Virus record (IMG/VR): IMGVR_UViG_3300025132_008118
Strand: one strand, 5' to 3'
Length of the DNA stretch: 64,000 bases
DNA from: a virus
Part shown: piece after piece, positions 1 to 64,000 of the stretch
Layout of the letters: each line of letters opens with the position of its first letter
How positions within the stretch are numbered: the first letter of the stretch is position 1
Position numbers and translations under genes: made by a program
Notes under the pieces: model-generated
What the model saw: the letters and a program-made list of their open reading frames with translations, nothing else
What the model was told of the DNA's origin: nothing
Databases searched by the model: none

Positions 1-11
1 AAATGTCTGCA

Positions 12-455
12 TTACAATTTTTTCATTACATCCAAACCTGTACTAGCACCGTCTACATATTGGGAAAGTCTTTGTGTTGCTTGAAGCTGTTCTTGGGACA
101 TATTTTGTGTCGGTTCATTGCCTATACTCATATTACCCTTAATTTTTATTAATGCATCGTATGCTGCTGGATCTGTTTGCTTTAACTTCATTCTAAGCAT
201 TTTATTAGATAAAGCAGCTTTCATACTTTGTTCTAATTCATATCCTTTTTTCATATAATCTGACTGTGCTTGGGTCATAGGGGCTGGTTCGGCTGCTGGA
301 GCTGATTTGGCTGGAGGGCTACCTAAAGCACTTGCTGCTGTAGCTGCACCTATTGCTCCGTATTGAGCTGCTTTTTTAGCTACATCTTTTAAACCTTCAT
401 CAATTACTTCTTCATTATAGGCTTCAAATATAAGTTGAGAATCTAAATCTTTCAT
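12..455 (-). CDS. Hypothetical protein, probable virion/internal protein
   Basis: 147 aa; N-terminus MKDLDSQLIFEAY; Ala-rich segment; TAAATA box 5 nt upstream of ATG. Confidence 0.5.
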   Translation of the reverse strand: MKDLDSQLIFEAYNEEVIDEGLKDVAKKAAQYGAIGAATAASALGSPPAKSAPAAEPAPMTQAQSDYMKKGYELEQSMKAALSNKMLRMKLKQTDPAAYDALIKIKGNMSIGNEPTQNMSQEQLQATQRLSQYVDGASTGLDVMKKL

Positions 456-469
456 AATATTATTTAATA

Positions 470-2098
470 TTAAACAAATCGTTCTATAAAGTATTTAGGT
501 AATTTATCCTTATTTCGGATGATAGCTTCATATACACCTGCATCTAAAATATATGTCTTGCAATGATCTTGCTTACTTCGTATACCTCTACCACATTGCT
601 GCACAACATTACTCAACATCTTATTTGAATACCATGCTTTATCTAATTCAAATAACTTCTTAATTCTATTATCACCTAACGGTAAGTAAGGAGCTTTAAT
701 TACTATTTGAAATCTAGCTAGATCATCTTTCAAGTCAATACCTAAACCTAAAGATGGGCTTACCAATACAGTCGGGTTCTTACTTTTTGAATGCTGTCTT
801 AATATTTCTTCATTTCTTGTTTCTTTATCTCTATATAGAAAGCGTCTACTCTTTAAATTATTCTGTAAGTATGAAGCGATAAACCCGGTATGTGTATGTA
901 TAATACCTTTTTCAAATTCATGCTGATTACATATCTGTTCTATCTGCTTTACAATTTTTGGTAGGGTCTTTTTAAGGTTATAATGATTAATCTTTTGTTT
1001 AGTATTAATATAGATGGGAGCTTTTTCAGGATCGAAAGTACTATCAGACTCTACATATTCATACTCCTTTATACCTAAACTTTTAGCAAAATGCTTATGA
1101 TCAATAATAGTAGCAGACATTAATAATACATTATCAGCATACTTAAAAATATATTTCGATAATACATCTACCTTTAACGGCATAACTCTTGCTGTCTTAC
1201 CATCTCGCTGTACAACATACTCACACTCTTCCCACGTTTCAGTTATTAGGTTTAAACTTCTATGAAGATTTTTTAAATAACTTAGCTTAATATTTTCACT
1301 ATTGCTAAGTTGTATATTCTTATTATTACTTTTATTAGTTAATGTATTAATATATTCACTAACTTCTAATATACATGAACATATCCATTTATATATTGCA
1401 TCTTGTTTTTCAGAATATAAACTTGGTACACTCACACCTAATAACTTTAAACGATCTGGGTCAATAAAGACCGAATATTGTTTTACTATTTCGTCCTCAA
1501 GTTCGGACGCTTCATCACATATAATAAAGTTTTTACGTTTTACATGACCTGGTAAAGATAAAAACATCTTATAATTTAATACTCCAAACTTTTCAACCAA
1601 TCCTTGATTACGAGCATTATGGTAATTACATTTATGAGCTTTTCTATGATCTTCTAATATCTTACGAGGCATAACAGACGTTTCCATTTCAACATCAATA
1701 TCAGAATTAAGAGTACTTACGTAATTACTTTTACCTTTCATAACTACGCTATCATCAAATAACTCTAAGTACTGATCTTGCAATGATTTGGTTATAGTTA
1801 ATGCAAATGCACCGCTAGCTGGTTCATTTAAACATTCAGGCTCATTAATATAATTACCCACGTTATCCATTTTAAACGCATCGTAACTATCAATTAATTC
1901 TTTAAATGAATCTGTAGACTCGTTTGATATATTAGCTAGAGTTTTTGATATAAAACTCTTACCACTTCCAGTTGGTGCACTACAAATTACAAACTTATAG
2001 CCTTTATTGAACGCATGTTCAATCTTCTTAATTATATTAATTTGCTGAGTGCTCGGGTTATAACCGTCAGGAAATTTATTAAGGTATTTACTCAGCAT
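470..2098 (-). CDS. DinG/XPD (Rad3-like) superfamily 2 helicase
   Basis: Walker A APTGSGKS, ICDEAS motif II, SATI motif III, GLGID motif V, QQCGRGIRS motif VI. Confidence 0.85.
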   Translation of the reverse strand: MLSKYLNKFPDGYNPSTQQINIIKKIEHAFNKGYKFVICSAPTGSGKSFISKTLANISNESTDSFKELIDSYDAFKMDNVGNYINEPECLNEPASGAFALTITKSLQDQYLELFDDSVVMKGKSNYVSTLNSDIDVEMETSVMPRKILEDHRKAHKCNYHNARNQGLVEKFGVLNYKMFLSLPGHVKRKNFIICDEASELEDEIVKQYSVFIDPDRLKLLGVSVPSLYSEKQDAIYKWICSCILEVSEYINTLTNKSNNKNIQLSNSENIKLSYLKNLHRSLNLITETWEECEYVVQRDGKTARVMPLKVDVLSKYIFKYADNVLLMSATIIDHKHFAKSLGIKEYEYVESDSTFDPEKAPIYINTKQKINHYNLKKTLPKIVKQIEQICNQHEFEKGIIHTHTGFIASYLQNNLKSRRFLYRDKETRNEEILRQHSKSKNPTVLVSPSLGLGIDLKDDLARFQIVIKAPYLPLGDNRIKKLFELDKAWYSNKMLSNVVQQCGRGIRSKQDHCKTYILDAGVYEAIIRNKDKLPKYFIERFV

Positions 2099-2113
2099 AT
2101 AATAATTATAATA

Positions 2114-2455
2114 TCAGACTGCTGATAAAACAACTATATTATTATATAACTTACTTCTCTTTTCAAAATTTAAAACTTTAGTCTTAAAGAAAACAAATTC
2201 ATTATTTTTTGAAAATTCTTCTATCCTATAATCAAATTTAAGATGCATATGGCCTACTTCAGAATTAAACGGAAAAGGTATTTCATATTGTTTTAAATCG
2301 CCCTTTTCATTTTCTAAAGATAGACTAAAATAAAAATCTTTAACTTTAAATAGTACCAATTTACCTTGCTTTAAGGGTTTAGCTGGGTTAATATAAATTA
2401 CAATATCACGAAGTAATAAATTAGTTAAGTCTTTTTCTATCTTTTCAAACTTCAT
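2114..2455 (-). CDS. Hypothetical protein
   Basis: 113 aa ORF coupled to neighbours; no motif recognised. Confidence 0.5.
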   Translation of the reverse strand: MKFEKIEKDLTNLLLRDIVIYINPAKPLKQGKLVLFKVKDFYFSLSLENEKGDLKQYEIPFPFNSEVGHMHLKFDYRIEEFSKNNEFVFFKTKVLNFEKRSKLYNNIVVLSAV

Positions 2456-2826
2456 GTACCCATGTAGTCCCTCTTTTCATCCGCAGACATTGGATATATA
2501 TTTTCGTTAAAATATTCAAAAAATTCATCTTCTGGTATTGTGTTTACTATTGCACAATTATCCATACTAACCATTCTCCATCCTTGCATCATAATATCCC
2601 ATACAGGTAACAAATTTTTACTAGCAGGGTTATATTTTGGAGGACCTGCTGGTGGTTTATAGTTCAACGTTAGCCGACCGTTAACACTATTGAGTAAGCT
2701 ATCATCCAGAGTACATAACATTCTTCTTTGAGTACTGTCACCTGGTTTTGGTCTCCGTTTCTCAAAAATTATTTCACAGACATTACTCTGTAAAGTGTTT
2801 TTAAGATTCGGCAGACTTACTTTCAT
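2452..2826 (-). CDS. DUF2693/WYL-like SH3-fold phage protein
   Basis: CEIIFEK...RRMLCTL...VWDI..QGWR pattern typical of this T4-like family. Confidence 0.6.
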   Translation of the reverse strand: MKVSLPNLKNTLQSNVCEIIFEKRRPKPGDSTQRRMLCTLDDSLLNSVNGRLTLNYKPPAGPPKYNPASKNLLPVWDIMMQGWRMVSMDNCAIVNTIPEDEFFEYFNENIYPMSADEKRDYMGT

Positions 2827-3235
2827 CTTTCTTTTTTGCTATTCCAAATAGTCTACTTTCATTTAAGAAAACACCTTTATTAAGTTTACCATACCCTGAG
2901 ATCTCTGCATTTGCGATACCTACCCCGAGATTATTTGGAAAGATTACTATTTCTCCACCTTTAATATACTTACATTCAGGACCTGCTAATATTACTTTAG
3001 CTTTTCTCCATGCCCTTTGAACTGCATTAGTAGGTATATAAACTCCACCTCTCATAATAGCATCACCTTGACTATCTGATACTTCGTCAATAAACTCTAC
3101 TAAAATTATATCATCAAAAATAAAACCTAGCTCATAATCCTGATCAATAATTCCATCTAGAGAATTATTATGAGAATCTGTTAAATCAATTAAACTTTTT
3201 TTAGGTGCTAATATGTCAATGTTTGCTTGTGCCAT
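2801..3235 (-). CDS. GroES-like co-chaperonin (T4 gp31-like)
   Basis: DIILVE...GGVYIP...KAKVILAGPECKYIKGGEIVIF pattern of Cpn10; upstream TAAATA box. Confidence 0.7.
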   Translation of the reverse strand: MAQANIDILAPKKSLIDLTDSHNNSLDGIIDQDYELGFIFDDIILVEFIDEVSDSQGDAIMRGGVYIPTNAVQRAWRKAKVILAGPECKYIKGGEIVIFPNNLGVGIANAEISGYGKLNKGVFLNESRLFGIAKKKDESKSAES

Positions 3236-3274
3236 ATAACTATTTACGAAAGAATATTTTTAGTTCAACAGCAA

Positions 3275-4234
3275 TTACTGCCATTCAAAGTTTGAGGCCA
3301 TATGTCCCCATTTTGATGTTTCAGCAAATATTGGTGTGTTTAATTTTAAAAATTTAATAATACCTTGAGGTGATAAATCGTAATCTTTTATTTCTATTTT
3401 TTCACCATTTACTGTAGCTGTTGCCTGTAGTGGCTGGTCATACCCAATAGCATATGCTAATTCAACTTTAACCTCACTATTAGTTCTATTCTTTTTAAGT
3501 ATATCAACTGCTATATACCTGGCCATATATGCAGCTCCTCTATCAACTTTTGTACAATCTTTACCACTAAAAGCTCCCCCTCCTAAAGGGACTCTAGGAC
3601 CATAATTATCTACAGCTAACTTTCTACCAGTTACCCCTGCATCAGCCTGAAAACTGCCTATACTCCAATCCCCTGCAGGATTACAATGTAAAGATTCTAT
3701 TTCATATGAATAGCTATTAAAAAAATCTTTTGTAATTTTTTCTAATTCAACTTTAGGTGCATTTTGAAATGAGCATACAACCCTTATTTTATTACCATTT
3801 AATGTAATTTGGGTCTTACCATCAAAAGGGTAGTCTTTATAAATTCGTTTATTTAATTTTCTAGCAAGATAGTATTCTTGCGGCATAAACTCTTCATTAT
3901 CTCTACATGCATACCCGATCATGATACCTTGATCACCAGCGCCACCTACATCGACGCCGCGACTAATCTCAGGTGATTGTTCAATAATATTAATAATTAC
4001 ATCAACATTATCATCTTCAGCAATCTCTCTTACGATTGTCTCTATTTTATTATTGTCAATTTTATAATTACTAGTTACTTCACCAGTTACCATTACTTTA
4101 CCATGGCCACCGCAAGTTTCAATAGCACACCTCGAATTATTATCATTAGAAAGATATAAATCTAAGATTGTATCCGATATTCTATCACATAATTTATCCG
4201 GATGTTTTGGGGAAACGAATTCAGCTGTTTTCAT
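3275..4234 (-). CDS. metK: S-adenosylmethionine synthetase (compact, 319 aa)
   Basis: HPDKLCDRISD, GAGDQG, DAGVTGRK, GGGAFSGKD signatures. Confidence 0.95.
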   Translation of the reverse strand: MKTAEFVSPKHPDKLCDRISDTILDLYLSNDNNSRCAIETCGGHGKVMVTGEVTSNYKIDNNKIETIVREIAEDDNVDVIINIIEQSPEISRGVDVGGAGDQGIMIGYACRDNEEFMPQEYYLARKLNKRIYKDYPFDGKTQITLNGNKIRVVCSFQNAPKVELEKITKDFFNSYSYEIESLHCNPAGDWSIGSFQADAGVTGRKLAVDNYGPRVPLGGGAFSGKDCTKVDRGAAYMARYIAVDILKKNRTNSEVKVELAYAIGYDQPLQATATVNGEKIEIKDYDLSPQGIIKFLKLNTPIFAETSKWGHMASNFEWQ

Positions 4235-4238
4235 TATG

Positions 4239-4601
4239 TTATTTACTTAAACTATTATTAATTTCAACAAGATTTTTATATTCCTGTTGACTATAAAATT
4301 CAGGTATTAACTTTTTTTCTTCTTTAGTTTTCTTCTCTTTTTTAATCTTTTTAATATAGTTTAATCTTTTAAATTTCAATCTAGGCAATATAGAATAGAT
4401 GTAATTATATTGAGATAACTTATCATCAAATAAATTCCAATATTTATTAGTAGTTTCATTTATGTATTCATTTAACTCTTTTGAATACATACTAGTCCAT
4501 CTATTAACCATGAATAGATTAAACTGCGATTCATCATCGCAGTTCATATCTATCCTTTTCTTACTAAACAGTAAGCTATTTATATATTGAAATATTGTCA
4601 C
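4239..4601 (-). CDS. Probable clamp loader small subunit (T4 gp62-like)
   Basis: FNLFMVNRWTS...QYNY...LPRLKFKRLNYIKK resembles gp62 family; 120 aa. Confidence 0.55.
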   Translation of the reverse strand: MTIFQYINSLLFSKKRIDMNCDDESQFNLFMVNRWTSMYSKELNEYINETTNKYWNLFDDKLSQYNYIYSILPRLKFKRLNYIKKIKKEKKTKEEKKLIPEFYSQQEYKNLVEINNSLSK

Positions 4602-5185
4602 AGATTAATCTTAGTAGTTGCAATAAACATATCATCATTCATTGCATAAAATAAATCAATAATATCTTGCATAAACTCTTCAACCTGTTCATCAGTAAGT
4701 TTAGTACTGTAAGCAAAGTTAGGAGCTTTCGGTCCTGCATTTACATTGATACCAGTATGCCCGATAGCTACATTATCCTTTGAATAAGTAATACTCACAC
4801 TACATTTACCAACGGTTTGTAGACTACCATCACTACCTTCGAACTCATCATGTACCATTAGATCATCGCCGTCTACTTCAATAGGCTTCTTGATATACTT
4901 CGAAGATAGAATATTAGCAATCTGGGTATTTAAAAGTCGCTGATACGCTACAGCACCAAATTTATCCAAGTTAGGAATTTCCCAACAAAAACTAATTGCA
5001 TCATCACTTGCAATATAATCGTTTTGAAGTACATCTTCTTGATCGATCATACCATCGATACCTACATTCATATAACCTCTAAAGGCTATAATATTTCCAA
5101 TAGGTAAAGTTTTCTTTCGAAAGAAATTGTACGCAAAACGTTTATGAATTAAATCACCGTCATAATTAAGATTCTTAATAATCAT
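4598..5185 (-). CDS. DUF366 family protein (biotin/lipoate ligase-like fold)
   Basis: YDGDLIHKRFAY, NIIAFRG, MIDQED, VDGDDL, KCSVSI, GHTGINV. Confidence 0.7.
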   Translation of the reverse strand: MIIKNLNYDGDLIHKRFAYNFFRKKTLPIGNIIAFRGYMNVGIDGMIDQEDVLQNDYIASDDAISFCWEIPNLDKFGAVAYQRLLNTQIANILSSKYIKKPIEVDGDDLMVHDEFEGSDGSLQTVGKCSVSITYSKDNVAIGHTGINVNAGPKAPNFAYSTKLTDEQVEEFMQDIIDLFYAMNDDMFIATTKINL

Positions 5186-5219
5186 ACGTTAATTATATAT
5201 TATTTCCTCTTTATTTCAA

Positions 5220-5597
5220 TTATTTTCTTAAAATATCGTAAAACTTATTTTTGTCTAAAATATAATCTTCAAAATTATATTCAGTATTAGCAAAAACTAA
5301 CATAACATCATCACCAGTTAAAAATTGTTGAGAATCCCAAACTAGTTTATCAATAAAAATACTATCACCTTTTTTAAGAATTGTTTCAGTAGTTTCATTT
5401 TCACCCGATTCAAGTATTACCTTTATCATACCTTTAACGCAAATCAAATATTGTTTGGTTTGATAATGAGCATGATCGCCTCTTATTATATCTTTTGGTA
5501 CATTATAAACTGTAAAAACTCTTTTTACATCAAACGGAATTTCTTTTAAATTAATTGGTAATAAACTACCCCTCTCATCTTCAAATATATTATTCAT
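5220..5597 (-). CDS. FdtA/QdtA (WxcM-like) sugar 3,4-ketoisomerase, cupin
   Basis: FEDERGSL, FDVKRVF, RGDHAH motifs. Confidence 0.9.
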   Translation of the reverse strand: MNNIFEDERGSLLPINLKEIPFDVKRVFTVYNVPKDIIRGDHAHYQTKQYLICVKGMIKVILESGENETTETILKKGDSIFIDKLVWDSQQFLTGDDVMLVFANTEYNFEDYILDKNKFYDILRK

Positions 5598-6393
5598 AGG
5601 TTTTATATGTATCCATTAAATGCTTTGAACCTCCTTGAAAATGAATTGACTTAAACTGAATCTTTTTGTCTAGTACTGGACTATAACAAAAAGGTTTTTT
5701 ATCTACAAACTCTATCTTTTTTATACCATCAAATTCATACATATTATCTGAGTCATTTATATTATGGTCGTATGTCGTATTATCCCGAATATTAGATAGT
5801 TCTCCAACACCAACCGAACATTTATATCTTGCAAAATATTCAAATAGAGTCATATCGCATACACCACCTGGTAGATTAAATTCCTGTCTAACTTTATAGT
5901 GCGATGCAATTTTAGCAAATTCGTAGCTATTTTTTTGTTGATATATTTCAAAAAGAAACTTGCAGAACATTTTTAAACCACCAGTCGTAAAATATGATGT
6001 ACATCCTACTGATCTTAGTATTAACGTAAATATATAATTCTTAAAAAATTCTATATCATCTGTAACATTATGATATAATAGAACATCTGAGTCGATATAA
6101 AATACATTATCAACATTTTCTTTTGTCATGTATTCATATAAAATAAACCATCTTAAAAAGCAAAACAGTTCATAATCCCCCAACGTTGATAAAGGGGTAT
6201 AATATTTTCTAAACTCATCGGAGTGTGTTGTATACTCAAGTATACTAACATTATCACAGTTTTCATACTCGCTATCAGAAATAACAATTACCTTTTCATT
6301 GTAAAATTTTGCCTGATTGATACAGGTCTGAACATAATCATGCTTACCTCTATGTATTAATATTACCGGTATCTTTGATATTTTTTGCGACAT
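5590..6393 (-). CDS. GT-A fold glycosyltransferase-like protein
   Basis: CFLRWFIL...FYIDSDVLLY DxD motif; located in glycan island. Confidence 0.65.
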   Translation of the reverse strand: MSQKISKIPVILIHRGKHDYVQTCINQAKFYNEKVIVISDSEYENCDNVSILEYTTHSDEFRKYYTPLSTLGDYELFCFLRWFILYEYMTKENVDNVFYIDSDVLLYHNVTDDIEFFKNYIFTLILRSVGCTSYFTTGGLKMFCKFLFEIYQQKNSYEFAKIASHYKVRQEFNLPGGVCDMTLFEYFARYKCSVGVGELSNIRDNTTYDHNINDSDNMYEFDGIKKIEFVDKKPFCYSPVLDKKIQFKSIHFQGGSKHLMDTYKTYE

Positions 6394-7288
6394 AATCTTG
6401 TATATATTTTAATGTAAAATATTTTTTATTCAAGTTCAAATTTTTACATAGTTTATCAGTATCAACTGAATGTAACGTTTTTAATACTTCTGGATAATCT
6501 ATAACGTTATTACATTTAATAAAAACTGAAAAAGTATCATAATCGAGAAACTCTTCATATGGTAAGCATATTTTTTCAGTAAATAATACCGGTATAGTAT
6601 TGCAAAACATACTTTCAAAAAATCTATAAGAGCTTAAACCACAACCTCTTGGACATAAATTAAAAACAAAGCTACTAATTGTTTTATAAAAATCTTCTGG
6701 TGGTACGTTATTAGAATTAAAAAAGTGTTTATGGTGGTTGAATTTTTCTAGTATATCATGTCTAACTGGGTGAGTTACATTACCTACAAAACCGTAATTA
6801 TATTTTTTAGCTTCGTTATACGATTCTTGATTTATAGCAAAAAATGGAACTACTATATCATTAGAAGTTTTATCACTGGTATTAAAATTTATTATTTTTA
6901 AATTCTTATATTGTTTTATAAACTGATTAAAAACTGAAAAATCATTATCATGATTATAAAATGCAACAACAATATTATCTTTATATAGATTACAATAATA
7001 ATCAATTATGTCGCACATATATTGAGGCTTATAACCAAAAATTAATATTTCTAAATATAATCCAATAACGATTACCGTATCTTTATCTACCTTATCTACT
7101 TTTTTAAAATCTTTAAAACTATTTTCAACATCTTTAGTCCTACAATTAGATGCAAATAAATCAATATTTTCAAGTACGTCAGGTCTACTACTTAAATAAT
7201 CCTTTAAATCAATTTCATCTTCGAACCCAGGAAGTTTTTTAAGTATTTCTGTATAATGAATTTGTTTATATTTTAACATAATTTTCAA
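6350..7288 (-). CDS. Exostosin (GT47) family glycosyltransferase
   Basis: FVGNVTHPVR, FNLCPRGCGLSSYRFFESMFCNTIPV, LPYEEFLDY. Confidence 0.85.
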   Translation of the reverse strand: MKIMLKYKQIHYTEILKKLPGFEDEIDLKDYLSSRPDVLENIDLFASNCRTKDVENSFKDFKKVDKVDKDTVIVIGLYLEILIFGYKPQYMCDIIDYYCNLYKDNIVVAFYNHDNDFSVFNQFIKQYKNLKIINFNTSDKTSNDIVVPFFAINQESYNEAKKYNYGFVGNVTHPVRHDILEKFNHHKHFFNSNNVPPEDFYKTISSFVFNLCPRGCGLSSYRFFESMFCNTIPVLFTEKICLPYEEFLDYDTFSVFIKCNNVIDYPEVLKTLHSVDTDKLCKNLNLNKKYFTLKYIQDYVAKNIKDTGNINT

Positions 7289-8186
7289 CCAAACTGATTA
7301 TTAATTTTTGATCTTTTAATTTAAGTTCTTCATGAAAAGGTATTGAAATAGTTTCTTCACTTTCTACTTCACTATTTTTTAAACTGACATCTTGACTAAA
7401 ACATGCTGTTTTATGTTGGCAGTTATAATGAATACCATGACTAATTTTATTATTATTAAATGCCTCTATTAATTTATTTCTATTTTTTACTTTAATTCTA
7501 TATAAGTGATTTGATGTATTATTTAAATTAAATTTATAGTTATAATATTCTTTAACTACTTTTAATTTATATAGTTTATTCTCATATTTTTCAAAATTAG
7601 TATTTATAATTGATGCATTTATTGCTGGTAGATAAAATTTATAACCAGGTTGTTCTTGAACCCGGTCCCAACTATTTTTTTCTTGCGACATACCATTGTA
7701 TGCAAGTGATCTAATTTTATCAATTTTTGATTTGTCATTAGAAACAATAATAGAGCCATCTACTCCACCTAGAGGTTTAGTAGGGTAAAAACTAAATATC
7801 ATTAAATCATTATCATTACATTCATTAGTAAATTGATTTTTTTGTAATTTTTGCGCTGAATCAATTATTTTATAATCATCAAATTCACAAAAAGTATAAC
7901 TATCTCCAACCCATTCTGTATTATCATTAAATGATATTTTATTGCCACTGGTAACGATAGCATTACACACTACTGGTGGTATCATTGTAGGTAAATTTAT
8001 AGTTACCCCTTTATTTAGAATAGATAAAAATAAAGCATTAGTAGCTGAATTAACACCTACCCCATATTTTGCCCCTACAAAATTAGCTATTTTATTTTCT
8101 ACTGTATTAACTACCTTATCGTGTAGTATATGATTAAAATAACTAGTATCTACATTGTAATTGGGTAAATTAAATAATTCAATCAT
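7266..8186 (-). CDS. DegT/DnrJ/EryC1/StrS family sugar aminotransferase
   Basis: VNSATNALFL, IIDSAQ, FSFYPTKPLGGVDGS with catalytic Lys. Confidence 0.9.
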   Translation of the reverse strand: MIELFNLPNYNVDTSYFNHILHDKVVNTVENKIANFVGAKYGVGVNSATNALFLSILNKGVTINLPTMIPPVVCNAIVTSGNKISFNDNTEWVGDSYTFCEFDDYKIIDSAQKLQKNQFTNECNDNDLMIFSFYPTKPLGGVDGSIIVSNDKSKIDKIRSLAYNGMSQEKNSWDRVQEQPGYKFYLPAINASIINTNFEKYENKLYKLKVVKEYYNYKFNLNNTSNHLYRIKVKNRNKLIEAFNNNKISHGIHYNCQHKTACFSQDVSLKNSEVESEETISIPFHEELKLKDQKLIISLVENYVKI

Positions 8187-8901
8187 CTTTCAATGTAACG
8201 TAAGTATGCCATCTGTAATTATGCATATCATTAGCGAAAACTTGTAACGAATCGTCTCTAACTTCAAAAATAGGTTTTTCTTTAATATATGAATTTTCCA
8301 TTGTTACTGCATCAGTATATGGTAGTACAGGAGGTAATATTGTATATGTTTCAATTATATTTTCTAGATTTTCTTTTGCACCGTATGGTATTTCAAAACC
8401 AGGGTCATATTTATCATTTAATACAGCTGCTAATGATAAATGTCTTTTACCGCAAAATTCTGGATAATTATCATCAAAATAAAAGTTTTTAAATCCTAAT
8501 GTCTCTGCATGTATAATTCTTTTATATGCGTCTTGGTGATCGTCAAAGATAACTAATGTTTCTTTTGCTTTACTTTTTGATATAAAATCATTTGTTAAAT
8601 TTAAAAAATCAGTAGTTATATATTTTGAATTCTCACCTCTATATACGACCTGCTGTAAAAATGGTTCAATACAAACTATTTTAGTTTCAGGTAGCAATTT
8701 ATTAATTAACCATGTTGTTTGACCTTTAAAGACTCCACTTTCAATTATAGTTGACGGCTTATATTTCTTTAAAATATAAAAAAGGTGAAATAGGTTAACT
8801 GATAATGTACCGCCGCTATTCTCTTTTATCGGTCTACTATCATATATTTCTAAAAATTCTTTTATATAGTTCTTTATATCGGATGTATCTTGTGTTTTCA
8901 T
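8179..8901 (-). CDS. Putative methyltransferase-fold protein
   Basis: IIESGVFKGQTTW, VIFDDHQD, FDDNY; located in glycan island. Confidence 0.5.
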   Translation of the reverse strand: MKTQDTSDIKNYIKEFLEIYDSRPIKENSGGTLSVNLFHLFYILKKYKPSTIIESGVFKGQTTWLINKLLPETKIVCIEPFLQQVVYRGENSKYITTDFLNLTNDFISKSKAKETLVIFDDHQDAYKRIIHAETLGFKNFYFDDNYPEFCGKRHLSLAAVLNDKYDPGFEIPYGAKENLENIIETYTILPPVLPYTDAVTMENSYIKEKPIFEVRDDSLQVFANDMHNYRWHTYVTLKDD

Positions 8902-8902
8902 A

Positions 8903-9520
8903 TTATTTTTTTATAAGGTATTCGTTACCTATATTATATGCTATTTTATAGCCATAATCCAGTATTGTTTCATGAAACTTACTTTCATTATGTTCATATC
9001 GATAAGTAGTAGCTGTATCATATGCTACATATGTCGAACAATGATACGGGTTTTGTGTTTTTAAAATTTTTAAAAGTAACAAATTAGGTATATCTAAAGA
9101 TAGTAAATATTCTAGTGCTTCATCTCCATTTGGGAGTACATTTGTTAAAGCACTAATAATACCGCAATCAAAATTATTAGTAAAATCTTTAGTTAATTCA
9201 TTATAACCTTTAGCATAAAAATTACCTGGAAAGTTTTCTTTTGCTATTTTGATTGCATTTTCCGAATAATCTACACCAGTATAATTTGACCCTTCAATCT
9301 CGGTCTCGTTTTTTAAAACATAATTTAAAAATCCACAGCCACACCCTATATCTATTATTTTTGTGTCTTTATTAAAATTTTTTTTACATACTTCAATTAA
9401 AAAATTCCAATGTTGTGGATAACTTCCTGACTGATATTCATGGGTATTCAATGCAAGTTGTTTTTCATGCAGCTCTTTTATTTTCCAACTATTTAGATAA
9501 GTGTAATTTATTTCTGACAT
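8903..9520 (-). CDS. Class I SAM-dependent methyltransferase
   Basis: IIDIGCGCG motif I, YTGVDYSENAI. Confidence 0.85.
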   Translation of the reverse strand: MSEINYTYLNSWKIKELHEKQLALNTHEYQSGSYPQHWNFLIEVCKKNFNKDTKIIDIGCGCGFLNYVLKNETEIEGSNYTGVDYSENAIKIAKENFPGNFYAKGYNELTKDFTNNFDCGIISALTNVLPNGDEALEYLLSLDIPNLLLLKILKTQNPYHCSTYVAYDTATTYRYEHNESKFHETILDYGYKIAYNIGNEYLIKK

Positions 9521-10415
9521 AATTTAACTCCTCATTAAAAACTTTTTTTAATTTATCTAGAGAATTTTCTACATATAAAGGGTGGTCCCCGTTAAATTTA
9601 TTGCTATAACATGGGCCGCGACCCGATGGTAGATATTCATGAACACCAGCATACTGGACTTCAATTTTTGCTTTTTCAGTATCATTACCTACTACCCATG
9701 GGTAAAATACTTCAAAGAAATAGTTAGGTATTCTGTTACCGGAACCGCCTATATTCCAATAATATTCCATTTTCTTATAGACTTGTTTAGGAAAAACATA
9801 TGAATAATGATACATTTCAACTCCATCGTTATCAAATAGAGTTTTACTATCTAAGTGTTTAGTCGGTAAGGTAGTAGTACCTGCGGGCGGTTTAATAGTT
9901 GGTGGTCGGTGGGTAGACCATTTGCAATTAGGGTACGATTTAAATATTCTTAAAAAATTATCTGTATTTTGTTCAAAACCAGTCAAATAATGATCAAAAC
10001 CTCCGAAAAAAGATTTACTTTGAACTCCAACTGAAGTATATTTTTCATCGAATAATAGTTTATCAATTTTTTCTAAATCATTTTGTTTATAAATTTCATC
10101 ACAATCTAAATTCCATACATAATCTATATCACTATTTAAATGCTCCATATATGCATTACATTGTGAATCTTTTTCATCATATTGGCTATGTATAATTTTA
10201 ATTTTATTCTTAGGATCAGGAAAATTATCTAATATGTAATTGGTTTTATCGGTTGATGTGGTCAACCCCTTACCTTGCCAATATTTTACCGGGCCTTCAG
10301 CAATTAATATTTGGGATGCATAATCATATACACTATTTAAACATTCTTCTAAAACATAGTCACCGTTTAAGACTATCATACCGAACGCTACTTTTTGCTG
10401 ATGTTTAATATTCAT
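9489..10415 (-). CDS. GT2-like glycosyltransferase
   Basis: GMIVLNG..VLEECLNS, WNLDCDE DxD, HYSYV. Confidence 0.75.
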   Translation of the reverse strand: MNIKHQQKVAFGMIVLNGDYVLEECLNSVYDYASQILIAEGPVKYWQGKGLTTSTDKTNYILDNFPDPKNKIKIIHSQYDEKDSQCNAYMEHLNSDIDYVWNLDCDEIYKQNDLEKIDKLLFDEKYTSVGVQSKSFFGGFDHYLTGFEQNTDNFLRIFKSYPNCKWSTHRPPTIKPPAGTTTLPTKHLDSKTLFDNDGVEMYHYSYVFPKQVYKKMEYYWNIGGSGNRIPNYFFEVFYPWVVGNDTEKAKIEVQYAGVHEYLPSGRGPCYSNKFNGDHPLYVENSLDKLKKVFNEELNYVRNKLHLSK

Positions 10416-11311
10416 AAATTATATTCAACTTTTATATTATAACATTTATTAAAATAATCAATATATATTTTTTGCAAATGGCGGTCGTTAAATAAAAGAT
10501 CATTATACGTATGATCTTTATAATTTACACCAGTGTATTGAAAAGTTTTGTTTTCAAAGTCAGGTGTAAATTTTGAAAAATGATTAAAAACAAAAGGTTG
10601 TTTTTTATCACCCCATATTACGTTTTTTTCACTTTCAAAAAAATCAAAATTTAGATATTTATAATGCCATGGAGCTCCATGTGATATATCTTTATCACCA
10701 ATATAAATTTGTTCCTGTGGTATAATACTAAATATACCTTCTAAAAACTTTTGATCGCCGCAAGTAGCTAAATGTTTAGGCATTTTTGTAAATACTGCGT
10801 CTCTCCACCATTTTAAAGCTTTTTTACCATTATCAGTATTTTTAAATACAACAACCCCAACATTAAACAATCCATCAACATTATTAGTAACAACATGTTT
10901 ATGTCTAAACATACAAACGTCCTTACCTTCCATATTATTTAGAATAATATTAAAATCTTGATAAAAATAAATATCAGAATCGATATACGATATATCGATT
11001 TGTTTTTCATTTAACAAATAATAAGAAAAGAATGATGCTAATGACCAAATAAAATCATTTCTATTTCCACCACCCAATTCAGGTTTTGTTTTATCTTTCA
11101 ATTCTAAAAAATCTTTATCTATCTTAACTAAATCGTCGATAAAATACGGTTCAATTTCTGGTAAGTTTAATTCTTTAATTTTGTTAAAAGATTTTTCACA
11201 CAAACAAAGATAATGTAATTTGAAATCACTAGTAGTCTCTTTTAACGATTTATATAATGTTAAACCGTAAAAAAGGTAATTAAAGTCCGATAATGTACAT
11301 ATATTAATCAT
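10412..11311 (-). CDS. GT-A glycosyltransferase
   Basis: ICTLSDFNY, YIDSDIYFY, FNVG..F, CGDQKFLE, GAPWH. Confidence 0.8.
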   Translation of the reverse strand: MINICTLSDFNYLFYGLTLYKSLKETTSDFKLHYLCLCEKSFNKIKELNLPEIEPYFIDDLVKIDKDFLELKDKTKPELGGGNRNDFIWSLASFFSYYLLNEKQIDISYIDSDIYFYQDFNIILNNMEGKDVCMFRHKHVVTNNVDGLFNVGVVVFKNTDNGKKALKWWRDAVFTKMPKHLATCGDQKFLEGIFSIIPQEQIYIGDKDISHGAPWHYKYLNFDFFESEKNVIWGDKKQPFVFNHFSKFTPDFENKTFQYTGVNYKDHTYNDLLFNDRHLQKIYIDYFNKCYNIKVEYNL

Positions 11312-12230
11312 AAAATTTTTCTTTTAATTTTTTATCGATAATTTTTTCAAGTTTATTAAATTTTGAATCTTCAACTATTTCATCTTTTTTATGTGAACTA
11401 TTATGCCAATGCCATGTAAAGGCAGATGTAAATAAATGGTCATTATTTTCCAATGGTTTCGAAAACCACTGCGCTTCAATAACATCACCAGCCCCGGGAT
11501 ATTTATAATTAATACCCCATTCGGTATTAAAATAAGCACATGGTAGAATATCAAATTTCATCTTATTTTTATACACTGAACCGAATAAACTTTTACCCCA
11601 ACATGTAGAATTTGAAACCATTGGTGAATTTTGAATTTCTTCTAAAAATAGTTGACCTAATTTACTTCCTTTTTTAAGATTCATTACCGTGCCACAGCAA
11701 CCTTGTTCTTCGAAATTCAAATCAGACCCCCATACATATAGAAACTCATCTTTTAATAAACAAGACATATCTCTTAAAAAGACTATATCCATATCGATCC
11801 AACAACCACCGTATTTATAACAGCATAATAATCTCAATAAATCGGAATTTAAGTAATAAAGGTTATCTCTTTGATTTATAAAACTCTTACCTTCTACAGG
11901 TGTATCTTTTGAAAGTTCAACTGGGTCATAAATTCTAAAATCTATATATTCTTTAAAAGGTTTGAGTAATTCATTATCAGTAACATCATAATCTGACCAT
12001 AAAATTAATTTATGTTTTTTATAATCTTGTGTTGCAAAATATGATTTAATGCATAATAGTTCTTTTCTATTCCTTATTTCAGAATAAATGTGAAAATTAT
12101 TACTTTCATTATTTTTAACATTTATATCTAAACCCTTCAAATGTTCTAAACATTTCTCATAATCATGATATAAATCCGGAGTATTTTCTATACTTATTTT
12201 CATTATTTGTTTGTATCTACTTTCTCCCAA
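11304..12230 (-). CDS. GT32 (DxD, capsular polysaccharide synthesis-like) glycosyltransferase
   Basis: SDLLRLLCCYKYGGCWIDMD motif. Confidence 0.85.
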   Translation of the reverse strand: MGESRYKQIMKISIENTPDLYHDYEKCLEHLKGLDINVKNNESNNFHIYSEIRNRKELLCIKSYFATQDYKKHKLILWSDYDVTDNELLKPFKEYIDFRIYDPVELSKDTPVEGKSFINQRDNLYYLNSDLLRLLCCYKYGGCWIDMDIVFLRDMSCLLKDEFLYVWGSDLNFEEQGCCGTVMNLKKGSKLGQLFLEEIQNSPMVSNSTCWGKSLFGSVYKNKMKFDILPCAYFNTEWGINYKYPGAGDVIEAQWFSKPLENNDHLFTSAFTWHWHNSSHKKDEIVEDSKFNKLEKIIDKKLKEKFYD

Positions 12231-12952
12231 TCAGGTTCAAGTTTTAAATATTCTGAAAGCTTTTTAACATCAGCTATTCTTTCATCGACTAATTCATACC
12301 ATAGTGCATCACTTTTTCTATCATGTTGATCACTTAACATTCTTTCAGCTACTTTATCTTTTGATCTTTGACCGAATACCCAATGGTTATGTTGTATATG
12401 TATATCTCTTCTATATTTAACTCTATCAAAAGCTTTAAAAGTTTGGTACATCCATTGATCTGACCAATTAATTAAAAACTCTCCTTTACACATATAACCT
12501 AAAATTTCTGTATATTTTTTATGAATAAATGCATTTACACTTATCTCGTCTTTATCTCTATAACCGTCATAACAGTGAACTAATTTAATTTTATCATTAG
12601 GTAAATTATCATCATTAAATTCATCTAATATTTTTTTATCCCAATTACGAGTTTTAAATACCATATCATCTCCAATATAACCAAAAATATTACCCTCAGC
12701 ATGCGGGTAAAGCATATTCCATATTTTGTTTATACCGATAAATTTTTTATCATTTTCGATAACTATAATTTTCACGAAGGGTATTGAATCGGAAATTTTA
12801 TGAACTATTTCTAGTGTAGGGTCATCTGCATCAATTCCAAAAATTAATTCAACATTATTGATATCATTAACTGATGTTATAATTGAACTAATTAAAGTTA
12901 ATTTTAAATTAAGTCTTTCTCGACTCGGTACTAATAAGCTTATTTTATTCAT
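12203..12952 (-). CDS. GT2-like glycosyltransferase
   Basis: SLLVPSRER, GIDADD, IGDDMVF, WSDQW. Confidence 0.8.
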   Translation of the reverse strand: MNKISLLVPSRERLNLKLTLISSIITSVNDINNVELIFGIDADDPTLEIVHKISDSIPFVKIIVIENDKKFIGINKIWNMLYPHAEGNIFGYIGDDMVFKTRNWDKKILDEFNDDNLPNDKIKLVHCYDGYRDKDEISVNAFIHKKYTEILGYMCKGEFLINWSDQWMYQTFKAFDRVKYRRDIHIQHNHWVFGQRSKDKVAERMLSDQHDRKSDALWYELVDERIADVKKLSEYLKLEPDWEKVDTNK

Positions 12953-13734
12953 TTTTTAAATTTTTTTAATATCTGTATTACTTCAGGTAAACTAGTATCG
13001 GGTACACAACCCTGCCAAGCTGGTAAATAACCGTGCTTATTTTTAAATATCTCAGCACTATCCATTATTTTTTGTTGCCAATTATCACCTCTTCTGATAG
13101 AAGAGTTTTCTTCACTACAAGCTTGTTCTTCAATATAGTCCAAACTATTAGCAATATCAGACCACCACCAATACGGGGTACTATACCCAGCCTTAGCTAA
13201 ACTATAAGAATGCTCTACATGTTCGAAATTATTTTTATCAAAATTTTCATCAAATAAGCCTACCTTTTTTAGGCACTCTTTAGTGTAAAAGCAAACTGCC
13301 CCTACGCAGTGTTGGTTTAATGCTAATTTGAAATCACCGTAGTCTATAATTTTTCGCGGTTTTGGATCCCCTTTACTAATATTACCTTTATTTGCTGGAC
13401 CATGGTAACCAAACATCATATGATGTATACCTGTCTTTTTATAAGCATCAATATAAGCTTTGAAAGCATTATCTTTAAACATCATATCATCTTCAACTAT
13501 AAAAATATAATCACACCCCGTTTTTAGTAAATGTTTAAATAATTTATTTTTACTTTTACATACACCAATGTTTTTATCATTATTAATTATGTTATAACCA
13601 GCATTTTGTAAAGATACTTTACCATCATTTACTATTATTAATTCATCATACCATTCTTTATTAATACTTTTTAAACATTTTTCTAAAAAATTATTCCTAT
13701 TACATGTAACAATACCTATTCCTATCTTTGACAT
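12949..13734 (-). CDS. GT2 family glycosyltransferase (start reassigned to MSKIG at 13734)
   Basis: IGIVTCNR, IVNDG, FIVEDD, EHVEH; promoter-like boxes sit just upstream of 13734 and the upstream extension overlaps the opposite-strand gene. Confidence 0.85.
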   Translation of the reverse strand: MSKIGIGIVTCNRNNFLEKCLKSINKEWYDELIIVNDGKVSLQNAGYNIINNDKNIGVCKSKNKLFKHLLKTGCDYIFIVEDDMMFKDNAFKAYIDAYKKTGIHHMMFGYHGPANKGNISKGDPKPRKIIDYGDFKLALNQHCVGAVCFYTKECLKKVGLFDENFDKNNFEHVEHSYSLAKAGYSTPYWWWSDIANSLDYIEEQACSEENSSIRRGDNWQQKIMDSAEIFKNKHGYLPAWQGCVPDTSLPEVIQILKKFKK

Positions 13735-13762
13735 TATATATATTTTATAATAAATAATTAAT

Positions 13763-14134
13763 ATGTCAACCGAAATAAGTATTAAACAAATACCAGCAGT
13801 AACAGAAATTAATAATAATGATTTATTACTGGTCCAAACCACCAATTCAACTAATTCGTTAAAATTTGAAAACTTTGTTGTGGGTTTGGAAAATACTACA
13901 TTTGCACCGGTTATTAGTGCTAATTCGACAAATATTGGTTATGTTAGTTCAGTAATAGATGAAACGTTTTTCGAAGCTCCTACAATATCTAATGGACCTA
14001 ATCTACTAACTGACGACACAACTAGTATCGCAAATTCTGCTCGTCCTACTTCTATGATACCGATAAATATAACATCAGGGGGAGAAAAAAGAACCTATTA
14101 CTTCTTATTATCAGGAGGTGACCCTGTTACGTAG
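13763..14134 (+). CDS. Hypothetical protein, probable virion structural protein
   Basis: SIKQIPAVTEINNNDLLLV resembles tail/baseplate-associated N-termini; TAAATA box upstream. Confidence 0.45.
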   Translation: MSTEISIKQIPAVTEINNNDLLLVQTTNSTNSLKFENFVVGLENTTFAPVISANSTNIGYVSSVIDETFFEAPTISNGPNLLTDDTTSIANSARPTSMIPINITSGGEKRTYYFLLSGGDPVT

Positions 14135-14888
14135 TTAAATCGTCAAGCTTTTTAATTTTTTCTAATTGCTCTTTAAACTCATCTTCATCCTTTTTAGATA
14201 AACCTTGAGATTCTAATAACTTCTCCATTATATCTAGATTTTCAGGATTAAAGATTTCTGAACCACCGCCATCACCACCAATAATATCACCTTCTGCATC
14301 GATATATAGTTTAATCATTTGCATACGTTCTTGTTTATTACCAAATACTTCAATTAATGCTGGTGAATCATCTCTAGGGAAGAATGGATTATCCTGAGGA
14401 TTTTCATGATAATGTCTCTGTAGTACTTTAAAAAAGCTATCAATTTCCTTAATGTATTTTTCATCAACTTCTCTAACACCGTTATCTTCTACTTTAATAC
14501 CATTAAATTTAGTCATTGGTATAAAGAATATAATATCTAAATTAGTTAAAGCCTCTCTAACAATTGGAATACACTCATCAACAAAATCTTCATCAACATC
14601 ACTATCTTCCTGACTCATTGCCCACATAGAATATACTAAGTTATCTAGAGGGCATCTATCAAAAATAACTTTATCCCCTTTCCTAAATTCTTTTAAGGTT
14701 TCAACCATATAATCAAGGATAGCTTTTTGAGATTCTTTAGTGGTTTGTTTGCTATGAGGTAAACCTTTTTCATTCAAAACATCTCTATATGTCTTTACTT
14801 CTCGACCATACATATCCCACTCATTTAAAAAGTCTTGTATTAACGTACTTTTACCAACATTTGCTGTACCACAGATTGCAATTCTCAT
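14127..14888 (-). CDS. P-loop NTPase/nucleotide kinase-like (AAA_28/NadR-type)
   Basis: IAICGTANVGKSTL Walker A, IFDRCPLDNLVY. Confidence 0.75.
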   Translation of the reverse strand: MRIAICGTANVGKSTLIQDFLNEWDMYGREVKTYRDVLNEKGLPHSKQTTKESQKAILDYMVETLKEFRKGDKVIFDRCPLDNLVYSMWAMSQEDSDVDEDFVDECIPIVREALTNLDIIFFIPMTKFNGIKVEDNGVREVDEKYIKEIDSFFKVLQRHYHENPQDNPFFPRDDSPALIEVFGNKQERMQMIKLYIDAEGDIIGGDGGGSEIFNPENLDIMEKLLESQGLSKKDEDEFKEQLEKIKKLDDLTT

Positions 14889-14946
14889 ATACTATTATTT
14901 TATAATAAAAATTTGATATATCAAGTCTATATACTATAATTAATAT
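14889..14946. promoter_or_regulatory. Divergent sigma70-like promoters sharing palindrome TTGATATATCAA
   Basis: Plus: TTGATA-N16-TATAAT-N6-ATG(14947). Minus: TTGATA-N16-TAAAAT-N8-ATG(14888). Confidence 0.6.
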
Positions 14947-15654
14947 ATGATTACGTTTGATGAAAAGTCTCATACTTATAAATGTAGTAAAACTGGTAGA
15001 GAATTAATATCAGCAACTACTCTAATAGGTAAGTATAAGAAGCCATTTGATAAAATGGAAAATGCAACTCGAGTAGCCAATAGAGAAGGCTTAGATGTAG
15101 AGTTTGTATTAGATATGTGGGAAAAGGAAAAGAATAGAGCTTGTGATTATGGTACCAATATTCATAAAGTTATGGAAGACTATTTAACTGAAGGGGTTCA
15201 AGAGGAAGAGCATGAATCTTTATATTCTTCGTTTAATAAGTGGAAGCATATCTTTAAGAAGTTTCCCACTTTATTATGTGAAGAGAAATTACATGATTTA
15301 GATAATTTTATTGCAGGTACAGCAGATTTAATTTATGAAAACAAGACCCATTTTATGGTTGGAGATTTTAAAACTAATAAAGCGTTTAATTTCTTCTCCC
15401 CTTATAATGAGTTTATGCTTAAACCAATGGATCATTTAAGTGCATGTGAGTTTAATACATACGGTTTACAATTATCGTTATACGCTTACTTACATGAAAA
15501 GAGTTCAGGTAAAAAATGCACAGGGTGTGTTATTTTTTATAAGGATAAAGAAAATAAGTTTTATCCAATCAGGGTTAACTATATGAAGAATGAAATTATT
15601 GCATTAATTGAAGATTACAATAATCCCAATTCACTATCTTCAAAAATTGCTTAA
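14947..15654 (+). CDS. PD-(D/E)XK (Cas4-like) exonuclease
   Basis: GTNIH, IAGTADLI, VGDFKT, YGLQLSLYA. Confidence 0.85.
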   Translation: MITFDEKSHTYKCSKTGRELISATTLIGKYKKPFDKMENATRVANREGLDVEFVLDMWEKEKNRACDYGTNIHKVMEDYLTEGVQEEEHESLYSSFNKWKHIFKKFPTLLCEEKLHDLDNFIAGTADLIYENKTHFMVGDFKTNKAFNFFSPYNEFMLKPMDHLSACEFNTYGLQLSLYAYLHEKSSGKKCTGCVIFYKDKENKFYPIRVNYMKNEIIALIEDYNNPNSLSSKIA

Positions 15655-16219
15655 TATATTTTTCTCTATTAGGTCCATATTTTTTATAATAAGCATGCTC
15701 CCAAACATCTATACCAAGTAGTATAGTTACGTCTGAATCCATTAAAGGGTTATCTTGGTTATTAGTAGGTATTAATTCTAATTTATTACCTTTCTTAACT
15801 AACCATAACCAACCAGAGCCAAAATGAGCTAAAGCTTCTTCAACAAATTTAGCTTTAAAATTATCTACACTCTTATATTGCTTTTCTATTAACTCTTTAA
15901 TAGGTCCTGAAATTGTTTTCCTATCTGGTGACATCATATTCCAGAATAACTGGTGATTATAGGCACCCCCTGCATTATTACGAATTGCATCTTTTTTAGA
16001 TTTTGCTTTTTTTACTATTGATAGTAAATCTTGCTTATTAGTAGCTGGTAATGCTGCATTTAATTTTTTAACATAACCTTTATAATGTTTATTAAAATGC
16101 AAGTTCATTGTTTCAGCATCTATACTAGGCTCTAAAGCATCTAAAGCATAAGGAAGTTTGATAGCTTTTATACCACCTACTTCTTCTAAAATTAAATCTG
16201 CTAATTTGTTATAATTCAT
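15596..16219 (-). CDS. sod: Fe/Mn superoxide dismutase
   Basis: LPYALDALEP, LHFNKHYKGY, NNAGGAYNH, FGSGWLWL, DVWEHAYY. Confidence 0.95.
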   Translation of the reverse strand: MNYNKLADLILEEVGGIKAIKLPYALDALEPSIDAETMNLHFNKHYKGYVKKLNAALPATNKQDLLSIVKKAKSKKDAIRNNAGGAYNHQLFWNMMSPDRKTISGPIKELIEKQYKSVDNFKAKFVEEALAHFGSGWLWLVKKGNKLELIPTNNQDNPLMDSDVTILLGIDVWEHAYYKKYGPNREKYIKQFLKIVNWDYCNLQLMQ

Positions 16220-16413
16220 TTTTTACCACCTTTCATATTTGCACACCAATGATACATTTTACCCTTCTCTCCACCATATTTTTTAGCTTTACGTCTTAAT
16301 TCGGTAACTGAACCTTTACAACTAGCTCCAGATTTTTTTACCCTACCTGGTCTACTTTTACCTTTTACCTTTTTATCAGCATAGTTTTCAAAATATGTAA
16401 TAAAATTAATCAT
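16216..16413 (-). CDS. Small basic phage protein, probable internal virion protein
   Basis: 65 aa, K/R-rich, N-terminus MINFITYFE, upstream TAAATA. Confidence 0.55.
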   Translation of the reverse strand: MINFITYFENYADKKVKGKSRPGRVKKSGASCKGSVTELRRKAKKYGGEKGKMYHWCANMKGGKK

Positions 16414-16432
16414 TTAAATATATTTAGTTCAA

Positions 16433-17077
16433 TTAAGTTATGATAATTTGACCCCAATTTCTACCTTGTCCGTTGGAGCTATCACTACTATCATTATAAT
16501 AATATGTTCCAGATGCTACTGGAGTAAAGAATATAGGACCTAATGTAGATGAGTTATTTACAACCCCTTGAGCTAAATCTGAAGTACCAACACCTGATAC
16601 ATTTCTAATCGTAAACGGTCGACCTTCTTCTCGAGGATCAAAGCTATTAATACCTAGATTTTCAAATCTAATAGTATCGCCCATATTAAAGTTTAATGTT
16701 CTATTTGAACCATAACTATCAGCTGGAGATAATGCACCATTTCTATCAACAGCATTTGAACCATTAGTTGAAAACTTCCATGCGGTAGCCCAACCTGTAC
16801 CGGCATTTCCAGTTATAAATGATGCACTAATTGCAAATGTTTCAGTGGGAGTCCCACCACCACTACTACTACTATCACTACTATCACTATCACCTGGTGT
16901 AAAGATAGCGCCTTTAATTTTAAACGATTTATATTGTGTATTACTGTTTGTATTAATAGATATTTCTTTATTTAAATCATCCCTATTTTTAAAATTACTT
17001 GGTTTGGAATTCGATATGGACTGATCACGCATCAAATTATTTTTAGTTATCGCTATGTATTTTTTTCTATTAATCAT
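16433..17077 (-). CDS. Hypothetical Ser/Gly/Thr-rich protein, probable virion surface protein
   Basis: SDSSDSSSSGGG linker followed by beta-rich domain (GDTIRF...PFTI...GTYYY, cupredoxin-like spacing). Confidence 0.45.
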   Translation of the reverse strand: MINRKKYIAITKNNLMRDQSISNSKPSNFKNRDDLNKEISINTNSNTQYKSFKIKGAIFTPGDSDSSDSSSSGGGTPTETFAISASFITGNAGTGWATAWKFSTNGSNAVDRNGALSPADSYGSNRTLNFNMGDTIRFENLGINSFDPREEGRPFTIRNVSGVGTSDLAQGVVNNSSTLGPIFFTPVASGTYYYNDSSDSSNGQGRNWGQIIIT

Positions 17078-17432
17078 TTTCTTGTATTCTTTGGGTTTTC
17101 TTTTTACTAGCCTCTTTTTTCTTTTTAATATAATTAAAAGCAGCTCTTAAACTCTTTTTCTTTTTAGGGTCTTTAGTTCTACTAACTGCAGCTCTAACTC
17201 TTTGATGGATTAAATTAATAATTTGTGATTGTCTTTTATGAGGTTTTGACTTAAATGTAGATTTATTTAAAGTATCCCTTATATCAGCTACTGAACTAAA
17301 TTTAACGCTTACTGTATCTTTAGGGTTTTCATCAGTATATAATCTTCTACCGGAACCTTTAGGTTTTTTACCTGTACCTTTCTTTGGATCAGCTTCTAAT
17401 AATATTTTTTCTACTAAAGTGTTAAACTTCAC
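17070..17432 (-). CDS. Basic phage protein (GTG start)
   Basis: GTGKKPKGSGRRLYTDENP; TAAATA-N5-GTG; N-terminus MKFNTLVEKILLE. Confidence 0.55.
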   Translation of the reverse strand: MKFNTLVEKILLEADPKKGTGKKPKGSGRRLYTDENPKDTVSVKFSSVADIRDTLNKSTFKSKPHKRQSQIINLIHQRVRAAVSRTKDPKKKKSLRAAFNYIKKKKEASKKKTQRIQEND

Positions 17433-17469
17433 CTAAATATTTATTATAGAAAGATAAAATAAAAATGTT

Positions 17470-17952
17470 ATGTTTGGACTTGTTACAATGCTACTTACAA
17501 CACTCGGTGCAACGGGTATGGGATCAATGCTTAAAATCGTCGGCGGTCTTTTTGCTGGTATATCAGATGCTAAAGAAGCAAAACATAAAAGAGAGCTTAT
17601 TAGAGATATGCAGCTTCAAAAAGCTGATCTTGAATTTCAAAAAGCCGTCTTCGGTGACATGGATAAAGACACATCTGCTTTTACCAGGGGTACTCGCAGG
17701 CTCATTGCTCTTATCGGGATGTGTAACTTTTTCGTCATCTCAGTCCTCTGTACCCTCTGGCCAGGAGTCGAACTTATTACCTTCACCCCTCCAGAAAACA
17801 AAGAGTCAATCAAGCTCATCTGGGGATTGGTTACTTTCCCCTCAGGAGCAGACATTACCACCGCAATTACAACGGGGCACATTGCTTTGGTATCAATCGC
17901 CACTTTGGGAGCGATAATTGGTTTCTACTTTACCCCGGGTGGTAAAAGATAA
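17470..17952 (+). CDS. Membrane protein, possibly holin-like
   Basis: Hydrophobic segments at N-terminus, centre and C-terminus; basic C-terminal GGKR. Confidence 0.5.
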   Translation: MFGLVTMLLTTLGATGMGSMLKIVGGLFAGISDAKEAKHKRELIRDMQLQKADLEFQKAVFGDMDKDTSAFTRGTRRLIALIGMCNFFVISVLCTLWPGVELITFTPPENKESIKLIWGLVTFPSGADITTAITTGHIALVSIATLGAIIGFYFTPGGKR

Positions 17953-20001
17953 TTATTTAGAAGTTGCTCTATAAACTTGATCCCAATCTTCTCCTGGATC
18001 ATTTTCTTTTAGATCTGCTATACGATCGATCATCATATTATAGTAGAATTCTAACTCTGCATTTTCTTTTATTAAAGTAGTTAGTATACTTTCTGCTTTT
18101 ACCCAGTCTCGTTTTTTGTAATGCTTTAAGAATGTATCATGCAATAAATAGTTAAATTGGTCAGTTAATACCGTGTAAACTGTTATACCTTCTTTCTTAC
18201 CTTTAACAGCAATTTTATCTAATTCTATGAATTTAAATTTATTTCGAATATGTTTGATAGTTTCTTCACCTAATAGAATACCTACACCGTATGACTTAGT
18301 TTGTCCTTCAAGTCTTGCAGCTAAATTAACTCCATCTCCTAAACATGTATAATCGAATCTTTGATCAGAACCCATATTACCTACAACAACTCTACCAGTA
18401 TTAATACCAATACCTATTGCCAACGGTTTCTTACCTTCTTCAATTAACTGTATATTAAGATTATTTAATTCTAATTGCATTTTTATTGCAACTTCAATTG
18501 CTTTAACACGGTGAGATAATTGATCTTCAGGTAAAGGTGCATTCCAAAATGCCATTAATGCGTCACCGATATATTTGTCAATTGTACCTCCTGATTCCAT
18601 TACTATACGAGTCATTGGGGTTAGATATCGATTAATAAGATAAGTTAAACCTTGAGGGTTATCTTTAAACTGCTCACTAATAGTAGTAAAGCCTCTAATA
18701 TCAGAAAATAATATAGTTAAGTCTTGCGTATCACCTCCAAGTTTTAACATATTAGGGTTCTTTTGAAGTTTTTTAACTATTTCAGGAGCTAGGTAATGCT
18801 CAAATTGTTTTTTAATTAACATTTTACCTTTATATTCATGTATAAATCTGAAGAATATAGCTAATGTAAATACTATAAAAATACTATAAACAGGGTATGT
18901 AAAATCGTATAATAAATTATGATTACTGAATAACCAAAAACCATATATAGGTAAAGTAATTATCACTACACTTATCAGTAAACTGTTTATAACCCATAGA
19001 AACCTAAGCGCACATAGCGTCAACAGTAAGCTCAGTGCTATAGTAAATAGTATTTCATATAAGGTAGCTTCAACTGGTCTTACTAATATATTTTCATTAG
19101 CTAAAGTTTCGACAACTTGTAAATTTAATTCATGACCATTACTAACCTTTATCGGCGTTGCTACTGAATTAGATAAACCTTCTGCTGTTAATGCAATTAC
19201 TGCTATGGTGTCCTTTACAGATGACCAATCTTCATTAGTTAATGAAATTTTATTAAACTCGGTATCATAGTTAATCCATACCCTGGCATTTTCATCAGTT
19301 TCAAAAGTACCAACATTCCTCAATCTAATAGCACTTACACCTGCATGGTCGACTTTAACTTGGTAAGATCTATCATCTACTAAAGTTCTTAAAATTTCTA
19401 ATGGTAAAGTTGGGTAAACTTCATCTTTAACTTGTATCATTAAAGGCATTCTACGTACAACACCATCAAGCTCAGGGGCAGTAACAGTCATACCTACTCC
19501 TTTTGAAAACATACCAACACTTTCAATAGGGCCTATACCATTAGGATAATCAAATAACCAATCATTTAACCTTACCGACCCTATTGTTGTTATATTCTGT
19601 TTAACTAATTCCCCCTTACCTTGTAAAGCTGCTGATTGAGTAGTAACTACAGGATAATGATATAAAATATCGGTAAAAGTTTTATCTCCTCCTAATCTAT
19701 CTTCTTCTGCAAATAAAATAGGTAAAACGACTAAACCTGCACCGTGGTAGTATGCTTTTTCTATATAATGTGATAATACATCTCTTTTCCAAGGCCATTG
19801 TCCATATTTTTCTAAACTAGCTTCATCTATTTCTATAATAGTAAATAAATCCGACGTTTTAGTATTTTGTGTTTTTTGGTAGTAATCTAAACCTTTTAAT
19901 CTTAAGATTTCTACCGGATACGGGTCATATATTCTTAATACTGAAAATAAAACTGCAGCTATAGTACAATATATAAATGGTTTGAATTTTTTAAGTTTCA
20001 T
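17953..20001 (-). CDS. CHASE2-domain class III adenylate cyclase
   Basis: N-terminal TM, CHASE2 (IIEIDEASLEKYGQWPWKR, DGVVRRMP), 3-4 TMs, catalytic LFSDIRGFT, IDKYIGDA, YTCLGDGVNLAARLEG. Confidence 0.95.
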   Translation of the reverse strand: MKLKKFKPFIYCTIAAVLFSVLRIYDPYPVEILRLKGLDYYQKTQNTKTSDLFTIIEIDEASLEKYGQWPWKRDVLSHYIEKAYYHGAGLVVLPILFAEEDRLGGDKTFTDILYHYPVVTTQSAALQGKGELVKQNITTIGSVRLNDWLFDYPNGIGPIESVGMFSKGVGMTVTAPELDGVVRRMPLMIQVKDEVYPTLPLEILRTLVDDRSYQVKVDHAGVSAIRLRNVGTFETDENARVWINYDTEFNKISLTNEDWSSVKDTIAVIALTAEGLSNSVATPIKVSNGHELNLQVVETLANENILVRPVEATLYEILFTIALSLLLTLCALRFLWVINSLLISVVIITLPIYGFWLFSNHNLLYDFTYPVYSIFIVFTLAIFFRFIHEYKGKMLIKKQFEHYLAPEIVKKLQKNPNMLKLGGDTQDLTILFSDIRGFTTISEQFKDNPQGLTYLINRYLTPMTRIVMESGGTIDKYIGDALMAFWNAPLPEDQLSHRVKAIEVAIKMQLELNNLNIQLIEEGKKPLAIGIGINTGRVVVGNMGSDQRFDYTCLGDGVNLAARLEGQTKSYGVGILLGEETIKHIRNKFKFIELDKIAVKGKKEGITVYTVLTDQFNYLLHDTFLKHYKKRDWVKAESILTTLIKENAELEFYYNMMIDRIADLKENDPGEDWDQVYRATSK

Positions 20002-20906
20002 TGTTGAATAATATTTATAGACACGCTGCCCCCGGCGTTTAGAACACCTTCAGTTACTGTCCCTTTATTGTCGTATTTTAAAGATACGTCTGAAATAGAA
20101 GGTACAATTAATTTAATTTTATTTTCATTATCAGACGTGAAAGTAGCCTTATCATCTTCTATTTCAAAAATAGAATCAGTATCTTCTTCATTAAAATCTA
20201 AATATGAAGCTTCTTCTAGTAAATCTTCTTGATTTTCATTTTCAACTTTTTCATCTTCTATATTTTCATTCAATTCGGACTCCATTTTTACGATATCGTT
20301 TTTTCTATCGTTATCTATAATTGGTTTAGATGGTGAAGTAAATGACGAAGTAACTGATGTAACTTCAAAAGCTTCTGTTAAAACAACTGACCCAATATCA
20401 TTAAAAACTTCAATTGATCCTACATATCGATTACCATTATTATCCTCAGAAGGTAATAAAGTAAAGGTACTTTTACCGGATTCTTTAACTACAACTTCAA
20501 AGTCTGTACCTCTAACTGATACCGAAGCAGTTGGTGTAGTTATTTTAATATTTTCTTTACTATTTTTAGCTATTAGACCTGATGTATATCTTAACGTGCC
20601 AAATGATGCTTTTAAATTAACTTTTCCCTTTTTACTATTATTATCATATACAAATTCATCAATTATTAATGATGAATATTTTGATATTGTAACTTTAGTT
20701 TCATCAACAAATAAAATTTTTACAGTGCCGTCTAAAGTCTCTATTTCATCATACATTTCAACTGGTGTACCTATACCAGTTAAATATTTTTCTGAACCTC
20801 TAGTAATTTGCGCTGATTGTGACTGAAAAGAAACCTCCCCTACTTTAGCTAAAGCGGAGGAGGTTAATAAAAATAAAACTACTAAAAAATTAAGGACCGA
20901 CTTCAA
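19998..20906 (-). CDS. Secreted FecR-domain protein (likely TTG start at 20906)
   Basis: Signal peptide ending SALA, DEIETLDG..KILFVDET, ITTPTASVSVRGTDF, GSIEV. Confidence 0.85.
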   Translation of the reverse strand: MKSVLNFLVVLFLLTSSALAKVGEVSFQSQSAQITRGSEKYLTGIGTPVEMYDEIETLDGTVKILFVDETKVTISKYSSLIIDEFVYDNNSKKGKVNLKASFGTLRYTSGLIAKNSKENIKITTPTASVSVRGTDFEVVVKESGKSTFTLLPSEDNNGNRYVGSIEVFNDIGSVVLTEAFEVTSVTSSFTSPSKPIIDNDRKNDIVKMESELNENIEDEKVENENQEDLLEEASYLDFNEEDTDSIFEIEDDKATFTSDNENKIKLIVPSISDVSLKYDNKGTVTEGVLNAGGSVSINIIQQ

Positions 20907-21675
20907 TAAACGTACCTTGCGCAAAATCAGGAATTGGAACTGGTTGTGTATAGCTTCCATTAAAATTACTTATAACGTCAAGACCTTCTAATCCAGCAGT
21001 ATAAGTACCATCTGATTGAATAATAGTAAATGTTGTATCGTTACCATAGTGGGTAAGCTCTAATGTTTGATATTCAGATCCCGATTGAACTAAGTTAATT
21101 GCATTATTATCACCTTGAAGTTGTAATGTTTGACTATGACCTAAACCTAAATTACCACCTTCTTGAATCGATGTAATAGTATTGCCATTACCAATTAGTG
21201 AAAAATCAGAAGAAGCTGCTATATTATTATTAAGATAAAAATCTAATACATTTGCATTACCTATAATGTAATTCTTAAGATATTGTTGAGAAATAACCGA
21301 AGCTTCAGACGATGTATCATCTTTTTTAACTGTAATATCATTACCATTACCTAAAATAGTATTAGTAAAAGTATTTTGATCACCTGTTACTATAATATCT
21401 TGAAGATTAGCATCACCTTCTATATAAAGACTAAAAGCAGTTTGGTCACCATCCCATTCAATATCTAATTCATTACTATTACCGATTTGAGAAATATCGA
21501 AATCACTATTATCCCCTGCAATAGTAGATATAGCGGTAGAAGTACCTATTCTATTACCTGAACCGACTTGTGTAATATCAAAGGTCCCGGTAGAACCTTC
21601 CTGCTCTAAGTATATTTCATTATTTGCAAATGCAATAGTACTTGTTAATAATAATGCTAGTAGTGTTGTTTTCAT
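20890..21675 (-). CDS. Curlin-repeat (CsgA/CsgB-like) secreted protein
   Basis: Signal peptide MKTTLLALLLTSTIAFA; repeated Q-x-G-x-x-N/G-N-x-N beta repeats (TQVGSGN, SQIGNSN, LQGDNN, ILGNGN); TAAATA-N5-ATG at 21675. Confidence 0.75.
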   Translation of the reverse strand: MKTTLLALLLTSTIAFANNEIYLEQEGSTGTFDITQVGSGNRIGTSTAISTIAGDNSDFDISQIGNSNELDIEWDGDQTAFSLYIEGDANLQDIIVTGDQNTFTNTILGNGNDITVKKDDTSSEASVISQQYLKNYIIGNANVLDFYLNNNIAASSDFSLIGNGNTITSIQEGGNLGLGHSQTLQLQGDNNAINLVQSGSEYQTLELTHYGNDTTFTIIQSDGTYTAGLEGLDVISNFNGSYTQPVPIPDFAQGTFIEVGP

Positions 21676-21708
21676 ATTAATATTTAGGAAAATCAACAAT
21701 TTTTTTTA

Positions 21709-22500
21709 TCATTCGATAAAATTCCACAAACCTTTTTCATCACCTTGCAACATTAAATCAATAATACATGCATCAATAGCTTTCCTTGTAGCAATTGAAA
21801 CTCTTTCATTTCTTGCATAACCTATTTCAGCCTCACCGTAATCATTAAATTCACCTAAATTTAATTCATCGGTATCAAAATATTTAAAAAATGTTGCTCC
21901 TGTACCGACACTTAATATAGTTTTACTAACAGTTGAAGATAATAATATTTGACCTGAATTAACACTAACAAATCTCATTGAAACAGTTACATTATCTTTT
22001 CTATACTGTTTTGAAACGCCAATACCCAAATAACTCGCTCCTATACCGCCTGATACAATATTACTTTCATATGAAATAATACCACCTTCAACCAACATAC
22101 CAGCAAATAATAATGCTCCTAAATCTTCTTCAGACTCATTAAAAGATTTTCTATTAGTTTTGATAATATTTCTTTCATTTAATAAGTTAGCAAGATTTGC
22201 TCTTTCAACAACATTAAACCATTTACCATTACCTGCTTCTATTAAAGATTCTATTACCCAAGCTTCACCACCTTGCGTAACTGCTGATGAAAAAGATGCA
22301 TAATTATCAGCAGTTTTTCTTTGACCTGTTTTATCATCAAAAGAGTAAACTGCTACAAATATCGGGGCTTCCTTTATATCTTTCATATCACCTTGTTCAA
22401 TCATATATGGTGGTTTCTGCACCCAAGGTGGATTTTGTACAGGTGTAGTTACACACCCTACCATTAATAATAAAGTTAAACTAATTAAAATTTTTATCAT
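21709..22500 (-). CDS. csgG: Curli secretion channel lipoprotein CsgG
   Basis: Lipobox LMVGC; AVYSFDDKTGQ, SAVTQG, WFNVVER..L.NLLNER, GGIISYE, VTVSMRFVSVNSG. Confidence 0.92.
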   Translation of the reverse strand: MIKILISLTLLLMVGCVTTPVQNPPWVQKPPYMIEQGDMKDIKEAPIFVAVYSFDDKTGQRKTADNYASFSSAVTQGGEAWVIESLIEAGNGKWFNVVERANLANLLNERNIIKTNRKSFNESEEDLGALLFAGMLVEGGIISYESNIVSGGIGASYLGIGVSKQYRKDNVTVSMRFVSVNSGQILLSSTVSKTILSVGTGATFFKYFDTDELNLGEFNDYGEAEIGYARNERVSIATRKAIDACIIDLMLQGDEKGLWNFIE

Positions 22501-22961
22501 GGGGTATCAGTCGTTGCCGGTGGTATATACAGCGAACCGATCGGTATAACTATACTAGTTGTTGAACCGTCAATTAGGTCGTTAATAGTAATATAAATTT
22601 GATCATCAGAAGATTTATACCAAGTTAATTCACTATCTTCAATTGCAAAAGTACCTGTATCTAAACCGTCATCAGCAAATAATTGTTCAGTAACTTGCTT
22701 GGCTAGTTCAGAATATATTCTAGCCTGTAAGCTTGATAAAAATGTATTAACAGCTGATCTTTCTTCAGCTAATTGAGCTTGCAACTGAGCTGATTCTAAC
22801 TCATCTTCAATAGCTTTTTTACGATTAAATGAAATTTGCTCTATAGTCAATTTATGAGCTGAATAACCTACCCCTGTAAATGTTGGTGATTTAAATTGAA
22901 ATACAATCTCACTACCAAATAACATGCAAGGTAGTAATAAACAAAGAAAAATATTTTTCAT
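22497..22961 (-). CDS. csgF: Curli assembly factor CsgF
   Basis: Signal peptide then SEIVFQFKSPTFTG; F...LQARIYSELA; adjacent to csgG. Confidence 0.85.
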   Translation of the reverse strand: MKNIFLCLLLPCMLFGSEIVFQFKSPTFTGVGYSAHKLTIEQISFNRKKAIEDELESAQLQAQLAEERSAVNTFLSSLQARIYSELAKQVTEQLFADDGLDTGTFAIEDSELTWYKSSDDQIYITINDLIDGSTTSIVIPIGSLYIPPATTDTP

Positions 22962-22974
22962 AAAAATTACTTAT

Positions 22975-23286
22975 TTACTTTTTAGTTTTTTTCAACAATT
23001 CTTCTTCTTTTAACTTATATTCTTTCTCTAGTAATTCTCTTCTTTCTTTTTCTTGTAGAATCATTTTTAATTTTATATTAAGACGAATCATATCATTATC
23101 TAACATTCTTACTTTATCAATTAATTCAATTAAAGTCTTTTTAGATGAACCGATTGTAGGTGATATATCTTTTGTTACCCACTGCCATACATAATAAACA
23201 AAATAACCTAAACCTACTGCAGCTATAATTGGAAATCCAAAGTCATTTACTAACTTTGAAAAATGGTCTATCATTTGATCATTCAT
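22975..23286 (-). CDS. Small single-TM coiled-coil protein (YvrJ-like)
   Basis: FGFPIIAAVGLGYFVYYVW TM followed by coiled coil. Confidence 0.55.
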   Translation of the reverse strand: MNDQMIDHFSKLVNDFGFPIIAAVGLGYFVYYVWQWVTKDISPTIGSSKKTLIELIDKVRMLDNDMIRLNIKLKMILQEKERRELLEKEYKLKEEELLKKTKK

Positions 23287-23288
23287 AA

Positions 23289-23570
23289 TTAATCCTTTCT
23301 TGCATCTTCTTTACCTTCAGAAGCTGCTATCCTATCCAAGTTTGGTTCTACATTAAAAGCGTGGGATATTAAAGTATCTATTTTAACTATTTCATTTGTC
23401 ATAACATCAACCCTATTCTGTAGACTTCCTATCATACCCCCAAGACCAGCTACTGATCCCTTAACGCCATTTAGTATAAATTTTAGAATAATAAATATAA
23501 ATAGACCACCAGATAAAGCTCCAGCAATTGGAAAGCCAACTTCTGTCAAAAACCTAATAAACCCACTCAT
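23289..23570 (-). CDS. Small single-TM coiled-coil protein (YvrJ-like), paralog of 22975..23286
   Basis: VGFPIAGALSGGLFIFIIL TM followed by heptads; TAAATA upstream. Confidence 0.55.
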   Translation of the reverse strand: MSGFIRFLTEVGFPIAGALSGGLFIFIILKFILNGVKGSVAGLGGMIGSLQNRVDVMTNEIVKIDTLISHAFNVEPNLDRIAASEGKEDARKD

Positions 23571-23650
23571 ATAGAATATTTATTAAAACTAACTAGTTGA
23601 AATATATATTATAATAAGTAAATATAAAAGATAAATAATATACCGGGGAT

Positions 23651-24031
23651 ATGGAACAATTAATTTTACACTTGACAGGAGATTATCTGCTACAAAGTGA
23701 CTGGATGGCTCTTAATAAGATTAAAAATAGTAGAGCAGCAGCAACACATGCTTTTGTATATTCAATCCCGTTTTTATTATTACAACCATCATTAGAAGCT
23801 TGGTTTGTAATATTTTTTACACACTTTATTATTGATCGTTTTGCTATTGCAAAATATATAGCATTTGCTAAAACTAAAGTAGCTCCCTGCAAGTGGTGGC
23901 CATCTTGGAAAGATTGCCACGTTAACGGTTATAATAAAGATATACCTGTTTGGTTATCGACATGGTTGTTAATTATTACTGATAATACAATCCATTTAAT
24001 TATCAATTACTTAGCTTTAAAGTATCTATAA
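23651..24031 (+). CDS. DUF3307 family membrane protein
   Basis: HLTGDYLLQSDWMA, HAFVY, THFIID, DNTIH. Confidence 0.85.
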   Translation: MEQLILHLTGDYLLQSDWMALNKIKNSRAAATHAFVYSIPFLLLQPSLEAWFVIFFTHFIIDRFAIAKYIAFAKTKVAPCKWWPSWKDCHVNGYNKDIPVWLSTWLLIITDNTIHLIINYLALKYL

Positions 24032-24033
24032 AA

Positions 24034-24061
24034 AAACTCTACTAATTAATTAGTAGAGTTT
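24034..24061. terminator. Perfect 28 bp palindrome between convergent genes, likely bidirectional terminator
   Basis: AAACTCTACTAATT/AATTAGTAGAGTTT flanked by A and T runs. Confidence 0.7.
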
Positions 24062-24084
24062 GTATAAAAAAAATAATTAATAAA

Positions 24085-24291
24085 TTATTTCTTAGCTTTA
24101 GTAGCAGGCTTTTTAGATCCTTTAACTGCAGGCTTTTTAGTCTTAGCTTTTAGTTCTTTTAGCTCAGCTTCTGCCTTTGCTGCAAGTTCTTTTGCTTCTT
24201 CTACTACTTTATTAACTTCGTCTTGATTATTTCTCGCTACGAGTGCGCCGACGACGAAACCGACGACGAATATTGCTATATCTATGATCAT
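24085..24291 (-). CDS. Small membrane-anchored protein with Lys/Ala-rich tail
   Basis: N-terminal TM, coiled coil, KKPA repeats. Confidence 0.55.
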   Translation of the reverse strand: MIIDIAIFVVGFVVGALVARNNQDEVNKVVEEAKELAAKAEAELKELKAKTKKPAVKGSKKPATKAKK

Positions 24292-24334
24292 AAGAAAATT
24301 ATTTAGTTACTTTTTCTTTAGTTTCCAGAAAGGT

Positions 24335-25102
24335 TTAAACATTTAATAAATTAAAATAATAATTATAATATTTTGTAATATTATCTATATTATCTTTATC
24401 TTCATCATTTTTTAGTAAATTAATAAATATTTCTTTATCATTACACCATTCTCTACCAGTCCAAAATTCAAACCCAGAAAATGTGCTTTTATATTTAGCA
24501 TGACTTTCGTAACTTGGACCCAAATAAAGATATTTTAAATTTAAATCTTTGGCCAACGCAATTTCTCTGTATGTAGAAAATCTACCCAAACCCAAGGATG
24601 GATCCGCGTAGTCCCAACAAAATTGATGTGCCATTAGACTATCACCAACAATTTCTGTATTAGTAAATGCTACATCTCCGAATAATATGTAAATATCATT
24701 ATCAGATTTTTTATAATAATTATAAAATTCTTGTTCTGTTAAAGTATCAGTAAATTTTTTATAGTTTATATATTTTAAATAAATTTTATATAGTTTTTCA
24801 AAATCAGGATTTTTTGTAATCTCTATTTTAATACCGCTTTTTTCTATTCTTTTCCAACATTTAGTTTCTTTATTTATTTTTTTATGTTTACTTAAATTTA
24901 ATCTAGCTACACGACTCTGGAACCAAATTATTTTATTATTTTTCATAAAATTTGTATTTTGATTATACCATTGATCTGATGGATACCAACCTTCATCTAA
25001 AGCTTCTTGCTCACCACCTTTTTCAACTATTGCAGTAATTAGATAATGATGGAAATCGTAATCTGCTTGCTTACCACAAATATGATCAAAATATAATTTC
25101 AT
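24335..25102 (-). CDS. Aminoacyl-tRNA-protein transferase (ATE/Bpt-like)
   Basis: ALDEGW, WFQSRVARL, C-terminal FCWDY...LGLGRFSTYREIALAKDLNLKYLYLG...KYK matches ATE_C pattern. Confidence 0.7.
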   Translation of the reverse strand: MKLYFDHICGKQADYDFHHYLITAIVEKGGEQEALDEGWYPSDQWYNQNTNFMKNNKIIWFQSRVARLNLSKHKKINKETKCWKRIEKSGIKIEITKNPDFEKLYKIYLKYINYKKFTDTLTEQEFYNYYKKSDNDIYILFGDVAFTNTEIVGDSLMAHQFCWDYADPSLGLGRFSTYREIALAKDLNLKYLYLGPSYESHAKYKSTFSGFEFWTGREWCNDKEIFINLLKNDEDKDNIDNITKYYNYYFNLLNV

Positions 25103-25743
25103 TATTCTGAATCCATATAATGTAAGTCAGTAAACTCTGTCATAAACGAATTATCAGTATATTTTACTCTTTTATTTTCTACACTATAAACGTTCTGATC
25201 AATTTGATATCCCGGGTTTTCTTTTAATGGATTTTCCACCCAAGCATCATCGTGCCAGATAATTCTATTATTAGGGTAAGCATAAAAATTTCCATTTTGC
25301 ATTTTAAATAAATGTGCACATTTATGCTCCGGGTGTTCAGAAAAATTTGTATCTAATATAGCTTTATTTTCCCAACCCCAATCGATTGTAAACATATACT
25401 CGCCCCATTCTCTTTTGTTAGTTGGTGTTATTAGTATACCTCTTAGACCTTTCAATCTTGTTCTTACACCTACATCAACGTATGGGGAAAAACAATCCCA
25501 ATACATAGCCTCTTCTAAAGGTACAGGGTCACATTCTTTCCAACATAAAGCCGTTAAAGGTCTTCTTGTCCAGTTTACACCATTATCTAAATAACACTCA
25601 AACAAAGGAACTCTTTTTTCTAATGAAGTTACAGAATGAACATCACATAATGTATATTCTTTATGACCCTTTTCATGATTAAAAAGATATTCGTTCCTAA
25701 TTAAACATGTAAAACACGGTAAATTATGAGTTAAATACGGCAT
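25102..25743 (-). CDS. Conserved hypothetical phage protein
   Basis: 213 aa; MPYLTHNLP, WDCFS, YMFTIDW, HKCAH, FYAYPNNRI. Confidence 0.6.
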   Translation of the reverse strand: MPYLTHNLPCFTCLIRNEYLFNHEKGHKEYTLCDVHSVTSLEKRVPLFECYLDNGVNWTRRPLTALCWKECDPVPLEEAMYWDCFSPYVDVGVRTRLKGLRGILITPTNKREWGEYMFTIDWGWENKAILDTNFSEHPEHKCAHLFKMQNGNFYAYPNNRIIWHDDAWVENPLKENPGYQIDQNVYSVENKRVKYTDNSFMTEFTDLHYMDSE

Positions 25744-25744
25744 A

Positions 25745-26485
25745 TTATACCTTTAATGCCATATCCCAAATGACTAATTGTAATCTTGGACTAAATTTAA
25801 AGTTATGCTTCTTACATAACTCAGCTACCATAGCTGATTTCTGGGTATGTTCCTCCCTACTACCTGCACAAGGCATTAACCACACATTTTCAGGATTAAC
25901 TAGTCCATTATCAATATATTTTTCGAATAATTCCTTTTCATCTTCTTCATTATTAATAACAAACTTAAAACATTCATTATTACTATTATGATGAGCTATA
26001 ACATCAGGCTTATATCTACGCTTTTCAGGGTCTCCATTATTACTCATCTTAGGGGACAAAGTAAAATCAGCATTAAAATCATCATACCATCTATCCATAG
26101 GTTTAAGAGTACTATTCGATTCAAAATCTATTTTAGGTATAAATCCAAATCTCTCAACAAATGTATCCATCCATAATAATAATCTTTTCTGCTGTAAAAG
26201 AGGTTCACCTCCAGTAATTTTTAATAATGCACCTCTTTTTAATTCTTTATCAAAACCATTCTTTTCATAAAAATCATTAAGTTCATCAAATGTGTATCGA
26301 TTTTTAATAGACCATGATACGAATGAATCACAACCATGAGGTGAATCTGCAGATGCAAATCCCTGACAAGTTAAATTGCACATTGCAAGTCTCATAAAGA
26401 CTGAAGGCCAACCAATATATTTACCTTCACCTTCAACGGTATAAAATACATGATCATCACTTAAAGATAAAATATCACTACTCAT
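25745..26485 (-). CDS. queE: 7-carboxy-7-deazaguanine synthase (radical SAM)
   Basis: FYTVEGEG..IGWPSVFMRLAMCNLTC...CDS, ITGGEPLLQ, FTLSPK, SPRLQLVIW. Confidence 0.9.
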   Translation of the reverse strand: MSSDILSLSDDHVFYTVEGEGKYIGWPSVFMRLAMCNLTCQGFASADSPHGCDSFVSWSIKNRYTFDELNDFYEKNGFDKELKRGALLKITGGEPLLQQKRLLLWMDTFVERFGFIPKIDFESNSTLKPMDRWYDDFNADFTLSPKMSNNGDPEKRRYKPDVIAHHNSNNECFKFVINNEEDEKELFEKYIDNGLVNPENVWLMPCAGSREEHTQKSAMVAELCKKHNFKFSPRLQLVIWDMALKV

Positions 26486-26489
26486 ACTA

Positions 26490-26508
26490 TAATTATATAA
26501 CAGTTCCT
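26490..26508 (-). promoter_or_regulatory. queE promoter, AGGAACTGTTATATAATTA element
   Basis: TTGATA-N17-TATAAT-N6-ATG; 18/19 identical to the element before the DNA polymerase. Confidence 0.6.
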
Positions 26509-26600
26509 TGATGATATCAACATAGAGTATATTATTTATGGTTTTTTAACCCATTTTTTTAAGGTTCATTTTTATGTTTTCCGGGTATAAATATTTGTAT

Positions 26601-27371
26601 ATGCCAAAAACAACAGCTACCCGAAAAAGGGTAAAATCGGTGAAGAGAAGAGTTAATATTATTGATTCGATCTCAGATATAACAGTCGAAAAACCTGATA
26701 AAAATTGGGATTTAGACTTCAAAATAAACGAAGAATATAAATTAACACCTAATCAGGTGGAATTTTTAATTAAAGCATTAAAACAAGATACGCGAATGTG
26801 TATGGTTGATGGACCTGCAGGCACTGCTAAAACTTATTTAGCTGTATTAGCTGCATTAAAAATGCTTAATAGAAAACAAATAGATAATATAATTTATATT
26901 AGGTCTATCGTTGAAAGTGCTTCAAGAAGTATGGGTGCGTTACCAGGTGAGTTAGAAGAAAAATTTGCTCCATGGTCGATGCCTTTAATCGATAAACTTG
27001 AAGAAATAACAACAGCAGGTGCTGGTAGTAACTTAATGAATAAAGGTTATATTAAGTGTATACCAGTTAACTTTACGAGGGGGTTAACATTTAAAAATGC
27101 ATGTGTTATAATTGATGAGGCCCAAAATATGACAAATTCAGAACTAACTACTATTTTGACCAGGTTTGGTGAAGATAGTAAATATCTAGTTGTAGGTGAT
27201 ACTTATCAAGCTGATATCGGTGTTAAAAGTGGTTTTAAAAATATATTAAAAGCTTTTGATGATGATACTTGTATTGATAATGGTATATCAACTTTTAGAT
27301 TTGATGAAGAAGATATAGTAAGAAGTGAAATCTTAAGATTTATCGTCGAGAGACTCAACACCATTCATTAA
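26601..27371 (+). CDS. phoH: PhoH family ATPase (start reassigned to MPKTT)
   Basis: GPAGTAKT, GALPGELEEK, RGLTF, IIDEAQN, GDTYQAD, DIVRS; TATAAATA at 26586-26593. Confidence 0.92.
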   Translation: MPKTTATRKRVKSVKRRVNIIDSISDITVEKPDKNWDLDFKINEEYKLTPNQVEFLIKALKQDTRMCMVDGPAGTAKTYLAVLAALKMLNRKQIDNIIYIRSIVESASRSMGALPGELEEKFAPWSMPLIDKLEEITTAGAGSNLMNKGYIKCIPVNFTRGLTFKNACVIIDEAQNMTNSELTTILTRFGEDSKYLVVGDTYQADIGVKSGFKNILKAFDDDTCIDNGISTFRFDEEDIVRSEILRFIVERLNTIH

Positions 27372-27602
27372 TTCTTTTAAAGCTTGTTCAAGTCCAACCG
27401 GTGTAACATTTAGAACTGGTTGGACTTTTTTATCTTCCGAAGGAGGTGGTGTTGATACTTCTTGCATTTTAGCAAATACATCTTGTTCTAATTTTACCTG
27501 TTGTGGGTCACGTTCCCTAGTTGATGGTATACCACTCGATATACCTGTTTGGTTTATTGAAGTTTTGTTTACATTATTCTGGTATATGTCTTCTAACCCC
27601 AT
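27333..27602 (-). CDS. Hypothetical protein
   Basis: 89 aa ORF coupled to queD. Confidence 0.45.
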   Translation of the reverse strand: MGLEDIYQNNVNKTSINQTGISSGIPSTRERDPQQVKLEQDVFAKMQEVSTPPPSEDKKVQPVLNVTPVGLEQALKELMNGVESLDDKS

Positions 27603-28255
27603 TATGAATTACCCCATGATGTACCTGCAAAAGGATCTCTTAAATCGTATGATTTTTTACTTGTTAGTGGAGGAACACGAGGTTCTTCTTCTACTACCGG
27701 TTCATTTTTAACTTCATCATTTATTATAGCTGCAGCTTCTTCTAGTGTAACTGTTTGATCATCAACCATACTACCTGGATTTAAAGTAATATGACCTAAA
27801 TCGTGAGTTGCATTTAATAACTCTTCATATATAGCACTATTACCTTCATGCTCCCAAACTTCTACTTTTATAATTCTAACTCTATTGTTAGTTTGCTCAG
27901 TTACAAGCTTATTTGCATTTTCATATACCCATTCAGCAGTTCTTTCAATACCAACACCTTTATCAGCAATACGTAAATCGATCATACCCTTTTCAGACAT
28001 CAACTTAAATGTATCTAACTCTGGATCATCAGCAGCTACTACAGTTGTATGATCGTACTGCTTTTCTAGAAGATTTTTAATCTCTTTACAACCACCAAAA
28101 TCGTAGATCCAATTCTTATGATCTAATTCATCTGCTGTAAACCATAATTTACACTGTAATCTATAGCCATGAATTAACTTGCAATGACTATCTGCTCTCC
28201 ACTGACGAAAGGCTGTACTACCCATCGGTATAATCTTTGTTGATACATATCTCAT
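27602..28255 (-). CDS. queD: 6-carboxytetrahydropterin synthase with acidic C-terminal extension
   Basis: HCKLIHGY, WIYDFG, DHT, VEVWEHEGNSAIY. Confidence 0.9.
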   Translation of the reverse strand: MRYVSTKIIPMGSTAFRQWRADSHCKLIHGYRLQCKLWFTADELDHKNWIYDFGGCKEIKNLLEKQYDHTTVVAADDPELDTFKLMSEKGMIDLRIADKGVGIERTAEWVYENANKLVTEQTNNRVRIIKVEVWEHEGNSAIYEELLNATHDLGHITLNPGSMVDDQTVTLEEAAAIINDEVKNEPVVEEEPRVPPLTSKKSYDLRDPFAGTSWGNS

Positions 28256-28365
28256 ACTATTATTATGATAACAATTTATTAAAAATCAACTATTTATAAA
28301 ATAATGGTTGACTTCGAAAAAAATAACTTTAAAATATCTTTAGATAGAGAGAAGGGACGAGATAA

Positions 28366-29778
28366 TCATCTGTATCTTTTTACGATCTGCTCAAAACTTT
28401 CTTCGTTTGAATCAAAAGGTAAATCATCTTGCTCAGCCCCTTTTTCAGTTATATCTCCTAAACCATATGCAAATTTAAAGCTTCTTCTATTATCATTTAC
28501 ACTACGCACCGTTATTAAACCAGTTTCATTATTAATATCGGCAATTTGAAATTGACCTCCACTAGGACCTTTAACAACATTACCTACTTTATATTTTTTA
28601 GCTTGTCTTACCATTTCTTCTTTTTGAGCAGTTTCTGATCTATTTTTCTTTTTAGCATCTCTTTTAATAAATTGATCGACATTTTCAGGTTTTAAAGTAA
28701 TTTTTTTTGTAGTACCTTTAGTTTTGGTTGCCTTAGTAGGTGCACTGGGTAGTAATTTAATTAAACCAACACCATCGTCTTGAAGATTAGGTTCATTTCT
28801 AATAAATTTTTTAAAGTTATTAATTTCAGTAACATTATTTTGTAATGTTTTAGTTAAATTTTGTGCAAGTTGAGCTGTTTCACTTTCAGTTGGTATACCT
28901 AAAGCAGGGCTCTGTAAGGTATATCTAGTAAATAAATCTTTTGTTGCTTTATTCTTTGGATTAATTAAAAATTTTGTTATATTGGGTGCTGATTTACCGA
29001 GTTTTTTAAGTCTATTTTCTCCAGCTTTATTTTCAATTTCTTTTTGAGCTTCCCCTTTACCTGTTTTTTCTGCTTGACCTGTTCTAAGAGCTGCAGCTTT
29101 TTTCATACCTACATTATATATGTTTAATTCTTCTGGACTTAATTTTTGTTTTTGTGCAACTTTATCATATACAGATTTAAATAATGGATCATTAACATAG
29201 ATTTGTTTAGTAAAGTCATCTATTACACTCTGTATTTCTTTTTCAATTTCTTTTTCCTTTTCGATAGGAGCACTCCTTAGTTGATCAGCTTTTTTTAAAC
29301 CAGCATCATAAATTCTTTGATCATTCGCAGTTAACTCTTCCCCACTTAGGGATTTATCATAAACTCTTTTAAACTCAGGTTCTGCATAAACTATTTTTAA
29401 TGCTTCATCCATTTCTGGTTTGTCTATTTTTTTATCATCACCACCATCAGCTATTTTACCGATCATTTGTCTATTTTTTAATTCTTCACCTCTTGCTTGA
29501 GCTTCTGCTTTTCTAGCTTCAGCCTTTTTCATTCGTTTACGTGTAGAAAAAGGTAAATATTGACCCAATTTTCCTATACCGCTGGCTACTGCTCCAAGAC
29601 CTCTACCAGCAGCTCTTGCTGCACTTACAGTGTTATCCCCAACATTAGATCTAATAGGGGATGTATTTTCATACATTGTTTTAAATTTACCATCATTATA
29701 GACTTTTTCTAGTAGGTTATTTTCTTTTTTAAGCTTGAAAACTTTTTCAGTTTTTTCAAATAATTCTTTATCGGTCAT
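28366..29778 (-). CDS. Large helical, Lys/Glu-rich protein, probable internal virion protein
   Basis: 470 aa, Ala/Gly amphipathic stretch, internal ~43 aa repeat, TAAATA-N5-ATG. Confidence 0.5.
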   Translation of the reverse strand: MTDKELFEKTEKVFKLKKENNLLEKVYNDGKFKTMYENTSPIRSNVGDNTVSAARAAGRGLGAVASGIGKLGQYLPFSTRKRMKKAEARKAEAQARGEELKNRQMIGKIADGGDDKKIDKPEMDEALKIVYAEPEFKRVYDKSLSGEELTANDQRIYDAGLKKADQLRSAPIEKEKEIEKEIQSVIDDFTKQIYVNDPLFKSVYDKVAQKQKLSPEELNIYNVGMKKAAALRTGQAEKTGKGEAQKEIENKAGENRLKKLGKSAPNITKFLINPKNKATKDLFTRYTLQSPALGIPTESETAQLAQNLTKTLQNNVTEINNFKKFIRNEPNLQDDGVGLIKLLPSAPTKATKTKGTTKKITLKPENVDQFIKRDAKKKNRSETAQKEEMVRQAKKYKVGNVVKGPSGGQFQIADINNETGLITVRSVNDNRRSFKFAYGLGDITEKGAEQDDLPFDSNEESFEQIVKRYR

Positions 29779-29811
29779 TGAAATATTTAATCTATATGGT
29801 ATAATAGATAT
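29778..29811. promoter_or_regulatory. folE2 promoter overlapping a minus-strand late box
   Basis: Plus TTGAAA-N16-TATAAT-N6-ATG(29812); minus TAAATA (29784-29789) N5 before ATG 29778. Confidence 0.6.
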
Positions 29812-30864
29812 ATGTCCGAAAAAAATAAAAGTTATGAGTGGTTAGGTGATGATGTAAGTGAAAGTGAACTTACAGGTGAGAAGGATATTATTGCAAAAGA
29901 AATAATGGGTGAAGAATATAGTAAGAGTTATTTTCCTCCTATTAGAGTTTATGATAATAAAGTTAAAGCTGATAGAAAGTATATTTCATCGTTACCTGAT
30001 TTACAGAACGGTCCATCAAGTTTAATTCAAGGTGCTGCAGTACCTATTCAACAAGTAGGTATACATAATTTTAAGTTACCTCTTACTTATAAGAAGAGAG
30101 ATGGTAAGACTATTAATCTTGAAACTAGTGTAACTGGTAGTGTTAGTTTAGAAGCTCATAAGAAAGGTATTAATATGTCTCGTATTATGAGAAGTTTTTA
30201 TGATCATAAGGATGATCTATTTAGTATTAATAATATTAAAGATGTATTGGAGTCATATAGAGAAAATCTTAAATGCTTTGATTCGAGAATTATGCTTAAG
30301 ATTTCATATCCAATTAAGCAAACTAGTTTACGTAGTGGTTTAGAAGGTTATCAATACTACGATGTTGTATTTGAAGGTGATCTAACTAAAGATGGTGAGT
30401 TTAAGAAGTATATTCACTTTGATTTTGTATATTCATCTGCATGCCCTTGTAGTTTTGAATTAAGTGAGCATGCTGAAAAATATCGTAACCGTGCTACAGT
30501 ACCTCATAGTCAACGTAGTGTTGCAAGAGTTAGTGTTAAGTTTGATGATATGCTTTGGGTAGAAGATATACAAGAGTTATGCTTAGCTGCTTTACAAACT
30601 GAAACTCAAGTTATGGTTAAGAGAGAAGATGAGCAAGCGTTTGCTGAATTAAATGGTTCTAATCTAAAGTTTGTAGAAGATGCGGTACGTTTAATGTATG
30701 AAAAGCTTAGTAGTGAGTCTCGTATTAAAGACTTTAAGATTGTAGCTTCTCATAATGAGAGTCTTCATAGCCATAATGCTATATCAGTTATAGTTAAAGG
30801 AATTAAAGGAGGCTTTTCAGCAGGTGTTGCTAGAGATGTATTTGAAACTACCGGTTTACGTTAA
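29812..30864 (+). CDS. folE2: GTP cyclohydrolase I type IB
   Basis: LPDLQN, IQQVGI, KGINMSR, SSACPCS, HSQRS, VKREDEQ, FVEDAVR, ESLHSHNA. Confidence 0.93.
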   Translation: MSEKNKSYEWLGDDVSESELTGEKDIIAKEIMGEEYSKSYFPPIRVYDNKVKADRKYISSLPDLQNGPSSLIQGAAVPIQQVGIHNFKLPLTYKKRDGKTINLETSVTGSVSLEAHKKGINMSRIMRSFYDHKDDLFSINNIKDVLESYRENLKCFDSRIMLKISYPIKQTSLRSGLEGYQYYDVVFEGDLTKDGEFKKYIHFDFVYSSACPCSFELSEHAEKYRNRATVPHSQRSVARVSVKFDDMLWVEDIQELCLAALQTETQVMVKREDEQAFAELNGSNLKFVEDAVRLMYEKLSSESRIKDFKIVASHNESLHSHNAISVIVKGIKGGFSAGVARDVFETTGLR

Positions 30865-31145
30865 TGGAAAAGATAAAAAAATTCTGGGTAGATAGTTATA
30901 CTTCAAATAAAAAAGCATTTTATTTTGAGATTGTAGCTTTTGTTGGGGCTGTTTCTGCTTCTTTCTATTTAGCTAATACGGCAAACGATCCAAGTATGGT
31001 TTTAGTTTATCCTATTTTTTTTATAGCTGCTTTTAGTTCATCAATAGCACACTATATGAGGAAATTAGCTTTCCCGTTATTATTAACAATATATTTTTGT
31101 ATTGTAAATGTATTCGGTTTTGGACGAGCTTTAGAGATTTGGTAA
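30864..31145 (+). CDS. Small multi-pass membrane protein
   Basis: 93 aa with three hydrophobic segments. Confidence 0.55.
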   Translation: MEKIKKFWVDSYTSNKKAFYFEIVAFVGAVSASFYLANTANDPSMVLVYPIFFIAAFSSSIAHYMRKLAFPLLLTIYFCIVNVFGFGRALEIW

Positions 31146-31577
31146 TTAATCTAAATTGCCTTCAGCACTAACATCGATCAAACCGCCTAGTTTTTCAATA
31201 AACTCTTTACCGACTAATATTTTATAATCGTTACCTTCTCTTGAACCAATAGAAAATTTTGTTTTAGGATATGTTTTATCACCTATTGTAACATCAAATT
31301 CTACTACCGGTCTATTATCGATTGTAGGTTCACCATCTGGACCCGAACCAACATTTATATCTATAAATTCAATAACCGGTTTGGTTATTTGTTTATCATT
31401 AACAGTATCAAATGTAACTTCATTATTTTTATGTTGTAAGTTAATACCATGTAAGACATTATAAGCCCCATTACCGCTATCAATCTTAGCTTCAATGGGA
31501 CCTAATTCTTCAAAAGTTATAGTTTCAATTAAACCTAAAGGTTTATTAGACTCAAAGAATGTTTTAAAGGTGATCAC
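31146..31577 (-). CDS. Retropepsin-like protease (RimK-associated 'ATP-dependent zinc protease' family)
   Basis: IEAKIDSGNG, NRPVV, R...YKILVGKEF; GTG start with TAAATA-N5. Confidence 0.8.
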   Translation of the reverse strand: MITFKTFFESNKPLGLIETITFEELGPIEAKIDSGNGAYNVLHGINLQHKNNEVTFDTVNDKQITKPVIEFIDINVGSGPDGEPTIDNRPVVEFDVTIGDKTYPKTKFSIGSREGNDYKILVGKEFIEKLGGLIDVSAEGNLD

Positions 31578-31585
31578 ATTATTAT

Positions 31586-31774
31586 TTATGCTTTACCAGC
31601 ATTCTTTACATCTTGAATATCTTTTCTAATAACTTTTGTTAATTTTGCAATTTCTAAAAGAGATTTTCTTGCTCTTGTACCAGCAGCAGCTACCCCTTTA
31701 TCATTAAATTTTTGAACTTCTTCTGTAAAAATGCTAAATTGCTCAGTTAATGTATTAATATTTTCTTCATTCAT
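31586..31774 (-). CDS. Histone H1-like (Hc1-type) small protein
   Basis: KGVAAAGTRARKSLLEIAKLTK motif. Confidence 0.75.
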   Translation of the reverse strand: MNEENINTLTEQFSIFTEEVQKFNDKGVAAAGTRARKSLLEIAKLTKVIRKDIQDVKNAGKA

Positions 31775-31780
31775 ATTAAT

Positions 31781-32431
31781 CTATTTAGTTAAATGGTATT
31801 TTTTTCCAACCCATGTACTACTACAAAAATGTATACCATAAATTTCATTATATAAATCTAAATCGTTTTTAACTATAATTTTATTATGATTTAATTTAAT
31901 ATTTGGTTGTAGTTTATTATATAAATTAGTTACCATTCCTGGACCAGTCAAAAAAACGTTATCTAAATCGTTAACTATATCGATAGGTTCATTTTTATAT
32001 AAATGTTCAATTATTTTACCGATAAAGATATTTTTAGGTTCACTGTACATGCACATAGAATCTATATAAAAAGGTAAATTTTGATGATTATAATAACTAT
32101 TATTTGAATCCTGCGAAAACATGCAACATTTATCATCTAGTAAACATCTAATATCTTTAGTTAATAATACATCTAAATCTATATATAAACCACCATATTC
32201 ATATAAGTAAAAAAATCTTGCGGAATCTATCTGATTAATTTTATTATTATAATTAGAATATATAGGATAAAAATCTGGAAATTTATTTTTTATAAAATTA
32301 TTATTATCTTCATCAGTCCATAATTTAAACTCGCAATCGTTAAAATATTTTTTTAATTTAAGTTGATTTTTTTTATATTTTAAGGGTAGGAATTTACTAC
32401 TCCAACTTTGATGTATAATTTTATAATTCAT
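31781..32431 (-). CDS. GT32 (OCH1-like) glycosyltransferase
   Basis: KIIHQSW, LWTDED, DSARFFYLYEYGGLYIDLD, TGPG. Confidence 0.88.
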   Translation of the reverse strand: MNYKIIHQSWSSKFLPLKYKKNQLKLKKYFNDCEFKLWTDEDNNNFIKNKFPDFYPIYSNYNNKINQIDSARFFYLYEYGGLYIDLDVLLTKDIRCLLDDKCCMFSQDSNNSYYNHQNLPFYIDSMCMYSEPKNIFIGKIIEHLYKNEPIDIVNDLDNVFLTGPGMVTNLYNKLQPNIKLNHNKIIVKNDLDLYNEIYGIHFCSSTWVGKKYHLTK

Positions 32432-32951
32432 TTATATCTATTCTTTCTTTACCGTAAAATTTATTAAAGCCTTTTTTAGTTAAAATTTCTTTATATAAAC
32501 CTGTTTCTTTATTAAACGGAAAACAAAATATATCAGGTATTTTTCCTAAATGTTTATTAAAATCATTTAACATATACCTATTATCAGCTATAATACACTC
32601 AACACAGTCAGGAGTTTTTTTCATATGAAAATGACTATGGCACCCAACAACACAGTTATCTTGTTCATCTATATTTTTAATTTGAGACCATTTCATATAG
32701 TTGTTGTATATACCTTTACATGAGTTTTTATGTGCATCTACGCATGTAATAAAGCTACTGTCTTGTATTTCATCTTCAGGACAAACTATACCACTACTAA
32801 TAAAAAAATATTTTTCAGTATCTATCTGTAACAACTCATCTAGAAATAGATACTGAGTATATAAACCATCATCAAAAGTTAATACATAATCTTCTAACGG
32901 TAAATTTAAAAAATCTTCCGTAAATTCGTGTATCATTAATATCGGTTTCAT
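32421..32951 (-). CDS. Polysaccharide deacetylase (NodB-like)
   Basis: LTFDDG, GCHSHFH, FCFPF. Confidence 0.8.
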   Translation of the reverse strand: MKPILMIHEFTEDFLNLPLEDYVLTFDDGLYTQYLFLDELLQIDTEKYFFISSGIVCPEDEIQDSSFITCVDAHKNSCKGIYNNYMKWSQIKNIDEQDNCVVGCHSHFHMKKTPDCVECIIADNRYMLNDFNKHLGKIPDIFCFPFNKETGLYKEILTKKGFNKFYGKERIDINEL

Positions 32952-33685
32952 TTCAATTTCAATACATAATCGATTATATCACTTTTAAAATAATTTTTAA
33001 TTATTTCAGCATTATTAATAATACAATGACCGCCAATTTTACCTTTAGGAGAATTAAGTACAGGTCTAACTACATTTACTTTACCTAAAGCAGTATAACC
33101 TTTATTGTATTCAGTATTCCAGTCAGTCATAATTTGCTCATAAGGTAAATTATTCTTTTTGCACAATAAATCTACATCATTATGAAAAGCTATACACATA
33201 CCATAATATAATGTAGATAATATTTTTGACGTCTCGACAGTTTTAGTATTTTTAAAAATTTTATATTTAATTTTTAACTTTTTAAAATGTTTTTTTGCAA
33301 GTTTGAGACTACTTTTATCGTTTGCACCTATAAATTTTGTAAATGTTTTTATACTTTTATATAAATTCGGATGAGTACCAACAACGGGTGAATATACTAT
33401 ATTTGTAGTTTTAATTTTTTTTGTCGACCCAGGTAAAACTGTGCTGTGTATTATTGTTAACTTCGGGTTAAATTTAGTTATATATTTTTTTACTATATCA
33501 ACAAATTGTTCACTATATGGTATACAAATATTCATTACATTAATATCCTTAACTTTTACTAAAGAGGAATTAATATCTACAACAGTTACATTATAATAGA
33601 CGCTATTATATAACTTATGAATTGCTTTACCAATTTCACCGTTACCAACTACTAATATATTTTCCTTTTTATAGTTAAAAATCAT
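32948..33685 (-). CDS. Short UDP-glucose/GDP-mannose dehydrogenase family protein
   Basis: VVGNGEIG, IHSTVLPGST, ETSKIL, GGHCI catalytic Cys; C-terminal domain appears to be absent. Confidence 0.8.
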   Translation of the reverse strand: MIFNYKKENILVVGNGEIGKAIHKLYNSVYYNVTVVDINSSLVKVKDINVMNICIPYSEQFVDIVKKYITKFNPKLTIIHSTVLPGSTKKIKTTNIVYSPVVGTHPNLYKSIKTFTKFIGANDKSSLKLAKKHFKKLKIKYKIFKNTKTVETSKILSTLYYGMCIAFHNDVDLLCKKNNLPYEQIMTDWNTEYNKGYTALGKVNVVRPVLNSPKGKIGGHCIINNAEIIKNYFKSDIIDYVLKLK

Positions 33686-34335
33686 AACATATTAAAAATG
33701 CAAATAAATGGTTCTGCTTGTTTATATCCTGAAATACTACCATAATATAAGTCTCGATATTTTATATATTCACTACTTACAGGGTCTGGAGCTGGCTGTA
33801 ACTCAGTTGTATACTTATCTATACAATTATATTTTATTTTTACATTATCTTCAATATTATAAAATGTATTATAATTTATACCCTTAAAATTCCATTCCCC
33901 GCTACCTGGTATTGAAAATTCATATAATGCCTTAACAGGACAGTTACGTCTTGGTCTGCATGCAACTCTTACTGCTTTTGATACTAACTCGTGGTCAATA
34001 TGTACATCACCGTTATAATTTGTATAAACGGTATCAGGTTTTATTTGAGATATAATAGATGATATATAACTACTAATTGATAAAAAGGAATGCTTATCCA
34101 AACTCACATCATCATATACATGTTGTATTAATTTTGAAATACCTAAACTTTTTACATTTTCATTAAGTGCCCTTTTACGATTAACCTCTACATCAGAATG
34201 ACTACCTGGTCTATTACCTCTACATAATACACAAAGAGTAATAGTATTGGTTTTAGATAATTTAGATATAGTACCACCCATACCAAACTCTGCGTCGTCT
34301 GGATGTGCTACAATTATTAAAATATTATTATTCAT
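33682..34335 (-). CDS. PIG-L/LmbE family N-deacetylase
   Basis: VAHPDDAEFGMGGT, DVHIDH, AEPF. Confidence 0.9.
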   Translation of the reverse strand: MNNNILIIVAHPDDAEFGMGGTISKLSKTNTITLCVLCRGNRPGSHSDVEVNRKRALNENVKSLGISKLIQHVYDDVSLDKHSFLSISSYISSIISQIKPDTVYTNYNGDVHIDHELVSKAVRVACRPRRNCPVKALYEFSIPGSGEWNFKGINYNTFYNIEDNVKIKYNCIDKYTTELQPAPDPVSSEYIKYRDLYYGSISGYKQAEPFICIFNML

Positions 34336-35218
34336 TCAACATACTTTCAATTATATCCGCATTAGTATATTTAGACTTATATATCGTATTCATTTTTTTG
34401 CAACACGGGCTCCGAAATAAAATATCATCATGGTTTTTTGAGAAAATTTTATCATAATCTATTTTGTTTATATTAATATTTTTTTTAGATATATTTTTAC
34501 ATAAAATAGCTAAATCTGACATTGTTATACAATTTTCTGATGAACCTACATTAAAAATATCACCATTAAAAATATCATTTTCAATAGCAAGTCTAATAAA
34601 CTCAACAGCATCTTTTTGATCGCAAAAAGATCTAACTTGATTTCCAGAACCGTATAACTGTATATTATTATTTGTTTTTATTGCTGTTATCATTTTATGT
34701 AAAACGCCTTTATTATCTCCAACACCAGTTATATTGAAAAATCTTAGTATTAAACTATTTTGACATAACGATTTACATAAAAATTCTGAAGTTAACTTAC
34801 CAGAAGCATACCCCCATCTCGATTTATCTGGACTACCAATAACTAAATTATGACTTTCTTTGGCAGACCTTACATCATGATAAACCTCTGACGTACTAGC
34901 AAAAATAATTTTTTTATTGTATTTTTTAACTAAATTGAATACGTTTAAATTTATAGTTAACATATCATGTAAGTAAGTATCATGATTATAATCAATTCTT
35001 TCAACTCCAACAGGGCCGGCTAAATGTATTATAATATCACTAGATTTAATTTCTTCCTCTACAGCATTACTATAAAACATTAAGTCATGTTCTATAGATT
35101 TAATTGGTGTATTTTTATCTATTACTTTATCTATACCAATAATTTCTATATTTTTATATAATTTTAAAACTATAGATTTACCTAAAAATCCGTTATGACC
35201 TGTTATTAAAACTCTCAT
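34328..35218 (-). CDS. NAD-dependent epimerase/dehydratase (UDP-uronate decarboxylase-like)
   Basis: ITGHNGFLG, HLAG.VG, FASTSEVY, RWGYASGK, RFFNITG, GNQVRSF. Confidence 0.88.
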   Translation of the reverse strand: MRVLITGHNGFLGKSIVLKLYKNIEIIGIDKVIDKNTPIKSIEHDLMFYSNAVEEEIKSSDIIIHLAGPVGVERIDYNHDTYLHDMLTINLNVFNLVKKYNKKIIFASTSEVYHDVRSAKESHNLVIGSPDKSRWGYASGKLTSEFLCKSLCQNSLILRFFNITGVGDNKGVLHKMITAIKTNNNIQLYGSGNQVRSFCDQKDAVEFIRLAIENDIFNGDIFNVGSSENCITMSDLAILCKNISKKNININKIDYDKIFSKNHDDILFRSPCCKKMNTIYKSKYTNADIIESMLNE

Positions 35219-35832
35219 TTAAATAAATTTTTATTTATTATTGGGTAATCTGTAGATCTACCAGGTATATTATCGGACGTTAAATTCATATTTAATAACA
35301 ATTCTAGGCCTTTAATTGCTTCATTAGGTAATAAAGGACAGTGATAACCAATTATATCTATATTACCTATATTGCCATATTCATTATACATATTTCTACC
35401 ATCGTGTCTCGCTTTGATTAACCACTCGTATGCATCAACATTATCTGTTAATATTGCTCCTCCCCTACCAATTGGTAAATGTTTTTTAAACTGAAAAGAT
35501 ATACAATGAAACGTATTTTCTATATACATATTTTTTGTAAAGTTTTGAGCTGAATCAATAATAGGTGTATTTTGTAATTTATATGAACCGATCCATTTAT
35601 AATCTACTAAGTTTAGTTTATAACCAGCATTTATTATTTGCATCGGTACCGATATATACGTTCTACTGGGTATTGTTATTGTAATATCTTCATTGTTAAT
35701 AAATTTTTTATAATATACTAATGATAAAAAAATTGCATTGGTACAGCTATCAACAGCGACAGCATACTTACTACCGGTATAATTACAAATAGATTCTTCA
35801 AAATCTTTTACACATAACCATGGGTTACTCAC
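35215..35832 (-). CDS. Short DegT/DnrJ family aminotransferase
   Basis: VDSCTNAIFL, IIDSAQ, SFQFKKHLPIGRGGAIL; 205 aa. Confidence 0.82.
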   Translation of the reverse strand: MSNPWLCVKDFEESICNYTGSKYAVAVDSCTNAIFLSLVYYKKFINNEDITITIPSRTYISVPMQIINAGYKLNLVDYKWIGSYKLQNTPIIDSAQNFTKNMYIENTFHCISFQFKKHLPIGRGGAILTDNVDAYEWLIKARHDGRNMYNEYGNIGNIDIIGYHCPLLPNEAIKGLELLLNMNLTSDNIPGRSTDYPIINKNLFK

Positions 35833-35847
35833 AATATTAATTATATA

Positions 35848-36474
35848 TTATATTTTTGGAATTTCAATATTTATATTACACATATGTGATATATTTTTTA
35901 TTGTATCTGTCTTTATATTAATATATTCATAAACTATATTAGTATCATTAATACATTTAATAGTCTGATCTAAAAATTCATCTATATATATAAAATTAAC
36001 AGTATTATTTAAATCTATAGAGTTAATCATACCTCTTCTTAATCGTTTCATTAAACCTTTTATTTTACTTTTATGATATACCCGAGGTATTCGTAATATT
36101 ACATAATTGTCATTAGTACTAGTAATATAATTTTCCATAGCTAATTTACAATTACCATATGCATATCTAGTATCCTTTTCGTATATACCCATAGTGCTAG
36201 CAAATATAAACTTACTTTTTGTTTTATTTGCTAGATCTAACATATTACAAGTACCATCGATAATAGTAGTAACTACTTTATTACTATCTTTTAAGTCTTC
36301 AAAATCAGTAGGAGATGCTAAATGAATGATTGTATCAATATCTAAATTATCTGTAATTGGTAATCTTACATCTTTATTATATGCAATAACATCATTATGA
36401 ATTGATAAAGCTTTATATAAATGTTTACCTAAAAACCCGTTACTACCGGTTAATAAAATTTTTTTACCATTCAC
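35848..36474 (-). CDS. NAD-dependent epimerase/dehydratase
   Basis: LTGSNGFLG, HLAS, FAST, YGNCK (YxxxK). Confidence 0.85.
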   Translation of the reverse strand: MNGKKILLTGSNGFLGKHLYKALSIHNDVIAYNKDVRLPITDNLDIDTIIHLASPTDFEDLKDSNKVVTTIIDGTCNMLDLANKTKSKFIFASTMGIYEKDTRYAYGNCKLAMENYITSTNDNYVILRIPRVYHKSKIKGLMKRLRRGMINSIDLNNTVNFIYIDEFLDQTIKCINDTNIVYEYINIKTDTIKNISHMCNINIEIPKI

Positions 36475-36952
36475 AATTATCCCACCCTAGTCTAATAAAA
36501 CATGTACCAGTTTTATCTTTTAATTTATTTTTTATATACCTTATTAAACCACCTCTTGTAGTAGGTGTATGGGTTTCTATATTTAAAGCTTTACAAAGAG
36601 CAATATCATCATCAATTAAATGACCTCTACCAGCGTCAGTATAACAACCATTATGTCCGGAATTTATAAAAATAATTTTACCTTTATATTCAGCCCAATT
36701 TTTTACATTCAATTTAATTTGTTCATAGGCTCTATGCAATATCATACCCGATACTCCATATACAAAAACCGTTTTACCTTGACTAGCAATACCAGATGCT
36801 ATATTTACAATATTAGGTTCTTGAATACCGCAGTCAATGACATTACCTGGCATTCTATTTTTAAAATAATCAAAATGCCACATATCACCATGTATTAAGT
36901 AGATGTCTTTTTTATGTAATTTACCCAAAAATCTGTCTATAGTATTTCTCAT
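36464..36952 (-). CDS. Transketolase-like, pyrimidine-binding subunit
   Basis: NVIDCGIQEPNIVNIASGIA, RAYEQIK, GRGHLIDD, FIRLG. Confidence 0.85.
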   Translation of the reverse strand: MRNTIDRFLGKLHKKDIYLIHGDMWHFDYFKNRMPGNVIDCGIQEPNIVNIASGIASQGKTVFVYGVSGMILHRAYEQIKLNVKNWAEYKGKIIFINSGHNGCYTDAGRGHLIDDDIALCKALNIETHTPTTRGGLIRYIKNKLKDKTGTCFIRLGWDNCEW

Positions 36953-37610
36953 CTATTTTTTTATAATGCCACTCTTTTATATTTTTCTCCATAAAATCTA
37001 CCCCATGCCCTTTAATTGTATCAAAGAATATAATTGTAGGTTTATCAAATTTAAGTTTATTTAATATGAGGTCGATTTTATCGTTATTATGACCGTTACA
37101 GCGATAAACATTCCAGTTATATTCTTTACAAAAATTTATTACTGGTTCGATATCTATCAATAAATTACCACATCGTTGTGATTTATTAAAGTCTACAGTA
37201 CATAATATATTTTTTATTTGTTTAGTGCCGATATACTGTATAGCCTCTAATGTATTACCCATTTGTAATACCCCATCACCTATATTAACCCATACAAGCT
37301 TTTGACTAACATGAGCAATACCCGAACCTACACCTAATGCATCGCCAAGTATGTCTATTGAAAAATCTAAAAAGTCTACATCATTATTTTTTAATGAAGT
37401 AGATATATTGTTATAATCATCAATTAAACCATATTTTTTCCATATATAAAAATACGATTGAGCTCCATGAGGTTTACCTATAACTGTATGATTTTGTTTA
37501 GATAAAATTTTATTATAATACAACCTATCTAAGTAGTTTAACATACTAAGAGCAGATGGTATATGAGAAAGATCATTTTCATATGATAGTTTTATTATAT
37601 CATTTTCCAT
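36921..37610 (-). CDS. Transketolase-like, ThDP-binding subunit
   Basis: SHIPSALS, GDGVLQMG...EA, DFNKSQ, CNGHN, TIKGHGV..ME..WHY. Confidence 0.85.
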   Translation of the reverse strand: MENDIIKLSYENDLSHIPSALSMLNYLDRLYYNKILSKQNHTVIGKPHGAQSYFYIWKKYGLIDDYNNISTSLKNNDVDFLDFSIDILGDALGVGSGIAHVSQKLVWVNIGDGVLQMGNTLEAIQYIGTKQIKNILCTVDFNKSQRCGNLLIDIEPVINFCKEYNWNVYRCNGHNNDKIDLILNKLKFDKPTIIFFDTIKGHGVDFMEKNIKEWHYKKIDEKYYRQIFG

Positions 37611-38532
37611 TGTTAATTTTACTTTGAATTATATCAGTTGCGTTATATTTTTTTATAAAGTTTGTAAATTTTTCTTTAGTTTTAAAAAAGGAAGACTTAT
37701 TGTTAATAACATACTTAAGAGCTGCATTATTTTTTTCACTAAAATCATTACCGGTTATTAATTCATCACCACCGCAGTTAAAGTTATAGAAAAACTCATC
37801 TGGCTTCATTTTACCAGTTACACTATTTGTATTCCACTTTTTATCTAAAGCAGTTACTTTAATATCATTAATATATAATAGATAATTAATGGCAAAGTGA
37901 GATAAAACACCCCCCGCATTTAATAGTTCATTATGTTGTAAGTTAGTTACTTCACGGAGGAAAGTTATTTTATCATATATTTCTTCCCATGTTATATGAC
38001 CATTAAACAAGAACGTATTCATAGTCTCTCTATCAAACATCATAACACCACCAGATATTGCATCATTTACATAATATCTTAAAAAATCTAAACTAACATC
38101 CCTACCACATACTTCTTTTACAAATTCTGGTAGCAGTAGATTATCTTTTCCGTCTAGACCAGGGGTAGATACATATTCATTAAAATCAGACCTTGTATTT
38201 ATAATAATATGTTTATCGGTAAAACCAGTTTTCCATTTATATGCAGTAAATTTATCTTTACTATAACTTTCAAATATATTACTACTGTTTAAGGATATTA
38301 AAACATCCCAATCAATATATAACATTTTATCATATTTAGATTCTGCAAATTCTTTATAAGCCTCGTATACGGTAAAAACTGGAGGATTATAATTTTCATC
38401 GACATCCATTATTTTAAAATCACATTTACATTTTTCGGCATACGTCTTTATTAAATCTATATGTAGATCTAAAAATTTAGGTCGTTTATCAACTGGGCAT
38501 GAAAAACATGTGTATATTATATTATTTTGCAT
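37600..38532 (-). CDS. GT-A glycosyltransferase-like protein
   Basis: YDKMLYIDWDVL, SGGVMMF, LDKKWN. Confidence 0.6.
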   Translation of the reverse strand: MQNNIIYTCFSCPVDKRPKFLDLHIDLIKTYAEKCKCDFKIMDVDENYNPPVFTVYEAYKEFAESKYDKMLYIDWDVLISLNSSNIFESYSKDKFTAYKWKTGFTDKHIIINTRSDFNEYVSTPGLDGKDNLLLPEFVKEVCGRDVSLDFLRYYVNDAISGGVMMFDRETMNTFLFNGHITWEEIYDKITFLREVTNLQHNELLNAGGVLSHFAINYLLYINDIKVTALDKKWNTNSVTGKMKPDEFFYNFNCGGDELITGNDFSEKNNAALKYVINNKSSFFKTKEKFTNFIKKYNATDIIQSKINNGK

Positions 38533-39481
38533 ATATTTCTATTAACCGTTTATTATCAAAATTATTTTTTATATACTTTAAAAAATCTTTTTCTTCATCG
38601 AAAAAAAGCAATTTATTATTTTTTACAAATCTCATACAAGCAACGTCTTTTTGATACAATATATTCTTTTTACTATCATCTGCACATGCTCCATTAAAAT
38701 TAAAAAAATAATCACTAGCCGACATATCACCCAATACTGAACTTGAGTTCCATTTTTTATTCAAGTTATAATCAAAATTTATATTATTAATAATTCTTAA
38801 ATAGTCTATAATATATTTTGATTGGGTTATTTCAACACTTTGCAACATTTTTATTTCATTATTATCCGATATACTATTATTAAGTTCTAATAGTTTTTTA
38901 TATAAATTAGACCATGACCATTTACCGCTATATAAAAAATTACACATAGTTTTTTTATCAAATAGCATTACACCACCAGAGCATTCTTCATTTATATAAG
39001 TTTCTAATATATTATTTGTTACATTTTCATTGCATACATATTTTAAAAAATAAATAAAAGCTTCTGCTTCATCACAAGGAGCTCCTTCTATTTTTGAATG
39101 TATTTTTTCATCATACACATGACTGATAAAATTTTCTATTGAACTTATATTAATATAATTATTAGTATAACTATCACGCCACCGGTATGCTGCAAAAGGT
39201 GCATTTTTATACTCTTCAAATATATTAGGTGCATTTTTAGATATTAAAATGTCCCAATCTATATACAACATTTTATCATAATTTGACTCGCTAAAATGTT
39301 TATATGCCTCGTATACAACAAACGACAATGGTTTATAATCTTCTTTAATATCACTTATACAAATGTAATCACAGTTATATTTTTCTGCATATTCTTTTGC
39401 TAGTTTTTTATGTAATTCAACAAATCCAGGTAAATTTTTATCATGCGGTTTTTTATAACATGTGTATATTACATTTTTCAT
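38522..39481 (-). CDS. GT-A glycosyltransferase-like protein, tandem paralog of 37600..38532
   Basis: YDKMLYIDWDIL, SGGVMLF, LNKKWN; collinear similarity along its length. Confidence 0.6.
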   Translation of the reverse strand: MKNVIYTCYKKPHDKNLPGFVELHKKLAKEYAEKYNCDYICISDIKEDYKPLSFVVYEAYKHFSESNYDKMLYIDWDILISKNAPNIFEEYKNAPFAAYRWRDSYTNNYINISSIENFISHVYDEKIHSKIEGAPCDEAEAFIYFLKYVCNENVTNNILETYINEECSGGVMLFDKKTMCNFLYSGKWSWSNLYKKLLELNNSISDNNEIKMLQSVEITQSKYIIDYLRIINNINFDYNLNKKWNSSSVLGDMSASDYFFNFNGACADDSKKNILYQKDVACMRFVKNNKLLFFDEEKDFLKYIKNNFDNKRLIEIYAK

Positions 39482-40311
39482 TTATAATCAGTTAAATCAG
39501 GCTTCTTTAATTTATATTCTATTAACTTCTTTTTCCATGTTGGTGAAAGAGTTGTCTTATCTGTATATTTAACATGTTCCTCTGGGACTTCAAATGGTGC
39601 GATTTCGTTAAAATAACCACAATATTTACATAAATCTTCAAATTGGTTATATACCGCATCATCATTAATGTCTTTAATATTTTTAATACCAGTATCCATA
39701 CCGAATACTTTATCAATAGCAGCACCGGTTGTGCATGGATAATAACCATGTTTTGTTAAACAAGGTTGAGCACATTGACATTTTTTATGAACACGGGCAT
39801 ATTCTTTATTTTTATTTGCCTTATAATTAATATTATCTATCGGTGCAATATTAATAGGATAAAATAATTGATTATTATCTTTTTTATGGGTGCTTAGGAG
39901 ATTAATTAAATGGGATGTATGTTGTAAATTTATTAATTTATTTTTTTGTTTACCGTTAGTTAATACTACTAAACCCTCTTTAATATAATTCTCTATATGT
40001 TCATCAAAATAAGTAGTATGGTTATAATCACCTTTATATATTACACCATTCTTAAAAAATGCTTTATTTAACATTCTAATTATTTGTTGTATATTAGGGT
40101 GGAGTAAAGGTTCACCACCGGTAAGAACTATAATTTCCCATTTTATATTATTTTCTAAAGATTCATTTATAAAACTAGTTATTTGTTCAACTGACATAGT
40201 ACTATCCATTTTTGGAGCTTGTCTAACCATAGCATCGCAGTTATGGCATGCCATATTACATTTAGCAGTAATAGACAATTCTATGTATTTTTTATCCCAA
40301 CTTGGTATCAT
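39478..40311 (-). CDS. Radical SAM protein with Cys-rich C-terminus
   Basis: CNMACHNC, LTGGEPLLHP, C-terminal CQC..PC...PC and CKYC. Confidence 0.9.
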   Translation of the reverse strand: MIPSWDKKYIELSITAKCNMACHNCDAMVRQAPKMDSTMSVEQITSFINESLENNIKWEIIVLTGGEPLLHPNIQQIIRMLNKAFFKNGVIYKGDYNHTTYFDEHIENYIKEGLVVLTNGKQKNKLINLQHTSHLINLLSTHKKDNNQLFYPINIAPIDNINYKANKNKEYARVHKKCQCAQPCLTKHGYYPCTTGAAIDKVFGMDTGIKNIKDINDDAVYNQFEDLCKYCGYFNEIAPFEVPEEHVKYTDKTTLSPTWKKKLIEYKLKKPDLTDYK

Positions 40312-41405
40312 ACTTTTTTCCTTTTAACATACTGATATTTGGTATTGCAATCACAATATTTTAACGGGCAAGTAACACAGCTAGTAAGATTATTGTTATC
40401 TATATCAATTAATTGTATAAGTTTACCGGTACATGAATTTTGAATTGTACCATTCATATTTATTTTCCACATTAACGGTCGACAATCCCAACCTTCATAT
40501 TGATATAACTTATGTTTATAAATATCAGCATCTGTTAATGTTTTATTTACTGATTTATTATTAATATTTCCTCTAAATAAACGAGCTCGATTAATTATAA
40601 CTGAATTATTATTTTTATACTTTTCATGTTTAATTAATTTACGATGATTTATTAAAAATTTTTCATTGTAGTTAACTAATTTTTCATTAAAAAATTTGTC
40701 TATATTATCGTTAGTTAATTCATTACTTTCTTCTATATGTATACTTTCATCTAAAGGGTTATTATAAAAAATAGGTTCAAAAATGTCCCAAAATTCTTTA
40801 GTATATTTTGGAGTAAAGTCATTACCTTCAAATTCATATAATAAATTACCAGCAAAATTAATTTTATTATTTTTTAATGTATCTACTAAATCTAAGGTAG
40901 ATTGCCAGTATTCTTTTTCATGAAATAAATTTATAAGAGGAGTAATAGTTAAATGTTTACATTTGTCTATTTCAATTAATTTGTCAATAAATTTTGGAGT
41001 AAAATATTCTGGATGGTATGAAGCAACTATATCAACTTTATCAGTTTCAGGTTTGTCAAATTGTTTAAAAAAATCTATACTTTTTGATAGATTAGTCGTT
41101 ATTTCAACCTGAATACAATTATCTATAGCACATAATTCTTTAACTATTTCATATATATCCGGGTGTAAAGTCGGCTCACCGCCAAGTAATTCTACAGTAA
41201 ATGGTATTTTTATTTTTTTAAGAGACAATATTTTTATTACATTCTGCCATGTAGCTTTTTTATCTTTTATTTTTTTAAATGTATGCTTATTAAAAGCTTT
41301 TGCACTACAATAGCTACATTTATAGTTACATACATCTATAATATCCCAAGAAAAAGTTAGTAATTTATAGTTTGTGTTACCCGCAGCTGTTATGGTATCA
41401 AACAT
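40308..41405 (-). CDS. Radical SAM protein
   Basis: CNYKCSYC, LGGEPTLHP, TTNL, ASYHPE, C-terminal GWDC...SC...CPLKYCDC. Confidence 0.9.
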   Translation of the reverse strand: MFDTITAAGNTNYKLLTFSWDIIDVCNYKCSYCSAKAFNKHTFKKIKDKKATWQNVIKILSLKKIKIPFTVELLGGEPTLHPDIYEIVKELCAIDNCIQVEITTNLSKSIDFFKQFDKPETDKVDIVASYHPEYFTPKFIDKLIEIDKCKHLTITPLINLFHEKEYWQSTLDLVDTLKNNKINFAGNLLYEFEGNDFTPKYTKEFWDIFEPIFYNNPLDESIHIEESNELTNDNIDKFFNEKLVNYNEKFLINHRKLIKHEKYKNNNSVIINRARLFRGNINNKSVNKTLTDADIYKHKLYQYEGWDCRPLMWKINMNGTIQNSCTGKLIQLIDIDNNNLTSCVTCPLKYCDCNTKYQYVKRKKV

Positions 41406-41425
41406 TTATGTATTTAGTTAATTTA

Positions 41426-42361
41426 TTATATAGTACCAGCTTGATCAGCCTTTTCTATATCAGCAGGTACATAAAATTTGCAATATTTACATATATTGTT
41501 GAATATACCATTATTTTGATCGTCTATTATTTTTTGTCGTAGTTGTAGCATCTCTTTAGGTGCATCTTTAAATACATTACCAACTTTACCATCCCCGTAA
41601 ACATCCAACCATGCGCATATAGTAAAATCTCCGTTACCTAAAATACCGCAATCAGTATATATCATACCACAATGACCTTTATGTTGGTTAGGTTTTTGGT
41701 TTTTAATTTTTTTAAAATCAATTGTATGTTTCCAATTAAAATGTATAGCAGTTTCTTCAAATACAACATCATGATGAGACTTAATACTAATAGCTTTTAA
41801 TTTTAACCAGTTAAGTTGCTGGTCATCATTTTTAATTGGTGCGCGTAGTGCTAGTAAAATTTTCATTTTACGTTTAACTGTTACCAATTTTTTAAGATTA
41901 GTTTTAAATTTGTCCCATAATTCATAGCCAGTCTGCTGTTTAAACTGTTTCGAAGTTAAACCGTAACAACTAATTTTTATCTGTAATTTTTTATACTGAT
42001 CAAAAATTTCAATATGTTTATTTTTTAATTGGGTTAAATTAGTATAGAAAAAATAACTTTCTATGTCTGGGTTAATTTCTAAATATCTAAAAATTTCATT
42101 TAAATCATCTATATTATGTTCTAATGGTTCGCCAATAGTTGTACCTAATTCTATTCTTCTGACACCCATTTCAATTAGATAGTCTATATATTTTTTTATA
42201 TCATTTATTCTACCTACCTTTAAATTATCATCTTTATTTTCCCATGGCCATGGGTAATCAGAAGATTCATTTTTTATATGCTTATTCATACAAAAATTAC
42301 ATTTTAATGAACAGGTATTATTTAAAAAAACTTGAGCTTGTGGTATCGGTGTAGTTTTCAT
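41426..42361 (-). CDS. Radical SAM protein with SPASM/twitch-like domain
   Basis: CSLKCNFC, IGEPL, YTN, HCG..DC..GDFTIC, CKYC. Confidence 0.88.
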   Translation of the reverse strand: MKTTPIPQAQVFLNNTCSLKCNFCMNKHIKNESSDYPWPWENKDDNLKVGRINDIKKYIDYLIEMGVRRIELGTTIGEPLEHNIDDLNEIFRYLEINPDIESYFFYTNLTQLKNKHIEIFDQYKKLQIKISCYGLTSKQFKQQTGYELWDKFKTNLKKLVTVKRKMKILLALRAPIKNDDQQLNWLKLKAISIKSHHDVVFEETAIHFNWKHTIDFKKIKNQKPNQHKGHCGMIYTDCGILGNGDFTICAWLDVYGDGKVGNVFKDAPKEMLQLRQKIIDDQNNGIFNNICKYCKFYVPADIEKADQAGTI

Positions 42362-43020
42362 CTTATAGGGTACCTTTTATCTGTATTTAATTCAGAAAAA
42401 CTTAAATTGTCTTCACCGTCATTAGTTTGAACCCATATGGGTGATTTTATACACTTAAATGTATCAATTTTTAAACTTTTAAATAAATTGTAATCAAAAT
42501 CTAAAGTCGATTTAAAATTACTCTTAAAGAAATTTATTGCAGAACTTTTCCGGAAAACTATCTGAGTTAATTGAAAATATCTTGGGTTATATAGTGAGAT
42601 ATATTCTTTAAAATTTATATTATCTTTGTAATACAATGTACAATCTATTTCTTTAAATACAGTTTTAAAATCATAAGTTTTTTGTAGAGGTTTAGATATA
42701 TAATTAGATATATATAGATCTTGTTTAAGTTTTATATGTTTAAAAAAAGCAGGTAAAATATAATCATCATCTTCTAAGAAAAATATATATTCTCCTTTAC
42801 TTTCTAAATATAAAAATCTATATGTTTCACCTAATTCTTTATATTTTCTATAAAAATATTTTATAGTTATATTTTCACTATAAACTTCTTCTATATCGTT
42901 ACTATCGTTATTTACAAGTATTTCTATATGAAAATCTGGTAGATTTTTTATAACACTATCAATACACCTTTTAAATAATTTAGGTCGATTGTGGGTTAAT
43001 ATTAATATAGATAACTTCAT
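42358..43020 (-). CDS. GT2 family glycosyltransferase
   Basis: SILILTHNRP, GEYIFFLEDDD. Confidence 0.85.
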   Translation of the reverse strand: MKLSILILTHNRPKLFKRCIDSVIKNLPDFHIEILVNNDSNDIEEVYSENITIKYFYRKYKELGETYRFLYLESKGEYIFFLEDDDYILPAFFKHIKLKQDLYISNYISKPLQKTYDFKTVFKEIDCTLYYKDNINFKEYISLYNPRYFQLTQIVFRKSSAINFFKSNFKSTLDFDYNLFKSLKIDTFKCIKSPIWVQTNDGEDNLSFSELNTDKRYPIR

Positions 43021-44042
43021 AACGTCTTCTTATGGTCCAGTCCATCGCAACATGAAGTTATAACGCATCTTTCACATTTATCTAAATATTGTTCGAAATT
43101 TAAATCAGATAGGTTAATAGATTTTAAATTTTTATAACTATAATCGTTACATCGAAACACTCTCATATCGTAGTTTATAATTATATTCTTTTTACCACTG
43201 TCACATTTCATGAATCTAAATTTTTTATGTATGTTATTACCTTTTACATGGGAATAATTTAGTTTTAATTTACCGTTTATAAGAAAATTCCAACTTTCCT
43301 CGAAGTATTTTTCAAATTGAGGATAGTATTTCATCCAGTATCGATACTCTAAACTTTTACCGTTATCATCACCAACTAATTCTACATCTTTTATGTATTC
43401 TTCATAACCACTACTAGGTTTTGAAGCTAAATTTTCTATTTCAGTAAATTTCATTTTAAGTTTTGTTGGATGTGATCGTATAATTTGATCCATTTCATCT
43501 AACATTTGTTCTTTTTTAGGTATTTCAGTACTAAAAAAACAAAAACCTAGACTATTGTATTTGTCACATATATCCATTTTCTTAATATACTCAGTAACTT
43601 GTTGTTTACCAATATGATAACTATTACATATATCTATTGTATGGTTACTATTTTTTAATTTATGAATATTAATTAAAAATTTTTCTAATCTTCTAACTGG
43701 TAAACTTAAGTTTGTATGGGTTTGTAAAAAAAGCTTTTTGTCTGGAAATAATTTTACAATTTCATAGTTTAAATATTCCCAAAATTTACTTAATGTAGGT
43801 TCACCTCCGTAGAAATAAAAAAATATTTTTTTCTTACTTTTTGGTATTTCTTTTAATTTAGATAAGACTTGATCGCATTGCTCTTTAGTCCACGTTTTTG
43901 TATTATTATCATATTCCCCACAAAACCAACATTTATGATTACATTTAAAACTGGGTTTTAAAGTAATTTTTAAATCGTAGTCGAACCAATCATTATTTTT
44001 TATTAATTCAAATGATTTTATTTTATCTATGTATTGTTTCAT
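43017..44042 (-). CDS. Radical SAM protein
   Basis: CNHKCWFC, YGGEPTL, HTNL, SYH, C-terminal KC...RC...CERCVITSCC. Confidence 0.9.
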   Translation of the reverse strand: MKQYIDKIKSFELIKNNDWFDYDLKITLKPSFKCNHKCWFCGEYDNNTKTWTKEQCDQVLSKLKEIPKSKKKIFFYFYGGEPTLSKFWEYLNYEIVKLFPDKKLFLQTHTNLSLPVRRLEKFLINIHKLKNSNHTIDICNSYHIGKQQVTEYIKKMDICDKYNSLGFCFFSTEIPKKEQMLDEMDQIIRSHPTKLKMKFTEIENLASKPSSGYEEYIKDVELVGDDNGKSLEYRYWMKYYPQFEKYFEESWNFLINGKLKLNYSHVKGNNIHKKFRFMKCDSGKKNIIINYDMRVFRCNDYSYKNLKSINLSDLNFEQYLDKCERCVITSCCDGLDHKKTL

Positions 44043-45021
44043 TTAGTATTCCTACGATTGGGTCTTCATTATTTAAAAATAATGTTTTAAAATTAGTATC
44101 AACATCACTTCTACGTACTCTTAAACCGCTATCAATTTTTAAATATTCATTATCTATATTATGATAAATAACATCTTTATTATAATATTTACACTCTGCT
44201 ATTAATCTAGGACTGCAGTCAAATTTACCATCTATTGGAGTGTATATATAGGTATTAAATTTTTCAAATAGTTTATCAATGCCAGGCTTTATAAATTCAA
44301 CACGTTCATCTTTATAATTAATATACTTTTCAGGTTTATTGGTAATTACTATATATTTTTCAAAATTATATCTATTAGTTATATCAGTTAATAGTTTATC
44401 AGTTATAGATCTACAATTAGAGGTTATATATAACATTGCCGTTTTATTAACTTTACATTTATCAATTTGTTTGTATTTTTCAAACAATATTTTTTTAATA
44501 TAATGTAATGCTATTTTATTTTCTTCGGGTATTATTTCTGAATATACTCTTAAGTCAGATAATAGTTGTACTTTATATGGGATATCAAAAAGCGTATGAT
44601 TGCAATGGTTTGAACATTTAAATGATAAGATATTTTTAAAATTTAATATAGTACCATTATTGACAAATCTAGCTTTCAACGCGCCATCGACAAATAATAT
44701 ATTCTTTCCAGTTATAATTTCTGGTCTATTATAATAAAATGTATTATTTTTATAATCTTTTAATTCTAAATCACTAAAATTATATTTTTGTAAAATTAAT
44801 TTTTTAAATTCAGACCAGTTATTAATACTTTCTCCAAAAAAAATACCAACTTTAAATGTTTTATTTAAAATATAAAAATAATCTATGATCTCATATATAT
44901 GACCGCTAATCCCATGTTCATGACCATTTTCCCAAGTAAGAGATAAGAATATATCATAATTTTTATTTAATTTAAAAATGTTTTTCATAATCCCACTGTA
45001 TATCACACCCACAATTACCAA
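44023..45021 (-). CDS. Hypothetical protein, possible GT-B fold
   Basis: C-terminal FDCSPRLIAECKYYNKDVIY resembles the GT-B nucleotide-binding motif. Confidence 0.45.
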   Translation of the reverse strand: MVIVGVIYSGIMKNIFKLNKNYDIFLSLTWENGHEHGISGHIYEIIDYFYILNKTFKVGIFFGESINNWSEFKKLILQKYNFSDLELKDYKNNTFYYNRPEIITGKNILFVDGALKARFVNNGTILNFKNILSFKCSNHCNHTLFDIPYKVQLLSDLRVYSEIIPEENKIALHYIKKILFEKYKQIDKCKVNKTAMLYITSNCRSITDKLLTDITNRYNFEKYIVITNKPEKYINYKDERVEFIKPGIDKLFEKFNTYIYTPIDGKFDCSPRLIAECKYYNKDVIYHNIDNEYLKIDSGLRVRRSDVDTNFKTLFLNNEDPIVGILNETIHR

Positions 45022-45871
45022 AAGGACACTTTATTGATGTTTCTTTATTCATGTATAAGATGAATGGCATTTTAGAACACGCATTATATATACCACCTTT
45101 GTAGTCGATAACCCATCTTAGAGGTTTACAATTAATACCTTTTAAATTAGACATTTTATTGGTAATAATATCATCATAACTATAGTCACCTTGAACGCCA
45201 TCTACTTGAAACGGCCAGGTTCTATCATCATTTTTTATATATTTTTTGAATATGCTATAAAACTCTTCATTATATTTTGACCTATAACCAAACCCGGTAT
45301 CATAAAGATATGAAACATCGTATTTTATATTGTTATCTAAACAAAAGTTAAAAAACTCTACCATCTTACCCCAGTATTCACTTTTATCATGCAGCATAAC
45401 CGTAGGTGTCAGTCTAAAGCCTCTATCTATTAAATTTTTTATATTACTTTGAATTGAATACTCATCATATGATTCAAAATGTATAGAAGGGTTTATTAAA
45501 ATTTTATTAACCGGTTTAACATTTTGAAATATACGTTTAGCATTTTTTAAATTAGTCATTATTTCTATTTTATCACACTGATTAATTTTAATCAATGAGT
45601 CAAGAATATAATTAAACTTAGGATGTAGCGTTGGTTCTCCTCCTAATAATTCTATATTAAACCTAGGAACTTTTTTAAGATTTAGTAATTTTAAGACCTT
45701 TTTATATGATTCTTGTTTTGTTTTATTTTTATTAAAATCACATTTTTTTAAATATTCATTATTACCGAACCCCTCGATGCAATAACTACATTTCATATTA
45801 CATACATCTATCATGAACCATTGTAGTGTATGTAGCTTAAAATTTTTATAGCCGCATTTTTGTATATTCAT
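44972..45871 (-). CDS. Radical SAM protein
   Basis: CNMKCSYC, LGGEPTLHP, MTNL, SIHFE, C-terminal NC...AC...CPFGNCGC. Confidence 0.9.
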   Translation of the reverse strand: MNIQKCGYKNFKLHTLQWFMIDVCNMKCSYCIEGFGNNEYLKKCDFNKNKTKQESYKKVLKLLNLKKVPRFNIELLGGEPTLHPKFNYILDSLIKINQCDKIEIMTNLKNAKRIFQNVKPVNKILINPSIHFESYDEYSIQSNIKNLIDRGFRLTPTVMLHDKSEYWGKMVEFFNFCLDNNIKYDVSYLYDTGFGYRSKYNEEFYSIFKKYIKNDDRTWPFQVDGVQGDYSYDDIITNKMSNLKGINCKPLRWVIDYKGGIYNACSKMPFILYMNKETSIKCPFGNCGCDIQWDYEKHF

Positions 45872-46897
45872 TCAATAAAAATCTTTTCTATAAAAATTTA
45901 CATCAGTAATTTTTTCCCCTTCTTCAGGGTGTACTTCTATATCTAGTTGCTGTTCAATACCATCGCAGATGTTAAAATATTTACACCTTATACATTTAAT
46001 AGGTTTTTTACACCCGTCTAGTCGACCGTCTTGCGCTTTTAAATAACCTAAATCTATTTTTTCCTTTTCTGTATATGTTTTAGTTAAATCTACATCATAA
46101 TCATATATTTCCTTATTCCAATCATATATATCATACACATGTTGATACTGATTACATACATATTTTTCATAACCCTTCATATAGCAGTAAGGTGTATATC
46201 TTACATTAATATATTCTGTGTCATTTATGATAAGATCAATACATTGTTTTATTTTATCTGTAAGACCTTCGTAATCATCAATAGGTTCGAATGTTTTATT
46301 GGCATCCCAGTAGTTTAACGTTAAAAAGTTAACTTGAAATGGTTGTATTTCCTTTATAATTTTAGCATATTCTACTAAACCTTTATAATTTTTTTGATAT
46401 ACTGTGCAATTAACCCTAACCTTTATATTATGTTTCTTACATAGTTTAATAGCTTTATGTATTTTCTTCCAACCATTTTTTCTACCTACTATATCATCAT
46501 GTACTTCTTCATTATAACCGTGTAAACTAAATAATATTTCTTTTAAACCATGCTTTTTTGATTTTAATAAAAACTTTTCGTTAGAAAAGACTGAACCGTT
46601 ACTTAAACAACTAATATTATCAAATCTTTCATTGCAATAATCTAGTATTTTAAACCAATCTTTATGTATTGAACTTTCACCTCCAGATAAGTCTACTTCG
46701 GAAATACCATATTTATGAAGTATATTAATACGTTGCTTTATTGTAGAAAATGGTGTTTTAACATCTAGCCTATCTATGTAATAACAAAATTCACACTTAT
46801 AATTGCAGTGAAACCCAGTATCTAATTTCGCTCGATTACATCTTTTTGTTTCGTAATCGACGTCAAAATTTTTAATACTTAGATTATTAACATTCAT
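45872..46897 (-). CDS. Radical SAM protein with CxxC-x5-C C-terminus
   Basis: CNYKCEFC, SGGES, LSNG, SLHG, C-terminal CIRCKYFNICDG. Confidence 0.9.
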   Translation of the reverse strand: MNVNNLSIKNFDVDYETKRCNRAKLDTGFHCNYKCEFCYYIDRLDVKTPFSTIKQRINILHKYGISEVDLSGGESSIHKDWFKILDYCNERFDNISCLSNGSVFSNEKFLLKSKKHGLKEILFSLHGYNEEVHDDIVGRKNGWKKIHKAIKLCKKHNIKVRVNCTVYQKNYKGLVEYAKIIKEIQPFQVNFLTLNYWDANKTFEPIDDYEGLTDKIKQCIDLIINDTEYINVRYTPYCYMKGYEKYVCNQYQHVYDIYDWNKEIYDYDVDLTKTYTEKEKIDLGYLKAQDGRLDGCKKPIKCIRCKYFNICDGIEQQLDIEVHPEEGEKITDVNFYRKDFY

Positions 46898-46902
46898 ACC
46901 CT

Positions 46903-47757
46903 CTACAATATATAATTATCGTTAATTGCTTTATAGAGGGTATTATAATGATAGTCAGTTAATTTACTTTTATTATTTTCTAAAATTTTTAAAAAATTAG
47001 ATAACATATCTTTATCAGTAATATTTTCTATAGATTCAATTACTTGGATATGTTCATCTTTTTCACCTGTTAGTATTGGGGCTGTATTTGTATGAAAAGC
47101 ATTTGTTATTACATCAGGTAACGGTAATAATAACGGTGGCCAGTTATCAGTTAGGTCGGTAAATGTATTTACTTCGGTGAGATCCATATCGCTTACCACA
47201 TCATTAAAAATTTCTTTTATATTGTTTATATCTTCAATATCTTCGTCATCATCAGTATCTGTTAGAAGTTCATCTAACTCTGATAATGTTTTATTAACTT
47301 TATTTTGAATTATTTCGATAAAACTTGATATAATAGTTTCCTTTTCTTCATCAAAAGGTTTGTTTTTTATAATGTTATCACTATTAATTGAAAAGTTAAA
47401 TAAATTTAATACTTTATGTAAATTATGACTAACTACATCTTTATATAAAATTTTATCATATACATTTTTATCTTTAATAATTTGTTTATATTCATTAAAC
47501 AAAGATAATTCAGTAGTTTCATTTTTAGTCTCATCATCTCTATGCAATACTGTATAATTAACTATAGAATTTACATCAATAGTATCAACTTTATCAGTAA
47601 TAATGTTATATAATACAATATCGGTAGGTTTATCTACAACTAAATTATTTGAATTAAACTTTTTAATATTTGTATAAGGTATTGTTAAATTACCTATTTG
47701 TACTCTACAAATGTATTTAGATGCATCTTCAGTCAGTAACTCTTTAAGGGTTGCCAT
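46903..47757 (-). CDS. Hypothetical acidic protein
   Basis: 284 aa; no motif recognised. Confidence 0.5.
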   Translation of the reverse strand: MATLKELLTEDASKYICRVQIGNLTIPYTNIKKFNSNNLVVDKPTDIVLYNIITDKVDTIDVNSIVNYTVLHRDDETKNETTELSLFNEYKQIIKDKNVYDKILYKDVVSHNLHKVLNLFNFSINSDNIIKNKPFDEEKETIISSFIEIIQNKVNKTLSELDELLTDTDDDEDIEDINNIKEIFNDVVSDMDLTEVNTFTDLTDNWPPLLLPLPDVITNAFHTNTAPILTGEKDEHIQVIESIENITDKDMLSNFLKILENNKSKLTDYHYNTLYKAINDNYIL

Positions 47758-47791
47758 AATATATTATATGCAAAAACTACCGGAAAACAAC

Positions 47792-48511
47792 TTACCCGGT
47801 ACCGGGGTAACCTACTCCATATCCTCTACTATTTGTCTGAACTCCGTTAAAAAAGTAAAGACTATCCCCAAAAGCTGTACCAGAAGCACCAGTTAAAAAG
47901 AATTGATACTCTGGGCCAGCTACGGTACCACTACCTCTAATAGTCGGTGTCCCATCATTATATGCAGTGGTCCACTGCATACTAATAGAAGTACCAGTAT
48001 CGTTATCGGTTAATTCAACAGCTACCGTTTTACCGCTAGTAAAATCACCAGATGTATATGCAGTGCCTCGATTACCACTTGAGGTAACTGTTGAACCACC
48101 AACTGTAATTGTATATGCACCAGCTGTACCACTACCATTTAATGGTGTTATTTTTAATTGAGCATTATCTGAATTTTTATACCTCGATGCAGTTTCATTT
48201 TTTGCCTGTACTTTCATACCTAAAATAGTAGCACTACGATAATCACTCCACTTGATATCGGTATCACCACCGCTTGAATTAGTATAATTACCTAAATCAC
48301 CGACATATGTCTCGAACCAGTCTTTAATAGCTACCGAGCCTAAATCAGTTGGAGCTACACCTGTACCTGATGATCCACCGGTAGTACTATCTTTAATATA
48401 TCTTAAACCTAATATACTACCACTATCGGTTGTGGTACTAAGATTAGCTCCTGTACCTTTTGGTGCCACGTTAGTAGATGTTATCTTACCGATATTATTG
48501 TTATGTGCCAT
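47792..48511 (-). CDS. Gly/Ser/Thr-rich probable virion surface/fibre protein
   Basis: G/S/T-rich, DIKWSDY motif, beta-rich C-terminus; TAAATA-N5-ATG. Confidence 0.55.
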   Translation of the reverse strand: MAHNNNIGKITSTNVAPKGTGANLSTTTDSGSILGLRYIKDSTTGGSSGTGVAPTDLGSVAIKDWFETYVGDLGNYTNSSGGDTDIKWSDYRSATILGMKVQAKNETASRYKNSDNAQLKITPLNGSGTAGAYTITVGGSTVTSSGNRGTAYTSGDFTSGKTVAVELTDNDTGTSISMQWTTAYNDGTPTIRGSGTVAGPEYQFFLTGASGTAFGDSLYFFNGVQTNSRGYGVGYPGTG

Positions 48512-48523
48512 ACTATTATTTAA

Positions 48524-48799
48524 TTATTTACCTTTTTTCTTCCAGGATACCCTCTTTGAACTTTTCTTTTTATACATCTTGCCTTTTATTTTTTTACATG
48601 CAGCTTTAGTAGGTCTACATGCTGGGTAACTACCTCCTGATTTTTTTGATTTTCTACCGCAAGGGCCTCCAGTTTTACAATTTATCCAACCACTAAATTT
48701 TTTACCTGTTTTTGGATCTTTACCACCACGTTTAAACCATTGATGTAAACTATCACTGGCCTCAGTTAAATAATATTCAACTAGATTATCAAAATTCAT
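48524..48799 (-). CDS. Small basic Cys-containing phage protein
   Basis: LHQWFK, WINCKTGGPCGR, YPACRP. Confidence 0.6.
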   Translation of the reverse strand: MNFDNLVEYYLTEASDSLHQWFKRGGKDPKTGKKFSGWINCKTGGPCGRKSKKSGGSYPACRPTKAACKKIKGKMYKKKSSKRVSWKKKGK

Positions 48800-48960
48800 T
48801 ATTTACCAGCTTTACGCATTTTATTAGCATGCAATTTATCACCTGATTTTTTAGCAGCTTTATAAGCTTTAGAACCTTTTCTAGCTGATTTACGACCAGA
48901 TTTTCTTTTTTTATTAATGTTAGCCCATAGACTTTCTAATATTGTATCGAATTGATTCAT
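48799..48960 (-). CDS. Small basic protein, 53 aa (absent from ORF track)
   Basis: MNQFDTILESLWANINKKRKSGRKSARKGSKAYKAAKKSGDKLHANKMRKAGK; ATGA and TAATG overlaps with both neighbours. Confidence 0.75.
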   Translation of the reverse strand: MNQFDTILESLWANINKKRKSGRKSARKGSKAYKAAKKSGDKLHANKMRKAGK

Positions 48961-49232
48961 TTCTTTTTCCAAATTTTACCTTTTCGGCATCTAACGATTG
49001 CACCTGATTTATAAGCTGAAGTCTTCTTACCATAAACGCTATCAGCTTTTCTTTTGCATCTATCTTGAGCATCTTCTTCAGATGCGTTTTTAGCTTTTTC
49101 TAATTTTTTCTTAAGCATTTCGACGTATTTATTACCACCATACTCTTTAACTCTTTTAGGGTCAGGGTTAGCAATTAAAGCTTCAAGACTTTTTATTTCT
49201 GATTGTTCATAAAATATTTTAAATGTTTTCAT
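48957..49232 (-). CDS. Small basic phage protein
   Basis: MKTFKIFYE start; DRCKRKA...SAYKSGAIVRCR. Confidence 0.6.
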   Translation of the reverse strand: MKTFKIFYEQSEIKSLEALIANPDPKRVKEYGGNKYVEMLKKKLEKAKNASEEDAQDRCKRKADSVYGKKTSAYKSGAIVRCRKGKIWKKK

Positions 49233-49238
49233 AATAAA

Positions 49239-49559
49239 TTACCATTTTCTGCAAGACCAATATCTTGCTTTTGTTTTAGGGCCTGGGTTATCGCAATTAT
49301 GTCTAGCTCTGAAAGATTTACGAGCTTTAGGGTTACTCTTTCTAATTTTCATAGTTTTTTCACCGCGTCTTTTAGCTGATGTACCACCATGTCCAAAATT
49401 AACTTTTCTTACATTACCTGACTTAGGGTCTTTTACATATACTTTAAATTTTTTAACGTCTCCTCGAGTTGGTTTATTAAGAGTTACTTTTCTACCCCTA
49501 TATTCAGCATCTTCTTCGAATGCCTCCATAAAAGAAGAGTATAGTTTATCGAATGTCAT
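49239..49559 (-). CDS. Small basic phage protein
   Basis: KKFKVYVKDP, VNFG, SFRARHNCD, ARYWSC; TAAATA-N5-ATG. Confidence 0.65.
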   Translation of the reverse strand: MTFDKLYSSFMEAFEEDAEYRGRKVTLNKPTRGDVKKFKVYVKDPKSGNVRKVNFGHGGTSAKRRGEKTMKIRKSNPKARKSFRARHNCDNPGPKTKARYWSCRKW

Positions 49560-49582
49560 GTAATTATTTATTAAATATTAAT
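49560..49582. promoter_or_regulatory. Back-to-back late-type promoters
   Basis: TATTTA 49565-49570 and TAAATA 49572-49577, each 5 nt from a divergent ATG (49559, 49583). Confidence 0.65.
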
Positions 49583-50134
49583 ATGGATAATGAATCTAAT
49601 CTAATATTTGAACAATATAAATCATTAAATGAAATGATTGGCTTAGGACCAATGGTTGGTAAAATGGTAAATGTACCTGGTCCAGGTTCACAAAATACTG
49701 CTTCAAAGGTAGTGGTGCTAAAGATTGGTGATAAAGAAGGTCCATCAGATTGCGAAGATGCAGAGAAAGAAGAAGAAACAGTTTATATTCAGGCTGGTGA
49801 GCAAGATGGGTGTGAAAGTGATTGCGGTTGTAATGACTGTGATACCGATGATTACGATGGGGAATTAGATATGGCAAGATCTGAATTACTTAAAGCTGCT
49901 GATTATGCAACTAAGTTATTTAACCATATGGAAAATTTAGAGAATTTAGAAGGTTGGACAGCTTCTAAAATTACAAAAGCTGCTGATTACCTATCATCAG
50001 TATATCATGCTTTAGAATATGATAAGTTAGATGCTGATGTTGAAGATGAGCAAGATCCCGATGATGATAGAGTAGAAGTTGACGAATTAGATGATACACA
50101 AACCGCTAAAAATACCGGTTTTGCAGGAGCTTAA
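49583..50134 (+). CDS. Acidic hypothetical protein (start reassigned to MDNES)
   Basis: MARSEL...LEGWTASKITKAADYLSSVYH; TAAATA-N5-ATG. Confidence 0.55.
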   Translation: MDNESNLIFEQYKSLNEMIGLGPMVGKMVNVPGPGSQNTASKVVVLKIGDKEGPSDCEDAEKEEETVYIQAGEQDGCESDCGCNDCDTDDYDGELDMARSELLKAADYATKLFNHMENLENLEGWTASKITKAADYLSSVYHALEYDKLDADVEDEQDPDDDRVEVDELDDTQTAKNTGFAGA

Positions 50135-52128
50135 ATTAGCTTATTATCAAATATTCTTTTTACCTCTTCATCCATTGAACCGTATAGGTCTTGAATAAGG
50201 TCTCTTCTACCTTGGTCGTCTGAATTTTTATATAATTCTCTTATTTGAGACGCACTTCTAATATCTTTACCAAGTATACTAAAGTCCATAGTAGGTAAAG
50301 TTGCAATATAACCGTGTTTATCACCACTATCTAATTTTTTGGACTTATCATATGGTTGAAAGTAACTTGGCGTACCATCTTTCTTTAAACCAAATTTAAA
50401 GCGGGGTTTATCACCTTCCATATCTTTTTCTGAAACAGCAAATATAACTTTAGTTTTATCTAAATCATATCTTTCAGTTATTTCTTTAGCTAAATATGGG
50501 TTGGCTGTCATTTCAACAAATTGTGGATCGATACCAGCACTTTGTATCATTTTTTTCTTTTCCTCAAATTCAAATGGTGAATTTGTATCATTAGTTTTAC
50601 CAGATGTTGAAATAAATACATCTGCAGTAGGAAACTGCTGTTTTAATTTATCGTAAACTGATGCATGACCTTTATGAAATGGGTGAAATCTTCCTGGATA
50701 TATAACTACTGTTTTAGTTAAATCTTCAGCATCTTCAAATTCATTTAACATTTTATACATCTCATTAAAAGATCCAATTTTTTTACTTCCTGTTGGATGC
50801 GTTTGTAATCTTGTGCCCTCTCCTCTATTGAATACCGGTGGGTTACTAATATATGATTCTTGATTTTCTGGAGACGTCGGTTTACCAGTACCAAAATTAG
50901 CACGGCTAAACTCTTCTCTATCTACCATTTTAGTAATTTCTGCACCAGCTGCAGTAACTTTCGATAAAGCAAAACCTTCTGGGGCAGTTGTTTGCCAATT
51001 ATTAGGACTTTCTTCAAGATATGTACCTAATAGATCATTTTTAGTTATTTCATTAAAGATTTTAATTAAATTATTCTTTAAATTAGCAATAATTTTAGTA
51101 ATTTCAAAAGCATTTTTAATAGAAGGTTTAAGTTTTTGAAGTGACTTTAATGTTGTTTTCATTTGCTCTTGCTTCTTAGCTTTACCTTTTTCACTTTTAA
51201 GTCTTTCTAGTTCTTTAATAAACCTATTACTAATATAATTAACATACTCTTCAGTTGACATCGATGTATCTTCTAGGAATCTACCTGATCTAATTTCAGA
51301 ATTAATATAAGATTTAAGAGTACCAGTATAATCATCTAATGAACTGAAATCTACCTTATCAGCTAATTTAAGAAGTTGTTTCTTTTTAGTTTTAACATCT
51401 TTTAAAAGTAACTTACTAAAAGATGACTTACTATTTTTTGGTTTGTTTGCTAATACATTGAAAACAAATACCGTATTAGATGGTGAAAATTCATCCGTTG
51501 AAGAAGTATATTTTTTAACTTTTAATATACCATTTTGTACCATATATTCAATATGAACTGCAACACCTATCTTTGATCTGGCTATTTGATCACCGTAAGG
51601 GCTATTTTCAGTAACAGCATACTTAATAGTATTGGGTGTAAAGGTTAAAAATTTATTTTCATTTTTAACACCATCTATAGTTTCAGGCGTTTCAAATACT
51701 TTCATTTGTGGATCAAACATATAATCCATTTGATATATACCTTTAAGATTTAAAGATGGTAAATACCGTAAAGCTAATTTTAATTTGTCTGCTAAACCAC
51801 CTGTTCCATGATTTTCAGTAATATCTTCTTCAGTATAGTTGATTTTAGGATTTTTAGCAAAAGCTGATTTACTAGCTACAAAAAATTTATTATTAGTATC
51901 AACACCTGCAACGATAGCAGGTGCACCATCAAACTTAGTAGATATTTTATAATCAGATTCATCAACGAAATATGATATAGAAGATTCGATTTGGTTAATA
52001 GCTTCTATAACACCTTGCTTACCTTTATTAAGTATATTTTCTTCTAAATGGTCAATATGCTTAACTGCTCCATCGATTGCATCGAAGAATTCTAATATTA
52101 CTTTATGGTGTTGTTTAAAATTTATCAT
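50131..52128 (-). CDS. Ligase-like nucleotidyltransferase domain (DUF6267-like) fused to HxGH cytidylyltransferase-like domain
   Basis: N-terminal HIDHLEE, TKFDGAP (KxDG), PEGF, KMVDR; C-terminal YPGRFHPFHKGH, IRSASQIR. Confidence 0.75.
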   Translation of the reverse strand: MINFKQHHKVILEFFDAIDGAVKHIDHLEENILNKGKQGVIEAINQIESSISYFVDESDYKISTKFDGAPAIVAGVDTNNKFFVASKSAFAKNPKINYTEEDITENHGTGGLADKLKLALRYLPSLNLKGIYQMDYMFDPQMKVFETPETIDGVKNENKFLTFTPNTIKYAVTENSPYGDQIARSKIGVAVHIEYMVQNGILKVKKYTSSTDEFSPSNTVFVFNVLANKPKNSKSSFSKLLLKDVKTKKKQLLKLADKVDFSSLDDYTGTLKSYINSEIRSGRFLEDTSMSTEEYVNYISNRFIKELERLKSEKGKAKKQEQMKTTLKSLQKLKPSIKNAFEITKIIANLKNNLIKIFNEITKNDLLGTYLEESPNNWQTTAPEGFALSKVTAAGAEITKMVDREEFSRANFGTGKPTSPENQESYISNPPVFNRGEGTRLQTHPTGSKKIGSFNEMYKMLNEFEDAEDLTKTVVIYPGRFHPFHKGHASVYDKLKQQFPTADVFISTSGKTNDTNSPFEFEEKKKMIQSAGIDPQFVEMTANPYLAKEITERYDLDKTKVIFAVSEKDMEGDKPRFKFGLKKDGTPSYFQPYDKSKKLDSGDKHGYIATLPTMDFSILGKDIRSASQIRELYKNSDDQGRRDLIQDLYGSMDEEVKRIFDNKLI

Positions 52129-53204
52129 GATACCTTTAAATCTAATTTAAATTTAGCTTTAACATTACTTCCTGGGTAACCTATATATACCCCTTCACCG
52201 TCAAAATCAAAAGCAATAAAATTATCATTAATAGCATTTAAAATATTTGCATAATTAGTAACGTTTAGATAACGAGCCTTATCAAAAGTACCAGTATCCA
52301 TAAATTCACCTGCTTTTCTTGAAAATCCTTTTTGGTAAACAAATAATACAACATCAAAACCTTCGTTACCATATTCATTTAATATTATACCTGCAAAATG
52401 CTGCATTCGTTGGTTAGGATCCGTTATTTTTTGATTAATAAACTGTTGTAAAATAGAATTATTAGCAAAAGCTTTTTTCATTACATCTCCAGTAAATTTA
52501 GCTTCTTGTAAATCTTCTACAGATAGATCAGGTTTAACTGCTAACTCTTCAAGTTTATTTTTATCATTTTTAAACCCTCCGCCTCTGGCACTAATAATTC
52601 TACCTTTACCTACTTTCAATTCAACGTTTAAACCGCTTGGAGTTTTTAAATCTCCGACATCACCTTTAAAACATTCAGTAAATAAGCTTAGTAATAACTC
52701 TCCATCTCCTACACTAACGTTACCTTCTGAAAAACTTTTTACAAATAACGAATTATAAAACTGTTCAAGTTTTTCAGGTGTTTCTCCAGATAATATTTTT
52801 CGTAAAACAGGAAAAACAGCTTCATGTAAACTTAATTCCCCTTGAGAACCACCTATTTGACTGGTAATACTATTTATTTTTTGTTTAATTTGAGATAATA
52901 TTTCTACTTCACCGTAATTTACATCAAAGTCTCCTAAAAAATTCTTTATATAACGTGTTTGATTAGCGAATCCAGATTGCTCTACTAATTTTTCAATTGA
53001 TTTATCACCTTCTTTTTTAATTATATTAACTATTTTTCTATAATCTTTATCATCAACAGAACCTACTAATTCATACCCATCACCTTCACTTCTGAATAGA
53101 TTAACGTCTTCAAAAAATAAATTTACCTTTTGCCGGGGTAATTTGTCTACTTTTTTATTAGCAGATTCATTTAAATATACTTGATCTAAGGATTTCCAGC
53201 TCAT
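52125..53204 (-). CDS. Hypothetical protein with possible PD-(D/E)XK-like motif
   Basis: GDGELLL...GDVGD...VELK. Confidence 0.45.
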   Translation of the reverse strand: MSWKSLDQVYLNESANKKVDKLPRQKVNLFFEDVNLFRSEGDGYELVGSVDDKDYRKIVNIIKKEGDKSIEKLVEQSGFANQTRYIKNFLGDFDVNYGEVEILSQIKQKINSITSQIGGSQGELSLHEAVFPVLRKILSGETPEKLEQFYNSLFVKSFSEGNVSVGDGELLLSLFTECFKGDVGDLKTPSGLNVELKVGKGRIISARGGGFKNDKNKLEELAVKPDLSVEDLQEAKFTGDVMKKAFANNSILQQFINQKITDPNQRMQHFAGIILNEYGNEGFDVVLFVYQKGFSRKAGEFMDTGTFDKARYLNVTNYANILNAINDNFIAFDFDGEGVYIGYPGSNVKAKFKLDLKVS

Positions 53205-53500
53205 GTTTCAACATCAATATCTTGTGAATATTTTTTCATTATATTAATAAGAGATGTTAATGATTCTTTTGCGTTAGTTTCATTAATATCTGCTAATAGA
53301 CCAATTTCATCAATATCACTAGGTTCTATTTTAGTAACTAATGCCTTTTTAATTAATCTTACAAGCAAAACTTCACCTTCTGGAGACAATTGTTCAATTT
53401 GCGGTTCTGTTACAGGAGCTTCAACTGGATCTTCAGCTGGTACTTCCATTGTTTCATCTTGTTCTAATACTTTATTATATTGTTTAAGAAATTTTTTCAT
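53201..53500 (-). CDS. Hypothetical protein
   Basis: 99 aa; N-terminus MKKFLKQYNKVLE. Confidence 0.5.
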   Translation of the reverse strand: MKKFLKQYNKVLEQDETMEVPAEDPVEAPVTEPQIEQLSPEGEVLLVRLIKKALVTKIEPSDIDEIGLLADINETNAKESLTSLINIMKKYSQDIDVET

Positions 53501-53513
53501 TTTTGTTTATACC

Positions 53514-54149
53514 TTATTGTTTACGTAAACCCTTTTCTGCCTTCTTTAATAAACCAGCTAAAGTAACATAAGTTTTATCTAATGCTTTACCTAAAGCTTT
53601 TTCCCCGGCCTGAACACTAAAAAATCTTTCTTTCGGTAAAATTCCTAATTTTTGAATAGCTTTAACTGTATTTAAACCTGCTTTTACATCAGGGTCGATA
53701 CCTCGTTTCATTTCATTATCTTCTATTTCAACACCAATATAGCTAACTAATTCATTAGGAATATATTCACCATTTACTATACGACCGTAATTACCATTAG
53801 AATAAAATTCTATAACATCACGAAAAGTACTTTGTTTAGGTCTCATACCGTTCCTGTCTTTAAAATCGTCTGAATAATTCGAAGCCATTTCAGGATCTAT
53901 TAAATATGCTGATCCATCAATACCAAATTTTTCTAATGCTTTATTCTTTATGTCTTCGTACTTCTTTAATGCTACTAAATGAGATTCTTTATCTTGTTTA
54001 TGTATAGCGTCAAAAATTTCAGGTATAAGAGCTACCATTTGATCAGCAAACTCATGATCATTCGATGATTTATCTTCCATTTCGTTGTTTTCGTTTGCTC
54101 TAAATTGCTTTCTTAGCATTTCATTAGCCAGTTGGTTAAATTTATCCAT
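53514..54149 (-). CDS. Hypothetical protein
   Basis: 211 aa; TAAATA-N5-ATG. Confidence 0.5.
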   Translation of the reverse strand: MDKFNQLANEMLRKQFRANENNEMEDKSSNDHEFADQMVALIPEIFDAIHKQDKESHLVALKKYEDIKNKALEKFGIDGSAYLIDPEMASNYSDDFKDRNGMRPKQSTFRDVIEFYSNGNYGRIVNGEYIPNELVSYIGVEIEDNEMKRGIDPDVKAGLNTVKAIQKLGILPKERFFSVQAGEKALGKALDKTYVTLAGLLKKAEKGLRKQ

Positions 54150-54157
54150 ATTATTAT

Positions 54158-54718
54158 TTATCTAATTAGAAGTAGTTTTGTAGATAGTCTATTAAAGTAA
54201 TCTTTATTTAAGAATGTTAATTCGTAACGTTTTGTAAATTTCTTTACACCTGAAAAGGTATACTTACTAATATCCATATTATTAATCTTGCTTATCATTG
54301 AATTAATAGTAGTTTGAGCTTTACCGTCATTAATCTCTATAAGATGATCAAGATATACTATTGAATATTTACTAATAAATATTTTTAAAGGTAATATTCT
54401 ATCTACCCTACGAAGAAAATTAGTGAAAAAGGTTAAAATATCACTTTCTTTATAGTATTTTGTTAATTCGCAGTCATCCAACTGAGTATTATTAAAGTAT
54501 ATAATAGACTTTGACTTACAATTAAGTAACTTTTGACATATATTGTATATAGTATAGTGATATATAAACTTTTTAACCTGTAGATTGTTAATGCTCTTTT
54601 CTAGTAAATTAAATTCATGTAAAGAATTAATTACTTGAGGCTGTATATCGTTTATTAATAACTCATTAAAGTCAATTATAGTAAAATCATAGTTTTCTAT
54701 ATGCAAATCAGCCATCAT
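54158..54718 (-). CDS. Hypothetical protein (start probably MMADL)
   Basis: ORF coupled to the GIY-YIG gene stop; TIIDFNE weakly resembles a PIN/5' nuclease start. Confidence 0.45.
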   Translation of the reverse strand: MMADLHIENYDFTIIDFNELLINDIQPQVINSLHEFNLLEKSINNLQVKKFIYHYTIYNICQKLLNCKSKSIIYFNNTQLDDCELTKYYKESDILTFFTNFLRRVDRILPLKIFISKYSIVYLDHLIEINDGKAQTTINSMISKINNMDISKYTFSGVKKFTKRYELTFLNKDYFNRLSTKLLLIR

Positions 54719-55142
54719 CACCTTTATTATAGTACTGTTCCAAAAACAATTTAGGAGCTTTACCAATTCTACAGTTTATAATACCATTATAATAATCTTC
54801 ACTTAATAATACATCCATTTCAAACTGCATTTTAGCTTCAAAATATGATAATTCAAATTTACTATTGCAAAATTTTAATATTTTAAATATAAATTTATCT
54901 AAACCGAGTGAAGCTATATCATTATTAAGAGCATCAGATGAACCGGTATATGTTTTCCAATCACTTTCAATGAAATCAATACGTTTACGTTTTTTACCTT
55001 TTAATGGTTTACGTTTTATTTTACGAACCATTTGTTTTTTACCGATATATTTTTTATCATTAACAGTATTGGTAATTTCATATATAAAACCGAAAGCGTC
55101 TTCCGGTATCGGTTTACATACTTCCCATATACCCGTATCCAT
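54708..55142 (-). CDS. GIY-YIG family endonuclease
   Basis: FGFIYEITNTVNDKKYIGKK, YTGSS, E...Q, YYN. Confidence 0.85.
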   Translation of the reverse strand: MDTGIWEVCKPIPEDAFGFIYEITNTVNDKKYIGKKQMVRKIKRKPLKGKKRKRIDFIESDWKTYTGSSDALNNDIASLGLDKFIFKILKFCNSKFELSYFEAKMQFEMDVLLSEDYYNGIINCRIGKAPKLFLEQYYNKGDDG

Positions 55143-55150
55143 TAAGATAT

Positions 55151-55504
55151 TTACTTCTTATTCTTCTTTTTTCTAGTTTTTCTTTTTTTCTTACCTACTT
55201 TACCGTTTCTAGAATACATTGCACCTAAAGCTACCGGTTTTCTATAATCACCTTCTGCATATTTATCTATACCAGGTGTACCACTAACTGTAGTTCCGTA
55301 ACCTGCAGCTGCTGCAGAACCTAAAGCACCACCACCGACAGTATTTTCATCTTCTTCACCTACTTTTTTTCTACCTTCTTTTTTAGACGATTCTTTTTTC
55401 TTATCTTTATGGACTCTAGTCTTTGAACCCATTAACCCTTGTCTATTTTTTCTTACATTCAAGGACCTTTCGAAAGCTTTTTCAAATAAAGTTGTTTTCT
55501 TCAT
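55151..55504 (-). CDS. Basic hypothetical protein
   Basis: K/R-rich; TATAAATA 5 nt upstream of ATG. Confidence 0.5.
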   Translation of the reverse strand: MKKTTLFEKAFERSLNVRKNRQGLMGSKTRVHKDKKKESSKKEGRKKVGEEDENTVGGGALGSAAAAGYGTTVSGTPGIDKYAEGDYRKPVALGAMYSRNGKVGKKKRKTRKKKNKK

Positions 55505-55509
55505 AATAG

Positions 55510-55519
55510 TATTTATAAT
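55510..55519. promoter_or_regulatory. Overlapping divergent promoters at the main strand switch
   Basis: Minus strand TATAAATA (55510-55517) N5 before ATG 55504; plus strand TTGTTT-N16-TATAAT (55514-55519) N6 before GTG 55526. Confidence 0.65.
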
Positions 55520-55525
55520 TAATAG

Positions 55526-55921
55526 GTGAGTTTATTAGATCAATACATAGATGAAATAGAAAAAGATTTACAAATTAATGAATTCAATTTGAAAGATTCT
55601 TCAATGAAGGCACCAGCTCGTAAGCATTATTGGGTTTCTAAGTTAATAAGACATAAACAAAATCTATTAAAACTTAGAATACTTAGAGATTCGATTAAAA
55701 AAGAAATAGTAGGTAAAATTGTAGAAGAAAGTCCAGTTAAGATAACTATACCTGTTGCAGAAAAAGCAAGTTATAAACATGATAAAATGAAAGAAATATC
55801 TGAAAAAATAAGTAATGAGGAATTACTTATTGAATTTTTAGAAAAAACAGAAAAGACTTTTAGTACAGTGGGTTTTGATATAAAAAATATTATTGAAATA
55901 ATGAAAATGGAACAATTATAA
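55526..55921 (+). CDS. uvsY: Recombination mediator UvsY-like
   Basis: 131 aa helical protein directly upstream of uvsW; FLEK..K.F...GFDIKNIIE C-terminus. Confidence 0.65.
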   Translation: MSLLDQYIDEIEKDLQINEFNLKDSSMKAPARKHYWVSKLIRHKQNLLKLRILRDSIKKEIVGKIVEESPVKITIPVAEKASYKHDKMKEISEKISNEELLIEFLEKTEKTFSTVGFDIKNIIEIMKMEQL

Positions 55922-57339
55922 TGAAATTTGAATTAGCTAAAGATAAAATTAGATTAATAACTGATGATTTAGATAATATACGGGAACATTTTAGTGTTAA
56001 AGATGAAACAGCTCGTTTTAGAATGAGAGGTAGAGCAAGGTTTTATTCTAACCCTCGTATATATGGTATAACACCGACTGGTCTTTTTGAACCTGGGTTA
56101 TTTTTTGATATTTTAAGTTACATAAAACAAGAATATCCCAATACTGATTACCAAATAGACCAAGATATTTTACCTATAGTTAAACCTGTATATAAAGAAG
56201 AAAGAGCATATGATAATTTAAAGTTTCCATTAAGAGATTACCAATTAGATTCGGTAAAAGAAGCATTAAAATTTGGAAGAGGTATTATAAAACTCGGTAC
56301 TGGTGGTGGTAAAACATTAACTATTGCTTCATTGTTGATGAGTCTTTATTCTAATAATCCTAAAATAAAAATTTTAATATTGGTACCAGATCTTGGCCTA
56401 GTCAATCAAACTTATAATGATTTTATAGAATATAATGTATTATTTAAATTTACAAGATGGACCGGTAAAATAAAACCAGATTTAACTGCTAACTGTATTA
56501 TTGCTAATAGAGGTATATTACAGAGTCAATTCGATGATAATGATTGGATAAAATATATAGATGTTTTAGTAGTCGATGAATGTCATACTATTAAAAAATC
56601 AAATAAAGTAAGTAAGATGGTTAATAAAATACATACTTTTAATAAGTTTGGTTTAACCGGTACTTTACCAGATGATAAACCAGAGCAATGGAATGTCATT
56701 GGTAAATTGGGTAAAGTCATATACGATAAGGACAGCTATGAACTTAGGTTAGAGAGCTATCTAACTAACGTAGACATTAAGGTCGTTAACATAGGTTATA
56801 AAGATAAACCTCTCGTTGTTAGTGGTGATAATAATTTTAAAGCAGAACTAGATTTTATATATACTAATAATTTTAGAAATAATATTATCAAAAATATATG
56901 TACTAAATTTAATAACAACTCTCTTATATTGGTTAACCATTTAGCTCATGGGGATGCATTATATGACAACTTAACTTTAATTGAAAATAAAAAGGTATTT
57001 TTTGTTAAGGGTGAAGTCGAGGTTGAAGAAAGAGATAAAATTAAAAGGATAATGGAAACTAATAATGATGTTATTTGTATTGCAATGAGTTCTATTTTCA
57101 GCACCGGTGTTAATATTAAAAATATACATATGATTATGTTTGCTTCAGGTGGTAAGAGTTTTATTAGAACGATTCAATCAATCGGAAGAGGTTTAAGATT
57201 GCATGAAAGCAAAGATAAACTTATTATTATAGATCTTGCTGATAAATTAAAATACGGTACGCGTCATTCTGACAAACGTAAAGAAATATATAATACAGAA
57301 AAAATTAATTATAATATAACAGAGATAGTTGAAAAATAG
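55921..57339 (+). CDS. uvsW: UvsW DNA helicase
   Basis: LRDYQ, GTGGGKT, VDECH, GLTGT, STGVNI, QSIGRGLR. Confidence 0.92.
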   Translation: MKFELAKDKIRLITDDLDNIREHFSVKDETARFRMRGRARFYSNPRIYGITPTGLFEPGLFFDILSYIKQEYPNTDYQIDQDILPIVKPVYKEERAYDNLKFPLRDYQLDSVKEALKFGRGIIKLGTGGGKTLTIASLLMSLYSNNPKIKILILVPDLGLVNQTYNDFIEYNVLFKFTRWTGKIKPDLTANCIIANRGILQSQFDDNDWIKYIDVLVVDECHTIKKSNKVSKMVNKIHTFNKFGLTGTLPDDKPEQWNVIGKLGKVIYDKDSYELRLESYLTNVDIKVVNIGYKDKPLVVSGDNNFKAELDFIYTNNFRNNIIKNICTKFNNNSLILVNHLAHGDALYDNLTLIENKKVFFVKGEVEVEERDKIKRIMETNNDVICIAMSSIFSTGVNIKNIHMIMFASGGKSFIRTIQSIGRGLRLHESKDKLIIIDLADKLKYGTRHSDKRKEIYNTEKINYNITEIVEK

Positions 57340-57362
57340 TATTTATACACTATAATTAGGCT
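57329..57362 (+). promoter_or_regulatory. Sigma70-like promoter of the gp55-like gene
   Basis: TTGAAA-N16-TATAAT-N6-ATG. Confidence 0.6.
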
Positions 57363-57836
57363 ATGGCTAATACTAAAAAAACTACTGGTAAGCGTAGAGG
57401 TCCTAAACCAAAAAAGACTGAATACTATGTAGATCCACGCGAATTAAAAGCTGAACTAGTTGCATATTATGAATGTGAAGATTGTACACCTGCATTAGGT
57501 GATATGATCCATAAAATTGCACACGGTTTAAGTTATTCATCTAATTTTATTAATTATACATATCGCGATGAGATGGTAGGAGATGCTTTAGTTAAAATGT
57601 ATACTGCTGTTACTAATAAAAAATTTGATATCGAATCTGACTATAACCCATTTTCATATTTTACCACTATTGCATTTCATGCTTTTATTAATAGAATTAA
57701 AAAAGAAAAAAAGCATGCTGAAACTTTAAGTCAATATAAAGAAAAAATTTATGAGCAGGAAATGTTAGATTCAATGGATGGTAGAGTATATGTTAAACCA
57801 TCATACGATGATGAAGATACAGATCCGAATGAATAA
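57363..57836 (+). CDS. T4 gp55-like sigma factor for late transcription
   Basis: FINYTYRDEMVGDA, NPFSYFTTIAFHAFINRIKKEKK. Confidence 0.92.
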   Translation: MANTKKTTGKRRGPKPKKTEYYVDPRELKAELVAYYECEDCTPALGDMIHKIAHGLSYSSNFINYTYRDEMVGDALVKMYTAVTNKKFDIESDYNPFSYFTTIAFHAFINRIKKEKKHAETLSQYKEKIYEQEMLDSMDGRVYVKPSYDDEDTDPNE

Positions 57837-58869
57837 AGTAGCTATATTTTCTGATATACATTTAGGTGTGCACCAGAATAGTGATTTTTGGCTTGGTGTT
57901 GCAAATAAATGGACTGATTGGTATATAAAAGAACTTAAAGATAAAAATATTACTGATATAATATTTTGTGGAGATTTCTTTCATTATAGAGATGAAATTT
58001 CAGTTAAGACTTTAAATTTTGCTAAGGATTTATTGGATAAATTTAAAGATTTTAAAATTACTATGATAACCGGTAATCACGATGCATGGTATAAAGATAC
58101 ATCAGAGATTAATAGTTTAAGTATTCTTAAAGGTTATAAAAACTTAACTGTGTATGATAAACTTGCTACTGTAGATTATAAAGGTAAATTGATATCGTTT
58201 TGTCCATGGGGTACGAAAATAGATGATATACCGAATAGTGATTTAATATTTGGCCATTTTGAGTTAGAAAATTTTAAAATGAATATGTTTAAAATCTGTG
58301 ACCATGGTGACGATCCAGATGTACTAGTAGAAAAATCTAAGTTAATATTCACAGGACATTTTCATGCAAGAGATGAAAAACATTATAAAAAACAAGATAG
58401 CTCTATTATCTATGTTGGTAATCCATATGAAATGGACTTCGGCGATACAATGCAAGCAAAAGGTTATTACATTTTAGATCTGGATAATATGTCATATGAA
58501 TTTTTTGAAAATAATACTACACCAAAGCATATTAAAATAATACTATCTAAACTAATCAATATAACTGATATTGAAAATGTTTTTAAAGATTCATTACCTG
58601 GTAATATCATAAAATTAATTATTGATAAAAATATCAGTACCGATCATTTGGATGCTTTAGTTACTAAATTAACTACATATAAACCAATTGAATTAAGGAT
58701 TGATTATGATGTAAACTATAATAAACTTAAGATTGAAAGTGATGAAGATTACGATTTATCAGGGGTTGATATTAAACATGCAATTGAAGAGTTCGTTAAT
58801 ATGTTAGATATAGAAAATAAAAAAGACGTGGTAAATTATTCTACATCTTTGTATGAAAGAGTTAGATGA
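57829..58869 (+). CDS. gp47-like (Mre11/SbcD) recombination nuclease subunit
   Basis: SDIHLG, GDFFH, GNHD, GHFE, TGHFH, YVGNPY. Confidence 0.92.
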   Translation: MNKVAIFSDIHLGVHQNSDFWLGVANKWTDWYIKELKDKNITDIIFCGDFFHYRDEISVKTLNFAKDLLDKFKDFKITMITGNHDAWYKDTSEINSLSILKGYKNLTVYDKLATVDYKGKLISFCPWGTKIDDIPNSDLIFGHFELENFKMNMFKICDHGDDPDVLVEKSKLIFTGHFHARDEKHYKKQDSSIIYVGNPYEMDFGDTMQAKGYYILDLDNMSYEFFENNTTPKHIKIILSKLINITDIENVFKDSLPGNIIKLIIDKNISTDHLDALVTKLTTYKPIELRIDYDVNYNKLKIESDEDYDLSGVDIKHAIEEFVNMLDIENKKDVVNYSTSLYERVR

Positions 58870-60671
58870 AATACGTAAGCTTTAAAGAGTTAAAAATTAA
58901 AAACTTCCTGTCTATAGGTGAGGAATTCGTAACTGTAAATTTTGAAAAAGGTTTGCATATTGTAACTGGTATCAATAGAGATAAAGAAGATAGGAGAAAC
59001 GGTGTCGGTAAAAGTACTATAGCTGATGGTTTATATTTTGCTATATTTGGTCAAACTTTAAGAGATATTAAAAAGAACTTTATAGCTAATAACTTAACTT
59101 CTGGTACTTGTGAAGTACAATTATCATTTACAGTAGACGACCCAAAGCATGGTGTAAACGAATTTGATATTATACGTACTTTGAATCCGAGTAAAGTTTA
59201 TATCTATAAAAATGGTAATGATAAAACTAGAGATAGTATTGCTAATACAAATGAGTATATAAATACGGTATTATCTTCTACACCAGAAATATTTCAAAAT
59301 TGTGTTATAATGACTCTTAATAATCACGTACCTTTCATGGGTAAGAGTAAGACAGAAAAACGTAAGTTTATTGAGCAAATATTTAATCTTGAAATATTTA
59401 GTAAAATGTTAGCAGAACTTCGTAATGAGCATAATGAAATTAAACGTAACTTTGACATTGAAATTACTCGATTAGAAGAAACTAATAATCATTTAAATAC
59501 TCAGCAGCAGCAAGTTGATAACTTTGAAGAAAATAAAAATCAAAGAATTAATAGAATTGAAGATCAGATAAGTGTAAAAAATACTGACCTTAAAAACTAT
59601 AAGGAGGAAAAAAATACAGTTGAATCATTAGATGAAACCCCTTATATCGATAAATCGGAAAAATTAAATGAAGAAATAGAAGATTTAAATAGTATTAAAA
59701 ATGTAAAGTATGAAAAAATTGTACAATTAAAAACTAATTTAACTACTAATAAAAATACATTAGCAAAAATTGGTACTGATGAAGCTACATGTCCGATGTG
59801 TTTAAGACCTTTAGAAGATCATGATAAAGATTTAATTGATGAAGAAAAAGGAAAAATTAATAATATATTAGATAAAATTTTACATGATATAAAAGATAAT
59901 AAAGAAGATTATGAAACCACAGTTAAAGAAATTAATAGTTATTCTGTGGCTAAAACAAAAATAGATAATAAACTTTTAAGTATAAAAAATCAAAAAGATA
60001 ATATTTCTTATCTTGAACGTAATATAACTGAAATAGAAAATATTATTACCCAATATCAAACTGATATAGATAATATTAAAAATGAAACTAATTCATTTGA
60101 TGAATTAATTAGTGACACAACAAATAAGATTAATGATATAAAACAAGAAATAGATTCTCTTAAAAAGGTTATAAATCTTATGGACGTGGTTAAGTTCGTT
60201 GTAAGTGAAGAAGGAGTAAAAAGTTTTATTGTAAAGAAAATATTATCTCATTTTAATGGTAAATTAACTCATTTCTTAAAAAAATTGGATAGTAATTGTG
60301 TATGCGTTTTTAATGAATATTTTGAAGAAGAAATCGTAAATGAAAAGGGTAAGATATGCCTTTATAATAACTTTTCAGGAGCTGAAAGAAAAGCTATTGA
60401 CTTGGCCTGCTTATTCTCTTTTATGGACATGAGAAAGTCACAAGGTGATGTTTATTATAATATTAGTTTTTATGATGAATTATTTGATAGTAGTTTAGAT
60501 GAAAAGGGAGTAGATTTAGTTCTAGAGATATTAAATGAGAGAGTTCAAAAATATAATGAGTGTGTTATGGTTATAAGTCATCGAAAGGAAAGTATTAAAT
60601 CTGCTAACGGAGACGTAATATTTTTAGAAAAACATAATGGCATCACTAGAAGAGTAAATTTTATTGATTAA
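58866..60671 (+). CDS. gp46-like (Rad50/SbcC) ATPase subunit
   Basis: KNFLSIG, NGVGKST, CPMC zinc hook, FSGAE, FYDELFD, ISH. Confidence 0.93.
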   Translation: MKYVSFKELKIKNFLSIGEEFVTVNFEKGLHIVTGINRDKEDRRNGVGKSTIADGLYFAIFGQTLRDIKKNFIANNLTSGTCEVQLSFTVDDPKHGVNEFDIIRTLNPSKVYIYKNGNDKTRDSIANTNEYINTVLSSTPEIFQNCVIMTLNNHVPFMGKSKTEKRKFIEQIFNLEIFSKMLAELRNEHNEIKRNFDIEITRLEETNNHLNTQQQQVDNFEENKNQRINRIEDQISVKNTDLKNYKEEKNTVESLDETPYIDKSEKLNEEIEDLNSIKNVKYEKIVQLKTNLTTNKNTLAKIGTDEATCPMCLRPLEDHDKDLIDEEKGKINNILDKILHDIKDNKEDYETTVKEINSYSVAKTKIDNKLLSIKNQKDNISYLERNITEIENIITQYQTDIDNIKNETNSFDELISDTTNKINDIKQEIDSLKKVINLMDVVKFVVSEEGVKSFIVKKILSHFNGKLTHFLKKLDSNCVCVFNEYFEEEIVNEKGKICLYNNFSGAERKAIDLACLFSFMDMRKSQGDVYYNISFYDELFDSSLDEKGVDLVLEILNERVQKYNECVMVISHRKESIKSANGDVIFLEKHNGITRRVNFID

Positions 60672-60679
60672 TTAATATT

Positions 60680-61903
60680 ATGCTAATACAAGGTAATCAA
60701 CCATTCCAAGCAAATGTCCCGTTTGCAGCAAAACCGTTTCAAAATAATATCATTAATCCGAAACCTCAAGTAGATGTAGTTAAAGCTCCGCATCAACCGG
60801 GAAATGATTTACCAAGATTTTTAAATTATTATGCAGATTATTCCGGGTGTGGTCACTGGAGAATGATATGGCCAGAACAAGTAATGAATGCTCATAATAA
60901 AGCTGTTGTACATGGTACGACAGTAATGAATGTTGATGAAAGATATTATATACAAACCAAGGGTATAAGAATACAAAGACAAGCAACACCGCAACAATTA
61001 GAATTTGTAAAATGGTTAAGACAGTTAGCTAATAAAAACAATATTAAATTAATATATGAAATTGACGATATATGTTTTCATGAAGATATACCTGATTATA
61101 ATAAATATAAAACTGCATTTACCGATCCAAATATTAGAAAATCAGCTCAAGAAATGATGACATTGTGTGACGAAATTACAGTTACGTGCCCGTTTATGAG
61201 AGATTATTATCGTGATAAAACAGGTAATAAAAATGTTACTGTTGTGCCTAATTTTATGCCAAAGTTTTGGTTGGATAGGTTTTATAATAACAATAGGACG
61301 ATGGAAAGTTATGATATAAATAAGAAGAAGCCAAGGATTTTATACGCAGGGTCTGGAGCTCATTTTGATATCGAAAATCGAGTTAAATTTAAAGATGATT
61401 TTTACCATGTTAATGAAGTTATTAGAAAGACAATTGATAAATATCAATGGGTATTTTTAGGAGCTCACCCATTACCGATAAGAGATTTAGTTCAATCCGG
61501 TAAGGTAGAATTTCACCCATGGAAAAGATTATATGAATATGGTCAAGGTTTGTATGATTTAAACGTTAATATGATTGTAGCTCCTTTACAAGATAATACA
61601 TTCAATAAAGCTAAATCTGATTTAAAATATATTGAAGCATGTGCATTAGGTTTACCGATTGCTTGTCAAGATCTTTGTACTTATGAAAATGCACCAATTA
61701 AATTTAAAACTGGTGATGAAATGATTGCTCAAATAGAGCACACTTTACAAGATAGGAAACGTTATAAAGCTCTTTGCAGAAAAGGTCGTCAATATGCCGA
61801 TACAAGATGGTTAGAGGATGATAAAAATATTGATTGTTATACTGAATTATATCAATACCATGTAGGTGATCCTAAGAGAGTAAACTTAAGTAGGTATAAT
61901 TAG
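60680..61903 (+). CDS. GT-B fold glycosyltransferase
   Basis: SGCGHWRM..P, YEIDD, CDEITVT, VVPN, YAGSGAH, APLQDNTFNKAKSDLKYIEACALG. Confidence 0.8.
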   Translation: MLIQGNQPFQANVPFAAKPFQNNIINPKPQVDVVKAPHQPGNDLPRFLNYYADYSGCGHWRMIWPEQVMNAHNKAVVHGTTVMNVDERYYIQTKGIRIQRQATPQQLEFVKWLRQLANKNNIKLIYEIDDICFHEDIPDYNKYKTAFTDPNIRKSAQEMMTLCDEITVTCPFMRDYYRDKTGNKNVTVVPNFMPKFWLDRFYNNNRTMESYDINKKKPRILYAGSGAHFDIENRVKFKDDFYHVNEVIRKTIDKYQWVFLGAHPLPIRDLVQSGKVEFHPWKRLYEYGQGLYDLNVNMIVAPLQDNTFNKAKSDLKYIEACALGLPIACQDLCTYENAPIKFKTGDEMIAQIEHTLQDRKRYKALCRKGRQYADTRWLEDDKNIDCYTELYQYHVGDPKRVNLSRYN

Positions 61904-61920
61904 GAACTGTGATATAATTA
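61902..61920 (+). promoter_or_regulatory. DNA polymerase promoter element AGGAACTGTGATATAATTA
   Basis: Extended -10 (TGA-TATAAT) with 6 nt to GTG; near-identical to the queE element. Confidence 0.6.
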
Positions 61921-61924
61921 TTGG

Positions 61925-64000
61925 GTGAGTTATCGTAATATATACTATGATCCCCGTGAAAGATGTATCAATTTATTTACCTGGGATACCGACGGTAAAA
62001 GAATTAAAGTAACAACGTCATATGACCCTTATCTGTATGTCGAGGGTAAAGGTGAATATGAATCTATATTTGGTACTAAACTGGTTAAAAAGAGTTTTAG
62101 AACCCAGTACGATAGATTTAAGTATATTAAAGATACTGGAATTAAAAGGGTATTTGAAAACCAACCAGCCGTGCAGCAATACTTAATTGATACGTTTTGG
62201 AAGGTTAATGAAACGTCTGACTTTAGTAAGAACCCAATTAAAGTAATGTTCTTAGATATCGAGACTTATTCACCAGATGAGTTTCCGAATCCTCAGGACC
62301 CGACTCATACCTGTAATGTTATTACTTGTTTTGATTCTCTAAATCGTCATTACCATACGTTTGGTTTAGGTGAATTTAATAATAAAGATACTGATGTAAC
62401 TTATGTTAAATGCTCTTCTGAAAGGGAGTTATTTATGAAGTTTATTGAGTATGTTGAAAAGGATTATCCTGATATTATGTCAGGTTGGAATAGTGAATTT
62501 TTTGATTTACCTTATATCTTAAATAGGTGTACCCGTATACTTGGTGAAGAATGGACTAATAGAATATCACCTTCTGGTAAGGTTTATAGTAGAACGATAC
62601 GTGGTCAGTTTGGTCAGGAACAACAGCGTTGGTATGTTGAAGGCATTTCATTGATTGACTATTTAGATGTATATAAACGTTTCTCAGTTGGTGTTAAAGA
62701 AAGTTATAAACTTGATGCAATTGGCGAGGCTGAGTTGGGTGAGAAGAAAGTAGATTTTGGTAATATGAATCTTGCAACTCTTGCCGATACTGATTGGCAA
62801 ACGTTTGTTGAATATAATATTCAAGACGTTAGACTGCTAACCAACTTAGAAGATAAACTGAAATATACGGAACTAATTAAAATGTTAGCTTATGTAGGTT
62901 TAACTACCTTTGAAGCTGCTATGGGATCCCTATCAGTAATTAATGGTGCAACTGCGGTCATATCAAGAAAGCGTGGTCAATGCGTACCATCGTTTATTAG
63001 GAATGAAGATACAGGTAAAAATCCTGGTGCATATGTTGGTGAACCTTTAAAAGGTTTTCAAGAAAATATTATATCGTTTGATGCTAACTCTCTATATCCG
63101 AACGTGATGATATCTTTAAATATGTCTCCAGAAACTAAAGTAGGTAAGATTGAAGATAAAAATAATAATGAAATAGTTATAAGGCATGCAAACGGTCAAG
63201 TCTTTACTTTAACTCATGAAAAGTTTTTAAAGTTCTGTAAAAAGGAAGAGATAGCTATTAGTAAAGCTAACGTATTATTTACTCAAAGGTTTAAAGGGGT
63301 AATGCCTGAAATTTTAGACTACTATTATGATAAGAGAGTTGCAGTTAAAACTAAACTCGGTAAACTAAAAAGAGAGTATAGTAAAAATAAGAATAAAGAA
63401 CTTAAATTTGAGATAGAACAATTAGATGCTAAGCAGTTATGTATCAAAGTTTTGATTAATTCTATTTACGGTTACTTTGGTAACAAGCATGCGCCTTTCG
63501 GTGATGATGATATTGCAGCTTCAATTACCTTAACTGGTCAAGCAGTTATTAAACAATCAAATGAATTACTAAAAAGATATATAAAGGAAAAAGCTAATAT
63601 ACAAGATGAAAAAACTCTTAATGATTGTATCATCTATAACGATACTGATAGTAGTTATATTTCAGTAAAACCTCTCGTTAAAGCAGGTTTAACTTTTACC
63701 GATGAAAATGGTAAGTTAACTCAAGCATTCCATGATGAAGTGCAAAATATTGAAGATTTCTTAAATGATGAAATTAAAGTATGGGGTGGTAAAAACTTAA
63801 ATTCTAAAGACTGTAGATTTATCTTTAAACGTGAGGTTATAGCTGATACCGGTATATTCTTACAGAAAAAACGTTACGTTATGCATATATTAGATGACGA
63901 AGGTATACCGATGGATAAGTATAAGTATACTGGGGTAGAAGTTGTAAGAAGTACAATGCCAGATGCAATTAAACCTCATGTAAAAGGTATAATTGAGACG
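61925..64000 (+). CDS. Family B DNA polymerase (T4 gp43-like), partial at window end
   Basis: Open frame from GTG 61925: MSYRNIYYD..., ExoI LDIET, GWNSEFFD, YNIQDV, motif A SFDANSLYP, motif B K...NSIYGYFG, motif C YNDTDS. Confidence 0.95.
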   Translation, partial: MSYRNIYYDPRERCINLFTWDTDGKRIKVTTSYDPYLYVEGKGEYESIFGTKLVKKSFRTQYDRFKYIKDTGIKRVFENQPAVQQYLIDTFWKVNETSDFSKNPIKVMFLDIETYSPDEFPNPQDPTHTCNVITCFDSLNRHYHTFGLGEFNNKDTDVTYVKCSSERELFMKFIEYVEKDYPDIMSGWNSEFFDLPYILNRCTRILGEEWTNRISPSGKVYSRTIRGQFGQEQQRWYVEGISLIDYLDVYKRFSVGVKESYKLDAIGEAELGEKKVDFGNMNLATLADTDWQTFVEYNIQDVRLLTNLEDKLKYTELIKMLAYVGLTTFEAAMGSLSVINGATAVISRKRGQCVPSFIRNEDTGKNPGAYVGEPLKGFQENIISFDANSLYPNVMISLNMSPETKVGKIEDKNNNEIVIRHANGQVFTLTHEKFLKFCKKEEIAISKANVLFTQRFKGVMPEILDYYYDKRVAVKTKLGKLKREYSKNKNKELKFEIEQLDAKQLCIKVLINSIYGYFGNKHAPFGDDDIAASITLTGQAVIKQSNELLKRYIKEKANIQDEKTLNDCIIYNDTDSSYISVKPLVKAGLTFTDENGKLTQAFHDEVQNIEDFLNDEIKVWGGKNLNSKDCRFIFKREVIADTGIFLQKKRYVMHILDDEGIPMDKYKYTGVEVVRSTMPDAIKPHVKGIIET

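Follow-up and report, generated by a model that had tools for sequence, protein, structure and literature searches.

A marine phage block joining curli secretion, FecR and CHASE2-cyclase genes as a candidate trans-envelope sensor

Why would a phage carry genes for curli secretion next to a FecR-domain protein and a membrane receptor cyclase? The question is raised by seven minus-strand genes (23570..17953) in a 64,000-nucleotide stretch of viral DNA (IMG/VR record IMGVR_UViG_3300025132_008118), which is analysed here as a whole and called the window. The carrier is a large uncultured marine T4-like phage whose lineage has no cultured relatives, its backbone distant from any isolate. A sequence-only reading of the window had described the curli part as partly known already. 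The whole block, FecR and cyclase included, was however already printed for pelagiphages in 2022, as the available part of Wittmers et al. (PMC9599517) shows, and the window block is almost certainly a further member of this viral curli (T8SS)-FecR-adenylate cyclase block, as published for marine phages.

Identity of the seven genes

The open reading frames run in the order TM1, TM2, CsgF, CsgG, curlin-repeat protein, FecR-domain protein and CHASE2 class III cyclase. Both the gene calls and the order given by the sequence-only reading were borne out, with five domain calls (CsgF, CsgG, curlin, FecR and cyclase) above the curated Pfam cut-offs. The features, with the evidence for each, are:

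23571..23650, no strand: AT-rich 80-nt intergenic region from TM1 to a divergent DUF3307 gene (sequence)
23289..23570, minus: TM1, 93 aa (ORF; phrog_18771; no Pfam family)
22975..23286, minus: TM2, 103 aa (ORF; phrog_18771, 3.2e-28; no Pfam family)
22497..22961, minus: CsgF homologue with signal peptide (Pfam CsgF 3.9e-16; phrog_35372)
21709..22500, minus: CsgG homologue, outer-membrane lipoprotein channel of curli (type VIII) secretion (Pfam CsgG 3.5e-49)
20890..21675 (ORF as listed to 21699), minus: curlin-repeat protein, CsgA/B-like fibre subunit (Pfam Curlin_rpt)
19998..20960, minus: exported FecR-domain protein (Pfam, phrog_37870, composition, hhalign)
17953..20001, minus: membrane receptor cyclase (Pfam, phrog_35576, PDB 3r5g, hydropathy)

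The copy is intact and closely packed, with gaps of 2 nt (TM1/TM2), 13 nt (TM2/CsgF) and 9-33 nt (CsgG/curlin), a 71-nt curlin/FecR overlap, and 4-nt ATGA overlaps both between CsgF and CsgG and between FecR and cyclase, where the FecR stop lies on the cyclase start. CsgG matches the E. coli CsgG structures 3x2r/4q79/6l7a over residues 4-261 (E 1.9e-42), and its lipobox Cys16 is invariant, together with G15, in alignment A6. In CsgF, hydropathy places the N-terminal hydrophobic segment at 3-21; past the predicted signal peptide, whose cleavage site was judged by eye, the protein starts SEIVFQFKSPTFTG, and phmmer returned no PDB match for it. The curlin-repeat protein likely starts at ATG 21675 (signal peptide MKTTLL...) rather than at TTG 21699 of the listed ORF. 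It has about 10 x-G-x-x-N repeats after the signal peptide and passes the Curlin_rpt cut-off (1.1e-4, 22.5 bits versus 20.7), while its NCBIfam matches to CsgA (2.5e-5) and CsgB (4.4e-4) both fall under theirs. The family profile (A5) matches a curlin repeat protein in the PDB (8c50, 2.3e-15) and the CsgA fibril (8enq, 4.7e-4). As noted from the sequence, csgE is absent: CsgE (PF10627) was found in 0/5 related viral records, with a positive E. coli control.

Linkage across viral and bacterial loci

In a CsgG-anchored scan, at least 592 viral contigs matched, the best 80 were kept, and 32 of these had at least 3 kb upstream and 7 kb downstream. Within this subset of the best 80, CsgF, curlin, FecR and cyclase were each present in 32/32 loci, TM2 in 30 and TM1 in 28; the synteny check of csgG neighbourhoods that had been proposed for this locus thus found FecR and cyclase linked throughout. 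Anchoring on TM1 instead gave at least 581 matching contigs, of which the best 80 were kept and 39 had at least 8 kb downstream. These contained TM2 and cyclase (39/39 each), FecR (38/39), CsgG and curlin (37/39 each) and CsgF (36/39), in a sample where reduced forms may be under-represented, both scans having retained only the 80 loci nearest the window's proteins. One such form, L140, lacks FecR and CsgG but retains TM1, TM2 and the cyclase. According to the available part of PMC9599517, FecR and cyclase are not in every copy, and the cyclase is rarer in podophage versions.

The block is kept through rearrangement, being co-directional in 18 cases, convergent in 16 and arranged otherwise in 3, and the linkage spans inversions and deep divergence, with cyclase identity down to about 38 %. 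FecR always lies between curlin and cyclase or, in the T1SS form, is fused to the adhesin. Linkage of the curli genes with FecR and the cyclase is not due to chance.

The secretion channel itself can differ. L110 (a 148-kb viral contig) and L025/L026 carry a TolC/HlyD version of the cassette with no CsgG, in which a giant FecR-headed protein of 1299-1317 aa (with a Pfam Cadherin domain in L110 only) is accompanied by a TolC-like OEP, a 250-aa protein, a short HlyD-like protein, a CHASE2 cyclase, TM1 and TM2. The only match of the 250-aa protein of L110 is to the T1SS ABC permease membrane domain. The channel type is therefore exchangeable while FecR, cyclase and TM1/TM2 stay.

FecR with a CHASE2 cyclase, which the sequence-only reading had treated as a known module, is a real and widespread bacterial gene pair: a FecR-domain ORF lies within 3 kb of the cyclase in 20 of the 38 bacterial, non-cassette CHASE2-cyclase loci whose flanks on each side span at least 3 kb. 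The FecR domain is N-terminal in all FecR-domain ORFs of at least 450 aa (24/24), and in Bradyrhizobium a 1601-aa protein combining FecR, cadherin, Big_9 and RTX is encoded directly upstream of the cyclase.

The FecR-type protein and the cyclase

The FecR-type protein consists of a signal/anchor (16-34), a FecR/RIN-like beta domain (about 41-215), an acidic linker (216-275; 24 D/E per 60 residues) and, at the C-terminus, a conserved segment of 45 aa. It matches Pfam FecR over residues 72-166 (1e-09) and phrog_37870. A profile of the small phage FecR proteins (A3) aligns with one of the heads of the giant FecR proteins (A4) at 99.9 % hhalign probability (E 8e-33). The latter matches PDB 5ix9 at E 1.4e-12, the former alone at E 0.023 only. 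Structure 5IX9 shows RIN, which acts as periplasmic plug for the MpIBP adhesin (PMC5550230), and it served as template for the retention module of LapA (bioRxiv 10.1101/198937). These profile matches indicate kinship between the window protein and the periplasmic plug found in giant adhesins secreted by the type I route. The RIN-type plug, however, is the N-terminus of a type I substrate, whereas the window protein stands free, with 320 aa and a Sec-type leader, so the analogy rests on homology, not architecture. The match of its C-terminal segment to the curlin repeats was non-significant (hhalign probability 13.9 %).

The cyclase has an N-terminal TM segment, a periplasmic CHASE2 domain (16-326), a TM cluster (about 320-387), a class III cyclase domain (425-609) and, C-terminal to it, an extension of 70 aa. 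It matches Pfam CHASE2 (3.7e-33) and Guanylate_cyc (3.9e-24), phrog_35576 over its full length (2.5e-190) and CyaB of P. aeruginosa (PDB 3r5g, 5.3e-36). The catalytic residues reported from the sequence, D434, D480, N559 and R563, are all in place, as is K476. Among 60 cassette-type cyclases D434, D480, K476 and R563 are invariant, and Ser replaces the catalytic Asn in 32/60, where product or rate may differ; the window enzyme is canonical. The supposed Lys/Asp pair for ATP is actually a Lys/Thr pair. By the N-minus-7 rule, which we take to apply here, the base-specifying partner of Lys476 is Thr552, seven residues before N559 and aligned with the Thr of CyaB (RMDYTIIG..VNLASRLE, PDB 3r5g). 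The Asp of FDY (D550) is not at that position and is D in only 28/60 distinct cassette-type cyclases. The enzyme, presumably of class IIIb, is predicted to make cAMP. A cNMP-binding domain (PF00027) was found in 0/5 related viral records of 41-91 % estimated completeness.

A possible trans-envelope sensor

The best reading of the block, which we hold tentatively but which could well be right, is that of a surface-to-cytoplasm sensor, the seven genes building one envelope-spanning device in the infected cell. CsgG and CsgF would form an outer-membrane channel, through which the curlin-repeat protein would be exported to make a surface fibre. The exported FecR-type protein, being related to the periplasmic plug by which giant type I-secreted adhesins are held in their TolC channel, would remain periplasmic, at or beneath the channel, and the periplasmic CHASE2 domain would sense whether that protein is bound, pulled, released or absent. 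In response, the catalytic domain, class III of the Lys/Thr type, might alter cytoplasmic cAMP output, with TM1 and TM2 as putative phage-specific inner-membrane accessories on the cyclase side. Physical contacts, signal, product and phage benefit are each what we infer.

Counted in favour of the sensor were the intact domains and residues, the co-inheritance, the exchangeable channel, the bacterial FecR-CHASE2 pair, the plug homology (5ix9), the FecR/cyclase ATGA overlap and two precedents in S. meliloti. CHASE2 cyclases there are reported, in the available part of PMC13001267, to sense extracellular protein via the outer-membrane barrel NsrA; CyaD1 without CHASE2 is constitutive. Counted against it were the free FecR protein, the A3-5ix9 value, the lack of PF00027 in the five records, the C-terminal segment's score against curlin, the L140 form, the Ser-bearing cyclases, the copies without FecR or cyclase (PMC9599517, available part) and the observation that cultures infected with Melnitz did not clump (PMC9004378).

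Alternative functions

A less likely, though serious, alternative is that the block coats the infected cell with curli-like amyloid, to aggregate host cells ('sibling capture') or to shield them against superinfecting phages, with only the tuning of expression or secretion left to FecR and cyclase. It was put forward as a hypothesis by Zaragoza-Solas 2020 (PMC7029224) and, in the available part, by Wittmers 2022 (PMC9599517), whose authors report metatranscriptome expression and presence at all 65 GOV2.0 stations, which lend it support. The block has CsgG, CsgF and a true curlin-repeat subunit, each exported as predicted from its leader. Yet neither a transcription factor nor a cAMP receptor was found in the block or the five related records, Melnitz gave no clumping, and the swap of the T8SS for a motorless TolC/HlyD set, with FecR, cyclase and TM1/TM2 kept, is left unexplained. 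The overlap with the sensor reading is large, and fibre and sensor can hold together.

That the curli and FecR/CHASE2 sets are unrelated morons, functionally uncoupled in a hypervariable island, is improbable. The sets are normally unlinked in sampled Alphaproteobacteria (CHASE2 gene near csgG in 0/7 genomes with a strong CsgG match, seed excluded), the FecR-cyclase pair stands alone in many bacteria, and reduced forms exist (L140; podophages). Against this stand the linkage in 32/32 (best 80 of at least 592) and mostly 37-39/39 loci (best 80 of at least 581) despite divergence and inversions, the fixed position of FecR, and the grouping of all cassette-type cyclases in one clade (100 SH-aLRT support, 25 rows).

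Slimmer still is the case for a lysis-timing device, hypothesized for Melnitz (Buchholz et al. 2022, PMC9004378), in which CsgG/CsgF would have been turned into a gated pore of the outer membrane or a pinholin-like device that helps to time lysis, TM1/TM2 would be partners resembling holin and antiholin, and the cyclase would serve as a timer or superinfection sensor. In its favour, TM1 and TM2 are about 100 aa each with a hydrophobic N-terminal segment, and are found in phage copies and missing from the copy in a bacterial chromosome. Both match phrog_18771, which makes them paralogues. TM1 has a single hydrophobic segment (15-33) and a conserved C-terminal tail (..DNRV..M..D..K.D....GKEDARKD), with 20 invariant columns in alignment A2; none of its 325 related protein clusters has a Pfam family. 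TM2 has a moderately hydrophobic N-terminal segment, in which no 19-mer attains KD 1.6 as the TM1 segment does, and a charged coiled-coil-like tail. Its closest named Atlas clusters, YvrJ (0.86) and Holin_BhlA (0.83), are leads only, scores below 0.9 being often chance by the tool's own statement. Also against this device, depolarising the inner membrane is beyond a pore in the outer one, the full fibre subunit present in every CsgG-anchored locus (32/32, best 80 of at least 592) would be superfluous for a pure pore, and no endolysin or spanin gene adjoins the block in the window.

Iron sensing as in the E. coli ferric-citrate system, with the pore tied to iron or siderophore uptake, is suggested by the Pfam name FecR and discussed in the available part of Wittmers 2022 (PMC9599517), but is highly improbable, as the window protein is a leader plus PF04773 without a cytoplasmic anti-sigma part, 0/7 block genes encode a FecI-type sigma factor or TonB-dependent receptor, and the FecR relatives are heads of giant cadherin/RTX proteins matching the adhesin plug 5ix9.

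Upstream region

The AT-rich region at 23571..23650 is the probable promoter region of the block. It contains a sigma-70-like match (minus strand, 23628-23601, 9/12), in a scan whose total of 45 was not above shuffles (38.1 +/- 6.0). The 'late-type TAAATA boxes' described earlier are indeed present before TM1 (-12), csgF (-16) and the curlin ATG (-11), and also before the cyclase (-16). As late promoters they did not stand: TAAATA lies within 40 nt upstream of 22/79 window genes (exactly at -11 in 10 of those), and for the full T4 late box, TATAAATA, 16 occurrences compare with 34.7 expected, so that the motif is a general start-proximal signal of this phage and gives no late-promoter evidence for the block. 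No minus-strand terminator-like site was found inside 17953-23570, where the sole other site is a plus-strand one (20760-20781); the upstream minus-strand gene ends in a terminator-like hairpin (24061-24034).

The block and its linkage across marine viruses

Seven close-packed ORFs had been proposed on the minus strand at 23570..17953 by the sequence-only reading, and all seven were recovered in our annotation: two small membrane proteins (TM1 and TM2), CsgF, CsgG, a curlin-repeat protein, a FecR-domain protein and a class III cyclase with a CHASE2 domain. Five of them score above the Pfam curated cut-offs (CsgF, CsgG, Curlin_rpt, FecR, and CHASE2 together with Guanylate_cyc), and hydropathy gives an N-terminal hydrophobic leader in each of CsgF, CsgG, the curlin and the FecR protein. 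TM1 (93 aa) and TM2 (103 aa) are paralogues (phrog_18771) to which Pfam assigns no family. The block and the other genes of the window discussed here are:

23570-17953, minus strand, seven-gene block
23651-24031, plus strand, membrane protein gene (DUF3307 / phrog_6676), in divergent orientation to TM1 and separated from it by 80 nt of AT-rich DNA
17470-17952, plus strand, 160-aa ORF without a Pfam or PHROG family, convergent with the cyclase and ending at the base next to its stop codon (no spacer)
61925-64000, plus strand, family B DNA polymerase

In marine viral data the block is very widespread, with a CsgG relative on at least 592 IMG/VR contigs. We compared csgG neighbourhoods on the best 80 of these, and separately the neighbourhoods of TM1, whose profile matched at least 581 contigs. 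The genes stayed together in both anchored scans, which favour loci most similar to the window proteins and in which the published cyclase-less podophage forms may be under-sampled: CsgF, the curlin, FecR and the cyclase were each found in 32/32 CsgG-anchored loci with enough flank (TM2 in 30 and TM1 in 28 of the 32), while the 39 TM1-anchored loci with at least 8 kb downstream contained TM2 and the cyclase in every case, FecR in 38, CsgG and the curlin in 37 each, and CsgF in 36. The TM1-anchored loci comprised 18 co-directional and 16 convergent arrangements. The linkage of the seven genes, anticipated by the sequence-only reading, is thus real.

The curli components resemble those of Escherichia coli. 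CsgG of the window aligns over its full length with the solved E. coli protein (3x2r/4q79; E 1.9e-42), including the lipobox, and Cys16 is invariant. CsgF is recognized by Pfam at 3.9e-16. The profile of the curlin family matches 8c50, a curlin-repeat protein, at 2.3e-15, as well as the CsgA fibril 8enq; the window curlin is above the Pfam cut-off and matches the NCBIfam CsgA/CsgB equivalogs below cut-off only. One stretch of CsgG reads DNYASFSS in the window and YPASNFST in E. coli when aligned, and we take it to be the constriction loop, with Tyr, Asn and Phe as its presumed key residues. As had been noted from the sequence, csgE is missing: it was absent among the seven genes and matched in 0/5 related viral records, with the E. 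coli control positive; Pfam found neither CsgD nor CsgC among the seven genes. Relative to E. coli CsgBAC/CsgDEFG, the window therefore shares CsgG, CsgF and the curlin subunit, and has FecR, the cyclase and TM1/TM2 in addition.

A published system in a different phage backbone

The same region is known from pelagiphages. PMC9599517 (Wittmers et al. 2022) describes it from podo- and myo-pelagiphages as one or two 'HK' genes, CsgF, CsgG, CsgA/B, FecR, a second CsgA/B and an adenylate cyclase. The paper includes phylogenies, the worldwide distribution and a metatranscriptome signal, reports the region from all 65 GOV2.0 stations and does not name CHASE2. The window has the published order, with two small genes preceding CsgF, CsgG and the curlin-repeat gene, and FecR and the cyclase following. 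The first report of phage curli (PMC7029224, Zaragoza-Solas et al. 2020) and Buchholz 2022 (PMC9004378) deal with the curli part and mention neither the cyclase nor FecR. The block provides streamlined hosts with an envelope structure that these three papers say is missing from them.

Two isolates carry the genes in the same annotated order, Pelagibacter phage HTVC008M (gp011-gp019) and Methylophilales phage Melnitz (gp97-104); the small proteins are those that PMC9599517 calls 'HK' and labels histidine kinases. Each of the two phages has an additional curlin gene, placed between FecR and the cyclase, which the window lacks. The name 'HK' finds no counterpart in TM1 and TM2: we detected no Pfam, NCBIfam or PADLOC family in them, and 0/29 longer relatives have a kinase domain, so that a histidine kinase identity is not supported. 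These 29 carry assorted Pfam families. With two exceptions they are one-sequence clusters, with one exception each comes from a single contig, and fused gene calls are their probable origin.

The window differs from HTVC008M and Melnitz in its backbone, since its flanking genes are common to the uncultured contigs L003-L008 only. Relatives of the convergent 160-aa ORF occur in L003-L005, L007 and L008, among the loci sharing the window flanks, and the IMG/VR contigs with relatives of the block reach 185 kb (one of L003-L008). The DNA is that of a phage, with T4-type replication genes (family B DNA polymerase, SbcCD, helicases) and auxiliary genes for SOD, PhoH and PTPS; it is AT-rich (24-34 % G+C in steps of 2 kb), and near-identical DNA is present in marine and viral metagenome runs. 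The polymerase is ~32 % identical to those of the nearest listed isolates (Pelagibacter phage Mosig, cyanophages and Sinorhizobium phiM phages), so that this is a phage of a T4-like lineage without cultured members. Given the region described in PMC9599517 and a backbone unlike that of cultured phages, the window block is another member of an already published system in a different phage backbone. The window itself is of modest value, as confirmation of the pattern in a further phage lineage and as a correction of the sequence-only reading on two points.

The TAAATA signal

One of these points is the set of late-type TAAATA boxes that had been assigned to genes of the block. The hexamer does stand at -11 to -16 before four of the seven genes, but it is a genome-wide feature, found within 40 nt of 22/79 window genes. 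Examples are:

23582-23577, minus strand, TAAATA
22977-22972, minus strand, TAAATA
21686-21681, minus strand, TAAATA
20017-20012, minus strand, TAAATA

No other hexamer is as common as TAAATA in the 25 nt preceding starts, and in 10/79 genes it lies exactly 11 nt before the first ATG (TAAATA-N5-ATG). The full T4 late box TATAAATA is depleted in the window (16 observed, 34.7 expected). As evidence of late promoters for the block the hexamer is rejected, given its genome-wide distribution with a peak at -11, the rarity of TATAAATA and a sigma-70 scan that did not rise above shuffles. TAAATA reads as a start-proximal signal of the window phage and not as evidence of late transcription; it looks like either a translation-start (non-Shine-Dalgarno) signal or a leaderless-type promoter. 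Expression of the block was also sought in sequencing runs, where a single run guessed to be RNA has short contigs over parts of the block and is unusable as evidence.

A probable relationship of the FecR-domain protein to an adhesin plug

The window FecR protein is free and 320 aa long. It consists of a Sec-type leader followed by PF04773, a linker rich in acidic residues (24 of 60 are D/E) and a tail of 45 aa that is conserved; it is not the N-terminus of a giant type I secretion (T1SS) substrate. PMC9599517 treats the protein as an iron regulator. The window protein has just a 40-residue leader before PF04773 and lacks the cytoplasmic anti-sigma N-domain of FecR regulators of the iron-citrate type, and neither an ECF sigma factor nor a TonB-dependent transducer was found among the seven block genes and the ten neighbouring genes scanned.

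A different affiliation emerged from bacterial loci. A FecR-domain ORF lies within 3 kb of a CHASE2 cyclase in 20/38 of those with enough flank, and many of these ORFs are giant; in all 24 such ORFs of at least 450 aa the FecR domain is N-terminal, and in Bradyrhizobium the FecR-headed ORF runs on into cadherin, Big_9 and RTX repeats. A profile of 18 giant-protein heads matches one solved structure, 5ix9, with E 1.4e-12. This is RIN, a beta-sandwich of the periplasm that keeps the MpIBP adhesin of Marinomonas primoryensis in place by plugging the TolC duct (PMC5550230), and it also served as modelling template for the LapA retention module (bioRxiv 10.1101/198937). The phage FecR profile aligns with the head profile at an hhalign probability of 99.9 % over 178 columns, and matches 5ix9 directly at E 0.023, a weak match. 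The FecR-type family of the cassette is homologous to the N-terminal heads of giant cadherin/RTX proteins, and these heads match RIN; the retained adhesins for comparison are LapA (Pseudomonas fluorescens, with LapEBC) and MpIBP. In the window, unlike in LapA and MpIBP, the FecR protein is free and adjoins a CsgG channel; retention in the pore would be a candidate function. LapD and LapG are absent among the seven genes, and the predicted readout is cAMP through the CHASE2 cyclase and not c-di-GMP. A curlin-like C-terminus of the FecR protein was considered as well; its hhalign probability is only 13.9 %, and it stays a lead.

Our literature search found no paper joining RTX-adhesin retention with FecR; papers on CHASE2 with FecR were found, none of them on phages. 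In Burkholderia 'BiofilmReg' (PMC5192318) and the PA4035-like pair of Pseudomonas aeruginosa, a periplasmic FecR-domain protein is encoded beside a CHASE2 receptor. The Burkholderia system has a histidine kinase and response regulator as output, no secretion channel and a FecR partner with LysM, whereas the window combines a cyclase with a channel.

Two active-site types among cassette cyclases

The CHASE2 domain of the window cyclase (PF05226, 115.6 bits) spans residues 16-326, and hydrophobic segments at 6-24, 334-352 and 369-387 give the usual CHASE2 topology. The catalytic residues were said to be intact and are so: the Asp pair D434 and D480, K476, and N559 and R563 as transition-state residues are all present. 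Both Asp (metal-binding; each 60/60), the Lys and the Arg are invariant among 60 distinct cyclases of this cassette, a count in which L016, L020, L022 and L032 are classed as cassette loci by tree position, their short flanks showing no other cassette gene.

The second correction concerns base recognition, which had been ascribed to a Lys/Asp pair with the Asp of 'FDY'. The residue seven positions before the Asn, which we take to be the base-specifying one, is T552, and it aligns with the Thr of P. aeruginosa CyaB (3r5g). The Asp of 'FDY' lies two residues upstream of T552 and is Asp in only 28/60 cassette cyclases. Since T552 aligns with the CyaB Thr and the 'FDY' Asp is not conserved, the window enzyme is of the Lys/Thr type, presumably the subtype labelled IIIb.

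Across the cassette there are two types of active site, with perfect covariation and no mixed forms: Thr/Ser552 with Asn559 in 28/60, as in the window, and Asp552 with Ser559 in 32/60, as in Melnitz (the loci named with this observation are L002, L113, L144 and 29 others). The Thr/Asn site of the window is the canonical one, in contrast to the Asp/Ser site of Melnitz, and the equivalent of Asn559 is kept in 48/50 cellular relatives. The Ser-type cassette cyclases may differ in rate or product.

The window enzyme is 38-39 % identical to the HTVC008M and Melnitz cyclases. In a quick, unrooted LG+G4 tree, from which the near duplicates L003, L004, L006, L010, L012 and L014 and cyclase ORFs of <590 or >900 aa were omitted, it falls within the phage clade, and all cassette cyclases form one clade (25 rows, SH-aLRT support 100).

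A role in Pycsar defence would be one alternative use of the enzyme. PycC models match its catalytic domain (2.7e-29); this is a fold-level match, as expected from the shared cyclase fold, and the other six proteins match no PADLOC model, which argues against that reading. A phage-encoded cAMP receiver was likewise not supported, PF00027 being found in 0/5 related viral records, which are fragments and make this a weak negative.

A sister cassette with an exchanged channel

In related loci, the 148-kb viral contig of L110 and L025/L026, the CHASE2 cyclase, TM1 and TM2 are kept and CsgF, CsgG and the curlin are replaced:

L110, 12455-19940, minus strand, sister cassette lacking the curli genes
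L026, 2318-12473, likewise a curli-free sister cassette

These cassettes encode a FecR-headed giant protein of 1299-1317 aa (Pfam Cadherin was detected only in that of L110), a TolC-like OEP, a short protein resembling HlyD and a protein of 250 aa. The sole match of this last protein in L110 is to the membrane domain of T1SS ABC permeases, without the ATPase. In L110 and L026, and not in the window, the FecR domain takes the position of a T1SS-substrate head; like LapA and MpIBP, the T1SS form of the phage cassette thus pairs a TolC-like duct with a giant FecR-headed protein. In the quick unrooted tree the sister-cassette cyclase takes a basal position in the cassette clade. As CsgF, CsgG and curlin are swapped for a TolC/HlyD set while FecR, the cyclase and TM1/TM2 stay, the type of channel is exchangeable. 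No other finding argues as strongly for joint action of the parts, or for placing TM1 and TM2 on the cyclase side.

A candidate fibre-to-cAMP pathway

The sequence-only reading had interpreted the block as a trans-envelope signalling unit. Its observation of the genes stands, and the interpretation is partly supported. In the most likely scheme, the channel and the fibre would face the outside, with the plug-like FecR protein in the periplasm; the CHASE2 cyclase would read the FecR protein and make cAMP inside the cell. A more specific version, which we offer tentatively and consider rather doubtful, is that the free-standing FecR protein docks under CsgG, or threads its acidic linker through it, and is coupled to the fibre and read by CHASE2, so that surface contact would be converted into cAMP.

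Sinorhizobium meliloti CyaD1, CyaD2 and CyaK have the same architecture of CHASE2 and class III cyclase. Signal perception by these cyclases is reported to need the outer-membrane beta-barrel NsrA (PMC13001267), and CHASE2 works as a brake there, CyaD1 without it being constitutive (PMC5498481). Both properties provide a precedent for the proposed sensor mechanism. The outer-membrane partner is NsrA there and CsgG here, and the S. meliloti system is cellular, with Clr as receiver and no FecR partner shown for its cyclases.

If the proposed pathway is true, contact with particles, cells or a second phage, or mechanical events, would be reported as cAMP; the orphan CHASE2 domain would have a protein as its ligand, and the block would be the first phage-encoded surface-contact sensor. 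Should CHASE2 have its partner in a FecR-type protein, this would assign a class of ligands to a large family of orphan sensors, and would unite the phage block, the TolC/HlyD form and the bacterial loci of giant adhesin and cyclase in one fibre-to-cAMP system.

Reduced forms and copies in bacteria

One related locus has a reduced form of the cassette:

L140, 9995-14215, TM1 and TM2 with a 278-aa ORF of no Pfam family inserted between them, then a cyclase in convergent orientation, followed by a radical SAM/SPASM gene

FecR and CsgG are absent within this locus. Four contigs classed as 'viral' have the six-gene block and no TM1 within 10 kb either side; L187 and L217 have TM2 only, and L190 and L244 are the other two. 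These four may be cell-derived copies or another arrangement.

A bacterial origin of the joined block was weighed against the genomes of one class. Among 401 sampled Alphaproteobacteria, 78 had a CsgG-family match, eight of them strong including the seed; CHASE2, searched in ten genomes, was near csgG in 0/7 of the strong-CsgG genomes other than the seed. The unlinked genes in these seven, together with the nesting of the chromosomal copy described next, speak against that origin.

Two Caulobacteraceae MAGs (L065 and L019; contigs of 82 and 32 kb) carry CsgF, CsgG, two curlins, FecR and the cyclase, without TM1 and TM2:

L065, 6038-12058, six-gene block among ordinary metabolic genes; 50-52 % G+C, flanks 57-60 %

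With these copies, the published statement that bacteria do not link curli and cyclase is nearly, not strictly, true. Their cyclases nest inside the phage clade of the quick unrooted tree, and the Caulobacteraceae copy reads, from its sequence, as a phage-to-cell transfer. Directly upstream of the block in L065 is a gene for a calcineurin-like phosphoesterase, which by its family is a possible cAMP phosphodiesterase.
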